DNA of 64,000 nucleotides, from positions 6,528,001 to 6,592,000 of the forward strand of contig CAVUSO010000001.1 of assembly GCA_963744145.1 (NCBI GenBank), given 5' to 3'. Source of the DNA: an uncultured cyanobacterium (GTDB lineage: Bacteria > Cyanobacteriota > Cyanobacteriia > Cyanobacteriales > CAWUOF01). The notes beneath the pieces were generated by a model that saw only the letters and a list, made by a program, of their open reading frames with translations, was not told the origin of the DNA and made no database searches. This document shows positions 1-64,000 of this stretch, piece after piece (the first letter of the stretch is position 1; each line of letters starts with the position of its first letter). A program made the translations under genes and the position numbers.

Positions 1-576
1 AGTGATCGACCCGGACTAATGACTAAACGAGAAGTGCGGATTTTGGCTCTAGGAGAATTAGCTTTAAGACCCGGTCAAACTGTCTGGGATGTGGGAGCAG
101 GTACAGGTACAGTTTCCATTGAAATTGCTCGTTTATTTCCTGATTCCCAAGTATATGCAGTGGAAAAAACTACCGCAGGAACATCTTTAATTGAGCAAAA
201 CTGTCAACGTTTTCTACTCAGAAATGTCATTTCCATCCACGGTACAGCACCAGATATTTTACATCATCTCCCTCAACCCAATCGCATTTTTATTGGTGGG
301 AGTGGGGGTAAATTGAGTTCAATTTTAGGAGTTTGTGCAGCTCATTTGCTTCCGGGAGGAGTCGTAGTTGTAGCTTTAGCTACTTTAGAACATCTCCAAA
401 TGGCACTAACCTGGTTAGCAGAACGGAAACATTACGAACCTGGGTGGGAACATCATCTGTTACAAGTGCAATTATCCCGCTCTATTCCTGTGGGAGAATT
501 GACGCGGTTTTCTCCTCTTAATCCTGTCACTATTTTTACTGCTTATCGACCGGATAAATTAAGTTTTAAATATTAA
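1..576 (+). CDS. cbiT: Precorrin-6Y methyltransferase CbiT domain (C-terminal part of CbiE/CbiT, 5' truncated by window)
   Basis: MTKREVR motif and SAM motif WDVGAGTG; frame open from base 1 (SDRPGLMTKRE). Confidence 0.9.
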   Translation, partial: SDRPGLMTKREVRILALGELALRPGQTVWDVGAGTGTVSIEIARLFPDSQVYAVEKTTAGTSLIEQNCQRFLLRNVISIHGTAPDILHHLPQPNRIFIGGSGGKLSSILGVCAAHLLPGGVVVVALATLEHLQMALTWLAERKHYEPGWEHHLLQVQLSRSIPVGELTRFSPLNPVTIFTAYRPDKLSFKY

Positions 577-1398
577 CCTCAATCCCATTAAAATTCCAGC
601 AGTAGTTAGTAAAAACCCCATCCCCATGATTCCAGCTAGAGGTTTTTTCCCCAAACCAGTAATCCATGCGGGTACTTGATCGGTATAAGTAATTAAATTA
701 ATGGTATCTAGACTAGCAATACCCCAAACCCAACCCGCGTGTAATCCCCAAGCTAAACCTAAACTACCCCCATCTACCCAACGAGCTAAAACTAATACCA
801 TCCCCATTAACCATAATCCTGGAAGTTGGGGAGTAGTTTCTTGCACTTCCCAAATTAAATGTAACAAAGCAAAAATTAAACTCGAAGCGATCGCAGCTAC
901 CCAGAGGGAATAATCTTGTTGAAGTTGATTTAAGAGAAAACCGCGAAAGATTAATTCTTCTGTAGCACTAATCCACAAGCTTAATAAAAAAGTCGGTAGT
1001 AATACGGATAATCCTATCTTTGGTGCTAAGGATTCTAAGATTTGCTGATTAAATTTTAGCCAACCTAACCCTAATTGGAGTGCAAATAAAATCCCTAATC
1101 CAAATACACCTAAACCCCAACCCCAACCGAGGGAAATTAAGAGTGAAAATTTCGGGCTGAAACCATAGTCAGAAATTGAAACACCCTCTAACTGACTAAC
1201 TCCCCAGACCATGAGCGGAGCGATCGCATATAATGAAGCAAGCAATGGTAATTTGCTGGCAATTTTGTAGTCAGGAGAGAGCCAATTAAGAGCGTTCCAA
1301 GTTAATAGTGCTAAAGGAATCCAGCAAGAGCCCCAGACTACAAAAAACGCGATCGCTTTCACTATTGCTGGGATTTCCAACCAATAAAATTCAAACAT
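559..1398 (-). CDS. CPBP (CAAX/Abi) intramembrane metalloprotease
   Basis: EELIFRG, FALLH and GLHAGW motifs; multi-TM. Confidence 0.9.
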   Translation of the reverse strand: MFEFYWLEIPAIVKAIAFFVVWGSCWIPLALLTWNALNWLSPDYKIASKLPLLASLYAIAPLMVWGVSQLEGVSISDYGFSPKFSLLISLGWGWGLGVFGLGILFALQLGLGWLKFNQQILESLAPKIGLSVLLPTFLLSLWISATEELIFRGFLLNQLQQDYSLWVAAIASSLIFALLHLIWEVQETTPQLPGLWLMGMVLVLARWVDGGSLGLAWGLHAGWVWGIASLDTINLITYTDQVPAWITGLGKKPLAGIMGMGFLLTTAGILMGLRLIFKT

Positions 1399-1545
1399 TC
1401 GGGCTACTTATTTACTAATTTTTTTCCAAAGGGGGTGAATTCCAAAGGGATTTTGGTTAATTGGCTATCAATTCATACTTGACAGACCACTAGATTGGTA
1501 TTGTAATCCTTTTTTATATTTTTGCAAAACTGAGATACTCCCGAT

Positions 1546-2268
1546 TTAATCAGTAGGTTGATTGACAGTTTCATCTAGGGCTTTTTTAGCAATTTTGGTC
1601 AAATAAATGGTCACGATCACTGTAGTAATTAAACCAAATCCGAGTTTAATCCATGTGAGGGTTTGTGGGGTGGGCTGATTTCCTATTCCTAAAGTTGCAA
1701 TGTTTCCAGCTAAATAACCAAAATATACATACATGATTGTACCTGGAATCATTCCAATCAAGCCGATGATATAGTCTGTTAAAGAGACTTGGGTAACACC
1801 AAAAGCATAATTTAAAAATGTAAACGGAAAAATTGGCGATAACCGGGTTAGGAAAACAATTTTTAAGCCAGATTGAGCAACAGCACTATCAATTGCGGCA
1901 AATTTAGGGTTATTTTCAATGAGCTGAAAAACCCAATCTCGGAATAGATAGCGACCAATGAGAAAAGCTAATATAGCTCCGCAACTAGCAGCAATAAATA
2001 CATAAATAGAACCCCACCAGATCCCAAATATAATTCCTGCTCCTAAGGTTAAAATTGAGCCGGGAACCATTAATACTGTTGCACAACTATAAATTAAGAT
2101 AAAGATCATTACTTGGAATGACCCCAAATTTTTTAGCCATTGCAAAAATGTTTGCGATAATTCAGGAATATTAAAACTGAAAAAAGATAATAAAGATATG
2201 GTAATTAATAATACCATCATTATTAGCTTAAATTTTGTCAAAAATTGCACTTTGGTTGGTTCATTCAT
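1546..2268 (-). CDS. TVP38/TMEM64 (DedA/SNARE-associated) membrane protein
   Basis: RLSPIFPF..LNYAFG motif. Confidence 0.9.
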   Translation of the reverse strand: MNEPTKVQFLTKFKLIMMVLLITISLLSFFSFNIPELSQTFLQWLKNLGSFQVMIFILIYSCATVLMVPGSILTLGAGIIFGIWWGSIYVFIAASCGAILAFLIGRYLFRDWVFQLIENNPKFAAIDSAVAQSGLKIVFLTRLSPIFPFTFLNYAFGVTQVSLTDYIIGLIGMIPGTIMYVYFGYLAGNIATLGIGNQPTPQTLTWIKLGFGLITTVIVTIYLTKIAKKALDETVNQPTD

Positions 2269-2350
2269 GATGATTTTACCTAAAATTTAAGATTTACACC
2301 CACATTTTCGGAGATAATTATTTCTAACCGCTACCTGAAATATCCAAATT

Positions 2351-4762
2351 ATGTCTCAGATTGCAGGATTATCTGAAAATGAAGTCCGGTTACGTCGGTC
2401 CCAGGGTCTAGGAAATAATACCCGTTCAGTCACCAGTCGCTCCTATATAGATATTCTTCGTCAAAATGTCTTTACCTTCATTAATAATGTTTTATTTGGG
2501 ATTGGATTAGCTTTAATTATACTCGAAAGACCCGGGGACGCATTTGTAAGTGTTGCTGTCGTACTACTAAATGTAGTAGTTGGGGTAATTCAAGAGACTC
2601 GGAGTAAACAAAAACTCGATCAGATTAATCTTCTCACTCGTCCTACTGTCACGGTAATGCGCGATCGGGACCAGGTAAAGCTCGATCCGGGGGAGTTGGT
2701 ACTTGGTGATCTGATCCAAGCTGATCCCGGAGATCAAATCATAGTGGATGGAATTATTGTTGATGAAGGAAGAATCCAGGTAGATGAGTCCCTCTTGACA
2801 GGAGAATCAGATTTGATTCTAAAACAAAATGGGGATCGGGTTTATTCTGGAAGCATTGTGATTAGTGGTAGTGCTTGGTACGAAGCTGAAAAAGTAGGAG
2901 CAGAAAGTTTTGCAAGCAAATTAACTGCTACTGCTAAAGCATATCGCAAGGTCATGACTCCAGTTCAACAAGAAATTAATCTGGTATTGCGGTTATTATT
3001 GATGTTAGTCAGCTATTTATGGACTTTATTGGCTCTCAGCTCAGTCATGCAAGATATTTCCATGGTAGAAAGTGTCCAAATGGCTGCGATTATTGGTGGT
3101 CTGATTCCCAATGGACTATTATTAATGCTCACCACAACCTATGCTCTTGGAGCTGTACGAATTGCCCAAACGGGAGCATTAGTTCAACAGATGAATGCAA
3201 TTGAATCTTTGAGTAATGTGGATGTTTTGTGTTTAGATAAAACCGGAACACTTACAGCTAATTGTCTGGTGCTGAATCAGGTTGATCCGATCGGGATTTC
3301 TGAAGCAGAGTTGCAGCAAAAATTAGGAATTTATACAGCTAGTACCAAAGCTGGTAATCGGACTAATGAAGCGATCGCGAATGCTTGTCCTGGAACAGCA
3401 TATCCCGTTACCCAAGAAATTCCTTTTTCTTCCGATCGGAAATGGAGTGCTTTAGCATTTGATTTACCTGAATTCCAAGGTATCTATGTACTAGGAGCTC
3501 CGGAAATGATGGAAGTTTATGTCAATTTAGATCCCGATTGGCAAATCCGCATTTCTGATTTAACTAAATGTGGTTTACGGGTGCTACTGTTTGCTTATTA
3601 TGATCAGGTTCAACCTCTTTATAATGATGATGGAAAACCCCAGTTACCTGCTAAATTAATTCCTTTAGGATTAGTTAGTATTAGTGATGAATTAAGACCA
3701 CAAGCAGCGGAAACCTTACATGGGTTTCGTCAATTAGGAATTGACATTAAAATTATCTCGGGTGATCATCCTGAAACTGTTGCTGCTTTAGCTAAACAAG
3801 CTGGTTTTGATCCAGATTTAACGGTAATTTCTGGACCAGAATTAGCGATAATGGCACCAGAAGAATTGGCGATCGCAGCTGATCAAACTACAATTTTTGG
3901 TCGAATTACTCCTGAGCAAAAAGAACAATTAGTGGGAGCTTTCCGCTCACGAGGTCACTATGTAGCTATGATTGGGGATGGAGTTAATGATGTAATGTCT
4001 CTCAAAAAAGCTAATTTAGGTATTGCGATGCAAAGTGGTAGTGCTGCTACTCGTAATGTTGCAGATATGGTTTTACTGAATGATTCTTTTGCTGCGTTGT
4101 TACCTGCAATCCAGGAAGGACAAAGAATTGTCAATGGGATTCAGGATATTTTGAAACTATTTCTGACTCGGATTCTTTATGTAACTATGTTAATTAATTC
4201 CACGGCTTTTGTCGGGGTAGGGTTTCCTTTTGCAGTTAAACAAAATTCCTTATTAGTGATGTTAACTGTCGGAATTCCTCCTTTAGCAATGGCAGCTTGG
4301 GCAAAACCAGGTAAATCACCAAGGGGTTTAATTCGTTCCGTGCTGCATTTTGTTTTACCTGCTGCATTTACTTTATTGATTGTGACAATGATAGTTTATG
4401 TTGGTTATTTAGTGAAAAGTGGGGAACAGGATGTCGCGCAAACTGCTGTAACTACGACAGCGATTTTGTGTGGATTATTATTAATTTGCTTTGTCGAACC
4501 TCCTACTAAAGCTTGGGTGGGTGGGGATTCTTTAAGTGGAGATTGGCGTCCCTCATTAGTAGCATTTATGATGTTAGTGGTATATGTGATCATTGTCGTA
4601 AATCCATCCCTGCGAAGTTTTTTTGAGTTAGTCTTGTTGGATCAAAAAGATTATTTACTCATTGCAGCGATCGCCGCATTGTGGGGATTTATGCTACGGT
4701 TTATTTGGCGTCAACGTCTGTTAGATCGTTTCTTGGACGTTGATCTTAGTGTTCATTATTAA
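2351..4762 (+). CDS. P-type cation-transporting ATPase (CtpE-like)
   Basis: TGES, DKTGTLT and GDGVND motifs. Confidence 0.93.
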   Translation: MSQIAGLSENEVRLRRSQGLGNNTRSVTSRSYIDILRQNVFTFINNVLFGIGLALIILERPGDAFVSVAVVLLNVVVGVIQETRSKQKLDQINLLTRPTVTVMRDRDQVKLDPGELVLGDLIQADPGDQIIVDGIIVDEGRIQVDESLLTGESDLILKQNGDRVYSGSIVISGSAWYEAEKVGAESFASKLTATAKAYRKVMTPVQQEINLVLRLLLMLVSYLWTLLALSSVMQDISMVESVQMAAIIGGLIPNGLLLMLTTTYALGAVRIAQTGALVQQMNAIESLSNVDVLCLDKTGTLTANCLVLNQVDPIGISEAELQQKLGIYTASTKAGNRTNEAIANACPGTAYPVTQEIPFSSDRKWSALAFDLPEFQGIYVLGAPEMMEVYVNLDPDWQIRISDLTKCGLRVLLFAYYDQVQPLYNDDGKPQLPAKLIPLGLVSISDELRPQAAETLHGFRQLGIDIKIISGDHPETVAALAKQAGFDPDLTVISGPELAIMAPEELAIAADQTTIFGRITPEQKEQLVGAFRSRGHYVAMIGDGVNDVMSLKKANLGIAMQSGSAATRNVADMVLLNDSFAALLPAIQEGQRIVNGIQDILKLFLTRILYVTMLINSTAFVGVGFPFAVKQNSLLVMLTVGIPPLAMAAWAKPGKSPRGLIRSVLHFVLPAAFTLLIVTMIVYVGYLVKSGEQDVAQTAVTTTAILCGLLLICFVEPPTKAWVGGDSLSGDWRPSLVAFMMLVVYVIIVVNPSLRSFFELVLLDQKDYLLIAAIAALWGFMLRFIWRQRLLDRFLDVDLSVHY

Positions 4763-4808
4763 TCCTTAATGTTAATCATAATATTATGATCATTTAGTAT
4801 TTAGTAGC

Positions 4809-6155
4809 ATGACTCAAATTTCCCTGACTCAAACTCACCATAGTGTTAATCTGATCGCCCTCGCCAAGGGTAGTTTAATAGTTTTAGGATTGCGACTTGC
4901 TGGAATAGGTTTAATGTATCTCCTCCAAATATTTCTAGCTCGGTGGATGGGTACAGCCGAATATGGAATCTATCAATATGTAATGACTTGGTCTCTGTTG
5001 TTAGCCGTACCCACTACTCTGGGTTTACCTAGGGCTGTTGTTCGTTTGATTAATGAATATCGTGAGCAAAAAAAATGGGGATTACTGCGAGGAATCATTC
5101 TTGGTAGTTGGCAATTAACCATTGGTACGGGTTTACTTCTGGGGTTGTTGGGTACAGGAGTAATCTTTCTGATTAACCACTATCATCAATTTTCCCTTGC
5201 TCCTGTTTTATTGATTGGGATTTGGTTGGTTCCCTTACAAAGTTTACTGTTGCTGCAAGAAGACATGGGTAGAGGTACAGAAAACCTGGTTCTTGGTTAT
5301 GCCCCCACGAAAGTTATTTGGCCAATTATCGCTATTTTAGGAGCATTTCTCCTCTGGGAAGATGATCATCTACTCAATAGCATACCTATGACCTGGATGG
5401 CTTTCGGGACTCTAGGGGGAGTATTGGCGATCCAAGGAGGTTGGATGTGGTTCAAATTTAATCGAGAAATCGAACCCACACCCCCGGTTTATATCCCTTA
5501 TGATTGGCTAAAAATTTCTCTTCCCCTCTTGCTTGATCGGACATTTCGAGCAATTATCCTCCAAACAGATACTTTAATGTTAGGATTATTGATCGGAACT
5601 GATGCGGTGGCAATTTATAGTCCAGCCTCAACCACAGCCCTTTGGGTAAGTTTTGTTGTAGAATCGATTGGAGCGGTTGTCAGTCGGACATTTAGTATTC
5701 TGAATGTCAGAAATGATCGAGATTCACTGCAAAAAGTCCTTTCTGCTGTCACTATTTGGATTTTCTGGTCATCGACGGCGATCGCTACATTTTTATTCAT
5801 TTTTGCCAAACCCATTTTAGGCATATTTGGTTCAGAATTTGCCGAAGCTCATTGGATATTAAGAATTCTCATTATTGGGCAATTAGTTAATTCTTTATCT
5901 GGATCGGTCGGCAATTTGATGGCTATGACGGGTTATCAAAATAAATTAATGTTAGTTTCTTCTGTTACTGCTTTAATGAACCTGACTTTAAATATGATCA
6001 CAATTCCTCTGTGGGGACCTGTGGGAGCTGCTTTCACTACCGCTCTTACTCTGAGTATTTGGAATATTTGGCTAGTAGTGATTGTCATCCGGAATATAGG
6101 AGTAAATCCTACGATTTTCTCCTATTTTTTCCCTTTGCCAAAACCACAGTCCTAA
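4809..6155 (+). CDS. Wzx-like oligosaccharide flippase
   Basis: LAR.MG..EYG N-terminus, about 12 TM segments, IP.WG..GAA C-terminus. Confidence 0.85.
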   Translation: MTQISLTQTHHSVNLIALAKGSLIVLGLRLAGIGLMYLLQIFLARWMGTAEYGIYQYVMTWSLLLAVPTTLGLPRAVVRLINEYREQKKWGLLRGIILGSWQLTIGTGLLLGLLGTGVIFLINHYHQFSLAPVLLIGIWLVPLQSLLLLQEDMGRGTENLVLGYAPTKVIWPIIAILGAFLLWEDDHLLNSIPMTWMAFGTLGGVLAIQGGWMWFKFNREIEPTPPVYIPYDWLKISLPLLLDRTFRAIILQTDTLMLGLLIGTDAVAIYSPASTTALWVSFVVESIGAVVSRTFSILNVRNDRDSLQKVLSAVTIWIFWSSTAIATFLFIFAKPILGIFGSEFAEAHWILRILIIGQLVNSLSGSVGNLMAMTGYQNKLMLVSSVTALMNLTLNMITIPLWGPVGAAFTTALTLSIWNIWLVVIVIRNIGVNPTIFSYFFPLPKPQS

Positions 6156-6175
6156 AGGTAACCTATATATTTTAA

Positions 6176-6829
6176 TTATTGCATAACGGTTTCAGGTGGG
6201 AAACAAACTTTTGTACCTCCTAAACCACAATAACCATTAGGGTTTTTAGCCAGATACTGTTGATGATACTCTTCCGCATAATAAAACACTGGAGCATCAA
6301 TAATCTCAGTGGTGATCTGACTATAACCTGATTTATTCAAAGCTTGCTGATAAGTATCACGGGAAAGTTCAGCTAATTTTTTCTGAACGTCAGAGTAGAC
6401 ATAAATTCCGGAGCGATACTGGGTTCCCACATCATTACCTTGTTTCATTCCTTGGGTAGGATTGTGACTTTCCCAAAATACTTTTAGCAGAGTTTCATAA
6501 CTAATCAATTTTGGCTCAAACACAACCAGCACTACTTCGTTATGACCAGTCATCCCCGTACAAACTTCTTGATAACTAGGGTTAGGTGTAATTCCAGCAG
6601 CATAACCAACTGCGGTACTAAATACTCCTTCTTGTTGCCAAAATTTTCGTTCTGCTCCCCAAAAACATCCCATCCCAAACATGGCAATTTCCATTCCCTC
6701 TGGATAAGGAGGTTTCAATGGATTACCATTCACAAAGTGTTTGTCGGGTACTGATATTGGTTCTGCTCTTCCTGGGAGAGCATTTTCGACGGTGGGTAAG
6801 GTGAGTTTTTTGCCAAGTCCAAATATCAT
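6176..6829 (-). CDS. msrA: Peptide-methionine (S)-S-oxide reductase
   Basis: GCFWG and YAEEYHQQY motifs. Confidence 0.97.
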
Positions 6830-6891
6830 GTTTAATTTCCTCTGTTGTTTCTATTCTTAATCGATCTTATTTTAGTCTTTTTTCAGCCAAT

Positions 6892-7743
6892 TTACCCCTT
6901 CACCCCACTACCTGGATCTGTCGGTACAATATAATGCTGTAACACTAAAAATACCAGCAATACTGGTACAATGGAGATAGTTGAACCAGCGGCAATTAAA
7001 CGCCAATCTAGGGAAAATGTACCTGCTAAAGTTGCTACTCCTAATGGTAACGTATAATATTCAGGCTGATCTAACACAATTAAGGGCCAAAGAAAGTCAC
7101 TCCAAGAATCAATAAAAACAAATATTGCTAACGTTACTAGAGCTGGACGAATTGATGGTAACATAATATGCCACCAAATTCCCCAATCGGAACATCCATC
7201 AATTCTAGCAGCTTCTTCCATTTCTTTTGGCACTCCTTGAAATGCTTGTCTGAGTAAAAAAATCCCAAATGCGGATGCTAGGGATGGAAAAATAATCCCT
7301 AGATAACTATTTCTTAATCCCAATTGTACCGTTAATATATATAGGGGAATCATGACAATTTGAAAGGGAATCATAATGGTGGAAACAATCCCAGCAAAAA
7401 TTAGATCCCTTCCTTGAAAATTTAACCGGGCTAAAGGATAAGCTGCTAAAGCACAAAATAGCAAATTTAAGCATACCGTTAAAACAGCTACTAAGGTACT
7501 GTTAAATAAATATTGGTAAAAAGGATTAGTTTGCCAAACTGTAACGAAGTTCTGAAAAGTTGGTTGACTTGGTAATAGGTGGGGGGGAAATTCAAACAGG
7601 TTTTCCGTGGAAGATTTTAGAGCTGTGCTGATTAACCAAATCAGCGGGATGAGCATGAGAATTGCGATCGCACTTAGTAACCCATACATTCCGAATTTTT
7701 GCCACTGATCATTATACTTAGATGAGCGTTTAGGCTTTTTCAT
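6892..7743 (-). CDS. Carbohydrate ABC transporter permease
   Basis: EAA loop EEAARIDG. Confidence 0.92.
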   Translation of the reverse strand: MKKPKRSSKYNDQWQKFGMYGLLSAIAILMLIPLIWLISTALKSSTENLFEFPPHLLPSQPTFQNFVTVWQTNPFYQYLFNSTLVAVLTVCLNLLFCALAAYPLARLNFQGRDLIFAGIVSTIMIPFQIVMIPLYILTVQLGLRNSYLGIIFPSLASAFGIFLLRQAFQGVPKEMEEAARIDGCSDWGIWWHIMLPSIRPALVTLAIFVFIDSWSDFLWPLIVLDQPEYYTLPLGVATLAGTFSLDWRLIAAGSTISIVPVLLVFLVLQHYIVPTDPGSGVKG

Positions 7744-7751
7744 ACTCTTAA

Positions 7752-8966
7752 TTAAAATACTTGGTTTTGTAATAAAATGCTGTAATCTTCACGCTGACGA
7801 ATTAACTGCTCCCGGTTATTTTCTATTAATATTTCCGCTGGACGACACCGATGGAGAAAATGGGAAGACATCGCATAACCATAAGCTCCCACATCTAATA
7901 TTACCAGAATATCTCCTGTTTGTAAAATCGGCAATTGACAATTTTTGCCCAGATAGTCCCGGGAATAGGTGGTATTCCCACAAATATCGGTGGTATATAA
8001 AGAATCACTAGCTCTCAAGGAAATAATTTCTCGCTCACCTCCATGTACAGCTAAAACTGCTAAATTAGCAATAGTGGTATCGACCCCAACAATTTGTTTA
8101 TCATTTTGCCATTTAACGGATACAACTCGGGTTAATAAAATTCCACACTTTGCGATCGCAGCTCTTCCGGGTTCAATAATTAAATCAATATCTTTTCCTA
8201 TTTTTTGTAAATGTTGGGTTAATTCTGCTCCAAATATATTCCAATCAAACCTTACACCATCGGGACGATAGGGATACCCAAACCCACCACCAAAATCGAG
8301 ATATTCCCAATCCGGTAATTGTTGAGCGATTGACAAGATCTGACTAATTACTCCTGTAAAAGCTGGAGTAGCATTTGTACCAGTACCACGATAAAAATGC
8401 AAACCATTCACCTTTAATCCGATTGATGCAGCGATCGCACCAGCGGCTGAAAATTCATCAGGACGTACTCCAATTCGACTATCTCCAGTTAATTCTGGTA
8501 AATTTAATCGCAATCCTAACCGGATCTTTTTTTCAGGAAAAGCATTGAGAAATACATCAGCAAATAATTCTAATTGCGACTGACTATCTAAATTTAAAGT
8601 AGTCACTCCCCATGCTAAAACTTGGTGCAAGTCAGTGCGATTCAAATTACTACCACTATAGACAATGCGATCGGGTGGAAAACCTGCTTGTAGTGCTAAA
8701 TAAATATCTCCAGGTGTATTAGCATGAATCCCCCATCCTGACTGATGAAAAATTTTCAATAAGGAGACATTTCCATTAGTGACACTAGCAAAATGAAAAG
8801 CGGTTTTGGGATAAGGGATAGATTGAGAAATCTGCTGAATTGTGTGACGGAGAATTTCTCCTTGATAAACATACAAAGGTGAATTATAGGTATTCAGCAA
8901 CTTTTGAGCAACTTCTAGACTAATGGGAAATGCTAATTTTTGCGGTAATTTTTGAGTTATATTCAC
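7752..8966 (-). CDS. Diaminopimelate decarboxylase-like (group IV PLP fold) protein with atypical active site
   Basis: SPLYVY, DFGGGFG, EPGR and GAYG motifs present; Schiff-base Lys position appears to be Val. Confidence 0.8.
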   Translation of the reverse strand: MNITQKLPQKLAFPISLEVAQKLLNTYNSPLYVYQGEILRHTIQQISQSIPYPKTAFHFASVTNGNVSLLKIFHQSGWGIHANTPGDIYLALQAGFPPDRIVYSGSNLNRTDLHQVLAWGVTTLNLDSQSQLELFADVFLNAFPEKKIRLGLRLNLPELTGDSRIGVRPDEFSAAGAIAASIGLKVNGLHFYRGTGTNATPAFTGVISQILSIAQQLPDWEYLDFGGGFGYPYRPDGVRFDWNIFGAELTQHLQKIGKDIDLIIEPGRAAIAKCGILLTRVVSVKWQNDKQIVGVDTTIANLAVLAVHGGEREIISLRASDSLYTTDICGNTTYSRDYLGKNCQLPILQTGDILVILDVGAYGYAMSSHFLHRCRPAEILIENNREQLIRQREDYSILLQNQVF

Positions 8967-9039
8967 AGGTTTATTCCTAACTTGCCAAAATTATTCTAAC
9001 CCAAACTACTGGAATTATAGATCAATTCAGTGCAGGATA

Positions 9040-9181
9040 ATACCAATTTTTGATGTGATGAGGCTACATAGAATTGATCCCCCCAACCTCCTTAAAAAGG
9101 GGGAGCATGAATTCAAATTCCCCCTTAAAAAGGGGGATTTAGGGGGATATAAATTTGTGCAGTTTCACATTGAATTGGTAT
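9040..9181. mobile_element. MITE-like repeat of about 142 bp
   Basis: Terminal IR ATACCAATT...AATTGGTAT; internal CCCCCTTAAAAAGGGGG palindromes; right half recurs at about 12031-12088. Confidence 0.75.
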
Positions 9182-9198
9182 AAATTCTAATTTATCTC

Positions 9199-10071
9199 TT
9201 AATTTTTCTGGTCTTCAATTCGATCTAAAAATTCACTCAAAACTTGTAAAAATCGCTCTGTTTCCTCTAGATGAACCATGTGTGAACTATTTTCAAAAAG
9301 TACCCATTCAGAGCCGCAAATACCTTGGTTAACTATTTCGACACAAGCAGGAGTAACCTCATCGTAGTGACCTGAAATTAGCAGGGTCGGTGTGACAATT
9401 TCTGCGAGACGATTTGACCTATTCCAGTCGATAATTTTGCCCACACCACGAAACACTGTACCAACTTTACTATAAGCTCTAGTTAAGCATTCCGGCCAAG
9501 GATCTAATCGACAAAGAAAGGAATAATTAAATAATTCCATAGCTTGTTTATATTCAGGTGATTCGGTAGTATGATTAGTTTCATGGTGATGGATAATCTG
9601 TTGTATTTCTTTTGGTAAATCATTCATCAACCTATATGCTTCACTGACAAATTGTTGAATATTTGCTGGTGTACTAGCTAAGATGAGACTAACTAACCCA
9701 TTAGCTCGATCAAGAGCGTGTTCGAGTGCTAAACAGCCCCCCCATGATTGTCCAAAAAGATGTATTTGCTCTAAATTTAGGGCTTGACGAATAGTGACAA
9801 GTTCCTCTTTAAATAGATCAATGGAATAAAAATCAGGATCTTGGGGGCGATCGCTATTCCCACAACCTAATTGATCATAAAATATGACAGATCGTCCCGT
9901 TTTGGCGATCGCTGCTAGTGGTTCTAAGTAGTCATGGGGTACTCCTGGACCACCATGAAGACATAGCAGTGGGAATTTGCCCAATTCTTCCGGTTCGGGT
10001 TTAATTTGACGATACCAAACTTGATGACCACGGAATGGGATAAAACCTTCACTAGCAGATGTTTTTGTCAT
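9199..10071 (-). CDS. Proline iminopeptidase-family alpha/beta hydrolase
   Basis: HGGPG, YDQLGCG and GQSWGG motifs. Confidence 0.92.
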   Translation of the reverse strand: MTKTSASEGFIPFRGHQVWYRQIKPEPEELGKFPLLCLHGGPGVPHDYLEPLAAIAKTGRSVIFYDQLGCGNSDRPQDPDFYSIDLFKEELVTIRQALNLEQIHLFGQSWGGCLALEHALDRANGLVSLILASTPANIQQFVSEAYRLMNDLPKEIQQIIHHHETNHTTESPEYKQAMELFNYSFLCRLDPWPECLTRAYSKVGTVFRGVGKIIDWNRSNRLAEIVTPTLLISGHYDEVTPACVEIVNQGICGSEWVLFENSSHMVHLEETERFLQVLSEFLDRIEDQKN

Positions 10072-10160
10072 ACAGGATCAGTTTTTTTCAATGCCAAGTA
10101 AGTATAATAGGACTAGGCCATCAGTGATTGTAGCATTATGGGAGAGAAAATATCCGATCG

Positions 10161-10178
10161 CATCTGATTAATCAGATG
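10161..10178. promoter_or_regulatory. Perfect 18-bp palindrome, possible operator between divergent genes
   Basis: CATCTGATTAATCAGATG; copied at 11141-11158 by the duplication. Confidence 0.3.
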
Positions 10179-10239
10179 TAAGCTGAAGGGGATGAGCTGG
10201 GACGATTACCATAAACTAATAAATCCAATAATCTTAACT

Positions 10240-10941
10240 ATGACAATTGCTAAAGAAATAGAATCTTCCCAAAATCCCTGCCCAAATGTTATCTTTCCCC
10301 CAGGTGATTTATATAGCGACGAGCCTCCCTTGGAAAGCGAACTACATCTGCGACAAATAATTCTCCTGTTACAATGCCTAGAATGGTTATGGCAAGACCG
10401 AACTGATTTTTATGCCGCAGGAAACCTGACTATTTACTATAGTCGCTACCAACGCAAAAGCGAGGATAGCCGAGGACCAGATTTTTTTGTGGTATTGGAT
10501 ACGGAACGGAAAATCCGGAAAAGTTGGGTATTATGGGAAGAAGAGGGCAAATATCCCAACTTCATCGTCGAAATTCTGTCGGAATCAACAGCTCGGAAGG
10601 ACAAGAAAGAAAAGAAAAAAATTTATCAAAATGTATTTCGGACACCAGATTATTTTTGGTTTGACCCTTACACCTTAGAATTTGCTGGGTTTCATTTACT
10701 TGATAATAAATATGAACCTCTAGAACCAAATCCAGCAGGACATCTATGGAGTCAGCAATTAGGTTTATATTTAGGAATTCATCAAAGACAATTAAGATTT
10801 TTTACCGACCTGGGAAAATTAGTCCCGACACCAGCAGAAATTGCCGAACAGGAAACTCAACGGGCCGAACAGGAAACTCAACGGGCCGATCGTTTAGCAG
10901 CTAAACTACGACAATTAAATATCGATCCAGATCAGATTTGA
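10240..10941 (+). CDS. Uma2-family PD-(D/E)XK endonuclease, copy 1
   Basis: SDEPPLES, GPDFFVV and VEILS motifs; start set by alignment with copies 2 and 3. Confidence 0.9.
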   Translation: MTIAKEIESSQNPCPNVIFPPGDLYSDEPPLESELHLRQIILLLQCLEWLWQDRTDFYAAGNLTIYYSRYQRKSEDSRGPDFFVVLDTERKIRKSWVLWEEEGKYPNFIVEILSESTARKDKKEKKKIYQNVFRTPDYFWFDPYTLEFAGFHLLDNKYEPLEPNPAGHLWSQQLGLYLGIHQRQLRFFTDLGKLVPTPAEIAEQETQRAEQETQRADRLAAKLRQLNIDPDQI

Positions 10942-11219
10942 GCAAAAGTTCCTTTTCTGCTTACCAATTTAAACCTATTAAAATATGAGAAGGAAAAAAG
11001 TGCTTCGGAAAGAGCTTTGGTGATCAGTTTCACTAGCAGATGTTTTTGTCATACAGGATTAGTTTTTTCAATACCAAGTAAGTATAATAGGACTAGGCCA
11101 TCAGTGATTGTAGCATCATGGGATAGAAAATGTCCGATCGCATCTGATTAATCAGATGTAAGCTGAAGGGAATTAGCTGGGACGATTACCATAAACTAAT
11201 AAATACAATAATCTTAACT

Positions 11220-11963
11220 ATGACGATTGCTAAAGAAATAGAATCTTCCCAAAATACCTGCCCAAATGTTATCTTTCCTTCAGGTGATTTATATAGCGAC
11301 GAGCCTCCCTTGGAAAGCGAACTACATCTGCGACAAATAATTCTCCTGTTACAATGCCTAGAATGGTTATGGCAAGACCGAACTGATTTTTATGCCGCAG
11401 GAAACCTGACCATTTACTATAGTCGCTATCAACGCAAAAGCGAGGATAGTCGAGGACCAGATTTTTTTGTAGTATTGGATACGGAACGGAAAATCCGGAA
11501 AAGTTGGGTATTATGGGAAGAAGAGGGCAAATATCCCAACTTCATTGTTGAAATTCTGTCGGAATCAACAGCACAGAAGGACAAGAAAGAAAAGAAAAAA
11601 ATTTATCAAAATGTATTTCGGACACCAGATTATTTTTGGTTTGATCCTTACACCCTAGAATTGGCTGGGTTTCATTTACTGGATAATAAATATCAACCTC
11701 TAGAACCAAATCCAGCCGGACATCTGTGGAGTCAGCAATTAGGTTTATATTTAGGAATTCATCAAAGACAATTAAGATTTTTTACCGACCTGGGGAAATT
11801 AGTCCCGACACCAGCAGAAATTGCCCAACAGGAAGCTCAACGGGCCGAACAGGCAGCTCAACAGGCCGAACAGGCAGCTCAACGGGCCGAACAGGAAACT
11901 CAACGGGCCGATCGTTTAGCGGCTAAACTACGACAATTAAATATCGATCCAGATCAGATTTGA
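11220..11963 (+). CDS. Uma2-family endonuclease, copy 2
   Basis: Near-identical to copy 1; four C-terminal heptad repeats. Confidence 0.9.
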   Translation: MTIAKEIESSQNTCPNVIFPSGDLYSDEPPLESELHLRQIILLLQCLEWLWQDRTDFYAAGNLTIYYSRYQRKSEDSRGPDFFVVLDTERKIRKSWVLWEEEGKYPNFIVEILSESTAQKDKKEKKKIYQNVFRTPDYFWFDPYTLELAGFHLLDNKYQPLEPNPAGHLWSQQLGLYLGIHQRQLRFFTDLGKLVPTPAEIAQQEAQRAEQAAQQAEQAAQRAEQETQRADRLAAKLRQLNIDPDQI

Positions 11964-12147
11964 GCAAAAGCTCCTTTGAGGAGAGGGGTTGGGCTCGATA
12001 TGTTCTGCTAGCATGAAACAGCCATGCTGCTTTTTAAGGGGGATACGAGGGGGATCTAGCTCTGTGCAACTTTACATTAAATTGGTATAAGCTGAATGAG
12101 ATTAGCTGGGACGATTACCATAAACTAATAAATACAATATCTTAACT

Positions 12148-12828
12148 ATGACAATTGCTAAAGAAATAGAATCTTCCCAAAATCCCTGCCCAAATGTTAT
12201 CTTTCCCCCAGGTGATTTATATAGCGACGAGCCTCCCTTGGAAAGCGAACTACATCTGCGACAAGTAATTCTACTGTTACAATGCTTAGAATGGTTATGG
12301 CAAGACCGAACTGATTTTTATGCCGCAGGAAACCTGACTATTTACTATAGTCGCTACCAACGCAAAAGCGAGGATAGTCGAGGACCAGATTTTTTTGTGG
12401 TATTGGATACGGAACGGAAAATCCGGAAAAGTTGGGTATTATGGGAAGAAGAGGGTAAATATCCCAACTTCATTGTCGAAATTCTGTCGGAATCAACAGC
12501 ACAGAAGGACAAGAAAGAAAAGAAAAAAATTTATCAAAATGTATTTCGGACACCAGATTATTTTTGGTTTGACCCTTACACCCTAGAATTGGCTGGGTTT
12601 CATTTACTGGATAATAAATATGAACCTCTAGAACCAAATCCAGCCGGACATCTGTGGAGTCAGCAATTAGGTTTATATTTAGGAATTCATCAAAGACAAT
12701 TAAGATTTTTTACCGACCTGGGTAAATTAGTCCCGACACCAGCAGAAACTGCCGAACAGGAAACCCAACGGGCCGATCGTTTAGCGGCTAAACTACGACA
12801 ATTAAATATCGATCCAGATCAGATTTGA
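12148..12828 (+). CDS. Uma2-family endonuclease, copy 3
   Basis: Near-identical to copies 1 and 2; one heptad. Confidence 0.9.
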   Translation: MTIAKEIESSQNPCPNVIFPPGDLYSDEPPLESELHLRQVILLLQCLEWLWQDRTDFYAAGNLTIYYSRYQRKSEDSRGPDFFVVLDTERKIRKSWVLWEEEGKYPNFIVEILSESTAQKDKKEKKKIYQNVFRTPDYFWFDPYTLELAGFHLLDNKYEPLEPNPAGHLWSQQLGLYLGIHQRQLRFFTDLGKLVPTPAETAEQETQRADRLAAKLRQLNIDPDQI

Positions 12829-12871
12829 GCAAAAGCTCCTTTTCTTCTTAGCAATTTAAACCTATTAAAAT

Positions 12872-13912
12872 ATGAGAAGGGAAAAAAAAGTGATTCGGAA
12901 AGAGCCTTGGTTATCAGCTTCACTAGCATTAGCTTGTCCTGGAGCTGGCCATATTTATGCGGGAAAAATGTTAAGAGGATTAGTATTAAACTCATCGATT
13001 GTTATTTTAGCTAGTCTAGGTTTATGGTATATTATTAATTCAATCCATGGTTTTGTAACGGGCATGGAAATATTAATGCTTTCTGCGATATTATTCATGT
13101 TCAATATTTATGATGCTCATCGTTATGTGATGGATGGCAATAATAGAAGGTTTGAAGTATTAAGAAAAAGTAATAAAGACCCTTGGTTGGCTGTATTTCT
13201 TTCATTAATTATCCCTGGGCTTGGTCATGCTTATCAGAAAAAATGGTTATTTGCACTTGGTTTTTTTCTGGTTAATCTGGCTGCTGGATTAATTAATAAT
13301 TTGGCATTTTATCTAATCTTAAAGCTAGTAATTACCTATATCTGCTGTTACCATGTTTATATTTATGCACCAGTTAGACGAGAAAAAAATAACCACTTAA
13401 TCTTCAATAAATCTATCGCATTTATGACCATCTCAATTATTTTAGGATGGGGATTAATATTGACAATTATGCAATTCAATTATATTGGTAGCAATGAGAT
13501 GATGCCAACTTTACAGCCAGACGATCGCATAGTAGTTAACAAGATGGATTATTTATTTAACCATCCTGAACGAGGTGATATTATTGTATTTGAACCAACC
13601 CCCAAGCTGAGGTCGATGAACTTGCATGATCTATTGGTCAAAAGAATAATTGGTTTACCAGGAGAAAAAGTTGAAATCAAAAATCGACAGGTTTATATTG
13701 ATGATCAACCATTACCAGAAGATTATATATTAGAACCACCCAATTATGATTATGGTCCACATATAGTGCCCCAGGATTTCTATTTGGTTCTCGGTGATAG
13801 TCGTAATCATTCCTTTGATAGTCATAACTGGGGGTTTCTAGCGAGAGAATATATTATTGGTAAGGTGACAAAAATATATTTGCCTTGGGCAAGAAATAAA
13901 ATTCTCAAATAA
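12872..13912 (+). CDS. Signal peptidase I-like protein with N-terminal TM repeat domain
   Basis: M.PTL, RGDIIVF, VKRIIGLPG and GDSRNHSFDS boxes; repeated PWLA...PG.GH.Y. Confidence 0.88.
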   Translation: MRREKKVIRKEPWLSASLALACPGAGHIYAGKMLRGLVLNSSIVILASLGLWYIINSIHGFVTGMEILMLSAILFMFNIYDAHRYVMDGNNRRFEVLRKSNKDPWLAVFLSLIIPGLGHAYQKKWLFALGFFLVNLAAGLINNLAFYLILKLVITYICCYHVYIYAPVRREKNNHLIFNKSIAFMTISIILGWGLILTIMQFNYIGSNEMMPTLQPDDRIVVNKMDYLFNHPERGDIIVFEPTPKLRSMNLHDLLVKRIIGLPGEKVEIKNRQVYIDDQPLPEDYILEPPNYDYGPHIVPQDFYLVLGDSRNHSFDSHNWGFLAREYIIGKVTKIYLPWARNKILK

Positions 13913-13960
13913 TATTTTTAGTCCCGATCGCCGACAAACACCTTCCCAAAAGTTTCCTGA

Positions 13961-14395
13961 TTAAAATCCTTCAACATAATGTTTTAATTCCCGCGCCATC
14001 CGTTCCATCGCACGCTGCTCATCGAGCCGAATGAAAGGCAAAAATATTCCTGATAACCATCCAGAAAATTTAGCTTGGTGCATATATTTAGTGCGTCCCA
14101 CACCAATTTCTTGTAATTCAAAAATATACTCAGTCCGAAAACCAGTTGTGGTAGAAACCCAGGATAAACAAGTATTCAGTTGGAGCAAAGTTACCAAAGC
14201 ACCAAACTCCGTTTCCTCCTCACGTCGAATCCGTCGGAGAGATAAAATCACCTCTCGTCCGAGTTGAAAAGGACGAGCTGGGTCACTGTCAAATAAAAAA
14301 GTATTCCATTTTAACCATTCCTCTTTGTGAAATAAAGCGTGCCAAACTTGCTTTTTGGGGGCATTTATCACCGTTTCCGTATAAATACTTGGCAT
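13961..14395 (-). CDS. SRPBCC/polyketide cyclase-like protein
   Basis: I.AP..QVW..L...W..WN pattern. Confidence 0.8.
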   Translation of the reverse strand: MPSIYTETVINAPKKQVWHALFHKEEWLKWNTFLFDSDPARPFQLGREVILSLRRIRREEETEFGALVTLLQLNTCLSWVSTTTGFRTEYIFELQEIGVGRTKYMHQAKFSGWLSGIFLPFIRLDEQRAMERMARELKHYVEGF

Positions 14396-14555
14396 AACGA
14401 TCGCTTGACCTTCCTTGCTAGGGTATTTTTAAGGAAAATATCCAGATGGAAATCTAAAAATTTAAAATTTAAAATCGCAGATTTTCCGGACATGGGCATC
14501 TAAAATCTAAAAGCTGGAATATCTCAACTGCCATTTTCACGAAAACAGCAATAGT

Positions 14556-15947
14556 ATGACTGATTTAACTCCTAATCCTAGTTTTAGTTTAGCAATTCGG
14601 TTACAACTTCCTAATCGAGCAGGAATGTTAGCCAGTGTGACCCAAGCGATCGCCGAGCAAGGCGGAAATTTAGGCCACATTGACTTAATTGAACAAAACC
14701 GCCATACTTCAATTCGCGAAATCACGGTTGATGCGGCTAGTATTGAGCAAGATGAACGAATCGTACAAGCGCTCAAAGCACTGCCAGAAATTCAGATCCT
14801 GGAGGTTTCTGATCGAACATTTGACTTACACAAAGGTGGCAAAATTAGTATTCACAGCAAAGTTCCCTTGAAAACCCAAGCCGAACTGGCCATGGCCTAT
14901 ACTCCTGGAGTCGGTCGGATTTCTTTAGCGATCGCCCATGATCCTGAAGAAGTTTACAATCTCACGATCAAAAGTAATACTGTTGCGATCGTCACTGATG
15001 GTAGTGCGGTGTTGGGGTTAGGTAATTTAGGTAGTAGTAGTGCTTTACCAGTAATGGAAGGTAAAGCCATGTTGTTCAGAGAATTTGCTAATATCAATGC
15101 CTTTCCGATCTGTTTAGATACTCAAGATACGGAAGAAATTATTCGCACTGTCAAAAATATTGCCCCTGTGTTTGGGGGGATTAACCTGGAAGATATTAGT
15201 GCCCCCCGGTGTTTTGAAATTGATACTAGGTTACGACGAGAATTAGATATTCCTGTATTTCACGATGATCAACATGGCACCGCGATCGTGAGTTTAGCCG
15301 CTTTAATTAATGCTTTGAAGCTAGTTAAAAAATCCATGGCAGAAGTGCGAATTGTCATTAATGGGGCGGGAGCTGCTGGGATTGCGATCGCCCGATTACT
15401 GCGTAAAGCTGGTGCATCCTCGATTTGGATCTGTGATTCCAAAGGAATTTTATCTACCAGTCGCACCAATCTAACTCCCGAAAAACAGGAATTTGCCGTG
15501 GCAGCTAGTGGGACTTTAGCCGATGCTTTAATCGATGCAGATATTTTTCTAGGTGTGAGTGTAGCTGGAGTTCTTTCCCCAGAAATGGTGCGATCGATGG
15601 CTAAAGATCCGATCGTTTTTGCGATGGCTAATCCCATTCCCGAGATTCAACCGGAATTAATCATTCATGATGTGGCGATTATGGCTACAGGTCGCAGTGA
15701 TTACTCCAATCAAATCAATAACGTCTTAGCTTTCCCAGGTTTATTTCGTGGTGCTTTAGATTGTCGAGCTGCTAGCATTACTACTAATATGTATTTACAA
15801 GCAGCAGCAGCGATCGCTGCTTTAGTCAGCGAGGATGAGCTTAACCAAGAACATATTATCCCCTCGGTTTTTGATCCGCGAGTGGTTAACGCTGTTGCTA
15901 CTGCGGTGCAAAATGCTGCTCGTGAAGATGGAGTAGCTCGGAATTAA
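14556..15947 (+). CDS. NAD(P)-dependent malic enzyme with N-terminal ACT domain
   Basis: YTPGV, VMEGK, FHDDQHGTA and GAGAAG motifs. Confidence 0.95.
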   Translation: MTDLTPNPSFSLAIRLQLPNRAGMLASVTQAIAEQGGNLGHIDLIEQNRHTSIREITVDAASIEQDERIVQALKALPEIQILEVSDRTFDLHKGGKISIHSKVPLKTQAELAMAYTPGVGRISLAIAHDPEEVYNLTIKSNTVAIVTDGSAVLGLGNLGSSSALPVMEGKAMLFREFANINAFPICLDTQDTEEIIRTVKNIAPVFGGINLEDISAPRCFEIDTRLRRELDIPVFHDDQHGTAIVSLAALINALKLVKKSMAEVRIVINGAGAAGIAIARLLRKAGASSIWICDSKGILSTSRTNLTPEKQEFAVAASGTLADALIDADIFLGVSVAGVLSPEMVRSMAKDPIVFAMANPIPEIQPELIIHDVAIMATGRSDYSNQINNVLAFPGLFRGALDCRAASITTNMYLQAAAAIAALVSEDELNQEHIIPSVFDPRVVNAVATAVQNAAREDGVARN

Positions 15948-15962
15948 TTTTCTCACCAGAAA

Positions 15963-16019
15963 AATCTGGTTCGTGGTTCATCTGCACTTGAGCGAAGTCA
16001 TGAACCACCAACCAGGATT
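15963..16019. terminator. Hairpin between convergent genes
   Basis: CTGGTTCGTGGTTCAT...ATGAACCACCAACCAG. Confidence 0.55.
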
Positions 16020-16030
16020 AATTTAATCAC

Positions 16031-16927
16031 CTAATGTTTTTTTGCTTGCAAATCTAAATCCTTACGAACACCAATCGAAGCGATTCCAGTAACGGGTAAA
16101 TTAAATTGTCTTTGAAATTGGCGCACCGCAGATTCAGTGGCTGCATCATACTGACCATTATATATTAGTGGTGGATTGGGCTTAACCACATTATTCAAAT
16201 TGTCATGCAGAGTTCGCATGACCCGAAACGCCATTTTCTGAGTGTCAGCACCAGCAATTCCATCAATCGTCAGTTCATACTCACGCTGAAAGTCTCGGAT
16301 TGCTTGTTGGCTCAGGGGATCACTTAAACTATTGCTTCTCAAATCCACATTATATCCCAGACCATATAAAACCGTGAGAAACTGGGTAACATTATAATTT
16401 CCTGGTGTAATCACTGGTGTGGGATTTGGAGGTTGGGGTTGGGGCTGAGGTGTTTGACCAATTATTTCTTTAGCCCTTTTATCCACTTCTTGACGTACAG
16501 CTAGGGTCGCAATCCCAGTTACAGGTAAATTGTATCTTTGCTGAAATTGTCTCACCGCTAATTCAGTTTGTGGGCCAAAATATTGCGATCGGGGTAAGGG
16601 GGGGTTAGGTTTCAACAACAGATTTAAACTTGCTTGTAGATTTGTGACTAGATTTGCTGCTAAATCTTGAGTAGCCACGTTAGCTGACCCATCAACTGGT
16701 AATCCATATTGTTTTTGAAATTCCCGAATTGCTTGCACACTAACATCATCTGTTAAAGTATCACCTAAAGAGATGTTATATCCCAAACCATTTAAAACCG
16801 AACGAAACTCTACTGGGGTATAATCTCTAGCCCGTTTAGCCCAGGCTGGTTGGTAACTAACTAGACCGACAGTGGCACCCAATACTAAAGTTGTGCCGAT
16901 GATTTGCCAATTATGACCCATTACCAC
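16031..16927 (-). CDS. Secreted peptidoglycan-binding domain protein (internally duplicated)
   Basis: Signal peptide; four A(I/V)R.FQ..Y/F.L.(V/I)(D/T)G repeats; Pro-rich linker. Confidence 0.88.
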   Translation of the reverse strand: MVMGHNWQIIGTTLVLGATVGLVSYQPAWAKRARDYTPVEFRSVLNGLGYNISLGDTLTDDVSVQAIREFQKQYGLPVDGSANVATQDLAANLVTNLQASLNLLLKPNPPLPRSQYFGPQTELAVRQFQQRYNLPVTGIATLAVRQEVDKRAKEIIGQTPQPQPQPPNPTPVITPGNYNVTQFLTVLYGLGYNVDLRSNSLSDPLSQQAIRDFQREYELTIDGIAGADTQKMAFRVMRTLHDNLNNVVKPNPPLIYNGQYDAATESAVRQFQRQFNLPVTGIASIGVRKDLDLQAKKH

Positions 16928-17034
16928 ATCCTACCTTGATAATTACACAATAAAGCTAGTAATCCGAATCAACTGCCAATTTAATTTAAGCTGGATTCGA
17001 CTAGTTTGCCATTTTGATATTTACACATAAAATT

Positions 17035-18503
17035 ATGTCATCTCAAAAACAGTTGCTCCGGAAAACATCGATTCGCGCTCTTTTATTTGAACGCTTATTG
17101 GCGTTTTAATTGCTTTAGCTAATTTGGGACTGGTCTTGTTTGATCTCAGTTATATCCCTTGGCGTAATGTTTATTTACGCTATCTGCCCACCCTCACCAA
17201 ATTATATGATCCTTATAAGGGGATTGAACCCCATCGAGATACGGAAAAATATCTAAATACAGTTGATACCCTCGAAACCCAGATTAAACAAACAGGGATT
17301 AATTCGGCTGAAGTTGAAAATTTGTTAAAACAATTGCGCGACCAAAGCGCACAAATGATTGATAATAATCCTTTTCAGTTGGCAAATAAAAGCGGTACTT
17401 TGGAAAAGATTAAAAATCTGATGCGATCGCATATTTTTCGTCAGCGCAATGTTTCCGCTAAAGAATCTTTCCGCATTTTTTGGAGCGCCCAGCATCTGGC
17501 TGAACCTAATACGGATAAAGAATTAGGTTTTTTTGATCAGAAAATTCGCTTTTTGATTGCTACTAACTATTACCGTCACTTCTCAGAAAATGGACAGTTT
17601 ATTAATATTTTTTGGCAAATAGATATTTGGTTTAATTGTCTATTTTTAGCAGAATTTTTACTGCGTACTTGGGTGATTAGTCGTCGCTATAAAAATTTAA
17701 AATGGCGCGGAGCTATGCTCGGACGTAGTTATGATATATTATTAGTTATCCCCTTTTCTCTGTTGGGCTTTAATCAGTTCGCTCTCTGTCGAATTATTAC
17801 TGTAATTGTGCGTCTTCACCAAGCTGAACTTCCCGATCTTGAACCATTACGAGCTGAAATTAGCAAATATTTGGTGTCCGTTTTAGCAACAGAAATTACG
17901 GAAGTGGTCGTGGTCAATGTGATTAATCAAACTCAAGAATCGATTAAAAGCGGTGACCTAATCAAAATGTTATTTAAAAGTAGTAACAATCATCATGTAA
18001 ACTTAAATAATGTTAATGAAATTGAAGCGATCGCTAATTATTTAGTCCAGCTAATTGTTTACGATGTTATGCCCACAATTCAACCTGATCTAGAAGCTCT
18101 GCTCCATCATAATATTAACAACTTATTTAACCAATCTCCTGTGACTAAAGGAATCCAAAATATTCCCGGGTTTAACAATTTATCCTCTGAATTAGCTCAA
18201 CAGCTAGCTACTGAAATCACCAAAGCACTTACAGTTGGACCTCAAGATTTCTACCAGAATTTTATCAATATTCCTAAAGATACAGTCGGAGAAGAACTGA
18301 CTAATCGATTGTTTCAACATCTTAGTCAATCTTTAGCAGTTGAATTGCAAAAGAAACATACTGTCAAGAAAATTGAAACTTTAATTTTAGATATTTTAGA
18401 GGAAGTTAAAGTTAGCTATGTTAAATTTTCAATTGAGGAAAAAAATGAACAAGCTAAAGCTGAGGATAACCTTTTACAAAAGATTACTTCTGCAAATAAT
18501 TAA
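17035..18503 (+). pseudogene. Conserved cyanobacterial membrane protein, frameshifted near 5' end
   Basis: ATG 17035 frame (..LFERLLAF*) is out of frame with LIALANLGLVLFDLSY..; shift at T-run 17104-17107. Confidence 0.6.
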
Positions 18504-18537
18504 CGAAGTTGTTCAGTTATTAAGTAATGATTTCATG

Positions 18538-18735
18538 CTAGCTAACTGCTAAATCTCCCCATACTAAATATTGCTCCAAGGGAATTTTAGTTTTAAAAAT
18601 TTCAATTAAATTACTGGGAATAAATTCTACTTTCCCATTTGCAAAAACTAAGTAAATACTATCCCCACTTAAAACTATGATCGGATTAGCTTGATGTTTG
18701 ATCGCTTCTTCAGAAAAACTAGGTAGCTTAAACAT
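18538..18735 (-). CDS. Small hypothetical protein or gene fragment
   Basis: 65-aa ATG ORF; no recognised motif. Confidence 0.3.
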   Translation of the reverse strand: MFKLPSFSEEAIKHQANPIIVLSGDSIYLVFANGKVEFIPSNLIEIFKTKIPLEQYLVWGDLAVS

Positions 18736-18919
18736 ATTTTTGGTGAAAAGATGAATTGATTACCTGCAACAAACTTTCTATCTATGATTATTTCTTAATC
18801 ACTGAATGGGATTAGTGATCTATCTTAACATTTTTTGTGATCATATCGGTAATTTTACGTGATTATGATCACTGAATAGCAAACATAAATGTAATAGATG
18901 TAAATTTAGGATTGTCAAT

Positions 18920-20503
18920 TCAGCCTAAGGGTAGTCGCACCATAAAAATTGTCCAATTTTGATTGCTGGTGACTTGAATTGTACCTTGAAGATATTCCAC
19001 CATTGTTTTGACGAGAGCTAGTCCTAATCCACTACCACCTTGTTTCCAAAAATCATTTTTAGAAATCCGGTAAAACGGTTCAAAGATCCGAGAGATTTCT
19101 GCTGAGGAAATTTCCACACCAGAGTTACTAATAATAATCGCAATTTGGGATTTGATATTTTCTGCTTCATCGACTGGATCAACTCTTACCTCTATAGTAA
19201 TTTTTTCCCCAATTGGTGTATATTTACAAGCATTATTAAGTAATTCTAAAACAATTCGAGACAGGCTAATTCGATCGGAAACAAAGGAAGTTAAATTTGG
19301 TGAAACAGTTATTTGTAAAGTTTGTTGCTGAGTAGTGAGCTTTGTTTGAAAATTTTCAGTGATATGAGATAGCCACTCCTCAATCTGAATCGTGGTCAAA
19401 TCTAAAGGATAGGCACCTGATTCCAGGGCTCGCAGATCTAGCAAGTCATTCACCAGATTGATTTCCTCATCACACTGATCCTGTATAATTGAGAGATATT
19501 TAGTAATAACCTCAGCTTGAGCAAGCCCCTCAGTTGTCAAAATTCCCTCCTGATTTAAAAAGGTTTCCAACAGACAAATTATCAGTTTAATATTAGATAG
19601 AGGAGTTCGTAGTTCATGGGATATAGTTGCCAAAAAATCATCTTTTAATTGAGTTATTCTTCGTTGTTCTAATAGTCTACTTTCAGTTTGTTGGATCAGT
19701 TCATTAGCGCGATCGCGTTCTTCCATCAGTCGTCGCTGAGTGTCATCTCGAAACACCAGGACTGCTCCTATGATCAATCTGTCATTATCTCTGAGCAAAG
19801 CCACACTATCAGCGATCGGTAGTTCAGTTCCATCCTTACGCACTAAAAGAACATGGCTCACTAAATAAATCGTTTTTTCTGTTTGCAAAGCTAAAATGAG
19901 CGGGTGAATAATCGGACAATGATTATGTTCATCCAAAAAGATAAAAACATTAGCAATATTTTCCTCTTGGACTTCATTCAGCGTCCAACCAGTGAGAGCT
20001 TCTGCTGCTGAATTAAGATACTTGATATGTAATTGAGGATCAACAACAATAACACCATCTCCCATTTCCTGCAAAACGGTCGAGAAGAATTGCTCACGCT
20101 CATAACGATTGAGCGCTGTTTCGATCGCTACATAGAGTTCTTTTTCGCGGATTGGTTTGAGGATATAGCCAAAGGGAAAGGTCAACTTTGCGCGTTCAAT
20201 CGTGCTTTGATCTGAATGTCCAGTGACATAGATAACAGGAATTTCTAACTGTTGCCAAATTTGTCTAGCTGCTTGAATACCGTCGATCTCACCGCGAATA
20301 CGGATATCCATCAAAATGATACTAGGACGCAGCTTGTTTGCGGTTTCAATCGCAGTTTCACCAGAGTCAATAATCCCTAAAACTATATAACCAAAAGATT
20401 CTAAAGTTTCCTTCAGATTTCTTGCTAGAATATATTCATCTTCAACAATCAACACTCTTACCATTCTGATCATTTTTAAACCAGGCAAAATTTTGGCTGT
20501 CAT
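18920..20503 (-). CDS. Hybrid REC-PAS-histidine kinase
   Basis: LIVEDE/LMDI receiver, SHELRTPL H-box, GSGLGL G-box. Confidence 0.95.
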   Translation of the reverse strand: MTAKILPGLKMIRMVRVLIVEDEYILARNLKETLESFGYIVLGIIDSGETAIETANKLRPSIILMDIRIRGEIDGIQAARQIWQQLEIPVIYVTGHSDQSTIERAKLTFPFGYILKPIREKELYVAIETALNRYEREQFFSTVLQEMGDGVIVVDPQLHIKYLNSAAEALTGWTLNEVQEENIANVFIFLDEHNHCPIIHPLILALQTEKTIYLVSHVLLVRKDGTELPIADSVALLRDNDRLIIGAVLVFRDDTQRRLMEERDRANELIQQTESRLLEQRRITQLKDDFLATISHELRTPLSNIKLIICLLETFLNQEGILTTEGLAQAEVITKYLSIIQDQCDEEINLVNDLLDLRALESGAYPLDLTTIQIEEWLSHITENFQTKLTTQQQTLQITVSPNLTSFVSDRISLSRIVLELLNNACKYTPIGEKITIEVRVDPVDEAENIKSQIAIIISNSGVEISSAEISRIFEPFYRISKNDFWKQGGSGLGLALVKTMVEYLQGTIQVTSNQNWTIFMVRLPLG

Positions 20504-22467
20504 TAATAATTTCCTCCTCTAAAAGTGATTTTCACCTCTGTACCCAGTTGACGGGTTATCTCAAATACTCCCCGGATTTGGGTAACTAATCCTTGGACTA
20601 GAGAAATTCCCAGAGTTGTGGTTTTTTCCAGATCAAAATCATCTGGTAGTCCGATTCCATTATCTCGAACTATCAGCGTAAAAGAGGAGTTTTGCGAACC
20701 GACCATCACAGAATCAACTAATGATATTAACCTAATCTGAATTTCTCCGCTGCGATCATTGGGAAAAGCGTGTTTCAAAGCATTGGATACCAATTCATTG
20801 ACAATTAAGCCACAGGGAATAGCGGTTTCAATTTCTAAGTTTACTGTTTCAACTTGAATATCTAGAGTAACTTGGCTCGAATTAATATTGTAAGAATCAA
20901 AGAGATAAACCGTTAAATCTTGTAGATATTGAGCAAAGTCAATATTAGCCAGATCTTGAGAACGGTAGAGCTTTTCATGCACCAAAGCGATCGAAGCAAT
21001 CCGGTTTTCACTATCTCGTAAAATCATATTTGCTTGGGGATCTTGAGTACGACGGGACTGGATCTGTAGCAACCCACTTACAATACCAAGGTTATTTTTA
21101 ACACGATGATGAATCTCTTTCAATAACACCTCTTTTTCTTTGAGGGAAGCGGTTACCCGTTCTTCAGCTTGTTTGCGATCGGTAATATCCTGTTGAACCG
21201 CAACCAGGACATAACCATAGTCAGGATGCTGAAATACAGAGGTGGTAGCACTACACCAAAATGCAGTCCCATTTTTCTTAACATTATAGACTTCGTAGGT
21301 GGCTTCCCCATGTTGGAGAACCGTAGACCGAATGGCTTGATTAACTGCTTCAGCATCCCTTTCATCATTACCATAATTCACAATCGAAACATGACGACCA
21401 TTAAGTTCATCAGGGTCATAGCCAAACATCTGCTCAAATTTGGGATTAGCATAAACAATAATGCCATTATCAATCCTAACTAGACAAATGCCTTCAGCCA
21501 TATTGCGGGTAATTACAGCTTGTAGTTCCAACTTTTGTTGTGCTTGTTTGCGATCGGTGATATCCAAAATCACCCCTAACATCCGGATGGGCTCACCCTC
21601 AGCATCATATATAGCGCAACCCTTACCAATCAGCCAGTGTAGTGTACCATCTGGATATATCACTCGGTATTCACGTTCATAGTCGGTATGGTGTTTCAGA
21701 GCATTTAATAGGGATTGTTCGACCTGAGACCGATCGTCTGGATGAATTGCTTTGAGCCAGATTTGATAAAGATCGGGTGTTGATTTTGGCTCTAATCCTA
21801 GTAAACGAAAGTGATTGTCATTCCAAACTACTTCTCCAGTTCTGACATCCCAATTCCAGGTGCCGATCTTGGTAAATTCCAAGGTGAGTCTGACTAATTC
21901 TTCTTGTTGAGCTAAGGTTTCTTCTACTAGTTTGCGATCGGTGATATCTTTAGCGATGAAAGAAAACTGAGGTAGTCGATAGGAACCGAGTGCGATCGGA
22001 CAAATATTAACAAATAGCCAGCGCTTTTTGTCAGTATCATCACAATATTCAAAACTGACTGGAGCCTGACGTGACTGAGATATTTGGTAATACTCCAACC
22101 ATTGCTGGGGTCTTTCTGGGGATTCATCCATCTCACTGTCCAGTCGATTTAGTAATGCTTCAGATGTGGTGCCCAAAAAACCAGCCATAGCTTTGTTGAC
22201 AGAAATATAGCGGATATTATTGTGATCGAGTTCAACGATCGCCATCATATTTTCATGGTTGAAGAAACTCCACAGAATTGATTCACTCTGTTGTAGCTTG
22301 ATTTTGATTTGTTCTAACTCAGTAGTTAGTTCACTGATCCGGATTTCCAAATCTTCTTTAGCTTGTCTGAGTTCTAACTCAGCATTTTTTCGGTTGGTAA
22401 TATTTTCAGAAAAACTCATAATCTCCCCAATTTTCTGATTGGGTGCTACCAGTGACACAACTACCAT
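20503..22467 (-). CDS. Multi-PAS histidine kinase (HisKA_2 type)
   Basis: EIHHRVKNNL, NELVSNALKHAF and DNGIG; several DITDRK PAC ends; real start may be ATG 22419. Confidence 0.93.
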   Translation of the reverse strand: MVVVSLVAPNQKIGEIMSFSENITNRKNAELELRQAKEDLEIRISELTTELEQIKIKLQQSESILWSFFNHENMMAIVELDHNNIRYISVNKAMAGFLGTTSEALLNRLDSEMDESPERPQQWLEYYQISQSRQAPVSFEYCDDTDKKRWLFVNICPIALGSYRLPQFSFIAKDITDRKLVEETLAQQEELVRLTLEFTKIGTWNWDVRTGEVVWNDNHFRLLGLEPKSTPDLYQIWLKAIHPDDRSQVEQSLLNALKHHTDYEREYRVIYPDGTLHWLIGKGCAIYDAEGEPIRMLGVILDITDRKQAQQKLELQAVITRNMAEGICLVRIDNGIIVYANPKFEQMFGYDPDELNGRHVSIVNYGNDERDAEAVNQAIRSTVLQHGEATYEVYNVKKNGTAFWCSATTSVFQHPDYGYVLVAVQQDITDRKQAEERVTASLKEKEVLLKEIHHRVKNNLGIVSGLLQIQSRRTQDPQANMILRDSENRIASIALVHEKLYRSQDLANIDFAQYLQDLTVYLFDSYNINSSQVTLDIQVETVNLEIETAIPCGLIVNELVSNALKHAFPNDRSGEIQIRLISLVDSVMVGSQNSSFTLIVRDNGIGLPDDFDLEKTTTLGISLVQGLVTQIRGVFEITRQLGTEVKITFRGGNY

Positions 22468-22572
22468 TGTATCCGCTGGATGCTACCATTTTTTTTGTTC
22501 ACAGCCTTCTGCTTCACAGCACACCCTGATCCCTAATCAATTAAACCATTTTCCTCTCGATTTTGGCAATTT

Positions 22573-23859
22573 CTAAGCCAACCGTTTTCGCTTCGGGATC
22601 ACATCATCTGCTATTCCCCAATATGCTGATGCTTGCGACATCTTATAACTAAGAATTTCAGGGTGAACTTGATTAAGAATATTCGTAGTTAACAATTGAG
22701 AATTAATTCCTAATGCGTGAATAATTGCATCTCCAATCTCCTTAGATAAAGCGGGTATGACAGCATTGCCAATTTCTCTAAATCCATGCCAAATAGTTCG
22801 ATGAAATTGAAACCAGTCGGGAAAAGTATGTAGTCTAGCAGCTTCTCTAATGGTAATACAGCGAGGTTTTGAGTAGTGAATTGGTCGAGGAGCAGTGAAA
22901 GCACCTTTATCGCTATTAGTTCCAGCACGCAAAGTGTTACAGAGATCCAATTTTGATAACTTAAAAAATCGACTCTTGGGTTCAACTGTTCCTGGTGCAG
23001 TATTAGCAAAACGTTCGATCGACTGTGGTGTATGTACGGAACCAAGATGACCAAAAACTAAATCTCCTACTGTTCTAGTGTGACATTTGGCAAAAATTCC
23101 ACTTGGTTGCAATGCGTATTGAAGTCGATCACCTGTATAGTTAAGTCTATGATGATTTATGCCTCGGTCATAGTCAGTATAAGCTTCGATGTTGGATAGA
23201 TCGGCGATCGCATCATAGACAGTGATTAATGGATTGCTCTGCTCTGAAGATAAATCCTCAGACTGAGCATGAGTTTGTCCATATTTGGGTAAAGGATATT
23301 TAGCCAGATTTACATCGTTTCTACTACCGATTATAATCAAACGCTTTCTTTTCTGGGGTGCACCAAATTCACTCGCATCAAGGATTTTGATTGGTTGGTC
23401 GATTCGATAACCTATGGTAGCAAATTCACTAATTAATTCCGTCAGAAATTGTCGGTGCTGTCCAGTTGTCATTCCTGGTACATTCTCAAAAATAAAATAT
23501 TTTGGTTTCAGTTCAGAGATAATTCTATGGTATTGAAATACTAATGAGTTTCTTGGATCATTAAGCTGACGCTTTCCCATCAGGGAGAATCCTTGACAAG
23601 GAGGACCACCAGCAATTAAGTCAATATCTTTTCCGTAACCCTTTTCAACTAGCGCTTGGAGGATATCTGAACTGGAAACCTGGGAAATATCTTGGCAAAT
23701 TGTTTCACAATAAGGGAAATTGTAATGATGAACTAATGAATGGATAGCATCAAACTCAACTGCTACAGCCACATCAAAACCAGCTGCTTCTAATCCCAGG
23801 GACATTCCTCCACAACCGGCAAATAAATCTATCGCTATGGGTCTTTTTATGGTGATCAT
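22573..23859 (-). CDS. C5-cytosine DNA methyltransferase, likely CGATCG-specific (M.Ssp6803I-like)
   Basis: FAGCGG, GPPCQ, ENV and Q.R.R motifs; CNTLRAGT..KGAFTAPRPIH region matches my recollection of Synechocystis Slr0214. Confidence 0.9.
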   Translation of the reverse strand: MITIKRPIAIDLFAGCGGMSLGLEAAGFDVAVAVEFDAIHSLVHHYNFPYCETICQDISQVSSSDILQALVEKGYGKDIDLIAGGPPCQGFSLMGKRQLNDPRNSLVFQYHRIISELKPKYFIFENVPGMTTGQHRQFLTELISEFATIGYRIDQPIKILDASEFGAPQKRKRLIIIGSRNDVNLAKYPLPKYGQTHAQSEDLSSEQSNPLITVYDAIADLSNIEAYTDYDRGINHHRLNYTGDRLQYALQPSGIFAKCHTRTVGDLVFGHLGSVHTPQSIERFANTAPGTVEPKSRFFKLSKLDLCNTLRAGTNSDKGAFTAPRPIHYSKPRCITIREAARLHTFPDWFQFHRTIWHGFREIGNAVIPALSKEIGDAIIHALGINSQLLTTNILNQVHPEILSYKMSQASAYWGIADDVIPKRKRLA

Positions 23860-23923
23860 GGAAAAATTATTAGCCAGCAGAAGTAATATATGATCATAAC
23901 CTTCATTATTTTATCCTTTCCCC

Positions 23924-24763
23924 TTGCCTAAACAAAGACTAGATACCTTATTAGTAGAGTTAAACCTCTGTTCTTCCCGACAATTGGCTCAACGCTTAAT
24001 TCGTGCTGGGGAAGTTATGGTAAATAATCAGGTAATTGATAAACCTGGTACAGATATAGATATCTCTGCTCAGATTTTAATTAAACAGCGATCGCGATAT
24101 GTATCTAGAGGAGGAGAAAAACTCGCGAAAGCTTTAGAAATCTTTACTATTCCCGTAGCGAATCGAATTTGTTTAGATGGAGGAATTTCTACGGGTGGTT
24201 TTACTGACTGTTTACTCCAAGCAGGTGCTAAATTAGTTTATGGGATTGATGTTGGTTATGGTCAAGTTGACTGGAAATTACGCAATGACCCACGGGTGAT
24301 TTTAAAAGAGCGTACTAATCTCCGTTATCTTCAACCTAGTGAATTATATGGTGATCAACCCTTAGCTGATTTAGGTGTGGTGGATGTATCTTTTATTTCT
24401 CTGACAAAAATTATACCTGTTCTCTGGCAACTGCTCCAACCACCTAAAGAAATAGTATTGTTAGTCAAACCGCAATTTGAAGTGGGACGGGAAAAAATTG
24501 GTAAAAAAGGGGTAGTCCGGGATTCTTATGATCAAGCTCAAGCAATTTGGCAAGTTTTACAAGCGGCTTTAGCTTTAGGATGGAGATATAATGGTCTTAC
24601 TTGGTCTCCTTTAATGGGTCCTGCTGGTAATATTGAGTATCTGCTCTGGTTACAAATCAATAGTCAAATCCCGATTCCCGAATTTGACGCGATCGCACAA
24701 CTCACCCAGTCTGCTCACCATCTTTTAGCTCATCCTCACCCTCCCACCGGTTCAGAAATATAG
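23924..24763 (+). CDS. tlyA: TlyA-family rRNA methyltransferase
   Basis: KQRLD S4 domain, YVSRGGEKL, DVSFIS and KPQFE motifs. Confidence 0.95.
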   Translation: MPKQRLDTLLVELNLCSSRQLAQRLIRAGEVMVNNQVIDKPGTDIDISAQILIKQRSRYVSRGGEKLAKALEIFTIPVANRICLDGGISTGGFTDCLLQAGAKLVYGIDVGYGQVDWKLRNDPRVILKERTNLRYLQPSELYGDQPLADLGVVDVSFISLTKIIPVLWQLLQPPKEIVLLVKPQFEVGREKIGKKGVVRDSYDQAQAIWQVLQAALALGWRYNGLTWSPLMGPAGNIEYLLWLQINSQIPIPEFDAIAQLTQSAHHLLAHPHPPTGSEI

Positions 24764-24796
24764 TCCTAGTTGATCTTGTTCTTTTTTTTTAACTAA

Positions 24797-25555
24797 ATGC
24801 TTTTCTTCAAACAATTTAGCGGTGTCTTATTATATCTTTTTAGTGTCCTATCCCTGCTATTTATAGCAGTTATGATTAAGATCATCTCACTTTCTATTGC
24901 CGATCAACTGATTTATAATCTTTATATAGTTGGGGATATTCTTAGGGGACTTGAAATTGTTGAAACTGTAAATATATTAGTATTTGCCATTCTTGGGATG
25001 GGATTTGGTTTAATTAGTATCTACTTACCCAAACGGTGGGGAATTAAAATTGGCGCTTTATTTTTAATCATCCTATTTCCTTTAATATTTACTATAACTA
25101 ATCTAGTGAGATATCATACTTGGATTCAACATATTGTTGCTAATCAGGGGATAAGTTATGTCCGAGCAGAAAATTTTAGTAATAATTTTTTAAAAAACAA
25201 AATTGGGACAGAAGGATTTATTGGCTTTTATTTATATACGGCAAGTTTTCCAGCTTTACCAACTAAAGAATCACAAATCCAAGAAATAGAAGAGTTACAA
25301 AAATCAGTCAAAAACAAAATTTTGCAAATCATCTTACATGGTAATAAAATCCAACTATCAACAGCGACAGGAATTTTAGCGATCGGAAGTTGGGGAATTA
25401 GAGTTTTTTATTTTTTATTATCCCTATTAGCCACAGTAGTTCATTTTTGGGAAGGATTAAAAGAAGCGGGAAGAATCCCCATCATTAAAGAGGAAAAAGT
25501 CCCCCAGAAAGTCCCCCAAAAAATCCCCAAGAAAAAATTAGCAATTAGCGATTAG
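24797..25555 (+). CDS. Hypothetical membrane protein
   Basis: 252-aa ORF with about 4 TM segments. Confidence 0.75.
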   Translation: MLFFKQFSGVLLYLFSVLSLLFIAVMIKIISLSIADQLIYNLYIVGDILRGLEIVETVNILVFAILGMGFGLISIYLPKRWGIKIGALFLIILFPLIFTITNLVRYHTWIQHIVANQGISYVRAENFSNNFLKNKIGTEGFIGFYLYTASFPALPTKESQIQEIEELQKSVKNKILQIILHGNKIQLSTATGILAIGSWGIRVFYFLLSLLATVVHFWEGLKEAGRIPIIKEEKVPQKVPQKIPKKKLAISD

Positions 25556-26999
25556 CAATTTTCAATTCTTTCCGTAATCGATAAAGAATAGTATGGGATT
25601 CTACTTGATTAAGAATCTCGTGAATCATCGTATCCGGACCATCCGGTCCCCAAGTACAACCAAGTTCTAAGTATATCTGTGCTGCTTGACCAACCACATA
25701 AGTTCCATATCCAGCTAGACTAGCTTGCGCGATCGCTGCTCCTAGATAAGCAGGAATTCCTGGAGTCGCGATCGCTGTAGCAGTTTTACCTAAACCAAAG
25801 AGAAAACTACTGCTCAATTCACTTAATAATAACCCACCGGCACTGATCATAATCTTCTTTAACAACTTACTTGCTTCATAACCAGTCATTGGTAGATTAT
25901 AGAGTTTAGCCAAAGCACGAATCAAAGCTAAATCAGCTACAGTTCCACCAATTAAATCTAACAAGAAAATCGGATTGACCGCAACTGCTAGAGATTTATA
26001 TTTAGCAAACTCCCAAATTAAATCTGCTGCGGCTCGGTGACGGATTTCCAGAGTTTTATTAGCAATTTTTATTTGAGCATCTTTAGCTTGAATTAGAGCA
26101 TTTACAGCTAAAAGCGATCGCCCTTCCTGATTTAATAAATTCAGAATTTTTTGCTTTAACTCATCCATCATCGGTGGGGGAGACTCCCATTCTGCTGTCA
26201 CCTCTCCATTGGGCCATTCCACCCGAATTTCCCTCGGTACAGGAGCCGCAGCGACCATCACAATTTCATCAGCAGATAATAATTTTTCTAACCTTCCTCC
26301 AACTTTACTACCTCCACCAAGATTTTGCAATTGTTGGTAAATTGCTTGTCGATCTTGTTCCGGATAGAGGTCAATTTTATTAAAGACCAAAAGCATTGGT
26401 TTCTGTGCTGTGCGGAGTTCACAGAGCGCTTCATATTCCGTCCGAGTAATATCTCCTGCAACTACAAACAGAATTAAATCTGCTTGACGAGCTACTTCTC
26501 TGGACATTTCTGCTCTTGCTTGACCTTCAATTTCATCTAATCCGGGGGTATCGATTAACTCAATTTGGATCTTACCTTCATGATTAGGTGTCCAACGCAC
26601 GGCTATGGGCCATTGAGTTACCCCATTGAGGGGACCAGTTTGTAATATTTTTTGACCAATTAGAGCATTAAGTACCGCAGATTTACCCCGACTGACTAAA
26701 CCAAATGCTGCAATCCGAACGACACCATGATCAAGTTTAGCTAAGTTAGATGCTAAAACATCCAGTTCAGTTTGGAGAGCTGCTGGTAATTTTGAATTAA
26801 GAGTATTGTGCTGATTGGAGAAGTTTGTATACCTAGTGATTAATTCTCGCAAAGTAGCACGGGCCCGTTGAAAGTGATTGTCTTGTAAATTACTCCAGGT
26901 TGAGGATGTTTGGTGATCACCTGGGGGATGGGGTGGGATTGATTCAGGATGATTCAAGGTAGTTTTTTTTATAGTAGTTTTTTGATTTAACAGACCCAA
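25545..26999 (-). CDS. GTP-binding protein with DUF697 domain
   Basis: GLVSRGKS, DTPG and NKID GTPase motifs. Confidence 0.9.
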   Translation of the reverse strand: MGLLNQKTTIKKTTLNHPESIPPHPPGDHQTSSTWSNLQDNHFQRARATLRELITRYTNFSNQHNTLNSKLPAALQTELDVLASNLAKLDHGVVRIAAFGLVSRGKSAVLNALIGQKILQTGPLNGVTQWPIAVRWTPNHEGKIQIELIDTPGLDEIEGQARAEMSREVARQADLILFVVAGDITRTEYEALCELRTAQKPMLLVFNKIDLYPEQDRQAIYQQLQNLGGGSKVGGRLEKLLSADEIVMVAAAPVPREIRVEWPNGEVTAEWESPPPMMDELKQKILNLLNQEGRSLLAVNALIQAKDAQIKIANKTLEIRHRAAADLIWEFAKYKSLAVAVNPIFLLDLIGGTVADLALIRALAKLYNLPMTGYEASKLLKKIMISAGGLLLSELSSSFLFGLGKTATAIATPGIPAYLGAAIAQASLAGYGTYVVGQAAQIYLELGCTWGPDGPDTMIHEILNQVESHTILYRLRKELKIANR

Positions 27000-27012
27000 A
27001 ACACAGATACAG

Positions 27013-27456
27013 TTAACTTACTGCTGGTAACCATTCTAGATTAAGTAATTGCTCAAGGGAGTAAGGAGATTTGGGAGGAAAACTGATAGAATTTTGAGTT
27101 TTAATTTTTACAAAACCTAACGCATCTTGATAGATAGAGTCTAATTCTGTCTCTAAATAGTTACGCAGGTTAGTAGTAAGTCTTCGTTTTAATTGAGTGC
27201 GAAAATTATAGATTTCTTCTTGCCAATGAATAGCATTATATTCAGTAGCATTGATCCAGTATTGCAGTAATAATAGATCACGAAAAACCTGTTCTAAAAG
27301 ACTGGCTACAGCATTTTTCTTTTCTCTTCCCAAGTCTTCTAACTCCTCAATTAAGTTCTCTAAATCTAGCTCTTGAAATTGGTGGGTTTTAATTAATTTC
27401 ACCGTTTCTTCTAGCCATTGAGAATCATCTAGCTCGTAGAGATTTTTTAAGTTCAT
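27013..27456 (-). CDS. DUF29 family protein
   Basis: LYE.D...W, LDLENLIEELEDLG and FP..SPYSLEQLL motifs. Confidence 0.92.
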   Translation of the reverse strand: MNLKNLYELDDSQWLEETVKLIKTHQFQELDLENLIEELEDLGREKKNAVASLLEQVFRDLLLLQYWINATEYNAIHWQEEIYNFRTQLKRRLTTNLRNYLETELDSIYQDALGFVKIKTQNSISFPPKSPYSLEQLLNLEWLPAVS

Positions 27457-27519
27457 AATGATTTAAAGCTATGAAATTATAGATAGCCTCATATTATAGC
27501 ATATTTTGGCAAACTTTGT

Positions 27520-27729
27520 CTATTTTTTTGAATTTGGTTTGGCGATCGCTTGGAGGGCACTAGGGCTATCACGATTGCTCCACCAGTTTTTCTTCTTCCG
27601 TGCTGATTCAGGAAGTGAGCATTTCATCAATGCTTCGATTTCGGTAAAGGTTAGCGTGACTGCTGCTTGATTGCAGCAATGCAGGTGTTCAAAGAGTGGA
27701 TAGTATTTGCTTCCAGGTTTGATGCTCAT
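27520..27729 (-). pseudogene. Truncated small DNA-binding-type protein (SKY.PL...LTF.EIE...LP.SA...WWSN family)
   Basis: Family-like sequence stops at HIP1 site 27542-27549. Confidence 0.55.
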
Positions 27730-27749
27730 GAGAGGAATTAATCAAAACC

Positions 27750-28202
27750 TCATGGAACAGATGGGATCACAAAGTCTGAGAACAACTGAATATCAAAACC
27801 TGTATTTTTTAGAGTATTGACTAACCGTTGATCTTGAGTGAGTAGAGGAGCGTTGTTCTGTTGGGAAAGGGCAACATAGCACGCATCATAGGCAGAAATT
27901 CCATGAGCGATACTAAGGGAAAGTGCTTTCAGCATCAGATCAGCAGTAGGCGTTGTGGTGAAGCGAAGCAACTTTAAATCGGCTAGGTTAGCTTGGGCTT
28001 CTGCACTGTCATACAACCCAGCACGAATATATTTCCAGGCAATGTTTGTACATTTGATGTAAAACAAATCTGGAATGTAAATCCGAGCATCCGGATCATT
28101 CAAATGGGCAAAAAGCTGATCCACTTTTGGAGTCAGTGGCTCGATAATGAATTTCTTAATGCCAACGCTGGCATCGACTATACACTTGAGGGAAGTTGTC
28201 AT
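27750..28202 (-). CDS. VapC/PIN-domain toxin
   Basis: IVDASV, SAYDACYVAL and LLTQD..L motifs. Confidence 0.88.
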   Translation of the reverse strand: MTTSLKCIVDASVGIKKFIIEPLTPKVDQLFAHLNDPDARIYIPDLFYIKCTNIAWKYIRAGLYDSAEAQANLADLKLLRFTTTPTADLMLKALSLSIAHGISAYDACYVALSQQNNAPLLTQDQRLVNTLKNTGFDIQLFSDFVIPSVP

Positions 28203-28567
28203 CGGGCACGATCATCCTGAATCAAGGTAAGGGTATCTGGTAGATGGTGTTGAGCGGGGGAAAAGGTTCGGCGTTGCTCAATCCGTTGAAGAATGTTTGC
28301 CTGCGTAGGTTGGTTTTGCTTTTGCTGTGAACCGTTTGCCGACTGTGTTCTTAAGTCTTGTTGGAAGTCTTCAACGCCATAATGAATGGGGATTTTACGG
28401 CTACCCAAAATGCGCTGAAATTCTAATTGATTCATACCTGCAAACTGGCTGGCTGTGCCCAAGGTAATCTTTTCCTGCTGAAACAGCAGAATGGCAATTT
28501 CTAGCTTGAAATCAGCTTCAGAAATATGTGCCGCTTGCAGAAACTCATCAGAAATAACTAAACTCAT
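28199..28567 (-). CDS. Chimeric UPF0175 / antitoxin-tail protein
   Basis: First ~78 aa near-identical to 44109-44354; unrelated tail ends in ATGA overlap with the PIN gene. Confidence 0.75.
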   Translation of the reverse strand: MSLVISDEFLQAAHISEADFKLEIAILLFQQEKITLGTASQFAGMNQLEFQRILGSRKIPIHYGVEDFQQDLRTQSANGSQQKQNQPTQANILQRIEQRRTFSPAQHHLPDTLTLIQDDRAR

Positions 28568-28589
28568 ACTTCAAAATTTCCTTTCATGC

Positions 28590-28725
28590 TTATTGTTTAT
28601 TAGGTAAGAGGATAACAAAATTTCCAGTTGGGCAAGTAGCGGTTCCAACTCTGAGATAACATGAGCATATCCCACAGTGATCCGGCATCACGGTTGTTTG
28701 CTTGCATAGATCACCTGATATTTGC
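28590..28725 (-). pseudogene. Remnant of an MNT-HepT (DUF86) toxin-antitoxin pair
   Basis: ..YQVIYASKQP* overlapping MQANNRDAGSLWDML, then out-of-frame VISELEPLLAQLE. Confidence 0.6.
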
Positions 28726-29098
28726 TACAGCTTGATGAGAAACAAAAAACAAATATTTCAAAGCCCGATCAGATTCAATTGATTTTGATGGGAGGTGTTA
28801 ATATGGGTCTAATTTTACCAGATTTGGCCCTAAATTTTTCCTCTATTTATGTATCACATAAAATGATATTTGTCAAGTAAATTAAGATACGTTCAGCAAT
28901 TCTCATTTTGAAAAAAATCAGAGAAAATTCTCTTATTTAAATAGAGAACTTGTGTCGAAGCATGATTTTTTGACAGATAATTATCATCCGACGCTGAAGA
29001 TAGACAAGTTTTCAGAAATTTGTCCATGAAAAATCGATTTCAACTGATACATCCAGATGAAATTCTCACCCATTTTTTAGGTTTTTTTTGATAAAAAA

Positions 29099-29300
29099 GT
29101 ACGGGCGTATTGCAATACGCCCCTACCCTTCCTCTTTCAATATATTGATATTTTTCAACTAGAATTTAGTTTTTTTAATGGGACATTCTCGGTGAGAATA
29201 AATGAGAATAAATCTGACCAATTTTTGAACCATAAATATTTTAATAAGGTCCGAATATCCTTAAAGAAAGTAGTAGGGGCGTATGGCAATACGCCCGTAC
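29099..29300. repeat. Pair of inverted 28-bp GTAG/GTAC REP-like palindromes
   Basis: GTACGGGCGTATTGCAATACGCCCCTAC (29099-29126) and its near reverse complement (29273-29300). Confidence 0.85.
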
Positions 29301-30506
29301 TAATAGGTCACGAACTTTTTGATAGATGTAATTAACTAAATCCAAAACAGTATGAAATAAAAAAGCTAGTAAATTCAAAGACAATAATAACTCGCACAAA
29401 TGATTTTCACCATGACCAAAGTTATGCTCTAAATTATAACCGTGATTTTTAAGAACGTTATTACTTTCATTCTCAACTTTCCATCTGCTGCGCCCAGCTT
29501 TGACAATTTCTTCAATATTATTTTCAGTGATTTTATGATTAGTGATCCAATTATTTTGGTAGATAATTTTCTGTGTTTCCTCATTAATAACAGTCACTTC
29601 GTACCAATTAACTTCGAGACTTGATTCTTCATCTTTTAAGGGAACTCTATTAGCATAGCGATAACGATACAGGAGATTTTTTCGCCCATCCCATTGGGGC
29701 TTTTTAATGGTAGTAACTTCTCCACTTTTTTCTAAAAACTCTAGCCATTCATATAAAGTTTTATGCGAAGTTTCTCGACCAACAAAAATAAAATTATATC
29801 CTTGTTTTAGAGCTAATTCACAAATAGGTTGGTGGGCATATAAGTCATCCCCTAAAAGGGTTACAGGATAACCATATTTATTTTGATGATTCTTATTCAA
29901 CCATCTTTTAACCGCCGCATTTTCACAATCTTGTTTTTGATGACCATCCAGGTTTTTAATAAATTCTGGCGCTAAACTAATCACTTGGTTTTGATTAGGA
30001 GAAACTACAATAGGTGTAACACAGCTATGAAAATAGGTGGTAGTTCCATTGCGATGATTACGACGGTTACAATGAGGACAATTTATTTTCTGTGATGAAA
30101 AATATTCGGTGCCATCTAAAGCCATTAAAATTTCTTCATCTAAGTAGAGAAACTTTTTCAAAACTCCGTTTTTATTTAACCATTCATAGACTTCTTGAAA
30201 AGCCATAAATATAGTAGCTGCTGGCACCGGATCTAACAAATTTCTGATTTGATTATCACAGGGAATTTTCTTAATTGAAAATAAACTTTCTGCGTTATCT
30301 TTTCCTTTATTGCTTTTCATTAACCGCTGATGGTCTAAAAAAGATGCTGACTGAGTAAAAAAGATTGAAAATGCAGCCATCACTGCATCTTCTACCTGGT
30401 ATTTCGTATTATTTCCAGGTTTCCTTTCATCAGGTAAGTCATGTAATTGTTGACGTAAAAATTCGATTAATTCAGGGATTTCTAGGGTCGCTGCTTTTTG
30501 AGCCAT
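29155..30506 (-). pseudogene. ISNCY-type transposase frameshifted by palindrome insertion
   Basis: ALDGT, GDDLY and RWKVENE DDE motifs; C-terminus TFFKDIRTLLKY..KLNSS* in another frame beyond 29273-29300. Confidence 0.85.
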
Positions 30507-30816
30507 GTTTGAGTAATTTAACGTGCTGTCAGATTTTTAACTCACCGATTATACCTCATCTGATCACAATTATAAATTTTTATTTTCCTTGAATTCCCTA
30601 TTCTAAAAACCGAACTATCAAACTGGATTTCCCTCGTTCGTTGTCAGGCCATCCTCGATTCTATTGAGTATTTATACTTAGATATTGACCCAATTGTTTT
30701 TTAGCCATTGCCTCTGCCTGAAAAACTGGTTATTTTGTACTATATTTTCAATTCCCAAATCGGGATTAATACTCTATTTTTTTTTAAATGAGAATTGCTG
30801 AGATACGTTTACCCTG

Positions 30817-31254
30817 TTAATTAAATAAAGGAGATGCAATAAAATCTAATAAAATTTTTTGATGGATTTTACCTATAGGTTGCACACTCTCAGCTTTAGT
30901 GGAATAACGATCGCCACGCTCAATATCTGTAGTTGTCAATAAACCTAGATCCCAACCTTCATTTAGCACTAAGTCTTCCAACCCTACTGTTAGAGGTGCA
31001 TAATACACATGACGAATTACCAGCTCATCACTATAACAACCAAATTTCTGGACTACGGGTGGGACATAAGCAATTTCCTCTAACAGCTCTCGTTGGAGAG
31101 CGATTTCGGGAGTTTCTCCTGGTTCAAGATGACCACCAAATAACCCCCAATGACCAGGATAGAAAATAGTAGGGATATTATCTCTTAATTGGAGCAGAAA
31201 CTGCCGATCGCGATAAAGAATGGCGATCGCGACCTCAACTGGTGATAAATTCAT
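30817..31254 (-). CDS. NUDIX hydrolase
   Basis: GGHLEPGETPEIALQRELLEE Nudix box. Confidence 0.93.
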   Translation of the reverse strand: MNLSPVEVAIAILYRDRQFLLQLRDNIPTIFYPGHWGLFGGHLEPGETPEIALQRELLEEIAYVPPVVQKFGCYSDELVIRHVYYAPLTVGLEDLVLNEGWDLGLLTTTDIERGDRYSTKAESVQPIGKIHQKILLDFIASPLFN

Positions 31255-31277
31255 GATTGGTTGGCTGATTGTTTAAC
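31246..31277. repeat. 32-bp direct repeat, left boundary of ParA island
   Basis: TAAATTCATGATTGGTTGGCTGATTGTTTAAC identical at 34035-34066. Confidence 0.9.
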
Positions 31278-31292
31278 TAGTTACAGATATTT

Positions 31293-32018
31293 TTACCAAT
31301 TATCGATTACATCAAGCAATTTTTCCTTAGAAATATAACCTTTACCTAATTCAGAAATCACATCATTAAAAGTAGCAAACTTATCATGTTTTGGATTACT
31401 TATTTCTTTTAATCTATCAGCTATTTTTTTGGCTTTCTTATTACCTAAAAATTCCAGCTTTTTAACAACTTCTCCATAAACTTTAGGATCTGAAATATGG
31501 TTGAAAGCTTCTAACGGTGGTAAAGGTTTTGGTAAATAAACCTGAAAGTTTTCGATCATCTCTGATTTTAGTTGACTACTTTCAAGACTAATATTATGAG
31601 TTATATTTGTTGCCAAACTTTGAATGATAGACTTAATATTTCCCAGTTCTAAGAGAACAGGATTACTAGCATTATTATCAATAGTTTGAGGGCTCTGTAG
31701 ATTCTTAATTGCTTGAACTTGCTCTAAGATCGGTTGGGTATTTTTTCCATCAACAATAAAAACTCTGATTCTGTCTGGTAAACTTGGTTCAAGTTCTCTA
31801 GCTTTTATAAAAGCATAGTATTCAAACTGTCCTGCAATTAGTCGATAAGATTCAACCCCTGTTCTTTGGACAATCGGAATTGTAAGTAACGCTTTGAGAT
31901 TAACAATAGAATGAGCTAAATATTCAATCTCAACTTTTTTTGCTTCAAATTGTGACTGAGTTTCTTCATGATTAATCTCAATGCTATCGATGTCGATCAG
32001 AGATGTTGATAAATCCAT
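31293..32018 (-). CDS. ParB-N-like protein
   Basis: IE.LA.SI.....L..P.IV......Y.LI.G...Y.A pattern; directly downstream of the ParA gene. Confidence 0.65.
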   Translation of the reverse strand: MDLSTSLIDIDSIEINHEETQSQFEAKKVEIEYLAHSIVNLKALLTIPIVQRTGVESYRLIAGQFEYYAFIKARELEPSLPDRIRVFIVDGKNTQPILEQVQAIKNLQSPQTIDNNASNPVLLELGNIKSIIQSLATNITHNISLESSQLKSEMIENFQVYLPKPLPPLEAFNHISDPKVYGEVVKKLEFLGNKKAKKIADRLKEISNPKHDKFATFNDVISELGKGYISKEKLLDVIDNW

Positions 32019-32051
32019 TTTAGTTTAGGTTTAATTTTGAGTTAGAATTAC

Positions 32052-33398
32052 TTATCTGAGCGCGGTAATAACCTCTTTCGCTAGATTCTCGAACTCCTGG
32101 GATGACTGAGAATCTGGTTTATAGTCTAATATAGATTTAGGGTCTGGAATATCGAGTTCTCCTACTTCAATAGTACGTTCGATCGCTGCTGAGACATCCC
32201 GACGCTCAAATATCCGAGACTTCATTAATGGAAAACCATATCGCTCGATCACAATTTTTTCCATCCTAGGTAGAACATATTTAACAAATCTATCATGGGT
32301 GGCAATTTTCGATGGTAGCACTCCCAAGTTTTTCACAGGTTCTTTACCAATAACTCCTCGGAATTCATCAATTTCCGTTAAAAAGTTCTTGACATTAGTA
32401 AGTCCTTCGTTTGCAAAAGGCTTCAGGTCTGATGGAATAATCAAATAATCAGCGGCAATCAACGCAATTTTAGCATAAAGATTAAGAGAAGGAGGAGTAT
32501 CAATTAAAACTATATCATATTTATCCTTAATCGCTGCTAATTTAGCTACTAATCTGGTCCTAGTTGCATCTATTTCTGCTAATTCTTTTTCATGGTGCAT
32601 CAGGTCAATATGACAAGGAACTATATCAATTTCAGGTCTATTAAAACTTGATTCTCTTACTACCTCAGAAATTGGATATTTATTTTTTTCTAAAAGAACA
32701 TGGTAGATGTACTTATCTTTAATATTGTCCTGAATTTCATCTTGAAATTTTACTAAACCTAAAGCATAAGTAGTATTAGCTTGACTATCTAAATCAATTA
32801 CTAAAACTCTTTTCTCTTTTTTCCTAAGAGCAGCAGCTAAGTTAATTACAGTAGTTGTTTTACCAACACCACCTTTGTTGTGATAAATCGCAATAATTTT
32901 CATAGAATTATCCTCTTGATTAGAATGATGATATTTTGCTAAAAAATTATCTTCGCTAGGAGCAGCCAAATTCCTTTGTAACACATCTCGACCGATAATT
33001 AACTTAATACTTTGAATATTTTCTTCTAGCTCACATCCCTTAACTTGCAGTAGCAAATTTAATTCACTATTTATTCTTTCATATATTCGCACCAGTTTAC
33101 CATTTGTCAAAAGACCATAATAAGCGTTAATATTGGTTAAATATCGGTTAAATTTTCTAATGTGTTTGTCCAGATTTTGCCTGGGATGCTTTGCTTCTAT
33201 TACCAGCATCGCGTTAGATTTAAAACGGATCATTCCTGGTGCAAGTGCCAAAAAATCTAATCGCATACCCCCAAAAGTAACTTCCTGGTGCCAAGTGTGG
33301 GGTGGATAACCTAATTTGGGCAACAGATAATGAACGATTAGTTTACTTTCAACTTCAGACTCGTTCCGACATTGTTCTGGATTGAAAAATAAGTTCAC
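32052..33398 (-). CDS. HsdR-N-like nuclease domain fused to ParA/Soj ATPase
   Basis: NESEVE..RLDF..VIEAK..GLLTNG; KGGVGKTT, DLDSQAN and IDTPP motifs. Confidence 0.88.
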   Translation of the reverse strand: MNLFFNPEQCRNESEVESKLIVHYLLPKLGYPPHTWHQEVTFGGMRLDFLALAPGMIRFKSNAMLVIEAKHPRQNLDKHIRKFNRYLTNINAYYGLLTNGKLVRIYERINSELNLLLQVKGCELEENIQSIKLIIGRDVLQRNLAAPSEDNFLAKYHHSNQEDNSMKIIAIYHNKGGVGKTTTVINLAAALRKKEKRVLVIDLDSQANTTYALGLVKFQDEIQDNIKDKYIYHVLLEKNKYPISEVVRESSFNRPEIDIVPCHIDLMHHEKELAEIDATRTRLVAKLAAIKDKYDIVLIDTPPSLNLYAKIALIAADYLIIPSDLKPFANEGLTNVKNFLTEIDEFRGVIGKEPVKNLGVLPSKIATHDRFVKYVLPRMEKIVIERYGFPLMKSRIFERRDVSAAIERTIEVGELDIPDPKSILDYKPDSQSSQEFENLAKEVITALR

Positions 33399-33440
33399 GT
33401 TATAATTTTACTCTTTTTCTAGATTTCTTTATATATAGCA

Positions 33441-34009
33441 GACCTCTTGCAAAAGTCCTTATTGATCTATTTATTGACAGGCAAGATGCCTGTCCCACCA
33501 GAAAAAATCACTTTTGTGGGACAGGCATCTTGCCTGTCCTATTTATTTTTGCAAGAGGTTTAGCGTATGACCGATTTATGAAGTATAGCAGTGTTGTCTG
33601 TGAATGCAAGATGGGGTATGTCTCGACTACGCCCTTCGACTACGCTCAGGACAAGCCTTGTGTTGAGCGTAGTCGAAATATCGACACAAGGTTCATCCAG
33701 GTGATCTGTGGGGCAGGGCGGGTTCATGAAGGTTATTTGTGTGTAGCAAATTAATCGGTGAACCCGCCCCTACAGGTGATAAATATGTTCGGATCTTGTA
33801 TGATTTATCAAAAAATCTGAAATTCTAGATCAAAGTAGCTCATAAAAATGTATTGTTGATGAATTTATCAATCAGGATTTGTAGGAGCGGGTTCACCAGT
33901 TAATTCTGCTCCAAATAGATCAACATCATAAACCCGCCCAACCAACACAGATCAATCACAATTGACTTTAACTGATAAATTTATCAGACAGGCAAGATAC
34001 CTGTCCCAC
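33441..34009. repeat. Cluster of several small palindromic repeat/MITE families
   Basis: GACCTCTTGCAAAA..TTTTGCAAGAGGTT; GACAGGCAAGAT(G/A)CCTGTCCCAC x3; TCGACTACGCTCA..TGAGCGTAGTCGA; GCGGGTTCA..AACCCGCCC x2. Confidence 0.85.
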
Positions 34010-34034
34010 AATCTTCCTGTATTTCATCAACAGG

Positions 34035-34066
34035 TAAATTCATGATTGGTTGGCTGATTGTTTAAC
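34035..34066. repeat. 32-bp direct repeat, right boundary of ParA island
   Basis: Identical to 31246-31277. Confidence 0.9.
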
Positions 34067-34441
34067 GCGATCTTGCTCTTCTAGATAAACTTCACCAATT
34101 TCCTTTCCCTGGACTACAATACTTTGATAGTGAGCTATACCCTTAATTAATAACACATCTCCGGGATTGGGTAGAGGTGCTGGACTAATCACCCAAATAC
34201 TTCCAGTAGCATCTTGAACTTCATAAGCTCCTTTACCAATAAATCGGGCTAAAGTTTTCACCGTACCTTTGATTTTCAGGACTGGTGAAGTGGGATTAGA
34301 TAAATTAACCGCTTGCTGGATTTCCCGAATATTGCTGGAATTGACATTAAGATCACCAAGACTGCTGCAACTAGAAAGTCCTAATAGCAGTAAAAAGCAA
34401 CAAAGTCCAAGATAAAAATTTTCAGATTTTCCGATCATCAC
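34040..34441 (-). CDS. Putative OB-fold lipoprotein
   Basis: Lipobox LSSC; YEVQDATGSIWV. Confidence 0.75.
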   Translation of the reverse strand: MMIGKSENFYLGLCCFLLLLGLSSCSSLGDLNVNSSNIREIQQAVNLSNPTSPVLKIKGTVKTLARFIGKGAYEVQDATGSIWVISPAPLPNPGDVLLIKGIAHYQSIVVQGKEIGEVYLEEQDRVKQSANQS

Positions 34442-34530
34442 CTACCAAACATGAGGGAATATCTAGAGCAATCCTGGGGTTATCATAAAGCCATTGAGTC
34501 AGTTTTCCCAACTTTATCTATGTATCATCA

Positions 34531-35424
34531 ATGGTAATGAATTCCAAAATAGCTCAAATTTTAGATGGTAAAGCCCTGGCCCAAAAAATTCAAACGGAAT
34601 TGCGATCGCAAGTACAAACATTTCTCGCGAGCCAAAAGCGTCCTCCAGGACTAGCCGTATTAATGGTAGGGGATAATCCAGCTAGTGCTGCTTATGTGCG
34701 AAATAAGGAAAAATCTTGTAGTCAAGTGGGAATCACCTCCTTTGGTCAACATTTTCCTGCGACTGCTAGTCAAGCAGAGCTAAAGCAAGCGATTCATGCT
34801 CTCAATCAGGATGAAAGAGTCGATGGGATTTTAGTGCAATTACCCCTACCTCCCCATCTAGACGCAGTAGCTCTTTTACATGAAATCGATCCGGATAAAG
34901 ATGTGGACGGATTACATCAAATTAATCTGGGACGTTTAGTACGGAATGAGCCAGGATTACGCAGTTGTACCCCTGCTGGGGTAATGCGTTTATTAGAGGA
35001 ATATCAAATTGAACTCAAAGGGAAACAAGCAGTAGTGGTAGGACGTAGTATCTTAGTTGGTAAACCAATGGCACTGATGCTATTAGAAGCAGATGCTACT
35101 GTAACTATTGCCCATTCCCAATCAGTCAATTTAGCAGACATCACTCGTAATGCTGATATTTTAGTGGTAGCGATCGGACGTCCCCAAATAATTACCGCCC
35201 CCATGGTGAAACCCGGAGCTGTAGTAGTGGATGTGGGGATTAACCGAATTGTTGACCATAACGGTAAATCCCGCTTGGTGGGAGATATTGATTTCGATAC
35301 TGTCCAAAATATCGCCAGCTATATTACACCCGTCCCGGGAGGTATTGGCCCGATGACCGTAGCACTCCTCTTGGCAAATACTTTATTCAGTTATACTCAG
35401 CGCCAAGCTTTGTCAAGTAAGTAG
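34531..35424 (+). CDS. folD: Methylenetetrahydrofolate dehydrogenase/cyclohydrolase
   Basis: [14 protein letters not shown] and [11 protein letters not shown] motifs. Confidence 0.97.
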
Positions 35425-35483
35425 GCTTTTTGGATGGTTCATTTAAGGTAATATTGTGTAAGTTTCCAAGAATGGTTATAGGG

Positions 35484-36416
35484 ATGGTATCGACTCAAAA
35501 CATTCATTCACTTCAGCTTGAGGGAGAATCTGCGTTTAACTTATCAGCCTATCTAACTGAACGACAAGTTCAGGTAGAAGCTGCTTTGGATCGTGCCATC
35601 CCTCTTACTTATCCGGACAAGATTTATGAGGCTATGCGCTACTCCCTTTTAGCTGGAGGTAAGCGTTTGCGTCCCATTCTCTGTTTAGCCACTTGTGAAT
35701 TGGCTCATGGGACAATTGAAATGGCCATGCCCACGGGCTGTGCTTTAGAAATGATCCATACCATGTCTTTGATTCACGACGACTTACCCGCTATGGATAA
35801 CGACGATTATCGGCGCGGTAAGCTTACCAATCATAAGGTTTATGGTGAGGATATTGCGATTTTAGCTGGTGACGGCTTGTTGGCTTATGCCTTTGAGCAT
35901 ATTGTTAATGAAACGCGCAACGTTCCACCCCAACGCATTTTACAGGTGATTGCGAAACTCAGCCGAGCTGCGGGTGCGGCTGGGTTGGTCGGCGGTCAGG
36001 TAGTTGACCTGGAATCAGAAGGTAAGTTGGATATTTCTTTAGAAACTCTCAATTTTATTCACACTCATAAAACTGGCGCACTGCTAGAATCTTGTGTGGT
36101 TTGTGGGGCACTTTTGGCTGGGGCATCAGATACCGATTTGCAACGGTTATCTCATTATGCCCGCAATATTGGTTTGGCTTTTCAAATTGTTGATGACATT
36201 CTTGATATCACTGCTACTCAAGCAGAGTTAGGAAAAACCGCAGGTAAAGACATTTTAGCTAAAAAGGCAACTTATCCTAGTCTGTGGGGACTTGAAGAGT
36301 CAAAACAGCAAGCAAGACAGTTGATTGAAGATGCTAAAGCTGAACTGGCACCTTTTGGGAAAAATGCTAATGCGTTGGTCGCGATCGCTGATTTCATTAC
36401 CAACCGCACTCATTAG
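35484..36416 (+). CDS. crtE: Geranylgeranyl diphosphate synthase
   Basis: [15 protein letters not shown] and DDILD motifs; start moved to ATG 35484. Confidence 0.95.
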
Positions 36417-36508
36417 GTGAACATAATTACTTCTGGTTGATTACTTACTGTTTTTTTTGGGCAGATCAAATCAAGTTATTAACTCGAGGTAGGAGGAGGA
36501 ACGAATTT

Positions 36509-36964
36509 GTGCAAAATTTTGGCGAAATTTTAGACAACCGCGTCCTAGTCGTTGCTCTAATTGCCTGTCTGATTGCTCAAGGATTAAAGCTGGTGGTCGA
36601 ATTTGTTAAACATGGCAAAATGGACTTGCGGGCTTTAGTGACAACTGGAGGAATGCCAAGTGCCCACTCCGCCCTAGTGACCGCTTTAGCGACGGGAATT
36701 GGACAGACCATGGGCTGGAATAGTAGCGAGTTTTCGATCGCTACTATTTTTGCCATTATTGTGATGTATGATGCCGCAGGTGTCAGACAAGCTGCCGGAA
36801 AACAAGCTCGCATCCTCAACCAAATCATTGATGAACTATTTCAAGAAAAACCTGAGTTTAACGAATCTCGTCTGAAAGAACTCCTAGGACACACACCCGT
36901 CCAAGTAATTGTTGGTTCGATCTTAGGTGTAGCGATTTCTTACATTGCTGGATTTTCTTATTAA
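36509..36964 (+). CDS. Divergent PAP2 (DUF212) protein
   Basis: GGMPSAHS, YDAAGVR and LLGHT motifs; GTG start after AGGAGG. Confidence 0.93.
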   Translation: MQNFGEILDNRVLVVALIACLIAQGLKLVVEFVKHGKMDLRALVTTGGMPSAHSALVTALATGIGQTMGWNSSEFSIATIFAIIVMYDAAGVRQAAGKQARILNQIIDELFQEKPEFNESRLKELLGHTPVQVIVGSILGVAISYIAGFSY

Positions 36965-36980
36965 GATTAATTTGGTTTTA

Positions 36981-37031
36981 TTCATTGTTCATTGTTCATT
37001 GTTTTTAGTCTAACGATGAACGATGAACAAT
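36981..37031. terminator. Hairpin of inverted heptamer (STRR-like) repeats between convergent genes
   Basis: (TTCATTG)3 ... (AACGATG)2AAC. Confidence 0.55.
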
Positions 37032-37032
37032 A

Positions 37033-37362
37033 TTAAGATACTGATGCTAAAGACCCGATCGGATTAGGGATTGTCTCTGGATTAGCTAGAAATTCACCAG
37101 TAATTACATACTCTAATCTTAGCTTTAACCAGGTAATGAATTGCTTATTTGTCGATATTACCGCTACGGCTGGTTGAGGACATTTCTGTTGAATCTCCTT
37201 CATTTCCGGTGCTGCTAAAAAGGCTGGGTCTTTGACTAACCAGAAGTCAATTTCTTTTTCCTGTTCGTGATAGTTGCGAGTCCGCTCTCGCAAAACTTCC
37301 TCAAAGGGTTCTTCTTCTAGCAAAAAACGTTGACTAGCCAAAACATAGTAGTAAGTTGTCAT
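37033..37362 (-). CDS. ycf54: MgPME cyclase auxiliary protein
   Basis: EEP.EEVLRER, IDFWLV and FITWLKLRL motifs. Confidence 0.95.
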   Translation of the reverse strand: MTTYYYVLASQRFLLEEEPFEEVLRERTRNYHEQEKEIDFWLVKDPAFLAAPEMKEIQQKCPQPAVAVISTNKQFITWLKLRLEYVITGEFLANPETIPNPIGSLASVS

Positions 37363-37399
37363 CTCTAATGATTCCTTGGAGTGATGGTACAATTGAAAA

Positions 37400-38167
37400 T
37401 TAGCAATTACCGATCATAGCTTGTTTCATGTCCCGGACAGCTCGTTCTATCCCCACTAAAACTGCCCGACTAATAATTGTATGACCAATGTTTAGTTCTT
37501 CCATTCCTGGGAGATGAGCTACAGGATAAACATTCCAATAGGTCAGACCGTGACCCGCGTTGATGCGTAATCCCTGGGCTTGAGCTAATTCACAACCTCG
37601 AGCTAATATAGATAATTCTCGTTCCTGACTTGCTGGATCGGGAGCTTCAGCATATTGTCCCGTATGCAGTTCGATAAATTTTGCTTTTGTTTTGACCGAT
37701 GCGGCAATTTGTGATTCATCAGCATCGATAAATAAGCTAACTGGGATTTGGGCTGATTGTAATTGATCGACCACCTGACTCAGATGCTGAAGTTGACCTG
37801 CAACATTTAGTCCTCCTTCTGTCGTTACTTCTTCCCGTTTTTCCGGAACCAGAGTCACATAGTCAGGTTTCAGGTCAAGAGCGATCGCGACCATTTCTGG
37901 AGTCGCAGCTAGTTCTAAATTTAAATGGGTTCGCACGGTCTGACGTAAAATCCGCACATCACGTTCTTGAATATGACGTTGATCTTCACGTAAATGTACA
38001 GTAATTCCATCTGCTCCAGCCAGTTCAGCTAAAACTGCGGCTGCGACTGGATCAGGTTCGACCGTCCTACGTGCTTGTCGGATCGTAGCAACATGGTCAA
38101 TATTCACCCCAAGAGTAGGCACTAGCTCATTTTCTCCCTTCAGCCAGGTAAGTTTTCCGGTTTTCAT
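37400..38167 (-). CDS. pdxJ: Pyridoxine 5'-phosphate synthase
   Basis: [15 protein letters not shown] and NAGHGL motifs; start may be slightly downstream. Confidence 0.97.
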
Positions 38168-38214
38168 TTTACAGCAAACTTGAACCAGCCAAGGTCATAA
38201 ATCATCAAAAATTA

Positions 38215-39120
38215 TTAATACTGGGTGCGATCGCTAGTTTTACCTAGAAGGGCATTTTTTTCCAAAAACTGGATAATTTTACCAGCGATATCTTTTTCGC
38301 TAGCTGTTTCAATTCCCTCTAATCCTGGACAAGAATTCACTTCGATGATTACCGGTCCATGATGAGAACGTAAAATATCCACACCAGCAATATTCAGCCC
38401 CATTGCTTTCACTGCTCGTATTGCTGCGGTCCGTTCTTCGGGAGTTACCTTAATTTTTTCCGCTTGACCACCGCGATGTAAATTAAATCTAAATTCTCCT
38501 GGGGCACTTTGACGTTTCATCGAAGCAATAACTTTATCACCGATAACCAAACAACGAATATCCATTCCTCCTGCTTCTTTAATAAACTCCTGGACTAAAA
38601 TATTGGCATCCATCCCTCGAAAAGCTTCTATTACTGACTTAGCTGCTTGGGCAGTTTCTGCTAAGACCACACCAACACCCTGAGTTCCCTCTAACAGTTT
38701 AATTACTAGCGGCGCACCACCAACAATATCAATTAAACCTTCAATATCTTTGGGAGAATGGGCAAAACCCGTTACTGGTAAACCAATACCTTTTTTTGAT
38801 AGTAACTGTAAACAACGTAGTTTATCGCGAGAACGTGAAATTGCTTGAGAAGCATTAGCCGTAAAAACTCCCATCATTTCAAATTGTCGAACCACTGCTG
38901 TACCATAAAAAGTATAAACTGGACCAACTCTTGGAATAATTGCATCAAAACCTTCTAATGCTTCCCCCTGATAAATTACCAAAGGCTTGTGAGCGATAAT
39001 GCTCATATAACAACGGAGGTAATCAATGATGTGCATTTCGTGACCATTTTTCTCTCCAGCTTCTTTTAACCTCTTGGTAGCGTAAAGTGCAGGATCTCGG
39101 GATAAAACAGCGATTTTCAT
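38215..39120 (-). CDS. rimK: RimK-family ATP-grasp glutamate ligase
   Basis: GTQGVGV, NLHRGG and EVNS.PGLEGIE motifs. Confidence 0.92.
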
Positions 39121-39418
39121 GTTTTTTTACTTTTCTGTGGCAATTTCTTTTTTTTGTTACAAAAAGTCTTTAGAGATAAAAATATCTAGTGCTAAAGAAC
39201 ACCAACCTAAATCAAGTTTCGCTTTCATCTAAACTTATGACAAGTTAAACGAAAACTATTCCAGTATATGATTAATTTTTTAAGAGGTTTTGATTTAGCT
39301 AATCATTAATATTAATCAGTTAATCAAAATAAATATTTATCACTGTTTCACTATTGATTGTTAAACATGAATCAAACAATTAATAATGAACAATCAGTTT
39401 TACTAGCAGATTTTTAGA

Positions 39419-40621
39419 TTAAACATCTGGTAGTTTATATTGTCCCACAATTCGCTGGGCATATTCTGGGACATGATCAGCTAATTTTTCTGGATAATGA
39501 CGTTTGACATATAGATAATTACGAGTAAAATGAGAATCAATAGAAAAACGTGCATACTCTAAACCTTTCGGGCCAATCTTTTCAATCACTACACCCATAA
39601 GTTTGGCTGCCCACATTGGTAAAGTTACGCCTTTTTCATAAGCAGGAATACTTTGTTGTACAGCTTGGTGACGATCGCCTTGAGATGTAACTGGTTTAAT
39701 ATTTAATTGATCTTGCACTAAATTTAGCATCTCTTGTCCACAATCATTGCGAACAACTATCCATTGCCATCCCAACGGTGCCCCCATGTATCCTACCACT
39801 AAATCTGCCAAAGAATTGACATAATCAAAACAACTTAAACATGAAGGTGCAAATACATCTTTAAGTTCTTTAGTATTTAAGCCAAAAAATGGTACTTTTT
39901 CCAGCGAACCATCTTCATGCTTAAAATGGACTTGAAAATCTTGCATGAATTCATAATATACAACCGTTTTGGGTGAGCGGCTGGTAGTATCTAAAAACTT
40001 TTGCAATCCGGTTCGAGTCACATTATCGACACAGGGAGTTCCCAAAACATAAAGTTTTTCTAAGCCTAACTTTTTTTCTACTGCTCGCAATGCCTGAATT
40101 TGACACCCAACACCAATTACTAATAAGCGCTTCATCCCCGATTTTTCAATTTGTTCCAATACAGAAAGATTAGGTGATAGGGTTGGCTTATTTACTCTTG
40201 CTGCTAGAATTTCTTCAGCGGTTCTGGCAATAATTGGTAAAGGTTGAAAGCGATCGGTTGGAGTATTTTGGACACAAACAACCCCTTCTACTAACCCCCG
40301 TTCCAATAGCTCGATCGCGATCGTACTAACAATTCCTGTCCATTGGGCACCTGGAATCGGTTCTTTTTTTTGGGCTGCGATCATTTGCTGATGAACTCCA
40401 AAATACCAATCATCAGGATGATCCAGATCCCGACTCCGTCCATGTGCTGCTGTTTCTAGTTCCGCAATTTGCTGATGCAAAAAGGCACAAGCATCCTTGA
40501 CATAATGCACATAATATGTATCGCACAAGCCGCACTCACTACATAATTCTTTAGCAGGACGACGACTACCCGGTTTTAGGGCTTTAGCCTTTTTGTGCTT
40601 ATCAAAATCAACTGAACTCAT
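39419..40621 (-). CDS. bciB: Ferredoxin-dependent 8-vinyl reductase (FrhB family)
   Basis: CSECGLC, GAQWTGIV and CLSCFDY.N.LAD motifs. Confidence 0.88.
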   Translation of the reverse strand: MSSVDFDKHKKAKALKPGSRRPAKELCSECGLCDTYYVHYVKDACAFLHQQIAELETAAHGRSRDLDHPDDWYFGVHQQMIAAQKKEPIPGAQWTGIVSTIAIELLERGLVEGVVCVQNTPTDRFQPLPIIARTAEEILAARVNKPTLSPNLSVLEQIEKSGMKRLLVIGVGCQIQALRAVEKKLGLEKLYVLGTPCVDNVTRTGLQKFLDTTSRSPKTVVYYEFMQDFQVHFKHEDGSLEKVPFFGLNTKELKDVFAPSCLSCFDYVNSLADLVVGYMGAPLGWQWIVVRNDCGQEMLNLVQDQLNIKPVTSQGDRHQAVQQSIPAYEKGVTLPMWAAKLMGVVIEKIGPKGLEYARFSIDSHFTRNYLYVKRHYPEKLADHVPEYAQRIVGQYKLPDV

Positions 40622-40717
40622 AAATATTACCTATCATTAAGACATTTTGTCCCAGGAACCAAAAACCAATCAACCTCAAATATTATCACTAGTCAACTTA
40701 CCTGAAGTTACTAAAAA

Positions 40718-40945
40718 TTATGGCGATCGCCTAATTGGTTCAAGAAATTTAATAATACCAGCATCATCAAATTGGTCAGCAAATTCGATGATCCGAGCAA
40801 CAAAAGGCTAGTATTCTTGATTTAATTGTTCTAATTGAGTAGCTTCGTTTATCACCATATGCAGATCGCCAATTCGACTAGCTTGATAGATTTTATTAAG
40901 TTCATTGGCTGGAGGAAAGATCATTTCTTGTGGTTGTGCTATTGC
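40718..40945 (-). pseudogene. Remnant C-terminal helical tail of a hybrid histidine kinase
   Basis: MIFPPANELNKIYQASRIGDL...EY*PFVARIIEFADQFD with in-frame TAG. Confidence 0.55.
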
Positions 40946-41184
40946 CTATTTTGGCTTCGTCCGGTGTAGTAGGAAGTTCAACCCCTAAGTTAATAGTTCA
41001 ATCCCTATTTGTAAATAGACTTTTGCTGCATTGTATGCGGTAGTTCCGCAGCCCTCGTATGGTCCTGTTGATTTTTGTCCAGGGGTTGTGAGCAGGTTGC
41101 GTTAAAATTGCTGATCTTGTATAGTTTAATCCGAGATTAATAACGGTAAGTTGACCAATTAACCGGAGATTAGGAGGCTAAACT

Positions 41185-42246
41185 TTGAAACGTCTGTGGT
41201 CAAACCATACCTGGAGAAACTGGTTATCTCTGTGGTTAGTAGGATTAAGCTTAAGCTTAGCGATCGGCTCTTGTGCCCCAGCTAATAACACCAACCTGGG
41301 AACTGACAAAAAAGATGTGGAACTCACCCTGGTTTCTTTTGCTGTTACCAAAGCAGCCCATGACGCAATTATTCCCAAATTCCAAGAAAAGTGGCAACAA
41401 GAACATCACCAAAAGGTGATCTTCAAGACCAGTTATGGTGGTTCAGGTTCTCAAGCTCGAGCTGTAATCGATGGGTTAGAAGCAGATATTGTCCATTTAG
41501 CTTTAGCTCTAGATACCCAAAAAATTGAAAAAGCTGGACTAATTGAGCCCGGTTGGGAAAAAGAAGTCCCTAATGAAGGAATAGTCAGTAAATCTGTAGT
41601 CGCGATCGTCACCAGGGAAGGAAATCCGAAAAATATTAAAGATTGGCCCGATTTGGCTCAAGCAGGTACTAGCATAATTACTGGTGATCCGAAAGCTTCT
41701 GGTGGAGCTCGATGGAATTTTCTAGCTTTATGGGGTTCTGTGACCAAAAATGGTGGAAATGAAACTCAAGCTGAGGAATTTGTGGCTAAAGTTTATAAAA
41801 ATGTGCCAATTTTGACTAAAGATTCTCGTGAAGCTAGCGATGTATTTTTTAAACAAGGGCAAGGAGATGCTTTAATCAACTACGAGAATGAAGTTATTTT
41901 AGCTAACCAAAAAGGTGAAAAACTATCTTTTATTGTTCCTCAAGTAAATATTTCGATTGATAACCCTATTGCGGTTGTTGATAAAAATGTTGCTAAACAT
42001 AACACCAAAGAGATAGCGTCAGCTTTTGTCAAATACCTGTTTACTCCAGAAGCTCAACAAGAATTTGCCAAAATCGGTTTTCGAGTGGTTGACGATAGTG
42101 TTGCCAAACAATTTGCTGATAAATATCCGCCCATTAAGAATCTTTATACCGCTAAAGATTTAGGTGGTTGGACAGAAATTCAGAAAAAATTCTTTAATGA
42201 TGGGGCACTGTTCGATAAAATTCAAGGCACACTCAAGAAAACTTAG
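41185..42246 (+). CDS. sbpA: Sulfate ABC transporter substrate-binding protein
   Basis: SYGGSGSQARAVIDGL, SGGARWN and YENE motifs. Confidence 0.95.
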   Translation: MKRLWSNHTWRNWLSLWLVGLSLSLAIGSCAPANNTNLGTDKKDVELTLVSFAVTKAAHDAIIPKFQEKWQQEHHQKVIFKTSYGGSGSQARAVIDGLEADIVHLALALDTQKIEKAGLIEPGWEKEVPNEGIVSKSVVAIVTREGNPKNIKDWPDLAQAGTSIITGDPKASGGARWNFLALWGSVTKNGGNETQAEEFVAKVYKNVPILTKDSREASDVFFKQGQGDALINYENEVILANQKGEKLSFIVPQVNISIDNPIAVVDKNVAKHNTKEIASAFVKYLFTPEAQQEFAKIGFRVVDDSVAKQFADKYPPIKNLYTAKDLGGWTEIQKKFFNDGALFDKIQGTLKKT

Positions 42247-42270
42247 ACCGGATCATTTGATCATGAGAAC

Positions 42271-42309
42271 TAATGGCTAATTCAAATCACAGTTTTTAAT
42301 TAGCCATTA
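42271..42309 (+). other. Intercistronic hairpin after sbpA
   Basis: TAATGGCTAATT...AATTAGCCATTA. Confidence 0.5.
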
Positions 42310-42344
42310 ATCTCATCTCAGCAGTTTTAACGATTAAACTTAAC

Positions 42345-43190
42345 ATGACTACAACTACTGACATTCAATCCCTAGAAAAAAGTGAGTTAAAAATTACTTG
42401 GCCATGGCGGATTACGATCGGTTATTTAAGCTTAATGTTGTTGATTCCGGTCGCAGCATTATTCTTAAAAGCTAGCACTGAAGGACCGATTAATTTTTGG
42501 GAAATAGCGACTAATACTGTGGCAGTTTCTGCTTATAGTGTGACATTTATTACCGCCCTATTAGCAGCCTTAATTAACGGTTTTTTTGGCACACTAATTG
42601 CCTGGGTTTTAATCCGCTACGATTTTCCCTTAAAAAGGATTATTGACGCTGCGGTTGATTTACCTTTTGCCTTACCAACTTCTGTAGCTGGATTAACTTT
42701 AGCCACAGTATATAGCAATAATGGTTGGATCGGTTCTCTGTTAGAACCATTCGGAATTAAAGTTGCATTTACTCGTTTAGGAGTAATGGTAGCAATGCTA
42801 TTTATTTCCTTACCTTTTGTAGTGAGAACTGTGCAACCAGTAATGCAAGATCTGGAAAAAGCAGTGGAAGAAGCAGCATGGTCTTTAGGAGCAAATAAAT
42901 GGGAAACATTCGTCAGAGTAATATTACCACCATTGATTCCTTCGATTTTGACAGGTATAGCTTTAGGATTTTCTCGAGCTGTAGGTGAGTATGGTTCGGT
43001 GGTAATTGTAGCTTCTAATATTCCGTTTAAAGATTTAATTGCACCAGTGCTAATTTTTAAGAAATTGGAACAGTATGATTATCCTGGAGCTACGGTAATT
43101 GGAACTGTATTATTGTTAATTTCGTTGGTTATGTTAGTGGCAATTAATTTATTACAAGCATGGGGAAGACGCTATGACGATCGACATTAA
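42345..43190 (+). CDS. cysT: Sulfate ABC permease
   Basis: [21 protein letters not shown] and GEYGSV motifs. Confidence 0.95.
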
Positions 43191-44055
43191 TCACGGTAAT
43201 AAAGCTGAGTTACCACCATCGGCTCGCACCGCACTGACAGATGAAAAGCCGATGGCAAAAATCGCTTTAATTGGAGTAGCGATCGCCTATTTATCTCTGA
43301 TTTTATTTATTCCGGCTTTGAATGTGTTTGTGCAAGCTTTTAAAAAAGGTATTGGTCCTTTTTTGAGCAACTTAACTGAACCAGAGTTTCTCCATGCGGT
43401 TTATTTAACCTTATTAATTACCTTAATTGTTGTCCCAATCAATACCATATTTGGTTTATGTGCAGCCTGGGCGATCGCCCGTCATCAATTTCCTGGACGT
43501 GCTTTAGTCATTAGCATTTTAGATATCCCATTTGCAGTTTCCCCAGTAGTAGTAGGATTAATGATTGTATTACTTTATGGACGCAATGGTTGGTTTGGTT
43601 CATTTTTAGAAACATACAACCTCAAAATTATTTTTGCTTTTCCAGGAATGGTCATAGCTACAGCCTTTGTGACCTTACCATTTGTAGCGCGTGAAGTAAT
43701 TCCGATCTTAGAAGAAACAGGTCCAGAACAAGAAGAAGTTGCCCGAACATTAGGTGCGAGCGACTGGGAAATTTTTTGGCGCGTTACCCTACCAAATATT
43801 CGTTGGGGTTTGCTTTATGGTGTGATTTTAACTAACGCTAGAGCCATGGGTGAATTTGGAGCAGTATCAGTTGTGTCTGGAAATATTGCCAATCAAACTC
43901 AAACTTTACCTTTATTTGTGGAGGAAGCTTATAAGCAATATCAAACCCAATCAGCTTTTTCAGCTGCGGTACTCCTAGCATTTTTGGCTGTGGTGACATT
44001 GATTTTAAAAGAAATTCTCGAACGTAAAACTCGCATTAAAGATGTTGAAGAATAA
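43174..44055 (+). CDS. cysW: Sulfate ABC permease
   Basis: PFAVSPVV and [10 protein letters not shown] motifs. Confidence 0.95.
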
Positions 44056-44108
44056 AATGAGGAAAAAGAGTGGATAATACTTACTTCCAGGTCTCAGGCT
44101 GACCACAA

Positions 44109-44354
44109 TTATCGCCAGTTGTTTGCCTCGAGTGTTCTTAAGTCTTGTCGGAAGTCTGCAATGCCATAATGAATGGAGATTTTACGACTACTCAAAATGC
44201 GCTGAAATTCTAATTGATTCATACCTGCAAACTGGCTGGCTGTGCCCAAGGTAATTTTTTCCTGCTGAAACAGCAGAATGGCAATTTCTAGCTTGAAATC
44301 GGCTTCAGAAATATGTGCCGCTTGCAGAAACTCATCAGGAATAACTAAACTCAT
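44109..44354 (-). CDS. UPF0175 family protein (putative antitoxin)
   Basis: LEIAI.LFQ..KITLG.AS pattern. Confidence 0.85.
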   Translation of the reverse strand: MSLVIPDEFLQAAHISEADFKLEIAILLFQQEKITLGTASQFAGMNQLEFQRILSSRKISIHYGIADFRQDLRTLEANNWR

Positions 44355-44462
44355 ACTTCAAAATCTCCTTTCGTGCTTAATTCAATCATAACCAACCGGA
44401 TTGGAATATAATAGACAATAGCGCCCACTTCATGCCATCAAAAGCCACTGAATTGTGATCAA

Positions 44463-45038
44463 TTGGGAGATCGATTGATGATTATTAATCCAAGCTCCAG
44501 CTACGTTTTGCCAGAAGAGTATCTGAAGGCAGAGCAGGACAGCCCAAGTAAGCATGAATACCGCCAGGGACTCATGTATGCAATGGCAGGGGCAAGCAAT
44601 GCTCATGTGCTTATTGCCGTGAATTTAGTTGCCATGTTGAGAAATCATGTGCGTGGCAGCGGTTGTCGAGTTTACACATCCGATACGAAAGTGCGGATTG
44701 AGACCGTTAATACCTATTACTATCCAGATGTAGCCATCAGTTGTGATGAGCGCGATCGAGCCTTCAAGGACTTTTTGCGCTATCCCTGTTTGATTGTGGA
44801 AGTGCTATCCGAGACGACAGAGGCGTTCGATCGGGGTGATAAATTCGAGGATTATCGACATTTAGACTCTCTCCAGGAATATGTGTTAGTCAGCCAAACC
44901 CGCAAGCGCGTGGAGTGTTTTCGGCGAAATGCCCAAGGTCAGTGGGTGCTGTATCCATTCGGTGAGGTTGACGGAATTCATCTGGCGAGTGTAGATTTTC
45001 GGTGCGCGATCGCAGATGTTTATGAAGATGTGGACTGA
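44463..45038 (+). CDS. Uma2-family endonuclease (distinct subfamily)
   Basis: YYPDV, VEVLS.TT..FDRG.KF..Y and SLQEYVLV motifs. Confidence 0.92.
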   Translation: MGDRLMIINPSSSYVLPEEYLKAEQDSPSKHEYRQGLMYAMAGASNAHVLIAVNLVAMLRNHVRGSGCRVYTSDTKVRIETVNTYYYPDVAISCDERDRAFKDFLRYPCLIVEVLSETTEAFDRGDKFEDYRHLDSLQEYVLVSQTRKRVECFRRNAQGQWVLYPFGEVDGIHLASVDFRCAIADVYEDVD

Positions 45039-45068
45039 TCGACTCCAAACCCGCAGGATGAAAATGAT

Positions 45069-45242
45069 TCATTCAGTGATTTTGTCTTCAACGCCCTTAA
45101 GAATCCGGGATAATTGGCTTTTTTCATCTACCGTAATTCGCGAGGGAGAATCGCTAACAATCCGTTCATCGTTGCGGAAGAAATCCTTAATTTCCGGTCT
45201 ATTAGGGCTAATCGGATATTCCCGAATCCCTTTATCGTGCCA
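45069..45242 (-). pseudogene. Decayed copy of the last 58 codons of kaiC
   Basis: 162/174 nt identical to 48537-48710, no indels. Confidence 0.95.
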
Positions 45243-45657
45243 CCAGATCCTCTATTTTTGCAGGCTCCGTAATTTCAACAAGATTAATATTCACAGCACT
45301 TCCGGCTGATAAAATCCCTTGTTCCTGGGCAATGGTCGGTTCAGAATTCAGTTTCAAAATAATTACTCCCATTAGGATCAATATTATTGCTCCTATTTTT
45401 AATGGACTCACCGACTCATTTAGCCAAAAAATTCCTATAACTGTGATTAAGACTGTTCCCATCCCAGACCAAACTGCATAAACGATGCTCACTTCGAGTT
45501 TTTTTAGGCTGAATCCTAAGATAGCAAAAGAGAGACCATAGAAGACAAAAGTTAAAATTGAAGGCAATATTTTAGAAAATCCTTCTGATAACTTCAGACA
45601 ACTCGTGGCGATTATTTCTAGAAAGATTGCCAAGATTACACATATCCAACTGATCAT
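45232..45657 (-). CDS. SMR/DMT small multidrug transporter
   Basis: LAI.LEI..T..LKLSEGF and YAVWSGMG motifs; stop codon lies within the kaiC copy. Confidence 0.9.
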   Translation of the reverse strand: MISWICVILAIFLEIIATSCLKLSEGFSKILPSILTFVFYGLSFAILGFSLKKLEVSIVYAVWSGMGTVLITVIGIFWLNESVSPLKIGAIILILMGVIILKLNSEPTIAQEQGILSAGSAVNINLVEITEPAKIEDLVAR

Positions 45658-45762
45658 GGTTTAAGTTCACTCCTTTTTATTCATCTTTAATTCTAAAAGG
45701 CATTGCCTTAGATGTTTGAAGTATTTTCCTATCTGCGGATCTTTGCTTGTAACGTTTAAGAT

Positions 45763-46545
45763 TTACCAGAGGGAACCAGCCGATACAGTTAGATCCTGCA
45801 TCGTAATACCCAAGGCTTCATCACGACACAAGAAAACAGCCAAATGGCCAATCTCTTTAGGTTGTATGATTCGCTTTTGCGGATTGATCTGTTTTAGTTC
45901 CGACATATATTGGGCTAAGTCTTTGCCTTGAGTTTCGGCAATTTCCCTCATCCAGTTTTTGCCTAAGTCAGTTTCTACCCAGCCGGGACTAATAGTATTG
46001 CAGGTGACATGATGAGGCGCACCTTCCAAAGCTACACATCGGGTTAGCCCCAATACTGCTGATTTAGAAGCACAGTAAGCGGCATTGGTTGGAGAACCTA
46101 CCGAAACAGCGGTAGAGCCAATATTGATAATACGCCCCCAGTTGCGATCGATCATTCCTGGTAAACAAAGCTTTATGGCGCGATAGACCCCATTGAGGTT
46201 AACATCAATGACTTGATGCCATATTTCATCAGAATGACTACACATTGACTGCTCCGCACCGATGCCGGCAGAATTGGCTAGGATGTCTACTTGGCCGAAA
46301 ACTTTGGTCACAGTATTGTAAAAAGCTTGCACCGAGTCAGTTGATGTGACATCAAGATTCATTGCCAGCGCCCTGACTCCATGTGCCTCAATTTCGTCTT
46401 TACATGGACTTGTTTCCGCAGTACGGGAACCGATCGCTACATCAGCTCCAGCTTCAGCAAAAGCGAGAGCTATCGCTCTGCCTATCCCAGAAGCTCCGCC
46501 CGTTACCATCGCCACACGACCTGATAAAAATCTCTCCCTACCCAT
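45763..46545 (-). CDS. Short-chain dehydrogenase/reductase
   Basis: TGGASGIG, YCASK and PGWVET motifs. Confidence 0.95.
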   Translation of the reverse strand: MGRERFLSGRVAMVTGGASGIGRAIALAFAEAGADVAIGSRTAETSPCKDEIEAHGVRALAMNLDVTSTDSVQAFYNTVTKVFGQVDILANSAGIGAEQSMCSHSDEIWHQVIDVNLNGVYRAIKLCLPGMIDRNWGRIINIGSTAVSVGSPTNAAYCASKSAVLGLTRCVALEGAPHHVTCNTISPGWVETDLGKNWMREIAETQGKDLAQYMSELKQINPQKRIIQPKEIGHLAVFLCRDEALGITMQDLTVSAGSLW

Positions 46546-46547
46546 AG

Positions 46548-47327
46548 TTATAAGGATTTCAAAATAGTGCTTACTACAATACTCATCCGCTTCTCTTCAG
46601 CGATTACTCCATGAGCAAGAGGCTTAATTTTAGCAAGCGCATCAACATTTTTGAAATGTGTCTGAAACTGAAAGCCTGTATAGACAAGAATTTCTCCAAT
46701 GTCAAGCGTTATCATTTGAGGTTTAGTAGCGCCTTCCGGCTGGATCATTAAATTTGATGTCGGTCCAATAATGCTTTGAATAAAGCTCTTATCCCGGTGC
46801 ATCTCTAGAATCACTTTTTCCCGATAATATGTAGGTTTTATTTGGAGAACACAGGAAAGAGCTGAATTGGGTTCTAAGTAACTTTTCAGCTTTTCCAGCA
46901 GGGGAGAATTTATGTAGCGGTTAACGAACTGTGCAATATCATATCCTTGGTTATGGGGCAATTTTTCAACTTCTGGGATGCTGTCTGAGTTCACATTATT
47001 CTCAGGTACAAAAAACGTATTTCTGTCACCTGAATATAAGTTTTTAGAATTGTAGTATTCAAGGGGAAACTTTTTAGCCTCATAGATATCGTCATATACT
47101 TCTGGCGGCCAGTAACCGGCCCGATATCCGGAGTTCCGAAAAACATAATCACCAGACTTAAATAAGTCTCTCTCTTGATCTGGTCTTTCAAAAAATTTTC
47201 GCATTGCCTCACGAAAGAAGACAATATTTTGATGCAATATCTCTAAATCATTTGGATTTACGACGGTTTTCAAGTAATCTTGTTTTAAGATTATATAGCT
47301 TTGCTCGCTAAACTGTTGAAACTTCAT
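46548..47327 (-). CDS. Putative 2OG-Fe(II) dioxygenase (IPNS-like)
   Basis: HxD (HRD)...H (LAHGV)...RxS (RMS). Confidence 0.65.
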   Translation of the reverse strand: MKFQQFSEQSYIILKQDYLKTVVNPNDLEILHQNIVFFREAMRKFFERPDQERDLFKSGDYVFRNSGYRAGYWPPEVYDDIYEAKKFPLEYYNSKNLYSGDRNTFFVPENNVNSDSIPEVEKLPHNQGYDIAQFVNRYINSPLLEKLKSYLEPNSALSCVLQIKPTYYREKVILEMHRDKSFIQSIIGPTSNLMIQPEGATKPQMITLDIGEILVYTGFQFQTHFKNVDALAKIKPLAHGVIAEEKRMSIVVSTILKSL

Positions 47328-47429
47328 GCTAATTCTCTCCTGATCGGCTAGGTAGTGTTTTTAAGGGAAAAGCCAGAGCTTGGCAGCCAATAATCTCGAT
47401 TCTGGGATTTGAGTTCCCTCTCTCTTTAG

Positions 47430-48186
47430 TTAGCTTTTTGGTATATTGGCTCCCTTTGTACCGATGATAGCGATATAGTATAGGGGGCGTCCGTCCATGT
47501 GAAATCGATGCTGATAGATATGTTGATCAGCAATCTCAAAAATGTCAGTTTCGGCTACCCAAGGGTGCGATGCCACAAAGGAAGTCTCGCTTTTGTCCTC
47601 CCAGCGTTCTTTCTGCACATTGAATGCAATCCAGCCATTGGGTGCGATCAGGTTAAATGCGTTAGCTAAACCTAAAGCAGGAATGTGATTAAACGCGAGT
47701 GCAGAAGTGCAAACCAGACAATTAAACCCTCGTTTGCTTAGGGTGTTCTGTGTTTTTTCGCTTAAATTGGTTAAGATCTTCAAGGTAGTAATTCTCATAA
47801 ACTCCGGAACATTGCCGTTTGGCAGCTTCAACTGCTTCTGGAAGAATGTCAATTCCAGTGATCGATTTGACTCCTAGATCCGCTAGAGCTTTGCCTACCA
47901 TTCCACTTCCTGCCCCAACTTCTAGCACTACTAGAGCTTTAACGTCGCCACCAGCTTGGGTGACTCGATCTATAAGTAAAGAAGACAATACGATATGGGA
48001 TTTAGCCTGCAACTTTTGCATTAAATATTCGTATAGATGTGGAATCCGATAAATTTGAGCATAGTCGTGTAATTTGAGTTTTTGTTTCTTTTGATTTTGA
48101 CTTAACCAAAAGAATTCTTCCTGGATAGGTAAGTTGCGAACCATTTCCATTTCTGGCAGTTGAACCTCAAAATCCGCTTTCTGCAT
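47430..48186 (-). pseudogene. Class I SAM methyltransferase, split by +1 frameshift
   Basis: VLEVGAGSG motif; two overlapping ORFs join as YYLEDL/TNLSEK near 47772. Confidence 0.8.
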
Positions 48187-48505
48187 ATCTGTTTCAAGTG
48201 TCTGTAATTGGTGAGAATGGAATTATAGCATTTTCAGCTAAGGAGCTTGATCAATATTCTAGTACCGAGACATTTGATTCTTGGCCAGAAAAGCTATTAG
48301 CTTGCTGATTTTAATAAGCCGTATTGATCACCATGGGTACAGAAGATCCATATCTAGATGCAAGTCCATTTTTTACCACCTGGTAAAATGTATTAGCAGT
48401 TATATTTTACTACTTGTTAGCCAAACTGAACCCTACATTGAGCAATATCATCAACTTGATAGCAATGGCATTGATGCTAATTTTGAAAAAAGTGGTTAGT
48501 AATAT

Positions 48506-48530
48506 TGCAGGAGTCAAACAGACTCCTGCA
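48506..48530 (-). terminator. Hairpin immediately after kaiC
   Basis: TGCAGGAGTC-AAACA-GACTCCTGCA, perfect 10-bp stem. Confidence 0.7.
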
Positions 48531-48536
48531 TCTAAT

Positions 48537-50117
48537 TCATTCACTGATTTTGTCTTCAACGCCCTTAAGAATCCGGGATAATTGGCTTTTTTCATCTACC
48601 GTAATCCGCGAGGGAGAACCGCTAATAATCCGTTCATAGTTGCGGAAGGAATCTTTAATTTCCGGTCCATTAGCGCTGATCGTATATTCCCGAATACCTT
48701 TATCGTGCCATGAACCCCGCATTTTGAAAACGTTAATAGCACGAGACATTTCACCTCGGATTTCCACATATTGCAACATTAAGATTGTGTCGGTAATAGT
48801 GGAAATATGGGAATCAGTAATAGAATGCGATCCCATAAATTGATCAGTCGTGTTAGTAAAAAATCCGGTAATTTCTTCTTGTTTAGCGTATCCAGTTACC
48901 CCAATCACAAATTGTCGGAAAGCATTATTACTGACTCCTCTGGCTAAAGCAGAAAGAGAATCGATCGCAATCCGAGAGGGTTTAAATTCGGCGATTTCCG
49001 TTTTAATAATTTGTAAATGGTCTTCTAGTCCCGCTGATTCCGGATAAGCACAGAGGATTCTTAATAAACCCTTTTGCTCCATTTCTTCAAAGTCAATTCC
49101 CCAAGAATAAGCATTACGGAGCAATTGGGCTCGAGATTCTTCATAAGCAAACATCATCGCCCGATCGCCCTTAGTACAAGCATTTTCTAAAAATTTGCTG
49201 ACTAATAAAGTCTTGCCACTCCCGGTTGCCCCAGTTGCTAGAATAATGGAATCTTTGAAAAAACCACCACCACACATATCATCGAGCGTTTTCACTCCTG
49301 AGGATACTCGCGCATTGGAAGAACGTTGAGTCAATCGCATGGCTCCCAAAGGAAAAATATTGATACCTTGACTGGTCATTGTGAAAGGATATTCTCCTTT
49401 CATGTGGGTTGTACCGCGTAGCTTTAAAATTTCGATCGTCCGACGACGACGCTCCCCTTCTAAAACATTACGAACTATTACCACATTATCGGAAACAAAC
49501 TCTTCTACGCCAAAACGAGCAACTTGACCATATTCTTCCACTCGCTCTGTGGTCATAATGGTCGTAGCCCCAACTTGTTTTAAGCGTGCCACTAAACGAA
49601 AGATTTCCCGTCTGACGACAGAAGCTGCATCATACTGTTGAAATACAGCTGTCACTGAGTCAATCGAAACTCGTTTTGCTTTATACTTGCGGATAGCATA
49701 CTGAATACGTTCAATTAAAGCAGACAGATCAAAATTGCCGATCACTTCTTGTCCATCCGGATCAGGGGAAGCATCTAAAATAAATAGTTTTCCTTGTTCA
49801 ATTAAAGATTGTAAATTCCAGCCAAAACTATAAGCATTCTTAATAATATCCGCTGGTGCTTCTTCAAAGGTAACGAATACTCCTGGTTCATCAAAATGGG
49901 TAATTCCCAGATACAGAAATTGAATGGCAAATAAGGTTTTCCCAGTTCCTGATGTCCCACTAACTAAAGTCGTTCGACCGATTGGTAGACCACCATGACT
50001 AATATCATCGAAGCCCTCAATCATGGTCAGAATTTTCTGGACTCCCAAAGATTTTGTTTTTAATTCTTGCTCAGGTTGATTAATTTCATTCATAGCTTTG
50101 TTTGTAAAGTTTTTCAC
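48537..50117 (-). CDS. kaiC: Circadian clock protein KaiC
   Basis: Two Walker A motifs (GTSGTGKT, GATGSGKT); ISTITD phosphosites. Confidence 0.99.
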   Translation of the reverse strand: MKNFTNKAMNEINQPEQELKTKSLGVQKILTMIEGFDDISHGGLPIGRTTLVSGTSGTGKTLFAIQFLYLGITHFDEPGVFVTFEEAPADIIKNAYSFGWNLQSLIEQGKLFILDASPDPDGQEVIGNFDLSALIERIQYAIRKYKAKRVSIDSVTAVFQQYDAASVVRREIFRLVARLKQVGATTIMTTERVEEYGQVARFGVEEFVSDNVVIVRNVLEGERRRRTIEILKLRGTTHMKGEYPFTMTSQGINIFPLGAMRLTQRSSNARVSSGVKTLDDMCGGGFFKDSIILATGATGSGKTLLVSKFLENACTKGDRAMMFAYEESRAQLLRNAYSWGIDFEEMEQKGLLRILCAYPESAGLEDHLQIIKTEIAEFKPSRIAIDSLSALARGVSNNAFRQFVIGVTGYAKQEEITGFFTNTTDQFMGSHSITDSHISTITDTILMLQYVEIRGEMSRAINVFKMRGSWHDKGIREYTISANGPEIKDSFRNYERIISGSPSRITVDEKSQLSRILKGVEDKISE

Positions 50118-50190
50118 TCCTCTGGTGGGAATGAATAGCTATCTAGCCCTAGCCGAAAATAAGTAAAAAGTCAAAAAAAATTACAAAAAT

Positions 50191-50523
50191 TTATTTTTCG
50201 GTTTCTTGTTCTGATAGCTCTTCATAAAGCAAGTCTAATCCAATTAATACCCGTTCCCGATCGGAAAGATCGCCGATAATCTTTCTGACTGGGGGTGGCA
50301 GGATTTTCGCTAAAGTAGGTGTAGCCAATATTTTATCTTCTTCTGCTAACTGCGGGTTTTTAAGTACATCGATCACTTTGAGCGCATAAACACCCTGAAA
50401 TTCATTTTCGAGAATATTTTTGAGGGTTTTCAACGCTTTGACCGAATTGGGAGTATTCCCAGCTACGTAGAGTTTGAGAACATAGGTTTTTTTTAAAGGA
50501 GTCATAGTTTTTTGATTATTCAT
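50191..50523 (-). CDS. kaiB: Circadian clock protein KaiB
   Basis: [21 protein letters not shown]. Confidence 0.99.
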
Positions 50524-50648
50524 GGATTACTATACCTGGGTAAATAGACTAGATAGTAACGAAGTAATCAGTGGAAAATTTATCATCAGCAATTATCCTG
50601 TAGTTATGACTAATTTACCTTTTCCCGATTAGTGATTCCCACCGATAT

Positions 50649-51560
50649 TTAAGAATCTCTAGGGATAGAACGACGGTACATTTCGCATAAATGAGCCAGA
50701 GTATCAATTAAGGTGAGACGGTAATCTAGCAATACTTCCTCACTCCGTCCTTCTAATTGGAGATGTTTAGCAAATTCATCCATTAATTCCATGTGAATTT
50801 CTACGATTTGGGTAACGGCAACATCAGCAAAAAAAACCATGTTTACAAATTCATCAATTTGTTGATTCAGTGGTGTTTTTGGAGAAAAATAATTTAAAAC
50901 TATTTTTCGATATTCTGATTTGAGCGTTTCTAGAAATTCTTGACGCTCCCCTGACGGTAAATTCCGCAAAAACTGTTGGGGATTCCTTTTGTAATACACA
51001 CCTAAGTATCCTAAACGCTCCCTCAATTTTTCAGCTAAACGTCGCTGCTGCCACATTAGTGAGTTTTGGTCATTAGTGCCAGCTACTACAGTTGAAGTCT
51101 GAGCTGTTAACTGAGGGGTGGGAGACATAGTTAGAAATTTGGCGATCGCTTGGTCTATGATTATGGGAATTTGACTAAGTTGATCAATCGACACCCGGAC
51201 TTCAGCGGGGTGGTAAATGCAGTTTAAATTCCCCCCATCTAAGAAATCTAATTTATTGGTAATAGTTTGGTTTTTCTGGGTCGGTTCAATTTTACTTATA
51301 CCTTCTAGCGCTACTTTAACAATAACAGAGGGTAATAAGGTGGCTTGTTCCCGTAGTTTTTTTACTACTGGCCAGAATTGGGGGTCATCTTGGACGATCA
51401 GACAATCAAGCTGCTCTTTGCGGTTTTCGACAAAATTGCTAAACTCCCTGGCTGAGGTAAGATGGGTCACAACATAGCGATCGCTAATTAAAAATGCCAT
51501 CAGCGACTGAGCTAACACAGCAGAATCAAAAAACGTAGCGATCGATAGTTGGGGACGCAA
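50649..51560 (-). CDS. kaiA: Circadian clock protein KaiA
   Basis: LGYLGVYYKR and LDYRLTLID.LAHLCEMYRRS motifs. Confidence 0.98.
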   Translation of the reverse strand: MRPQLSIATFFDSAVLAQSLMAFLISDRYVVTHLTSAREFSNFVENRKEQLDCLIVQDDPQFWPVVKKLREQATLLPSVIVKVALEGISKIEPTQKNQTITNKLDFLDGGNLNCIYHPAEVRVSIDQLSQIPIIIDQAIAKFLTMSPTPQLTAQTSTVVAGTNDQNSLMWQQRRLAEKLRERLGYLGVYYKRNPQQFLRNLPSGERQEFLETLKSEYRKIVLNYFSPKTPLNQQIDEFVNMVFFADVAVTQIVEIHMELMDEFAKHLQLEGRSEEVLLDYRLTLIDTLAHLCEMYRRSIPRDS

Positions 51561-51686
51561 GACCTTATCAGTATGAATTGATTTGTGGTTTTTTAGTTAA
51601 AGAACCTATTTTTACCGAAGAAGTTGCCAAGCTACTTCTCTATTATTCAACTTATACATTAATTTCAATCAAATGTAAAATGTTTA

Positions 51687-53534
51687 TTATGAAACGTTTT
51701 TCTTGGCTAAATTCGCAATCACCTGTTGCGGAACTCGCACCAGTTTATAAGCCCCAGTCACCTTGATGGTTTGGTACTGATCAGGTTGTAACCCTAAATC
51801 TAAGAACCTTTTATTATAACTTAAAATCAGAATGGTGTCTGGATGTGGTGCATGAGCAAGATTCTTTTTGATCGATTGAATTGCCGGATCAGGCTGGCGA
51901 AAGTATTCTACTGGTTGTTGAGTATAAAAGACTAAACTGGGTTTTTCAAAGCCAATCATCATCAACTCCTCTCCTGGTTGTTTGATCTGAACTACGAGTT
52001 GAGCCAATTGCCGTAAGGGAAGTTGACGTTGAGAATCCATCACAAAGTAAGCAGGGGTGATCGCAAAAATTAAAAATGCGGTTAATCCCAAAAAATTGGC
52101 ACTCCAGAGCCAATCCTGACCTCCAGAAATTAACAAAATCAAACAACCTATGGCGATCGCTAAAGTGAGCAAACCGCCAATCAAGAGGAGATGGGATTGG
52201 GCTAGAACCCCATCTAAATTAGGCATTGCCGGATCGTTATCGATCCAACGCGGGTGGGAGGTAATCGCCCAAATTGTCCCAGACACAATTAACCAAGTAA
52301 CTACGGTGAAAATTCCACTGATTTTAAACCCAGAAAAAACCCCCTCGGTGGTGGGTGAGTGAGTTAAGCGATCGCTCCATAATAGAGCCACTAAAATTGC
52401 CGTACCAGGCATTACGGGTAACACATAACTGGGTAATTTAGTCACGGCAATGGTAAAAAATCCGAAAATTACGGCGATCCAAAACAGGGAAAACAAACCT
52501 AACTGGGAGGAACGGGGTTGATTACACCAGTAGGAGCGGTTCCAGAAACGGAGCTTGACGATCGCCAATGGTAAATAAACCGACCATGGTGCAAAAGCAA
52601 TCGGCACTACCAAAAAGTAAAAAAACCAGGGAGCCGAATGATTATTGACTACACTGGTAAAACGTTCTAAGTTGTGATAACCAAAAAAAGAATTAATATA
52701 TTTTTGGCCATTAGCCCCAATTACCAAAACATACCAAGGGACAGAAATTAGTAAAAAAACGATACTGCCCCAAAATAGCTGCATTTCCTGTAATACTGCT
52801 CGCCAGTTGCCCAGGTAAAGCAAAAATAGACTAATCACTAAACCGGGTAAAACGATCCCTACCGGTCCTTTAGTCAACACCGCTAGACTAGCAAGGACAT
52901 AAAAAGCCAGATACCATCGGCTTTTGCGCTGAGGTTCTGGTTCAGCATAAGCAATAAAAAAAGCTAATAACGCTGAACACATACATCCAGTCAGGAGCAT
53001 ATCCGAAACTCCTGTTCTAGCCCAAGCGATGGTTTGGGGATTTAACGCGATCATGGCTGCACCCAACCAAGCAGATAACCAGAGCTGTTTTGACTGGGGT
53101 AAAGAAGCACGATCACTGGTGGTTGGTTCCAGGTTCTGGCTGGATGGATAAACCCCAAAATAACGTAAAGTGTAAAATCCTAGACCCATCAGTCCGATCG
53201 CGGCTAAAGCTGAGGGGAAACGGACTGCCCATTCATTTACTCCCAAACAGCGATAAGCGATCGCCATTAACCAATAAATCAAAGGCGGTTTATCGAAACG
53301 AGTTTCACCATTAAAATAAGGTGTGATCCAATTGCCAGTTACGTTCATTTGGCGAGCCGCTTCGGCAAACAGAGGCTCAGTTTCATCGACTAGCCCAATG
53401 TTACCCAAGTTCCATAAAAAAGCTAGTAAGGCGATCGCCACTAGCCAAACCACTGATAGGCTCCAAGCCAGGACAGGGTGTTTTTCTGATAATTGAAACA
53501 GATTTGTAACCGCGTTATTTAACCTTAAATTCAT
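51687..53534 (-). CDS. ArnT/GT39-family glycosyltransferase
   Basis: DETE, FDKPPL.YW, LTKGP and TKLPSY motifs. Confidence 0.92.
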   Translation of the reverse strand: MNLRLNNAVTNLFQLSEKHPVLAWSLSVVWLVAIALLAFLWNLGNIGLVDETEPLFAEAARQMNVTGNWITPYFNGETRFDKPPLIYWLMAIAYRCLGVNEWAVRFPSALAAIGLMGLGFYTLRYFGVYPSSQNLEPTTSDRASLPQSKQLWLSAWLGAAMIALNPQTIAWARTGVSDMLLTGCMCSALLAFFIAYAEPEPQRKSRWYLAFYVLASLAVLTKGPVGIVLPGLVISLFLLYLGNWRAVLQEMQLFWGSIVFLLISVPWYVLVIGANGQKYINSFFGYHNLERFTSVVNNHSAPWFFYFLVVPIAFAPWSVYLPLAIVKLRFWNRSYWCNQPRSSQLGLFSLFWIAVIFGFFTIAVTKLPSYVLPVMPGTAILVALLWSDRLTHSPTTEGVFSGFKISGIFTVVTWLIVSGTIWAITSHPRWIDNDPAMPNLDGVLAQSHLLLIGGLLTLAIAIGCLILLISGGQDWLWSANFLGLTAFLIFAITPAYFVMDSQRQLPLRQLAQLVVQIKQPGEELMMIGFEKPSLVFYTQQPVEYFRQPDPAIQSIKKNLAHAPHPDTILILSYNKRFLDLGLQPDQYQTIKVTGAYKLVRVPQQVIANLAKKNVS

Positions 53535-53625
53535 TCAGCCTGGGATCAATTTTTGGGGGCTATCTCAGTTGATTTTATCAGGAAAACCACTTGTTTCACT
53601 ACCAGATAACTAGGAAAAATCCCGT

Positions 53626-54261
53626 TTACGATCGCAAGATTAACTGCCATTCTCCAGTTTTGCTATTCCAAACTGGTAAGGATGTCTTGCCCACTACATA
53701 AGGACCCCAGTAACGACGGGACCCATCTTGGGCAAAGGCTACGATAATATCTGTAGGTTGTAGTTTTAATGTCCCTTCTGGAAGGGATAAGATTAAGCCT
53801 TTACTACCCCCTTCCTCGGGAGCAAAGTCCCAATGGGCTGGTTTACTATATTGATTTTCTTTTGACTGCCATAGTAATAGTGCAATTCGGACTGGATGTT
53901 CGGTAAGGTTACTTACTCGTAATTGACCTTGAGAATTGGTGGGAGATGACGCATCAGCATCGGGGACGGTGACATCGTTAGATAGTTTTTCTGGTGTGGG
54001 TGTAGCTGTCGGCTCCTGCTCTAATGGCTGGCTGGTTGGTGATGGTGGTGTTTCTTCCCAAATTGGTGGTGCGGGTAATACCCCGATTTGGGATGGTACG
54101 GAACGGTTGGCTTTTGGTAAAGCAATTCCTTCTGGTAAGGGTAATGGTCCTGGGGGTACTGGTTCAATAGAAATACTAAATCTAAAGCTTCCTAGTACCA
54201 GGATAAAAGTGAGAATGATTGGTAAAGCAACAATAACAACCGGGTATAGTTTTAATTTCAT
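53626..54261 (-). CDS. Hypothetical membrane-anchored Pro-rich protein
   Basis: N-terminal TM, Pro-rich linker, C-terminal domain HWDFAP..YWGPY. Confidence 0.75.
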   Translation of the reverse strand: MKLKLYPVVIVALPIILTFILVLGSFRFSISIEPVPPGPLPLPEGIALPKANRSVPSQIGVLPAPPIWEETPPSPTSQPLEQEPTATPTPEKLSNDVTVPDADASSPTNSQGQLRVSNLTEHPVRIALLLWQSKENQYSKPAHWDFAPEEGGSKGLILSLPEGTLKLQPTDIIVAFAQDGSRRYWGPYVVGKTSLPVWNSKTGEWQLILRS

Positions 54262-54473
54262 AGATTTACATTGGTAGACGCGAAACCCCTGCCATTACTT
54301 TACTGCGGGGATCGCTAGCTTGACTGGAACCAAAAATAATTGTTTGGTTTTATTCTATTTATGCTTTGATCTAACTCGGGGATCGATATCTAGGTAGTTG
54401 ATTTTCTCCTCAGAGCATGGCGATAGCGTCAAACTAATCCGATGGTTAGGTTAGCATAGTTGATCACCAATTT

Positions 54474-54824
54474 TTGAGATTAATTAGACCCATGCAAAAT
54501 ACGCGCCTAAATATACTCCTCAATGTTGTTATTCAACAGTTAAGTGGATGGCTACGCAATCCTTGGCGACGATTATCCTTGATCCTGATTAGCTTACTGT
54601 TTGGTTTTTTTCTAGGAACAGCAATTTCCACGCTGACAGGACAAAGAGGAAACTGGGATATTGTCGTTGCTGGGACTTTATTGATATTGGTTGAGGGGCT
54701 TAACTGGTTAGTTTATGGTGATCAGCGCCGCTTGGTCAAACCCCTGTTGCGAGATTTGCTGAATGCTTTAAAAATTGGTGTCACCTATAGTTTATTTGTT
54801 GATGCCTTAAAATTGGGCTCTTGA
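54474..54824 (+). CDS. ycf20: Ycf20/DUF565 protein
   Basis: MQNTRL..NPWRR..K.G..Y.LFVDA.KLGS; likely start ATG 54492. Confidence 0.88.
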   Translation: MRLIRPMQNTRLNILLNVVIQQLSGWLRNPWRRLSLILISLLFGFFLGTAISTLTGQRGNWDIVVAGTLLILVEGLNWLVYGDQRRLVKPLLRDLLNALKIGVTYSLFVDALKLGS

Positions 54825-54828
54825 GCTG

Positions 54829-55917
54829 ATGTTGCAACCAAGTTCACTAATTCTATCGATCCTGCGCTCTTGGGCTGATGGTCAGACACCCACCAAATCA
54901 GCATTTTCTGATTTGGCAGCTTGGGCCTTAGCTGATCCCCAAATGGCTACCGCTTTCGGGATCACTCCGGAAAATGTCACGATGATGATTGAGAAGCGAT
55001 CGCAGTTATTTGAGTCAGTCCTAGCAGCACTAAAACAGGATCAAGAAGATGGTTATATAGAACCTTTTTTTTCTTTTGAACCAACCTACTTTCTCTGGTC
55101 CCTCTGGAATTTATGGCTACCTTTAGCCCTTGGGATCGCAACTGCGTATTCTGAGCAAGAACGTCCCTTGATTCAGGGGATTTTAGGAGGTCAAGGTACG
55201 GGCAAAACTACTTTAGCTCATATTCTGATTTTTATTCTTGATGTGATGGGCTATAACGCCATTACTTTCTCTTTGGATGACCTTTATAAAACTTATGTAG
55301 ACCGTTGTCGTTTACGTGAACATGATCCTCGGTTGATTTGGCGTGGACCACCGGGTACCCATGATCTTGATTTAGGGGTATTAATTCTTGATCAATTACG
55401 TCAGTCCGAACAAAAATATCCGATTTTAATCCCCCGTTTTGATAAATCAGCTTGGAATGGGGCTGGCGATCGCACTGACCCAGAAATGGTGATGGGTGTG
55501 GATATTGTCTTGTTTGAGGGTTGGTTTGTGGGAGTCCGACCGATTGATCCCCTATTATTCGCCACAGCACCCTTACCAATTGTGACTGATGCCGATCGAT
55601 TATTTGCCCGTGATATGAATGATCAGTTGCAGCATTATTTACCTTTGTGGGAACGATTGGATCGGTTGATCGTCCTTTATGTTAATGATTATCGACTATC
55701 AATTCAATGGCGTCAGCAAGCAGAACATGAGCTGATTGCTGTTACTCAAGCGGGGATGAGTGATGCAGAAATTGAGAACTTTGTCAAGTATTTTTGGAAA
55801 GCTTTACATCCAGAGTTATTTATTAAACCCTTGACGAGAAATCCTCAATTAGTTGATTTGGTAATTGAAATTAACCCTGATCATTCAGTTGGAGCTGTGT
55901 ATCAACCACAAAACTAA
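54829..55917 (+). CDS. D-glycerate 3-kinase-like P-loop kinase
   Basis: GGQGTGKT, SLDDLY, RGPPGTHD and FEGW motifs. Confidence 0.85.
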   Translation: MLQPSSLILSILRSWADGQTPTKSAFSDLAAWALADPQMATAFGITPENVTMMIEKRSQLFESVLAALKQDQEDGYIEPFFSFEPTYFLWSLWNLWLPLALGIATAYSEQERPLIQGILGGQGTGKTTLAHILIFILDVMGYNAITFSLDDLYKTYVDRCRLREHDPRLIWRGPPGTHDLDLGVLILDQLRQSEQKYPILIPRFDKSAWNGAGDRTDPEMVMGVDIVLFEGWFVGVRPIDPLLFATAPLPIVTDADRLFARDMNDQLQHYLPLWERLDRLIVLYVNDYRLSIQWRQQAEHELIAVTQAGMSDAEIENFVKYFWKALHPELFIKPLTRNPQLVDLVIEINPDHSVGAVYQPQN

Positions 55918-55926
55918 TTGGTTTTG

Positions 55927-56379
55927 CTACTGATTAGGTTGACCCCATCTACTATTATATAAGTTTTGTAACTCTATTGTCCGATCTTTAGTCATCTTGG
56001 TTTCGCAAAAATGTATGGCGATCGGTTCCAATGTCCCACCACCACTCCGCGAATGTTTAACCTGATCCTCACATTGACTATTTCTCAAGTTAAGCCAATT
56101 TTGTTGTTGTTCTTTTAGAGATGTTGCTTCATCATCAGCTACCTTACCAATAATCTTATTAAAAACTTCATTCATTTCATTTTCTGCCGCTATTTGATTA
56201 TTGGCACTACAATCTAAAAGTTCAACATTATTACTCACCTTACTGCAATCTAGATCTGACTGTGCTATTTGCTGGACTGCTTTTCGCTTGGGCTGGGTTA
56301 ATTCAGCATTTGCTAATAAAGCTAAACTATTACAAAAGGTCAATAATATTGTAACCATGAACAATATTTTTTTTACCAT
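55927..56379 (-). CDS. LprI/DUF1311 secreted protein
   Basis: Signal peptide; L..QQ.NW..LR..QC and C.......RT.EL. Confidence 0.8.
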   Translation of the reverse strand: MVKKILFMVTILLTFCNSLALLANAELTQPKRKAVQQIAQSDLDCSKVSNNVELLDCSANNQIAAENEMNEVFNKIIGKVADDEATSLKEQQQNWLNLRNSQCEDQVKHSRSGGGTLEPIAIHFCETKMTKDRTIELQNLYNSRWGQPNQ

Positions 56380-56675
56380 TTTCTTGTCTTGTAAAAAACT
56401 GCTCTACCCGATTTTATCACGGTTAGTACATTTTGTCAATCATGCTAAATATTGCTGTAAGTCCCTAGTCTGATCCATGACTTTTAGCATAGGAATACTA
56501 GGAAAATTGTCATATTCAAAGTAATTACTTTTTTAAGTATCAGTGTAGGCTTTCACATATATATACTAACAGAGAAACTACTACATTTTTCCACGACAAG
56601 GGTTATGACAGTTCTGTCAGACCCTTTTTATTTTAATAGAGGGAAAACCTTTTGCCGCACAAGTATCTGAATTTT

Positions 56676-57632
56676 CTAACTGGTGAGAGCAGACTCAACC
56701 ATCATTCTGGCAATATCTTTCATTTTATATTCAGCTTCCCAGCCAAAGGTGTGTTTAGCTTTAGTAGGATTACCCCGACTAACGCTAATATCCGTGGGAC
56801 GGAATAAATCAACATTAATCACCACATATTCGCGCCAATCAAGAGTAAAATAGTTAAATACTTCAGCAATAAAACTTTCTAACTTGTAAGTTTCTCCAGT
56901 CGCAATCACAAAATCATCAGCCTGTTCCTGTTGTAACATACGATACATCGCTTCCACATATTCCGGTGCCCATCCCCAGTCACGCTGAATCGAAATATCA
57001 CCCAAATAAAGTTTTTCTGGTTTACCCATTGCAATTGCACAAGCAGTAGTAACAATTTTCTGGGTCACAAATCTTCTTGGTCTGAGAGGAGAGTCATGGT
57101 TAAATAGAATACCCGAACAAGCAAACAGATGATATGCTTCCCGATAGTTTGCTACTTCCCAGAATGCAGCAGCTTTAGCAACTGCGTAGGGACTACGAGG
57201 ACGAAAGGGAGTCATTTCTGTTGCTGGAGATTCCCTGGTATCCCCAAAGCATTCACTGGAACTAGCATTATATAATTTGATATTATTACCCATAAATCTG
57301 ATTGCTTCAAGTAAATTCAGGGTGCCGATCGTAATGCTTTCCATTGTTTCGACAGGTTGTTCAAAGGACAACCCAACGGATGTTTGTCCGGCTAAATTAT
57401 AAATTTCATCTGGTTGCACCTTTTTGATCACTTGTAATACACTACGAAAGTCAGTTAGTGCCATTGATTCTAATTTGATTTGGTCAAAAATGCCCAATTT
57501 TACCAGATTTTGAAAATTAGACATTTGGGCATCCCGTGATGTCCCCCAAACCAGATATCCTTGGTTTAAAAGCAACCGAGCTAGATAGGCTCCATCTTGA
57601 CCAGAAACACCACAAATTAAGGCGGTTTTCAT
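56676..57632 (-). CDS. gmd: GDP-mannose 4,6-dehydratase family
   Basis: GVSGQDG, SPYAVAK and RDWGWA motifs. Confidence 0.88.
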   Translation of the reverse strand: MKTALICGVSGQDGAYLARLLLNQGYLVWGTSRDAQMSNFQNLVKLGIFDQIKLESMALTDFRSVLQVIKKVQPDEIYNLAGQTSVGLSFEQPVETMESITIGTLNLLEAIRFMGNNIKLYNASSSECFGDTRESPATEMTPFRPRSPYAVAKAAAFWEVANYREAYHLFACSGILFNHDSPLRPRRFVTQKIVTTACAIAMGKPEKLYLGDISIQRDWGWAPEYVEAMYRMLQQEQADDFVIATGETYKLESFIAEVFNYFTLDWREYVVINVDLFRPTDISVSRGNPTKAKHTFGWEAEYKMKDIARMMVESALTS

Positions 57633-57655
57633 CTATTTTTATTGAGTAGAATGAT

Positions 57656-59218
57656 ATGGATTATTGCTGGTTTTCTTCTTATAGATCAATCATAATCTGG
57701 AAATTAAGCAAAAATTTCGGTTTAGCGATCGCGATCGTGATCTGCTGGTCAGGAACAGGACTAGCACAATTACCAACACTTTCCCCAGGATTATCTCCCC
57801 AAGTTCCCCTACCACCACCTCCACCACCAATTAATCCTGCTGATCTTCCCCAAAATCCTGGTTTATCTCAATCAGAAACTGCTTATACTCTTGGTGCGGG
57901 CGATCGCATTAAAATTGATTTTTTTAATGTGCCTGAATATAGTAAAGAGTATCAAATTCTAGTGGATGGTTCGCTCAATTTACCCTTAGTTGGCACGATT
58001 TCTTTACAAGACTTAACTATACCACAAGCCACAGATTTATTATCTAATCGCTATACTCCTTTTCTGACTCATCCCCAGGTTACTGTATTGCTCCTCGGTC
58101 CACGTCCCCTAAATATCGCGATCGCTGGAGAGGTGACTCGTCCAGGAACTTATCAAATCAATCCCGCTCGGGAAGCTCTGAATGGGTTGCAATTTCCTAC
58201 TTTAACTCAAGCACTTGAACTAGCGAAAGGGGTAACTCCAGCAGCGAATGTGCAAGAGATCAAAATTCGTCGTATTCAAAAAGGTAATATACCGCAAATT
58301 ATTACAGTTAACCTAGCTGAATTTTTACGAACTGCGGATCGTTCTCAAGATATTACTTTACGAGATGGAGACTCAATTTTTGTTTCTACTGCAACTCAAA
58401 TCAATCCCCAAGAAGTTACCCAAAGAGCTAACGCTACTTTTGCTGCTGATATCAACGCTCCCGTTAATATTACCATTGTGGGTGAAGTCAATCATCCCGG
58501 ACCATATACGGTACTGACGAGTAACTTACGAGTAACGGACCCACCTAATAAATTAAGTTTGTTAGACCCAAATCAATCCGCAAATTCAGCAGCAGAGTCT
58601 TTAGGAGGAACACCAACCGTAAGTCGAGCAATTAAACTTGCTGGTGGAATTAAACCAGAAGCAGATTTGCGTAATATTCAAGTAATTCGTCGTCCGAAAG
58701 CAGGTGCTAACCAAATTTTAAATGTAAATCTGTGGAAATTATTGCAGACTGGAGATATTACCCAAGATATCTTACTCCAAGAAGGAGATAGTATTATTGT
58801 CGCCAAGGCTGATGCTGTTAATGTCACGGAAAATAACCAAATTGCTGATGCTAGTTTTTCTCCCAATGTGATCACCATTAATGTCGTTGGTGGAGTGATT
58901 AAACCCGGAGCAATTCAAGTACCAACTAATACAGGGTTAATTCAAGGTGTCATTGCAGCTGGTGGTTTTAGTAATCCGCGATCGCAAAAAGGTAATCTAG
59001 AATTAGTTCGTCTCAATTATAATGGTACAATTTCTCGTCAGGTCGTTCCGATTGATCTGTCTAAAGGTTTGAATCAGCAAAATAATCCGGTTCTCCATAA
59101 CAATGATGTGATTATTGTCGCTCAATCTGATCCTAAAAGTTTTAATAATACCCTGGGGACACTCTTAAATCCTTTTACCGGAGTTTTGGGGGTAGTAAAA
59201 TTTCTGTTTGGGTTATAA
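57656..59218 (+). CDS. Polysaccharide export (Wza/SLBB) protein
   Basis: YTLGAGDRI, DG.LNLPLVG and repeated GEV.RPG.Y / L.DGD.I. Confidence 0.92.
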   Translation: MDYCWFSSYRSIIIWKLSKNFGLAIAIVICWSGTGLAQLPTLSPGLSPQVPLPPPPPPINPADLPQNPGLSQSETAYTLGAGDRIKIDFFNVPEYSKEYQILVDGSLNLPLVGTISLQDLTIPQATDLLSNRYTPFLTHPQVTVLLLGPRPLNIAIAGEVTRPGTYQINPAREALNGLQFPTLTQALELAKGVTPAANVQEIKIRRIQKGNIPQIITVNLAEFLRTADRSQDITLRDGDSIFVSTATQINPQEVTQRANATFAADINAPVNITIVGEVNHPGPYTVLTSNLRVTDPPNKLSLLDPNQSANSAAESLGGTPTVSRAIKLAGGIKPEADLRNIQVIRRPKAGANQILNVNLWKLLQTGDITQDILLQEGDSIIVAKADAVNVTENNQIADASFSPNVITINVVGGVIKPGAIQVPTNTGLIQGVIAAGGFSNPRSQKGNLELVRLNYNGTISRQVVPIDLSKGLNQQNNPVLHNNDVIIVAQSDPKSFNNTLGTLLNPFTGVLGVVKFLFGL

Positions 59219-59386
59219 TAAGTCCGCGCATATCCCCAAAAACATTCTTAACTGAACTGTATTGGCCATGAACTAACAGATCAACCTCAGATTAAGTACA
59301 ATTTTATGGTAAATTGGGATGACCTGTTTAGTACCGATCGCTAGCTCTGATCAAGAATAATTATCCTTTGCATACCAAATGTATTT

Positions 59387-59968
59387 ATGAAAACTAGAAC
59401 TCGTATCCAGAAAAAGAAAAAACTTCCTTTCTCCTCTGTCTCTGAGTCGGAAGATCATCTGTTCCAAGCTCGTCCTTTTGCTGATGAGTCTGAAGGAGCA
59501 GAAATCGCTGATCTTAACCTCCAAAATGATCAGGAAGAACCAATTGGACATAATTTCTCTCAGATCCAGGTATCGGACAGAACAGCTATCCAACCAAAGG
59601 TTAGCTTAGGAGTACCGGGACATCATCCAAAACTCAAAGCGATCAAAGATAAACAGGATGGGGAAGTGTTGGATGCTCAAGCAATTTCCCAATATTTACA
59701 AACCTTACCTGATTGGACTATTATTGATGCCAAACTAAATTTTTCCGCTGAATATCCTGATTTAGTGGAAATGGAAAATTTTGTTAATTCTGTTAAAAAA
59801 GCCCAACAAGAAATTGGTCATCAAGCTGAACTAAAAATTAATGAAAATCAAGTCTCCATTACCCTAGTTACTCACGAAGTGGGAGGATTAACTGAAAAAG
59901 ATTTTACCCTAGCAAAAGCGATCTCACAATTAACCCAGGTAGAGGAAAATAATTCCCAGGAAGCCTAA
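59387..59968 (+). CDS. CIS-associated-leader-like N-terminus fused to pterin-4a-carbinolamine dehydratase-like domain
   Basis: FQARPF..GHNFSQIQV..IQPKVSLG; L..LPDW..GH..L.THEVGGLTEKDF.LA. Confidence 0.7.
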   Translation: MKTRTRIQKKKKLPFSSVSESEDHLFQARPFADESEGAEIADLNLQNDQEEPIGHNFSQIQVSDRTAIQPKVSLGVPGHHPKLKAIKDKQDGEVLDAQAISQYLQTLPDWTIIDAKLNFSAEYPDLVEMENFVNSVKKAQQEIGHQAELKINENQVSITLVTHEVGGLTEKDFTLAKAISQLTQVEENNSQEA

Positions 59969-59976
59969 GTAAAAAT

Positions 59977-60017
59977 ACCCAGTAATTGACAATTAGAAAT
60001 CATCTCAATTACTAGGT
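59977..60017. terminator. Hairpin between convergent genes
   Basis: ACCCAGTAATTGA...TCAATTACTAGGT. Confidence 0.5.
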
Positions 60018-60028
60018 AATTTTCCGGT

Positions 60029-60238
60029 TTAGATCCCTGGAATTTCTGACACTTTGCTTTTTATTTCCTGAACTTGAAAACTGGTAACTTCTTGCCATTC
60101 TTCAATGGTAAAATCATAGCCTAATTCTCCTGCCATTTTCACAAAATCTTCTAGACTAGGAGCGGAGTTGAGTCTTTCTTTTAATGTCTGATCAGTTTGG
60201 GCAGCTCGAAAGAGTTTAGTAACTTGCTCTTTTGCCAT
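60029..60238 (-). CDS. Nif11-like domain small protein
   Basis: D..LKE.L......F..MA.ELGYDFT.EE. Confidence 0.82.
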   Translation of the reverse strand: MAKEQVTKLFRAAQTDQTLKERLNSAPSLEDFVKMAGELGYDFTIEEWQEVTSFQVQEIKSKVSEIPGI

Positions 60239-60354
60239 ATTTATTTAATTACCGATTTGAGGTCAAACTAACAATAACAATTAAGATTAAGTTTGTTGTC
60301 AAATTTAATAAAAATTAAAGAAACCCAGACCGGAAATCATCCCATTTAATAATT

Positions 60355-62685
60355 ATGAAAAAAATTCCCCAAATTTTAATGAAAAATTACCTGAAACATC
60401 ATGATCCTCAAGCCAGGTTAAATCAATATAATTTTCTCAATCAATTTAACTGGATCAAACCCATTCTGGAAGAACTTAAGCCAGAGCTTTTTCCTCCAGA
60501 AGATTATCAAGAAATTTTAGAATTAGAAAAAAATGTCGATAAATTACATTTTAATGATTTACTTTATAGACAATATCGCTGTATCACTCACAATCCTTTA
60601 GACTGTCATCTATCCCAACCAAAAGTCACCGAAAATTTAGAGTCTAAATACTGTCAAGAATGTCGCTTTCCAATGATTTTGCGATCGGCAACAGAAATAC
60701 AAGGAAAACGGGGAAGATATAAAATCGAAAAGTTTTTAAATCGTCGAGGATTAGGACGTTTATATCAAGGAATGCAAATCCCCCATAACCAGGTAGTAGT
60801 CATGAAAGAATATCTGCTACCCGATCGCTGTTTTAATCAGGAAGAAGCTAAATTGAGAAAGCAAGCATTTGAGCATCTTGCTGGTTGTAATCTAGCTGAT
60901 GGGAGAATCCATAATTTTCGTTTCATTGAAAGCTGGGATGCGATCGCTGATCCAGTTGAGCCACGTTGTTATCTAATTACACTTGGTAACTTAGACTCAA
61001 GCTTAACTCTGCGGGAATATCTCAGGGAAAATGGTTCATTAAACCAGGAGACAGTGCTAAAAATTCTGGCTCAAGTGCTACAAAGCTTAGAATCTCTGCA
61101 CGGACAAAAATTTTCTTTTCCTGGTGGTCAACTATTATCAGGAATTGCCCATGGTAATATTACTTTAGATACTCTCCTGATTGGCAAAATTTTCGACTCA
61201 GCACCTGCTAATTCTAATCTTAATGATTCTATTTTAGAAACTGATTTTTTCATTTATCTATCAGACTTATCATTGTGGGAACATTTATTTAATCCCTTAC
61301 CGATCGAAAGTTTTAGTCCTACTGTAGCTGATGATCTAGGTGCTTTAGGTAGAATCGCATTTTACCTTTTACTAGGACAAGAATTCAACCCTAATACCGG
61401 TCAAATATTTAAACCGGAAGAAGATCAGCAATGGCCAAAAGTAAATCTGGATGTGAAAAGATATATTCTCAATTTAATGGGGATTGGTACTTCCTTTGCT
61501 AATGCGGAAATTGCCCGTCAAGCGATCCCCAAATTACCTCCAGATATCTTAATTGATCAATCTCCAGAAATTAAACCCGAAGTAAAAAAGAAGGTCAAAT
61601 TTTATCGGGGTTTATGGATGATTTTAACCGGGTTAGGTTTGGCAGCATTAGGATTAATTATTTGGTCTTTATTAGGCAGATTTTTTCAACCAAATAAGGG
61701 GAATAGTGATGTGTTATTAGGTGCGATCGCTGATGTATCTGCTATTCCTCCCGGAAAATTTATCTACACGGGGGAAGAAGATGGAATTTGGACTTATATA
61801 CTCCAGCAAGAAAACCTCATTGCTAAGGGAAAAACGTTAGCTCAGGAATTGCAAAAAGCTCAACCAAAATTAAATCTAAGTTATCAACCCGAACCATCTG
61901 TAGAAGAAGCAATTGCCAAAATTAGAGCTGAAAAAGCAGAGTTTCTGATTACCAGTTTAACTGATAACTTAAGTCCTGATTTAGACAAACAAGAAATTGC
62001 TTATGATGGGTTATTAGTTTTCGTTGATTTCAGTTATGTGCAGAGAGAAAATGGACTAACCGAAGCTTTGAAAGGACAGATTACTTTAAGACAATTGCAA
62101 CAATTATATACGGGACAAATTACCAATTGGTCGCAACTTGGTGGTCCAGATTTACCAGTTCAACTCTACATTCCCGACGAAGCTGAAGCGATCCAAATCT
62201 TTGAACAGCGTGTCCTCCAAAATGAAAGATATATTGCCGATTTTAGAAAATTATTACAACAGGAACAATCACCGATTATCCGTCTTTCCACTTTCGATAC
62301 CCTGAGACGAATAATTCAAGATTTCGAGTCGAAAAAAAATGGAGGGATTGCTTTTGGAACAGTCAGTAAAGTTTTTGGACAATGTTCCGTTTATCCTTTA
62401 GCGATCGGGGAAAATGACCAACCTCCAGTCCAAGCATTAATTCAAGATAACGGTATTCCCGTCAATCCCTCAACGAATTTATGTAATCAAAAAGGAAATT
62501 ATCACCCTAACCTGCAATTATTTAAAACCAAAACCTATCCTCTTGCCTATAATATTGCCGTAGTTTATCCTAAAGATAACAGCCGTCCGCGGGTTGGTGC
62601 TAAATTTGTTGAGTTGCTCCGAACTAAGGAAAGTCAGCATTTGCTCACTCAAGCAGGACTTATCCCTCTCCAATCCTGGTACTGA
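60355..62685 (+). CDS. Ser/Thr kinase-like domain + TM + PstS-like periplasmic binding domain
   Basis: Cys cluster; RY.I.K.L..RGLGRLY; IAYDG..V; TGQITNWSQLGGPDLP; YPLA. Confidence 0.85.
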   Translation: MKKIPQILMKNYLKHHDPQARLNQYNFLNQFNWIKPILEELKPELFPPEDYQEILELEKNVDKLHFNDLLYRQYRCITHNPLDCHLSQPKVTENLESKYCQECRFPMILRSATEIQGKRGRYKIEKFLNRRGLGRLYQGMQIPHNQVVVMKEYLLPDRCFNQEEAKLRKQAFEHLAGCNLADGRIHNFRFIESWDAIADPVEPRCYLITLGNLDSSLTLREYLRENGSLNQETVLKILAQVLQSLESLHGQKFSFPGGQLLSGIAHGNITLDTLLIGKIFDSAPANSNLNDSILETDFFIYLSDLSLWEHLFNPLPIESFSPTVADDLGALGRIAFYLLLGQEFNPNTGQIFKPEEDQQWPKVNLDVKRYILNLMGIGTSFANAEIARQAIPKLPPDILIDQSPEIKPEVKKKVKFYRGLWMILTGLGLAALGLIIWSLLGRFFQPNKGNSDVLLGAIADVSAIPPGKFIYTGEEDGIWTYILQQENLIAKGKTLAQELQKAQPKLNLSYQPEPSVEEAIAKIRAEKAEFLITSLTDNLSPDLDKQEIAYDGLLVFVDFSYVQRENGLTEALKGQITLRQLQQLYTGQITNWSQLGGPDLPVQLYIPDEAEAIQIFEQRVLQNERYIADFRKLLQQEQSPIIRLSTFDTLRRIIQDFESKKNGGIAFGTVSKVFGQCSVYPLAIGENDQPPVQALIQDNGIPVNPSTNLCNQKGNYHPNLQLFKTKTYPLAYNIAVVYPKDNSRPRVGAKFVELLRTKESQHLLTQAGLIPLQSWY

Positions 62686-62805
62686 CTTAAAACTTAACAA
62701 ATTTAACTCAAAAAAAGTGCTATTTTGAGTTAATGATCAGTGTGAAAATTAATTGCTAGAATAGATTTCAGGATCATGCTGGATCAAAGAGGGAGAATTA
62801 GGTAA

Positions 62806-63345
62806 ATGTCCGACCCAAACAGCCAAAATACTAATGGTCAAAATGCGCGGGAGCTAAACTATGTTACAGCTAATCGCTTTTATGTAGAAATAGAAAGTAC
62901 AATTACTGCTTGTTTTACCGAATGTAATGGTTTGGGAGTCACAATTAAAGCTGAAAAATATTCTGAAGGTGGAGTAAACGATCAACAGAGACTGCTCTTA
63001 GGTCAAGCAGAATTTGCTGATGTCACTCTCAAACGGGGAATAACCAATGATTTGGTTTTTTGGACTTGGATTAGTGCTATCTTAAGTGATAGTAGCAAAA
63101 AAGAGCGTCGTAACGTTAATATTTTGTTATTTAATCAAGCTGGAGAAACCATGCAATGTTGGACTTTAATTGGTGCAGTTCCTGTTGCTTGGAAAACACC
63201 ACCATTAAAAGCAGATGCTAATACCGTCGCAATTGAAGAATTAACCTTAGCTTATGAAGGTTTAAAAGTAAATAATAAAGGTGGTAGTAGTGGTGCTTCG
63301 ACTTTAGCAGGACGTGATAAATTAGGCTATTTTTCTAGTAATTAA
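62806..63345 (+). CDS. Phage tail tube (gp19-like) protein of a contractile injection system
   Basis: RFYVEI..F.EC.GL, EGGVN, VTLKRG and A.EELTLAYEG motifs. Confidence 0.93.
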   Translation: MSDPNSQNTNGQNARELNYVTANRFYVEIESTITACFTECNGLGVTIKAEKYSEGGVNDQQRLLLGQAEFADVTLKRGITNDLVFWTWISAILSDSSKKERRNVNILLFNQAGETMQCWTLIGAVPVAWKTPPLKADANTVAIEELTLAYEGLKVNNKGGSSGASTLAGRDKLGYFSSN

Positions 63346-63347
63346 TT

Positions 63348-63818
63348 ATGGAAATATTGGGGAAAACAAAACATAATTTTCACAAACCTTTGGGGATCAA
63401 GAACTTTTTAAGCAGTCACCAACCCCTGGAGCAACATTTAATTAGTCCGCAATTTTTAACACCATTAGCATGGGAAACCTTTACCACAACCAAAAGTGAG
63501 TCGATCACCTTAACACCTGTGCGGGAAGTCAATCAATGGAAAGAACAATTACCCGTTTTTCTCTCTCCTGAAATTACCATTGATCCTACTACTAATCATC
63601 CTCACTATCCCCCATCAACTACCAGCAAAAATCCTCACCAAACCATAGGAAGTAATCCTACTTTTGTCCCAGAAAATCCCCTTTCCTACTCGATCGAATC
63701 TCCCCTAGTCCAAAAAAAATCTCTTCAGATTGAAGAATTAGCTAGGGAAATTTATACCAATATTAAACATTGGTTACAAATAGAAAGAGAAAGAGCTGGT
63801 AATCGCTACTTTCGCTAA
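63348..63818 (+). CDS. CIS-associated hypothetical protein
   Basis: C-terminal ELAREIY....L.IERER.G; lies between two tube-related genes. Confidence 0.7.
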   Translation: MEILGKTKHNFHKPLGIKNFLSSHQPLEQHLISPQFLTPLAWETFTTTKSESITLTPVREVNQWKEQLPVFLSPEITIDPTTNHPHYPPSTTSKNPHQTIGSNPTFVPENPLSYSIESPLVQKKSLQIEELAREIYTNIKHWLQIERERAGNRYFR

Positions 63819-63862
63819 TATGGGTTTAAACCTTTCCTTTCATCTACGCGGATTTAAAAAAT

Positions 63863-64000
63863 ATGTCTCAACTAAAAAAAGCTCAACTCATTCCCAAAGT
63901 TCCTGACAGTGGTGTAGATACCATTGAATTTATGTTCAATCCAGCTAAACTCAGTTTTAGTAGAAGTATTAATATTAGCGATCCTAAAGGTGCAAGGACT
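63863..64000 (+). CDS. CIS tube-initiator (Afp7-like) protein, 3' truncated by window
   Basis: MSQLKKAQL..IEFMFNPAKLSFSRS. Confidence 0.75.
   Translation, partial: MSQLKKAQLIPKVPDSGVDTIEFMFNPAKLSFSRSINISDPKGART

Follow-up and report, generated by a model that had tools for sequence, protein, structure and literature searches.

How did a cassette of foreign genes come to lie between two copies of the 3' end of the clock gene kaiC? In the 64,000 nucleotides that we analysed (the window), a repeat search identifies positions 45067-45242 and 48535-48710 as a direct repeat of 176 nt, a single two-copy family with 93% identity, a spacing of 3468 and a gap of 3,292 bp between the copies. A BLAST search finds these two copies and no others in the whole genome of ~7.7 Mb (a 7.63-Mb chromosome and three small contigs). 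Read in coding orientation, the repeat runs from a Trp codon to the kaiC stop and extends 2 nt beyond the TGA. The duplication claimed in the original prediction is real, with 176 nt instead of 174 nt, and our counts of 12 substitutions (eight nonsynonymous, four synonymous) and no indels agree with it. These differences are unevenly spread: 11 of the 12 fall in the first 105 nt of the repeat and the next 61 nt are identical (binomial P = 0.0185 for the clustering), the perfect shared run occupying 48545-48605 and 45077-45137.

An assembly error is hardly credible. The chromosome was assembled as one 7.63-Mb contig, and the copies differ at 12 positions. Short-read contigs from run X1 carry relic-specific letters and support both cassette joins with no differences: they link the distal copy to the exporter and dehydrogenase genes described below (45077-46582), and the methyltransferase to the kaiC stop (47919-48574). 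Run X1 is probably the source sample and hence not independent, and what speaks for an artefact is that no single independent read or contig crosses a whole repeat copy.

The kaiC gene itself is intact, a 526-aa open reading frame from the first GTG (48537..50117, minus strand; Pfam PF06745, E 7.7e-122), with kaiB (50191-50523) and kaiA (50649-51560) upstream on the same strand, both recognised by Pfam. The nearest relative, G001, belongs to the same family, and its KaiC shares 92% of amino acids with the protein encoded here. The proximal repeat copy (48535..48710, minus strand) forms the end of this gene, and the protein tail that it encodes agrees with 11 relatives at conserved positions. 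The distal copy (45067..45242, minus strand) carries the changes T10P, A13P, G15R, S21F, Y25D, I29V, G31D and S56T. Almost all of the 26 relatives compared side with the proximal copy at the differing codons 15, 21, 25, 29 and 31, and the distal Pro at codon 10 occurs in none of the 26. At least six of the eight amino acid changes are derived and affect conserved KaiC positions, while the four synonymous differences lie at sites saturated among these relatives and are uninformative on polarity. The proximal copy is the working end and the distal copy a non-functional relic. Expression of the relic as a KaiA-binding peptide was considered and ruled out, because its reading frame contains no ATG, GTG or TTG and is preceded by an in-frame TAG. 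Right behind the kaiC stop lies a stable hairpin (48505..48530, minus strand; -18.8 kcal/mol by RNA folding), which is likely the kaiC terminator; a hairpin also follows kaiC at this position in most of the 17 relatives compared, but its sequence is unrelated. The exact hairpin pattern occurs once in the genome, which rules out a REP element.

Multiple kaiC-like genes occur in some relatives (two full-length matches in G012), so the relic could be what is left of a second tandem kaiC paralogue, the rest of which was deleted or overwritten by the cassette. We regard this as very improbable: the 93% nucleotide identity of the two copies far exceeds the 65-73% of second kaiC-like matches in relatives, the insert contains no further kaiC-like sequence, and the relic has a sharp left boundary at its joint with the exporter gene. 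On its other side, the relic faces a converging Uma2-family gene (PD-(D/E)xK nuclease-like; 44463..45038, plus strand; Pfam PF05685, E 1.2e-38), whose stop is 28 nt away. Relatives of this gene with 81-84% nucleotide identity lie in unrelated contexts without kaiC, and a metagenome scan with it returned nine loci, none with an adjoining kaiC. Two relics in the genome abut Uma2 genes, and we therefore considered Uma2 as the insertion agent; the genome holds at least 150 Uma2 matches, however, so that the adjacency is not clearly beyond chance, and we rejected this candidate.

All insert genes lie on the minus strand, in the orientation of kaiABC. Next to kaiC is a SAM-dependent methyltransferase gene (47430..48186; Pfam methyltransferase domains) with a +1 frameshift, an extra T near 47774, which splits it into overlapping frames at 47722-48186 and 47430-47852. 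These correspond to residues 1-144 and 138-252 of the 251-aa homologue in genome G032, which is intact, and a DNA alignment shows the single extra nucleotide against both homologues; the listed X1 contigs miss the frameshift site. The following gene (46548..47327) encodes a 259-aa protein outside any Pfam family and, among 401 genomes of the order, turned up in only three. Its AlphaFold2 model, of moderate confidence (mean pLDDT 66, pTM 0.72), predicts a fold like that of 2-oxoglutarate/Fe(II) oxygenases, a superfamily characterised by a double-stranded beta-helix, an HxD...H iron triad and an arginine that binds 2OG. Foldseek matched the model to 312 PDB chains at E <= 0.001, the top-listed ones being 2OG-Fe(II)-type oxygenases and the best 3oox_A, a putative 2OG-Fe(II) oxygenase (E 2e-7, TM 0.5-0.57). 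His-177, Asp-179, His-239 and Arg-247 are invariant across 19 sequences; we take H177-x-D179 and H239 to be the candidate iron triad and R247 the candidate 2OG-binding arginine. The start of an intact short-chain dehydrogenase/reductase (SDR) gene (45763..46545; Pfam adh_short, E 2.7e-56) sits 2 nt past the stop of the 259-aa gene. Last comes a 141-aa SMR-family exporter with a cut C-terminal tail (45232..45657; Pfam PF00893, E 1.3e-26). The predicted spacer of four co-oriented genes without an integrase thus holds for orientation and for the missing integrase, its length being 3,292 bp (3,294 when counted from the stop codon); three of the genes are intact, whereas the methyltransferase is broken. 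A promoter and terminator scan gave counts no higher than in shuffles.

The GC content of the insert (38-47%) is close to that of its flanks (37-43%), and composition thus gives no signal of its origin. Relatives of the cassette do. Two genomes from families other than that of the host, G032 and G225 (Aerosakkonema sp. BLCC-F183), match the cassette genes at 84-90% nucleotide identity, whereas their kaiC and kaiB reach just 77-78%, a disparity that marks the insert as foreign; the rarity of the 259-aa gene in the order agrees with this. By gene, the identities are given as 87-90% for the methyltransferase and the 259-aa gene, 76-84% for the SDR (84% in G032) and 74-79% for SMR. In G032 (locus L015), the cassette relatives lie within an NRPS-like A-MT-T-R cluster; in G225, they are split over two loci (L059 and L018), a degraded copy of the same cluster. 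The G032 cluster also encodes a 1464-aa adenylation-methyltransferase-carrier-reductase and a 435-aa condensation-like protein, both of which the window lacks, and each of the three genomes has its own gene order and orientation. The 3,292-bp insert is thus a fragment of a horizontally acquired NRPS-type secondary-metabolite cluster in a soil cyanobacterium. There is no kaiC fragment beside the cassette relatives in G032 or G225. In G001, kaiABC is followed by another Uma2 gene, in the opposite orientation, with 57.5% amino acid identity and better matches elsewhere, and the downstream region shows no synteny.

The two ends of the insert differ. At the distal end, the exporter gene takes its stop codon TAA (45232-45234) from the relic, as had been predicted, and its last three amino acids (V, A, R) as well. 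Both SMR homologues, of 162 and 161 aa, run ~22 residues longer, with the common end ...PIKSPELENL, so the exporter has lost ~22 C-terminal residues exactly at the relic junction. The DNA likeness of the SMR end to G032 stops at 45244, the nearest SMR homologue being only 74% identical around this joint. At the kaiC side, two short fragments of 61-80 nt (48270..48413) resemble terminal regions of ISL3-family insertion sequences and match C1:4662909-4662972, 4664129-4664189, 6509026-6509089 and 7192036-7192115 at 80-94%; ORFs of a fragmented ISL3 transposase lie at the 4.66-Mb locus. No transposase ORF accompanies the fragments at the kaiC-side junction, and two loose contig ends of run X1 (48350 and 48410) fall within this region. 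These remnants leave room for a transposon-linked step. A transposon or IS cassette as a whole is not what the ends look like: the repeat search returned no inverted repeat pairing the two, there is no transposase, and transposon target duplications are typically short, the 176-nt duplication being far longer.

We searched for a dedicated mobile element at the locus. Neither the insert ORFs nor 32 ORFs of the window between 25.5 and 63.8 kb match an integrase or a resolvase in Pfam, and searches for tRNA genes and Rfam families gave no hit. Genome-wide, there are two Phage_integrase (PF00589) and six Resolvase (PF00239) matches, none of them at the kaiC locus; the closest tyrosine-recombinase match is a fragment ~96 kb away. 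Islands in tRNA genes or gene 3' ends, and cis-mobilisable islands, have short conserved att sites from a tyrosine integrase. Cis-mobilisable islands have no recombination module of their own and are bounded by direct repeats that include a gene 3' end, and so is the kaiC insert, but the kaiC repeat consists of 176 bp of coding sequence, and the genome encodes no cognate integrase. A site-specific island that targeted the kaiC 3' end and brought a replacement end, its integrase since lost or acting in trans, would account for the classic topology of the locus: the direct repeat includes the kaiC 3' end, the gene is restored, the relic is displaced, and homology stops 2 nt after the stop codon. 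The cluster of differences over 105 nt, followed by 61 nt of identity, would be expected if the part upstream of the crossover came with the element and had never been exposed to selection. The phages e14 and 21 behave in this way at icd. For e14, in the account of PMC13626634, the incoming DNA supplies the 3' end, so that icd keeps its function, and the native end is left on the far side as the pseudogene icdC. The same source describes recombination between the ends that can rebuild a chimeric gene, and excision of e14 by site-specific recombination on SOS induction. In contrast to this prophage, the kaiC insert has no recombinase or phage gene, one of its ends truncates SMR, and its relic has radical substitutions. 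Neither the same element with its att segment in other genomes nor a circular form in the contigs was found, a second, relic-like kaiC 3' end appeared in none of the 40 relatives searched, cassette relatives elsewhere lack a kaiC-like att segment, and the six other integrase-free targets described below would each require a specificity of their own. We thus consider a site-specific island unlikely. The original prediction that kaiC served as an integration site stands insofar as foreign DNA lies at its 3' end, with the gene whole and a dead copy displaced; the work of a site-specific integrative element is not supported, given the missing recombinase, the cut SMR end, the relatives without a kaiC piece and the six similar loci. 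Excision or amplification between the copies, also proposed, is physically possible as they share the perfect 61-nt run; joints of an excised circle or an empty site are absent from the X1 contigs, which are blind to rare forms.

The scar looks instead like the product of recombination rather than of a dedicated mobile element: a duplicated homologous segment flanks the insert, and one joint lies in unrelated sequence, within SMR. We judge it somewhat probable that an NRPS-associated tailoring and export fragment was inserted at the kaiC 3' end by general recombination with no dedicated integrase. The incoming DNA would have borne homology to the last 58 codons of kaiC, and recombination within this homology would have connected it with the chromosome. 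Its opposite end, broken within SMR, would already have been attached to the kaiC piece by an illegitimate joint at the Trp codon. This may have occurred by (a) recircularisation of a linear fragment and a single Campbell-type crossover, or by (b) homology-facilitated illegitimate recombination (HFIR), with the illegitimate joint inside the anchor. Either route would leave kaiC complete and, beyond the insert, a displaced piece of its 3' end, which has decayed since. Because neither an empty site nor a donor with kaiC adjoining the cassette was found in relative genomes, metagenome contigs or sequencing runs, we infer the route, and a donor in which the cassette once adjoined a kaiC, from the scar itself: the repeat, the polarity of its decay, the foreign and fragmentary insert and the absence of recombinase genes. 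The clustered differences are unlike those expected from a one-step event with uniform decay and would need later gene conversion or an incoming copy that had already decayed.

Similar scars occur elsewhere in the genome. At least six other genes (a glyoxalase-family gene, PutA, a 1813-aa kinase, ClpB and two unknowns) have the same layout of an intact gene, an insert of ~1.3-12 kb and a relic of the gene's own 3' end, with no recombinase and with repeats that end 1-35 nt past the stop. Pfam finds no recombinase in 71 ORFs from these six and two Uma2-paralogue loci. At four other loci, one of them a Uma2 paralogue pair, homology ends 1-6 nt from the stop. In three of the six, most differences between the copies are synonymous (pN/pS values of 0.10, 0.12 and 0.24), so the incoming DNA brought a 3' end that came from a functional allele of a different lineage; both ClpB copies are equally far from 13 relatives. 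These loci also bear on the view that the cassette already lay behind kaiC and that a tandem duplication from the Trp codon to SMR was followed by deletion of the second cassette copy. The joint between the SMR tail and the Trp codon would then be the duplication junction, and four synonymous and eight nonsynonymous differences are compatible with neutral decay of one of two initially identical copies. This in-situ rearrangement requires three events, however, with a deletion ending 2 nt past the relic stop, and random deletions do not predict four other loci ending 1-6 nt from a stop. The ClpB, PutA and glyoxalase copies, moreover, diverged under purifying selection, which is impossible by in-situ duplication, and we regard such an origin at kaiC as decidedly unlikely, more so than the island. 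Among 126 two-copy local direct repeats, a genome-wide scan with crudely called ORFs and one locus counted on both strands gave 22 cases of gene, insert and 3' relic and seven in mirror order; the 5'-end control classes gave 15 and 12, and the genome-wide excess is thus modest. With an accessory block and a relic of the gene's own 3' end at kaiC, clpB, putA and no fewer than four further genes, one can propose, only tentatively, that this cyanobacterial lineage repeatedly gains genes by insertion at gene 3' ends without an integrase; we lean against it.

We compared insertion by general recombination with a known system. In E. coli conjugation, recircularised and partly degraded molecules enter by single crossovers and leave the inserted DNA flanked by duplications of 109-950 bp of the homologous locus, detected by PCR in 56 of 60 clones, of which 14 were sequenced, as reported in PMC3240628. 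The 176 bp found here fall within that range, and the combination of a homologous end and an illegitimate joint is shared (PMC3240628). The E. coli events were laboratory plasmid events, whereas the kaiC event is natural, old and cyanobacterial, and its route is deduced. A literature search gave no report of kaiC as an insertion site among the 10 papers listed of 893 matches. To our knowledge, natural footprints of single crossovers or HFIR have rarely been documented.

The effect on the clock is probably small, with kaiC intact and its hairpin terminator kept. As the cassette is co-oriented with kaiABC, read-through could subject its expression to the clock. If the two copies recombined upstream of the 61-nt run, Y25D, G31D and other radical changes would enter the C-terminal region of KaiC, which we take to be the region that binds KaiA. 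Clean scars of this kind occur at several loci of the genome, kaiC among them, and illustrate how foreign blocks can enter at gene ends without a dedicated recombinase; such scars could be counted systematically by a simple repeat scan. If recurrent, they would represent a natural footprint of one-sided homologous recombination, whether by HFIR or by a single crossover, and make this process a main force behind the gain of islands.

The duplication of the kaiC 3' end described in the original prediction was borne out. Two copies of a 176-nt direct repeat (2 nt longer than first noted), located at 45067-45242 and 48535-48710, share 93% identity at a start-to-start spacing of 3468 nt; they enclose a gap of 3,292 bp and differ by 12 substitutions, 8 of them nonsynonymous, with no indels. 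A BLAST search of the whole genome (7.63-Mb chromosome and three small contigs) returned no third copy. In minus-strand reading, its start coincides exactly with a kaiC Trp codon and its end lies 2 nt past the TGA stop, and the flanks beyond these limits show no relatedness between the two copies. We consider it rather improbable that an in situ tandem duplication followed by a deletion produced this layout. In the short-read run X1, assembled contigs link relic-specific letters to the SMR and SDR genes of the insert (45077-46582) and the insert to the kaiC stop (47919-48574), with 0 differences in either; X1 probably represents the genome's own source sample, so that the agreement speaks for consistency but does not amount to independent proof, and none of its contigs covers either repeat copy in full. 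An assembly artefact appears extremely improbable.

The copy at 48535-48710 runs into an intact 526-amino acid KaiC ORF (Pfam KaiC, E 7.7e-122) that follows kaiA and kaiB, and its KaiC tail matches 11 relatives at conserved positions. The copy at 45067-45242 is a dead relic. Its frame contains a TAG four codons 5' of the Trp and lacks ATG, GTG, and TTG altogether. Counted from the Trp, the relic carries the changes T10P, A13P, G15R, S21F, Y25D, I29V, G31D, and S56T. Nearly all of 26 relatives side with the kaiC copy at codons 15, 21, 25, 29, and 31; the Pro of the relic at codon 10 is found in none of the 26, and codon 13 is variable among relatives but never Pro. It is very unlikely that the relic is what remains of a tandem kaiC paralogue.

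Going downstream from kaiC, the insert encodes a SAM methyltransferase, a 259-amino acid protein, an SDR, and an SMR exporter. The predicted four genes are present, but the methyltransferase is disrupted by one extra T near 47774 when compared with both intact homologues; this site lies outside the listed X1 contigs, and a sequencing error is possible there. The 259-amino acid protein belongs to no Pfam family. Its predicted structure, which is of moderate confidence (pLDDT 66, pTM 0.72), has 3oox_A as the best Foldseek match (E 2e-7) and suggests, again with moderate confidence, a fold like that of 2-oxoglutarate/Fe(II) oxygenases. Residues His-177, Asp-179, His-239, and Arg-247 are unchanged across 19 sequences. 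A strong hairpin (48505-48530, -18.8 kcal/mol), found once in the genome, is located directly behind the kaiC stop, and two short fragments at 48270-48413 resemble the terminal regions of ISL3-family insertion sequences. A degenerate ISL3-family element with its transposase in three ORF fragments resides at G000:C1:4662500-4664700 (locus L068 on the chromosome of this genome), and short stretches from its terminal regions turn up at scattered places in the genome, also behind kaiC. At the other end, the SMR gene indeed takes its stop from the kaiC copy, ending three codons inside the relic. Two SMR homologues of 161-162 amino acids have ~22 more residues in common, ending in PIKSPELENL, and DNA likeness to the cyanobacterium G032 stops at 45244, two bases short of the repeat. 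Because the homologues run on and the DNA likeness ends at the junction, we conclude that this end of the insert is a break within the gene.

Close relatives of all four genes are found in G032 and Aerosakkonema sp. BLCC-F183 (G225), cyanobacteria that belong to other families within the same order. G032 holds the four in one cluster, where SMR and SDR share a strand with genes for a 435-amino acid condensation-like protein and a 1464-amino acid adenylation-methyltransferase-carrier-reductase protein, with the methyltransferase and 259-amino acid genes in divergent orientation. In G225, gyrA and a chloride-channel gene flank the methyltransferase pair, and SMR and SDR adjoin a degraded version of the large gene at a separate locus. 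The methyltransferase pair shares 87-90% nucleotide identity with these genomes, SDR 76-84%, and SMR 74-79%, against only 77-78% for the highly conserved kaiC and kaiB. Of 401 genomes in the order, 3 were found to carry the 259-amino acid gene, and a 5.8-billion-sequence collection yielded 21 protein clusters for it. The insert is a horizontally transferred piece of a secondary-metabolite cluster. All the genes of it that the window holds serve tailoring or export, and one is broken. Related NRPS-like clusters come in three arrangements in three genomes. In G032, a stray 5' SDR fragment lies upstream of the large gene (L015, G032:C1:22000-40000, at 11594-11780); in G225, SMR and SDR stand in swapped order, and beside them are a large gene that is truncated and 80 nt of the 259-amino acid gene (L059, G225:C64:14000-33999, at 9980-10059).

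A genome scan for two-copy local direct repeats, made with crude ORF calls, yielded 126 cases. In 22 of these, a long ORF terminates within one copy, and the other copy is left as a relic past an insert; the mirror order accounts for 7 cases and the 5'-end control classes for 15 and 12, indicating a modest genome-wide excess of the order gene, insert, 3' relic. Six loci besides kaiC are strikingly alike, with an intact 3' end, an insert, and a relic of that 3' end (L060, L062, L064, L065, L066, and L067, at C1:210479-216439, 1956253-1968474, 2989712-2997581, 3661395-3666594, 4896099-4908171, and 5622690-5624198). The targets are a glyoxalase-family gene, putA (followed by a 12-kb block of decarboxylase, oxygenase, and dehydrogenase genes), a 1813-amino acid Ser/Thr-kinase/His-kinase (a 7.3-kb type III PKS block), clpB (an insert with an eCIS-core-domain protein), and two genes of unknown function. 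Their inserts consist of ~1.3-12 kb of accessory genes, and their repeats of 84-301 nt end 1-35 nt past the stop. Pfam detected no recombinase in 71 ORFs from these six and two Uma2-paralogue loci. Synonymous versus nonsynonymous differences number 12 and 5 in the clpB pair (pN/pS 0.10), 3 and 1 in putA (0.12), and 4 and 3 in glyoxalase (0.24). Differences being mostly synonymous, these copies must have diverged while both were in working genes; the incoming DNA carried a 3' end from the allele of another lineage.

The textbook case of a gene, an insert, and a displaced 3' end is the e14 prophage in Escherichia coli icd, where icdC is the pseudogene (PMC13626634). The kaiC locus has the same order, and its topology is the one that the original prediction ascribed to integrative elements; the interpretation given there is supported in part. 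Yet every testable feature of site-specific integration failed: no tRNA, Rfam family, terminal inverted repeat, integrase, resolvase, or transposase ORF was found in or around the insert, the whole genome has only two tyrosine-recombinase matches, there are no element ends, one junction cuts the SMR gene, and the cassette relatives in G032 and G225 carry no att-like kaiC segment. A decayed or trans-mobilized integrative element is therefore unlikely. Seven different targets without a recombinase instead indicate general, homology-dependent recombination. In a laboratory study in E. coli, partly degraded, recircularized molecules integrated through a single crossover, which left 109-950 bp of the homologous locus duplicated (PMC3240628). 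A single crossover of recircularized DNA would duplicate the homologous segment around the insert, and homology-facilitated illegitimate recombination (HFIR) would have an identical outcome, provided that its illegitimate joint fell within the anchor. The kaiC locus is probably, if far from certainly, the scar of an insertion by one of these two routes. Both would require a molecule with kaiC sequence already joined to the cassette. No such donor was found: neither G032 nor G225 has kaiC sequence beside the cassette relatives, the nearest relative lacks synteny downstream of kaiC, metagenome relatives of the neighboring Uma2 gene lie in other contexts, and among sequencing runs the sequence occurs in one only, probably the source sample. 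Eleven of the 12 differences fall within the first 105 nt of the relic, followed by a perfect 61-nt run (48545-48605/45077-45137; binomial P = 0.0185 for no more than one difference within the final 71 nt), a clustering not predicted by uniform decay. Later gene conversion may have acted on the 3' part of the relic, or the incoming kaiC piece may have been decayed upstream beforehand, with the crossover then falling within the identical run. At the relic divergence of 6.8%, neutrality would predict ~6 stops across the three cassette genes that are intact, which total 1,980 coding nt (P = 0.002 for none); either selection kept these genes, or the insertion took place more recently than the divergence suggests.

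Uma2 genes (PF05685, nuclease-like) are extremely numerous, with at least 150 matches in the genome from 250 candidates; two 3'-end relics, those of kaiC (Uma2 gene at 44463-45038) and glyoxalase, directly adjoin one, and close Uma2 relatives (81-84% nucleotide identity) occur in unrelated metagenome contexts. The UPF0175 antitoxin-like gene at 44109-44354, which adjoins cysW without a toxin partner, is a 94% identical 259-nt copy (44109-44379/28199-28592) of the antitoxin from the PIN/UPF0175 pair at 27750-28567. At the right end of the window, an ORF (62806-63345) encodes a T4 gp19-like tail-tube domain (PF06841, E 1.5e-40) and could belong to a contractile injection system or a prophage remnant.

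If homologous recombination took place within the 61-nt identical run, the cassette could be lost and a normal kaiC left with at most S56T, whereas crossovers upstream of it would put radical changes into the KaiC C-terminal region; no excision product was seen among assembled X1 contigs. The cassette is co-oriented with kaiABC behind the hairpin, an arrangement in which read-through into the cassette would be possible. None of the 10 papers listed, out of 893 that matched a literature search, describes insertion at kaiC. The locus shows acquired DNA enclosed by a duplicated gene 3' end, without an integrase. The main point of interest is that the same scar recurs across this genome.
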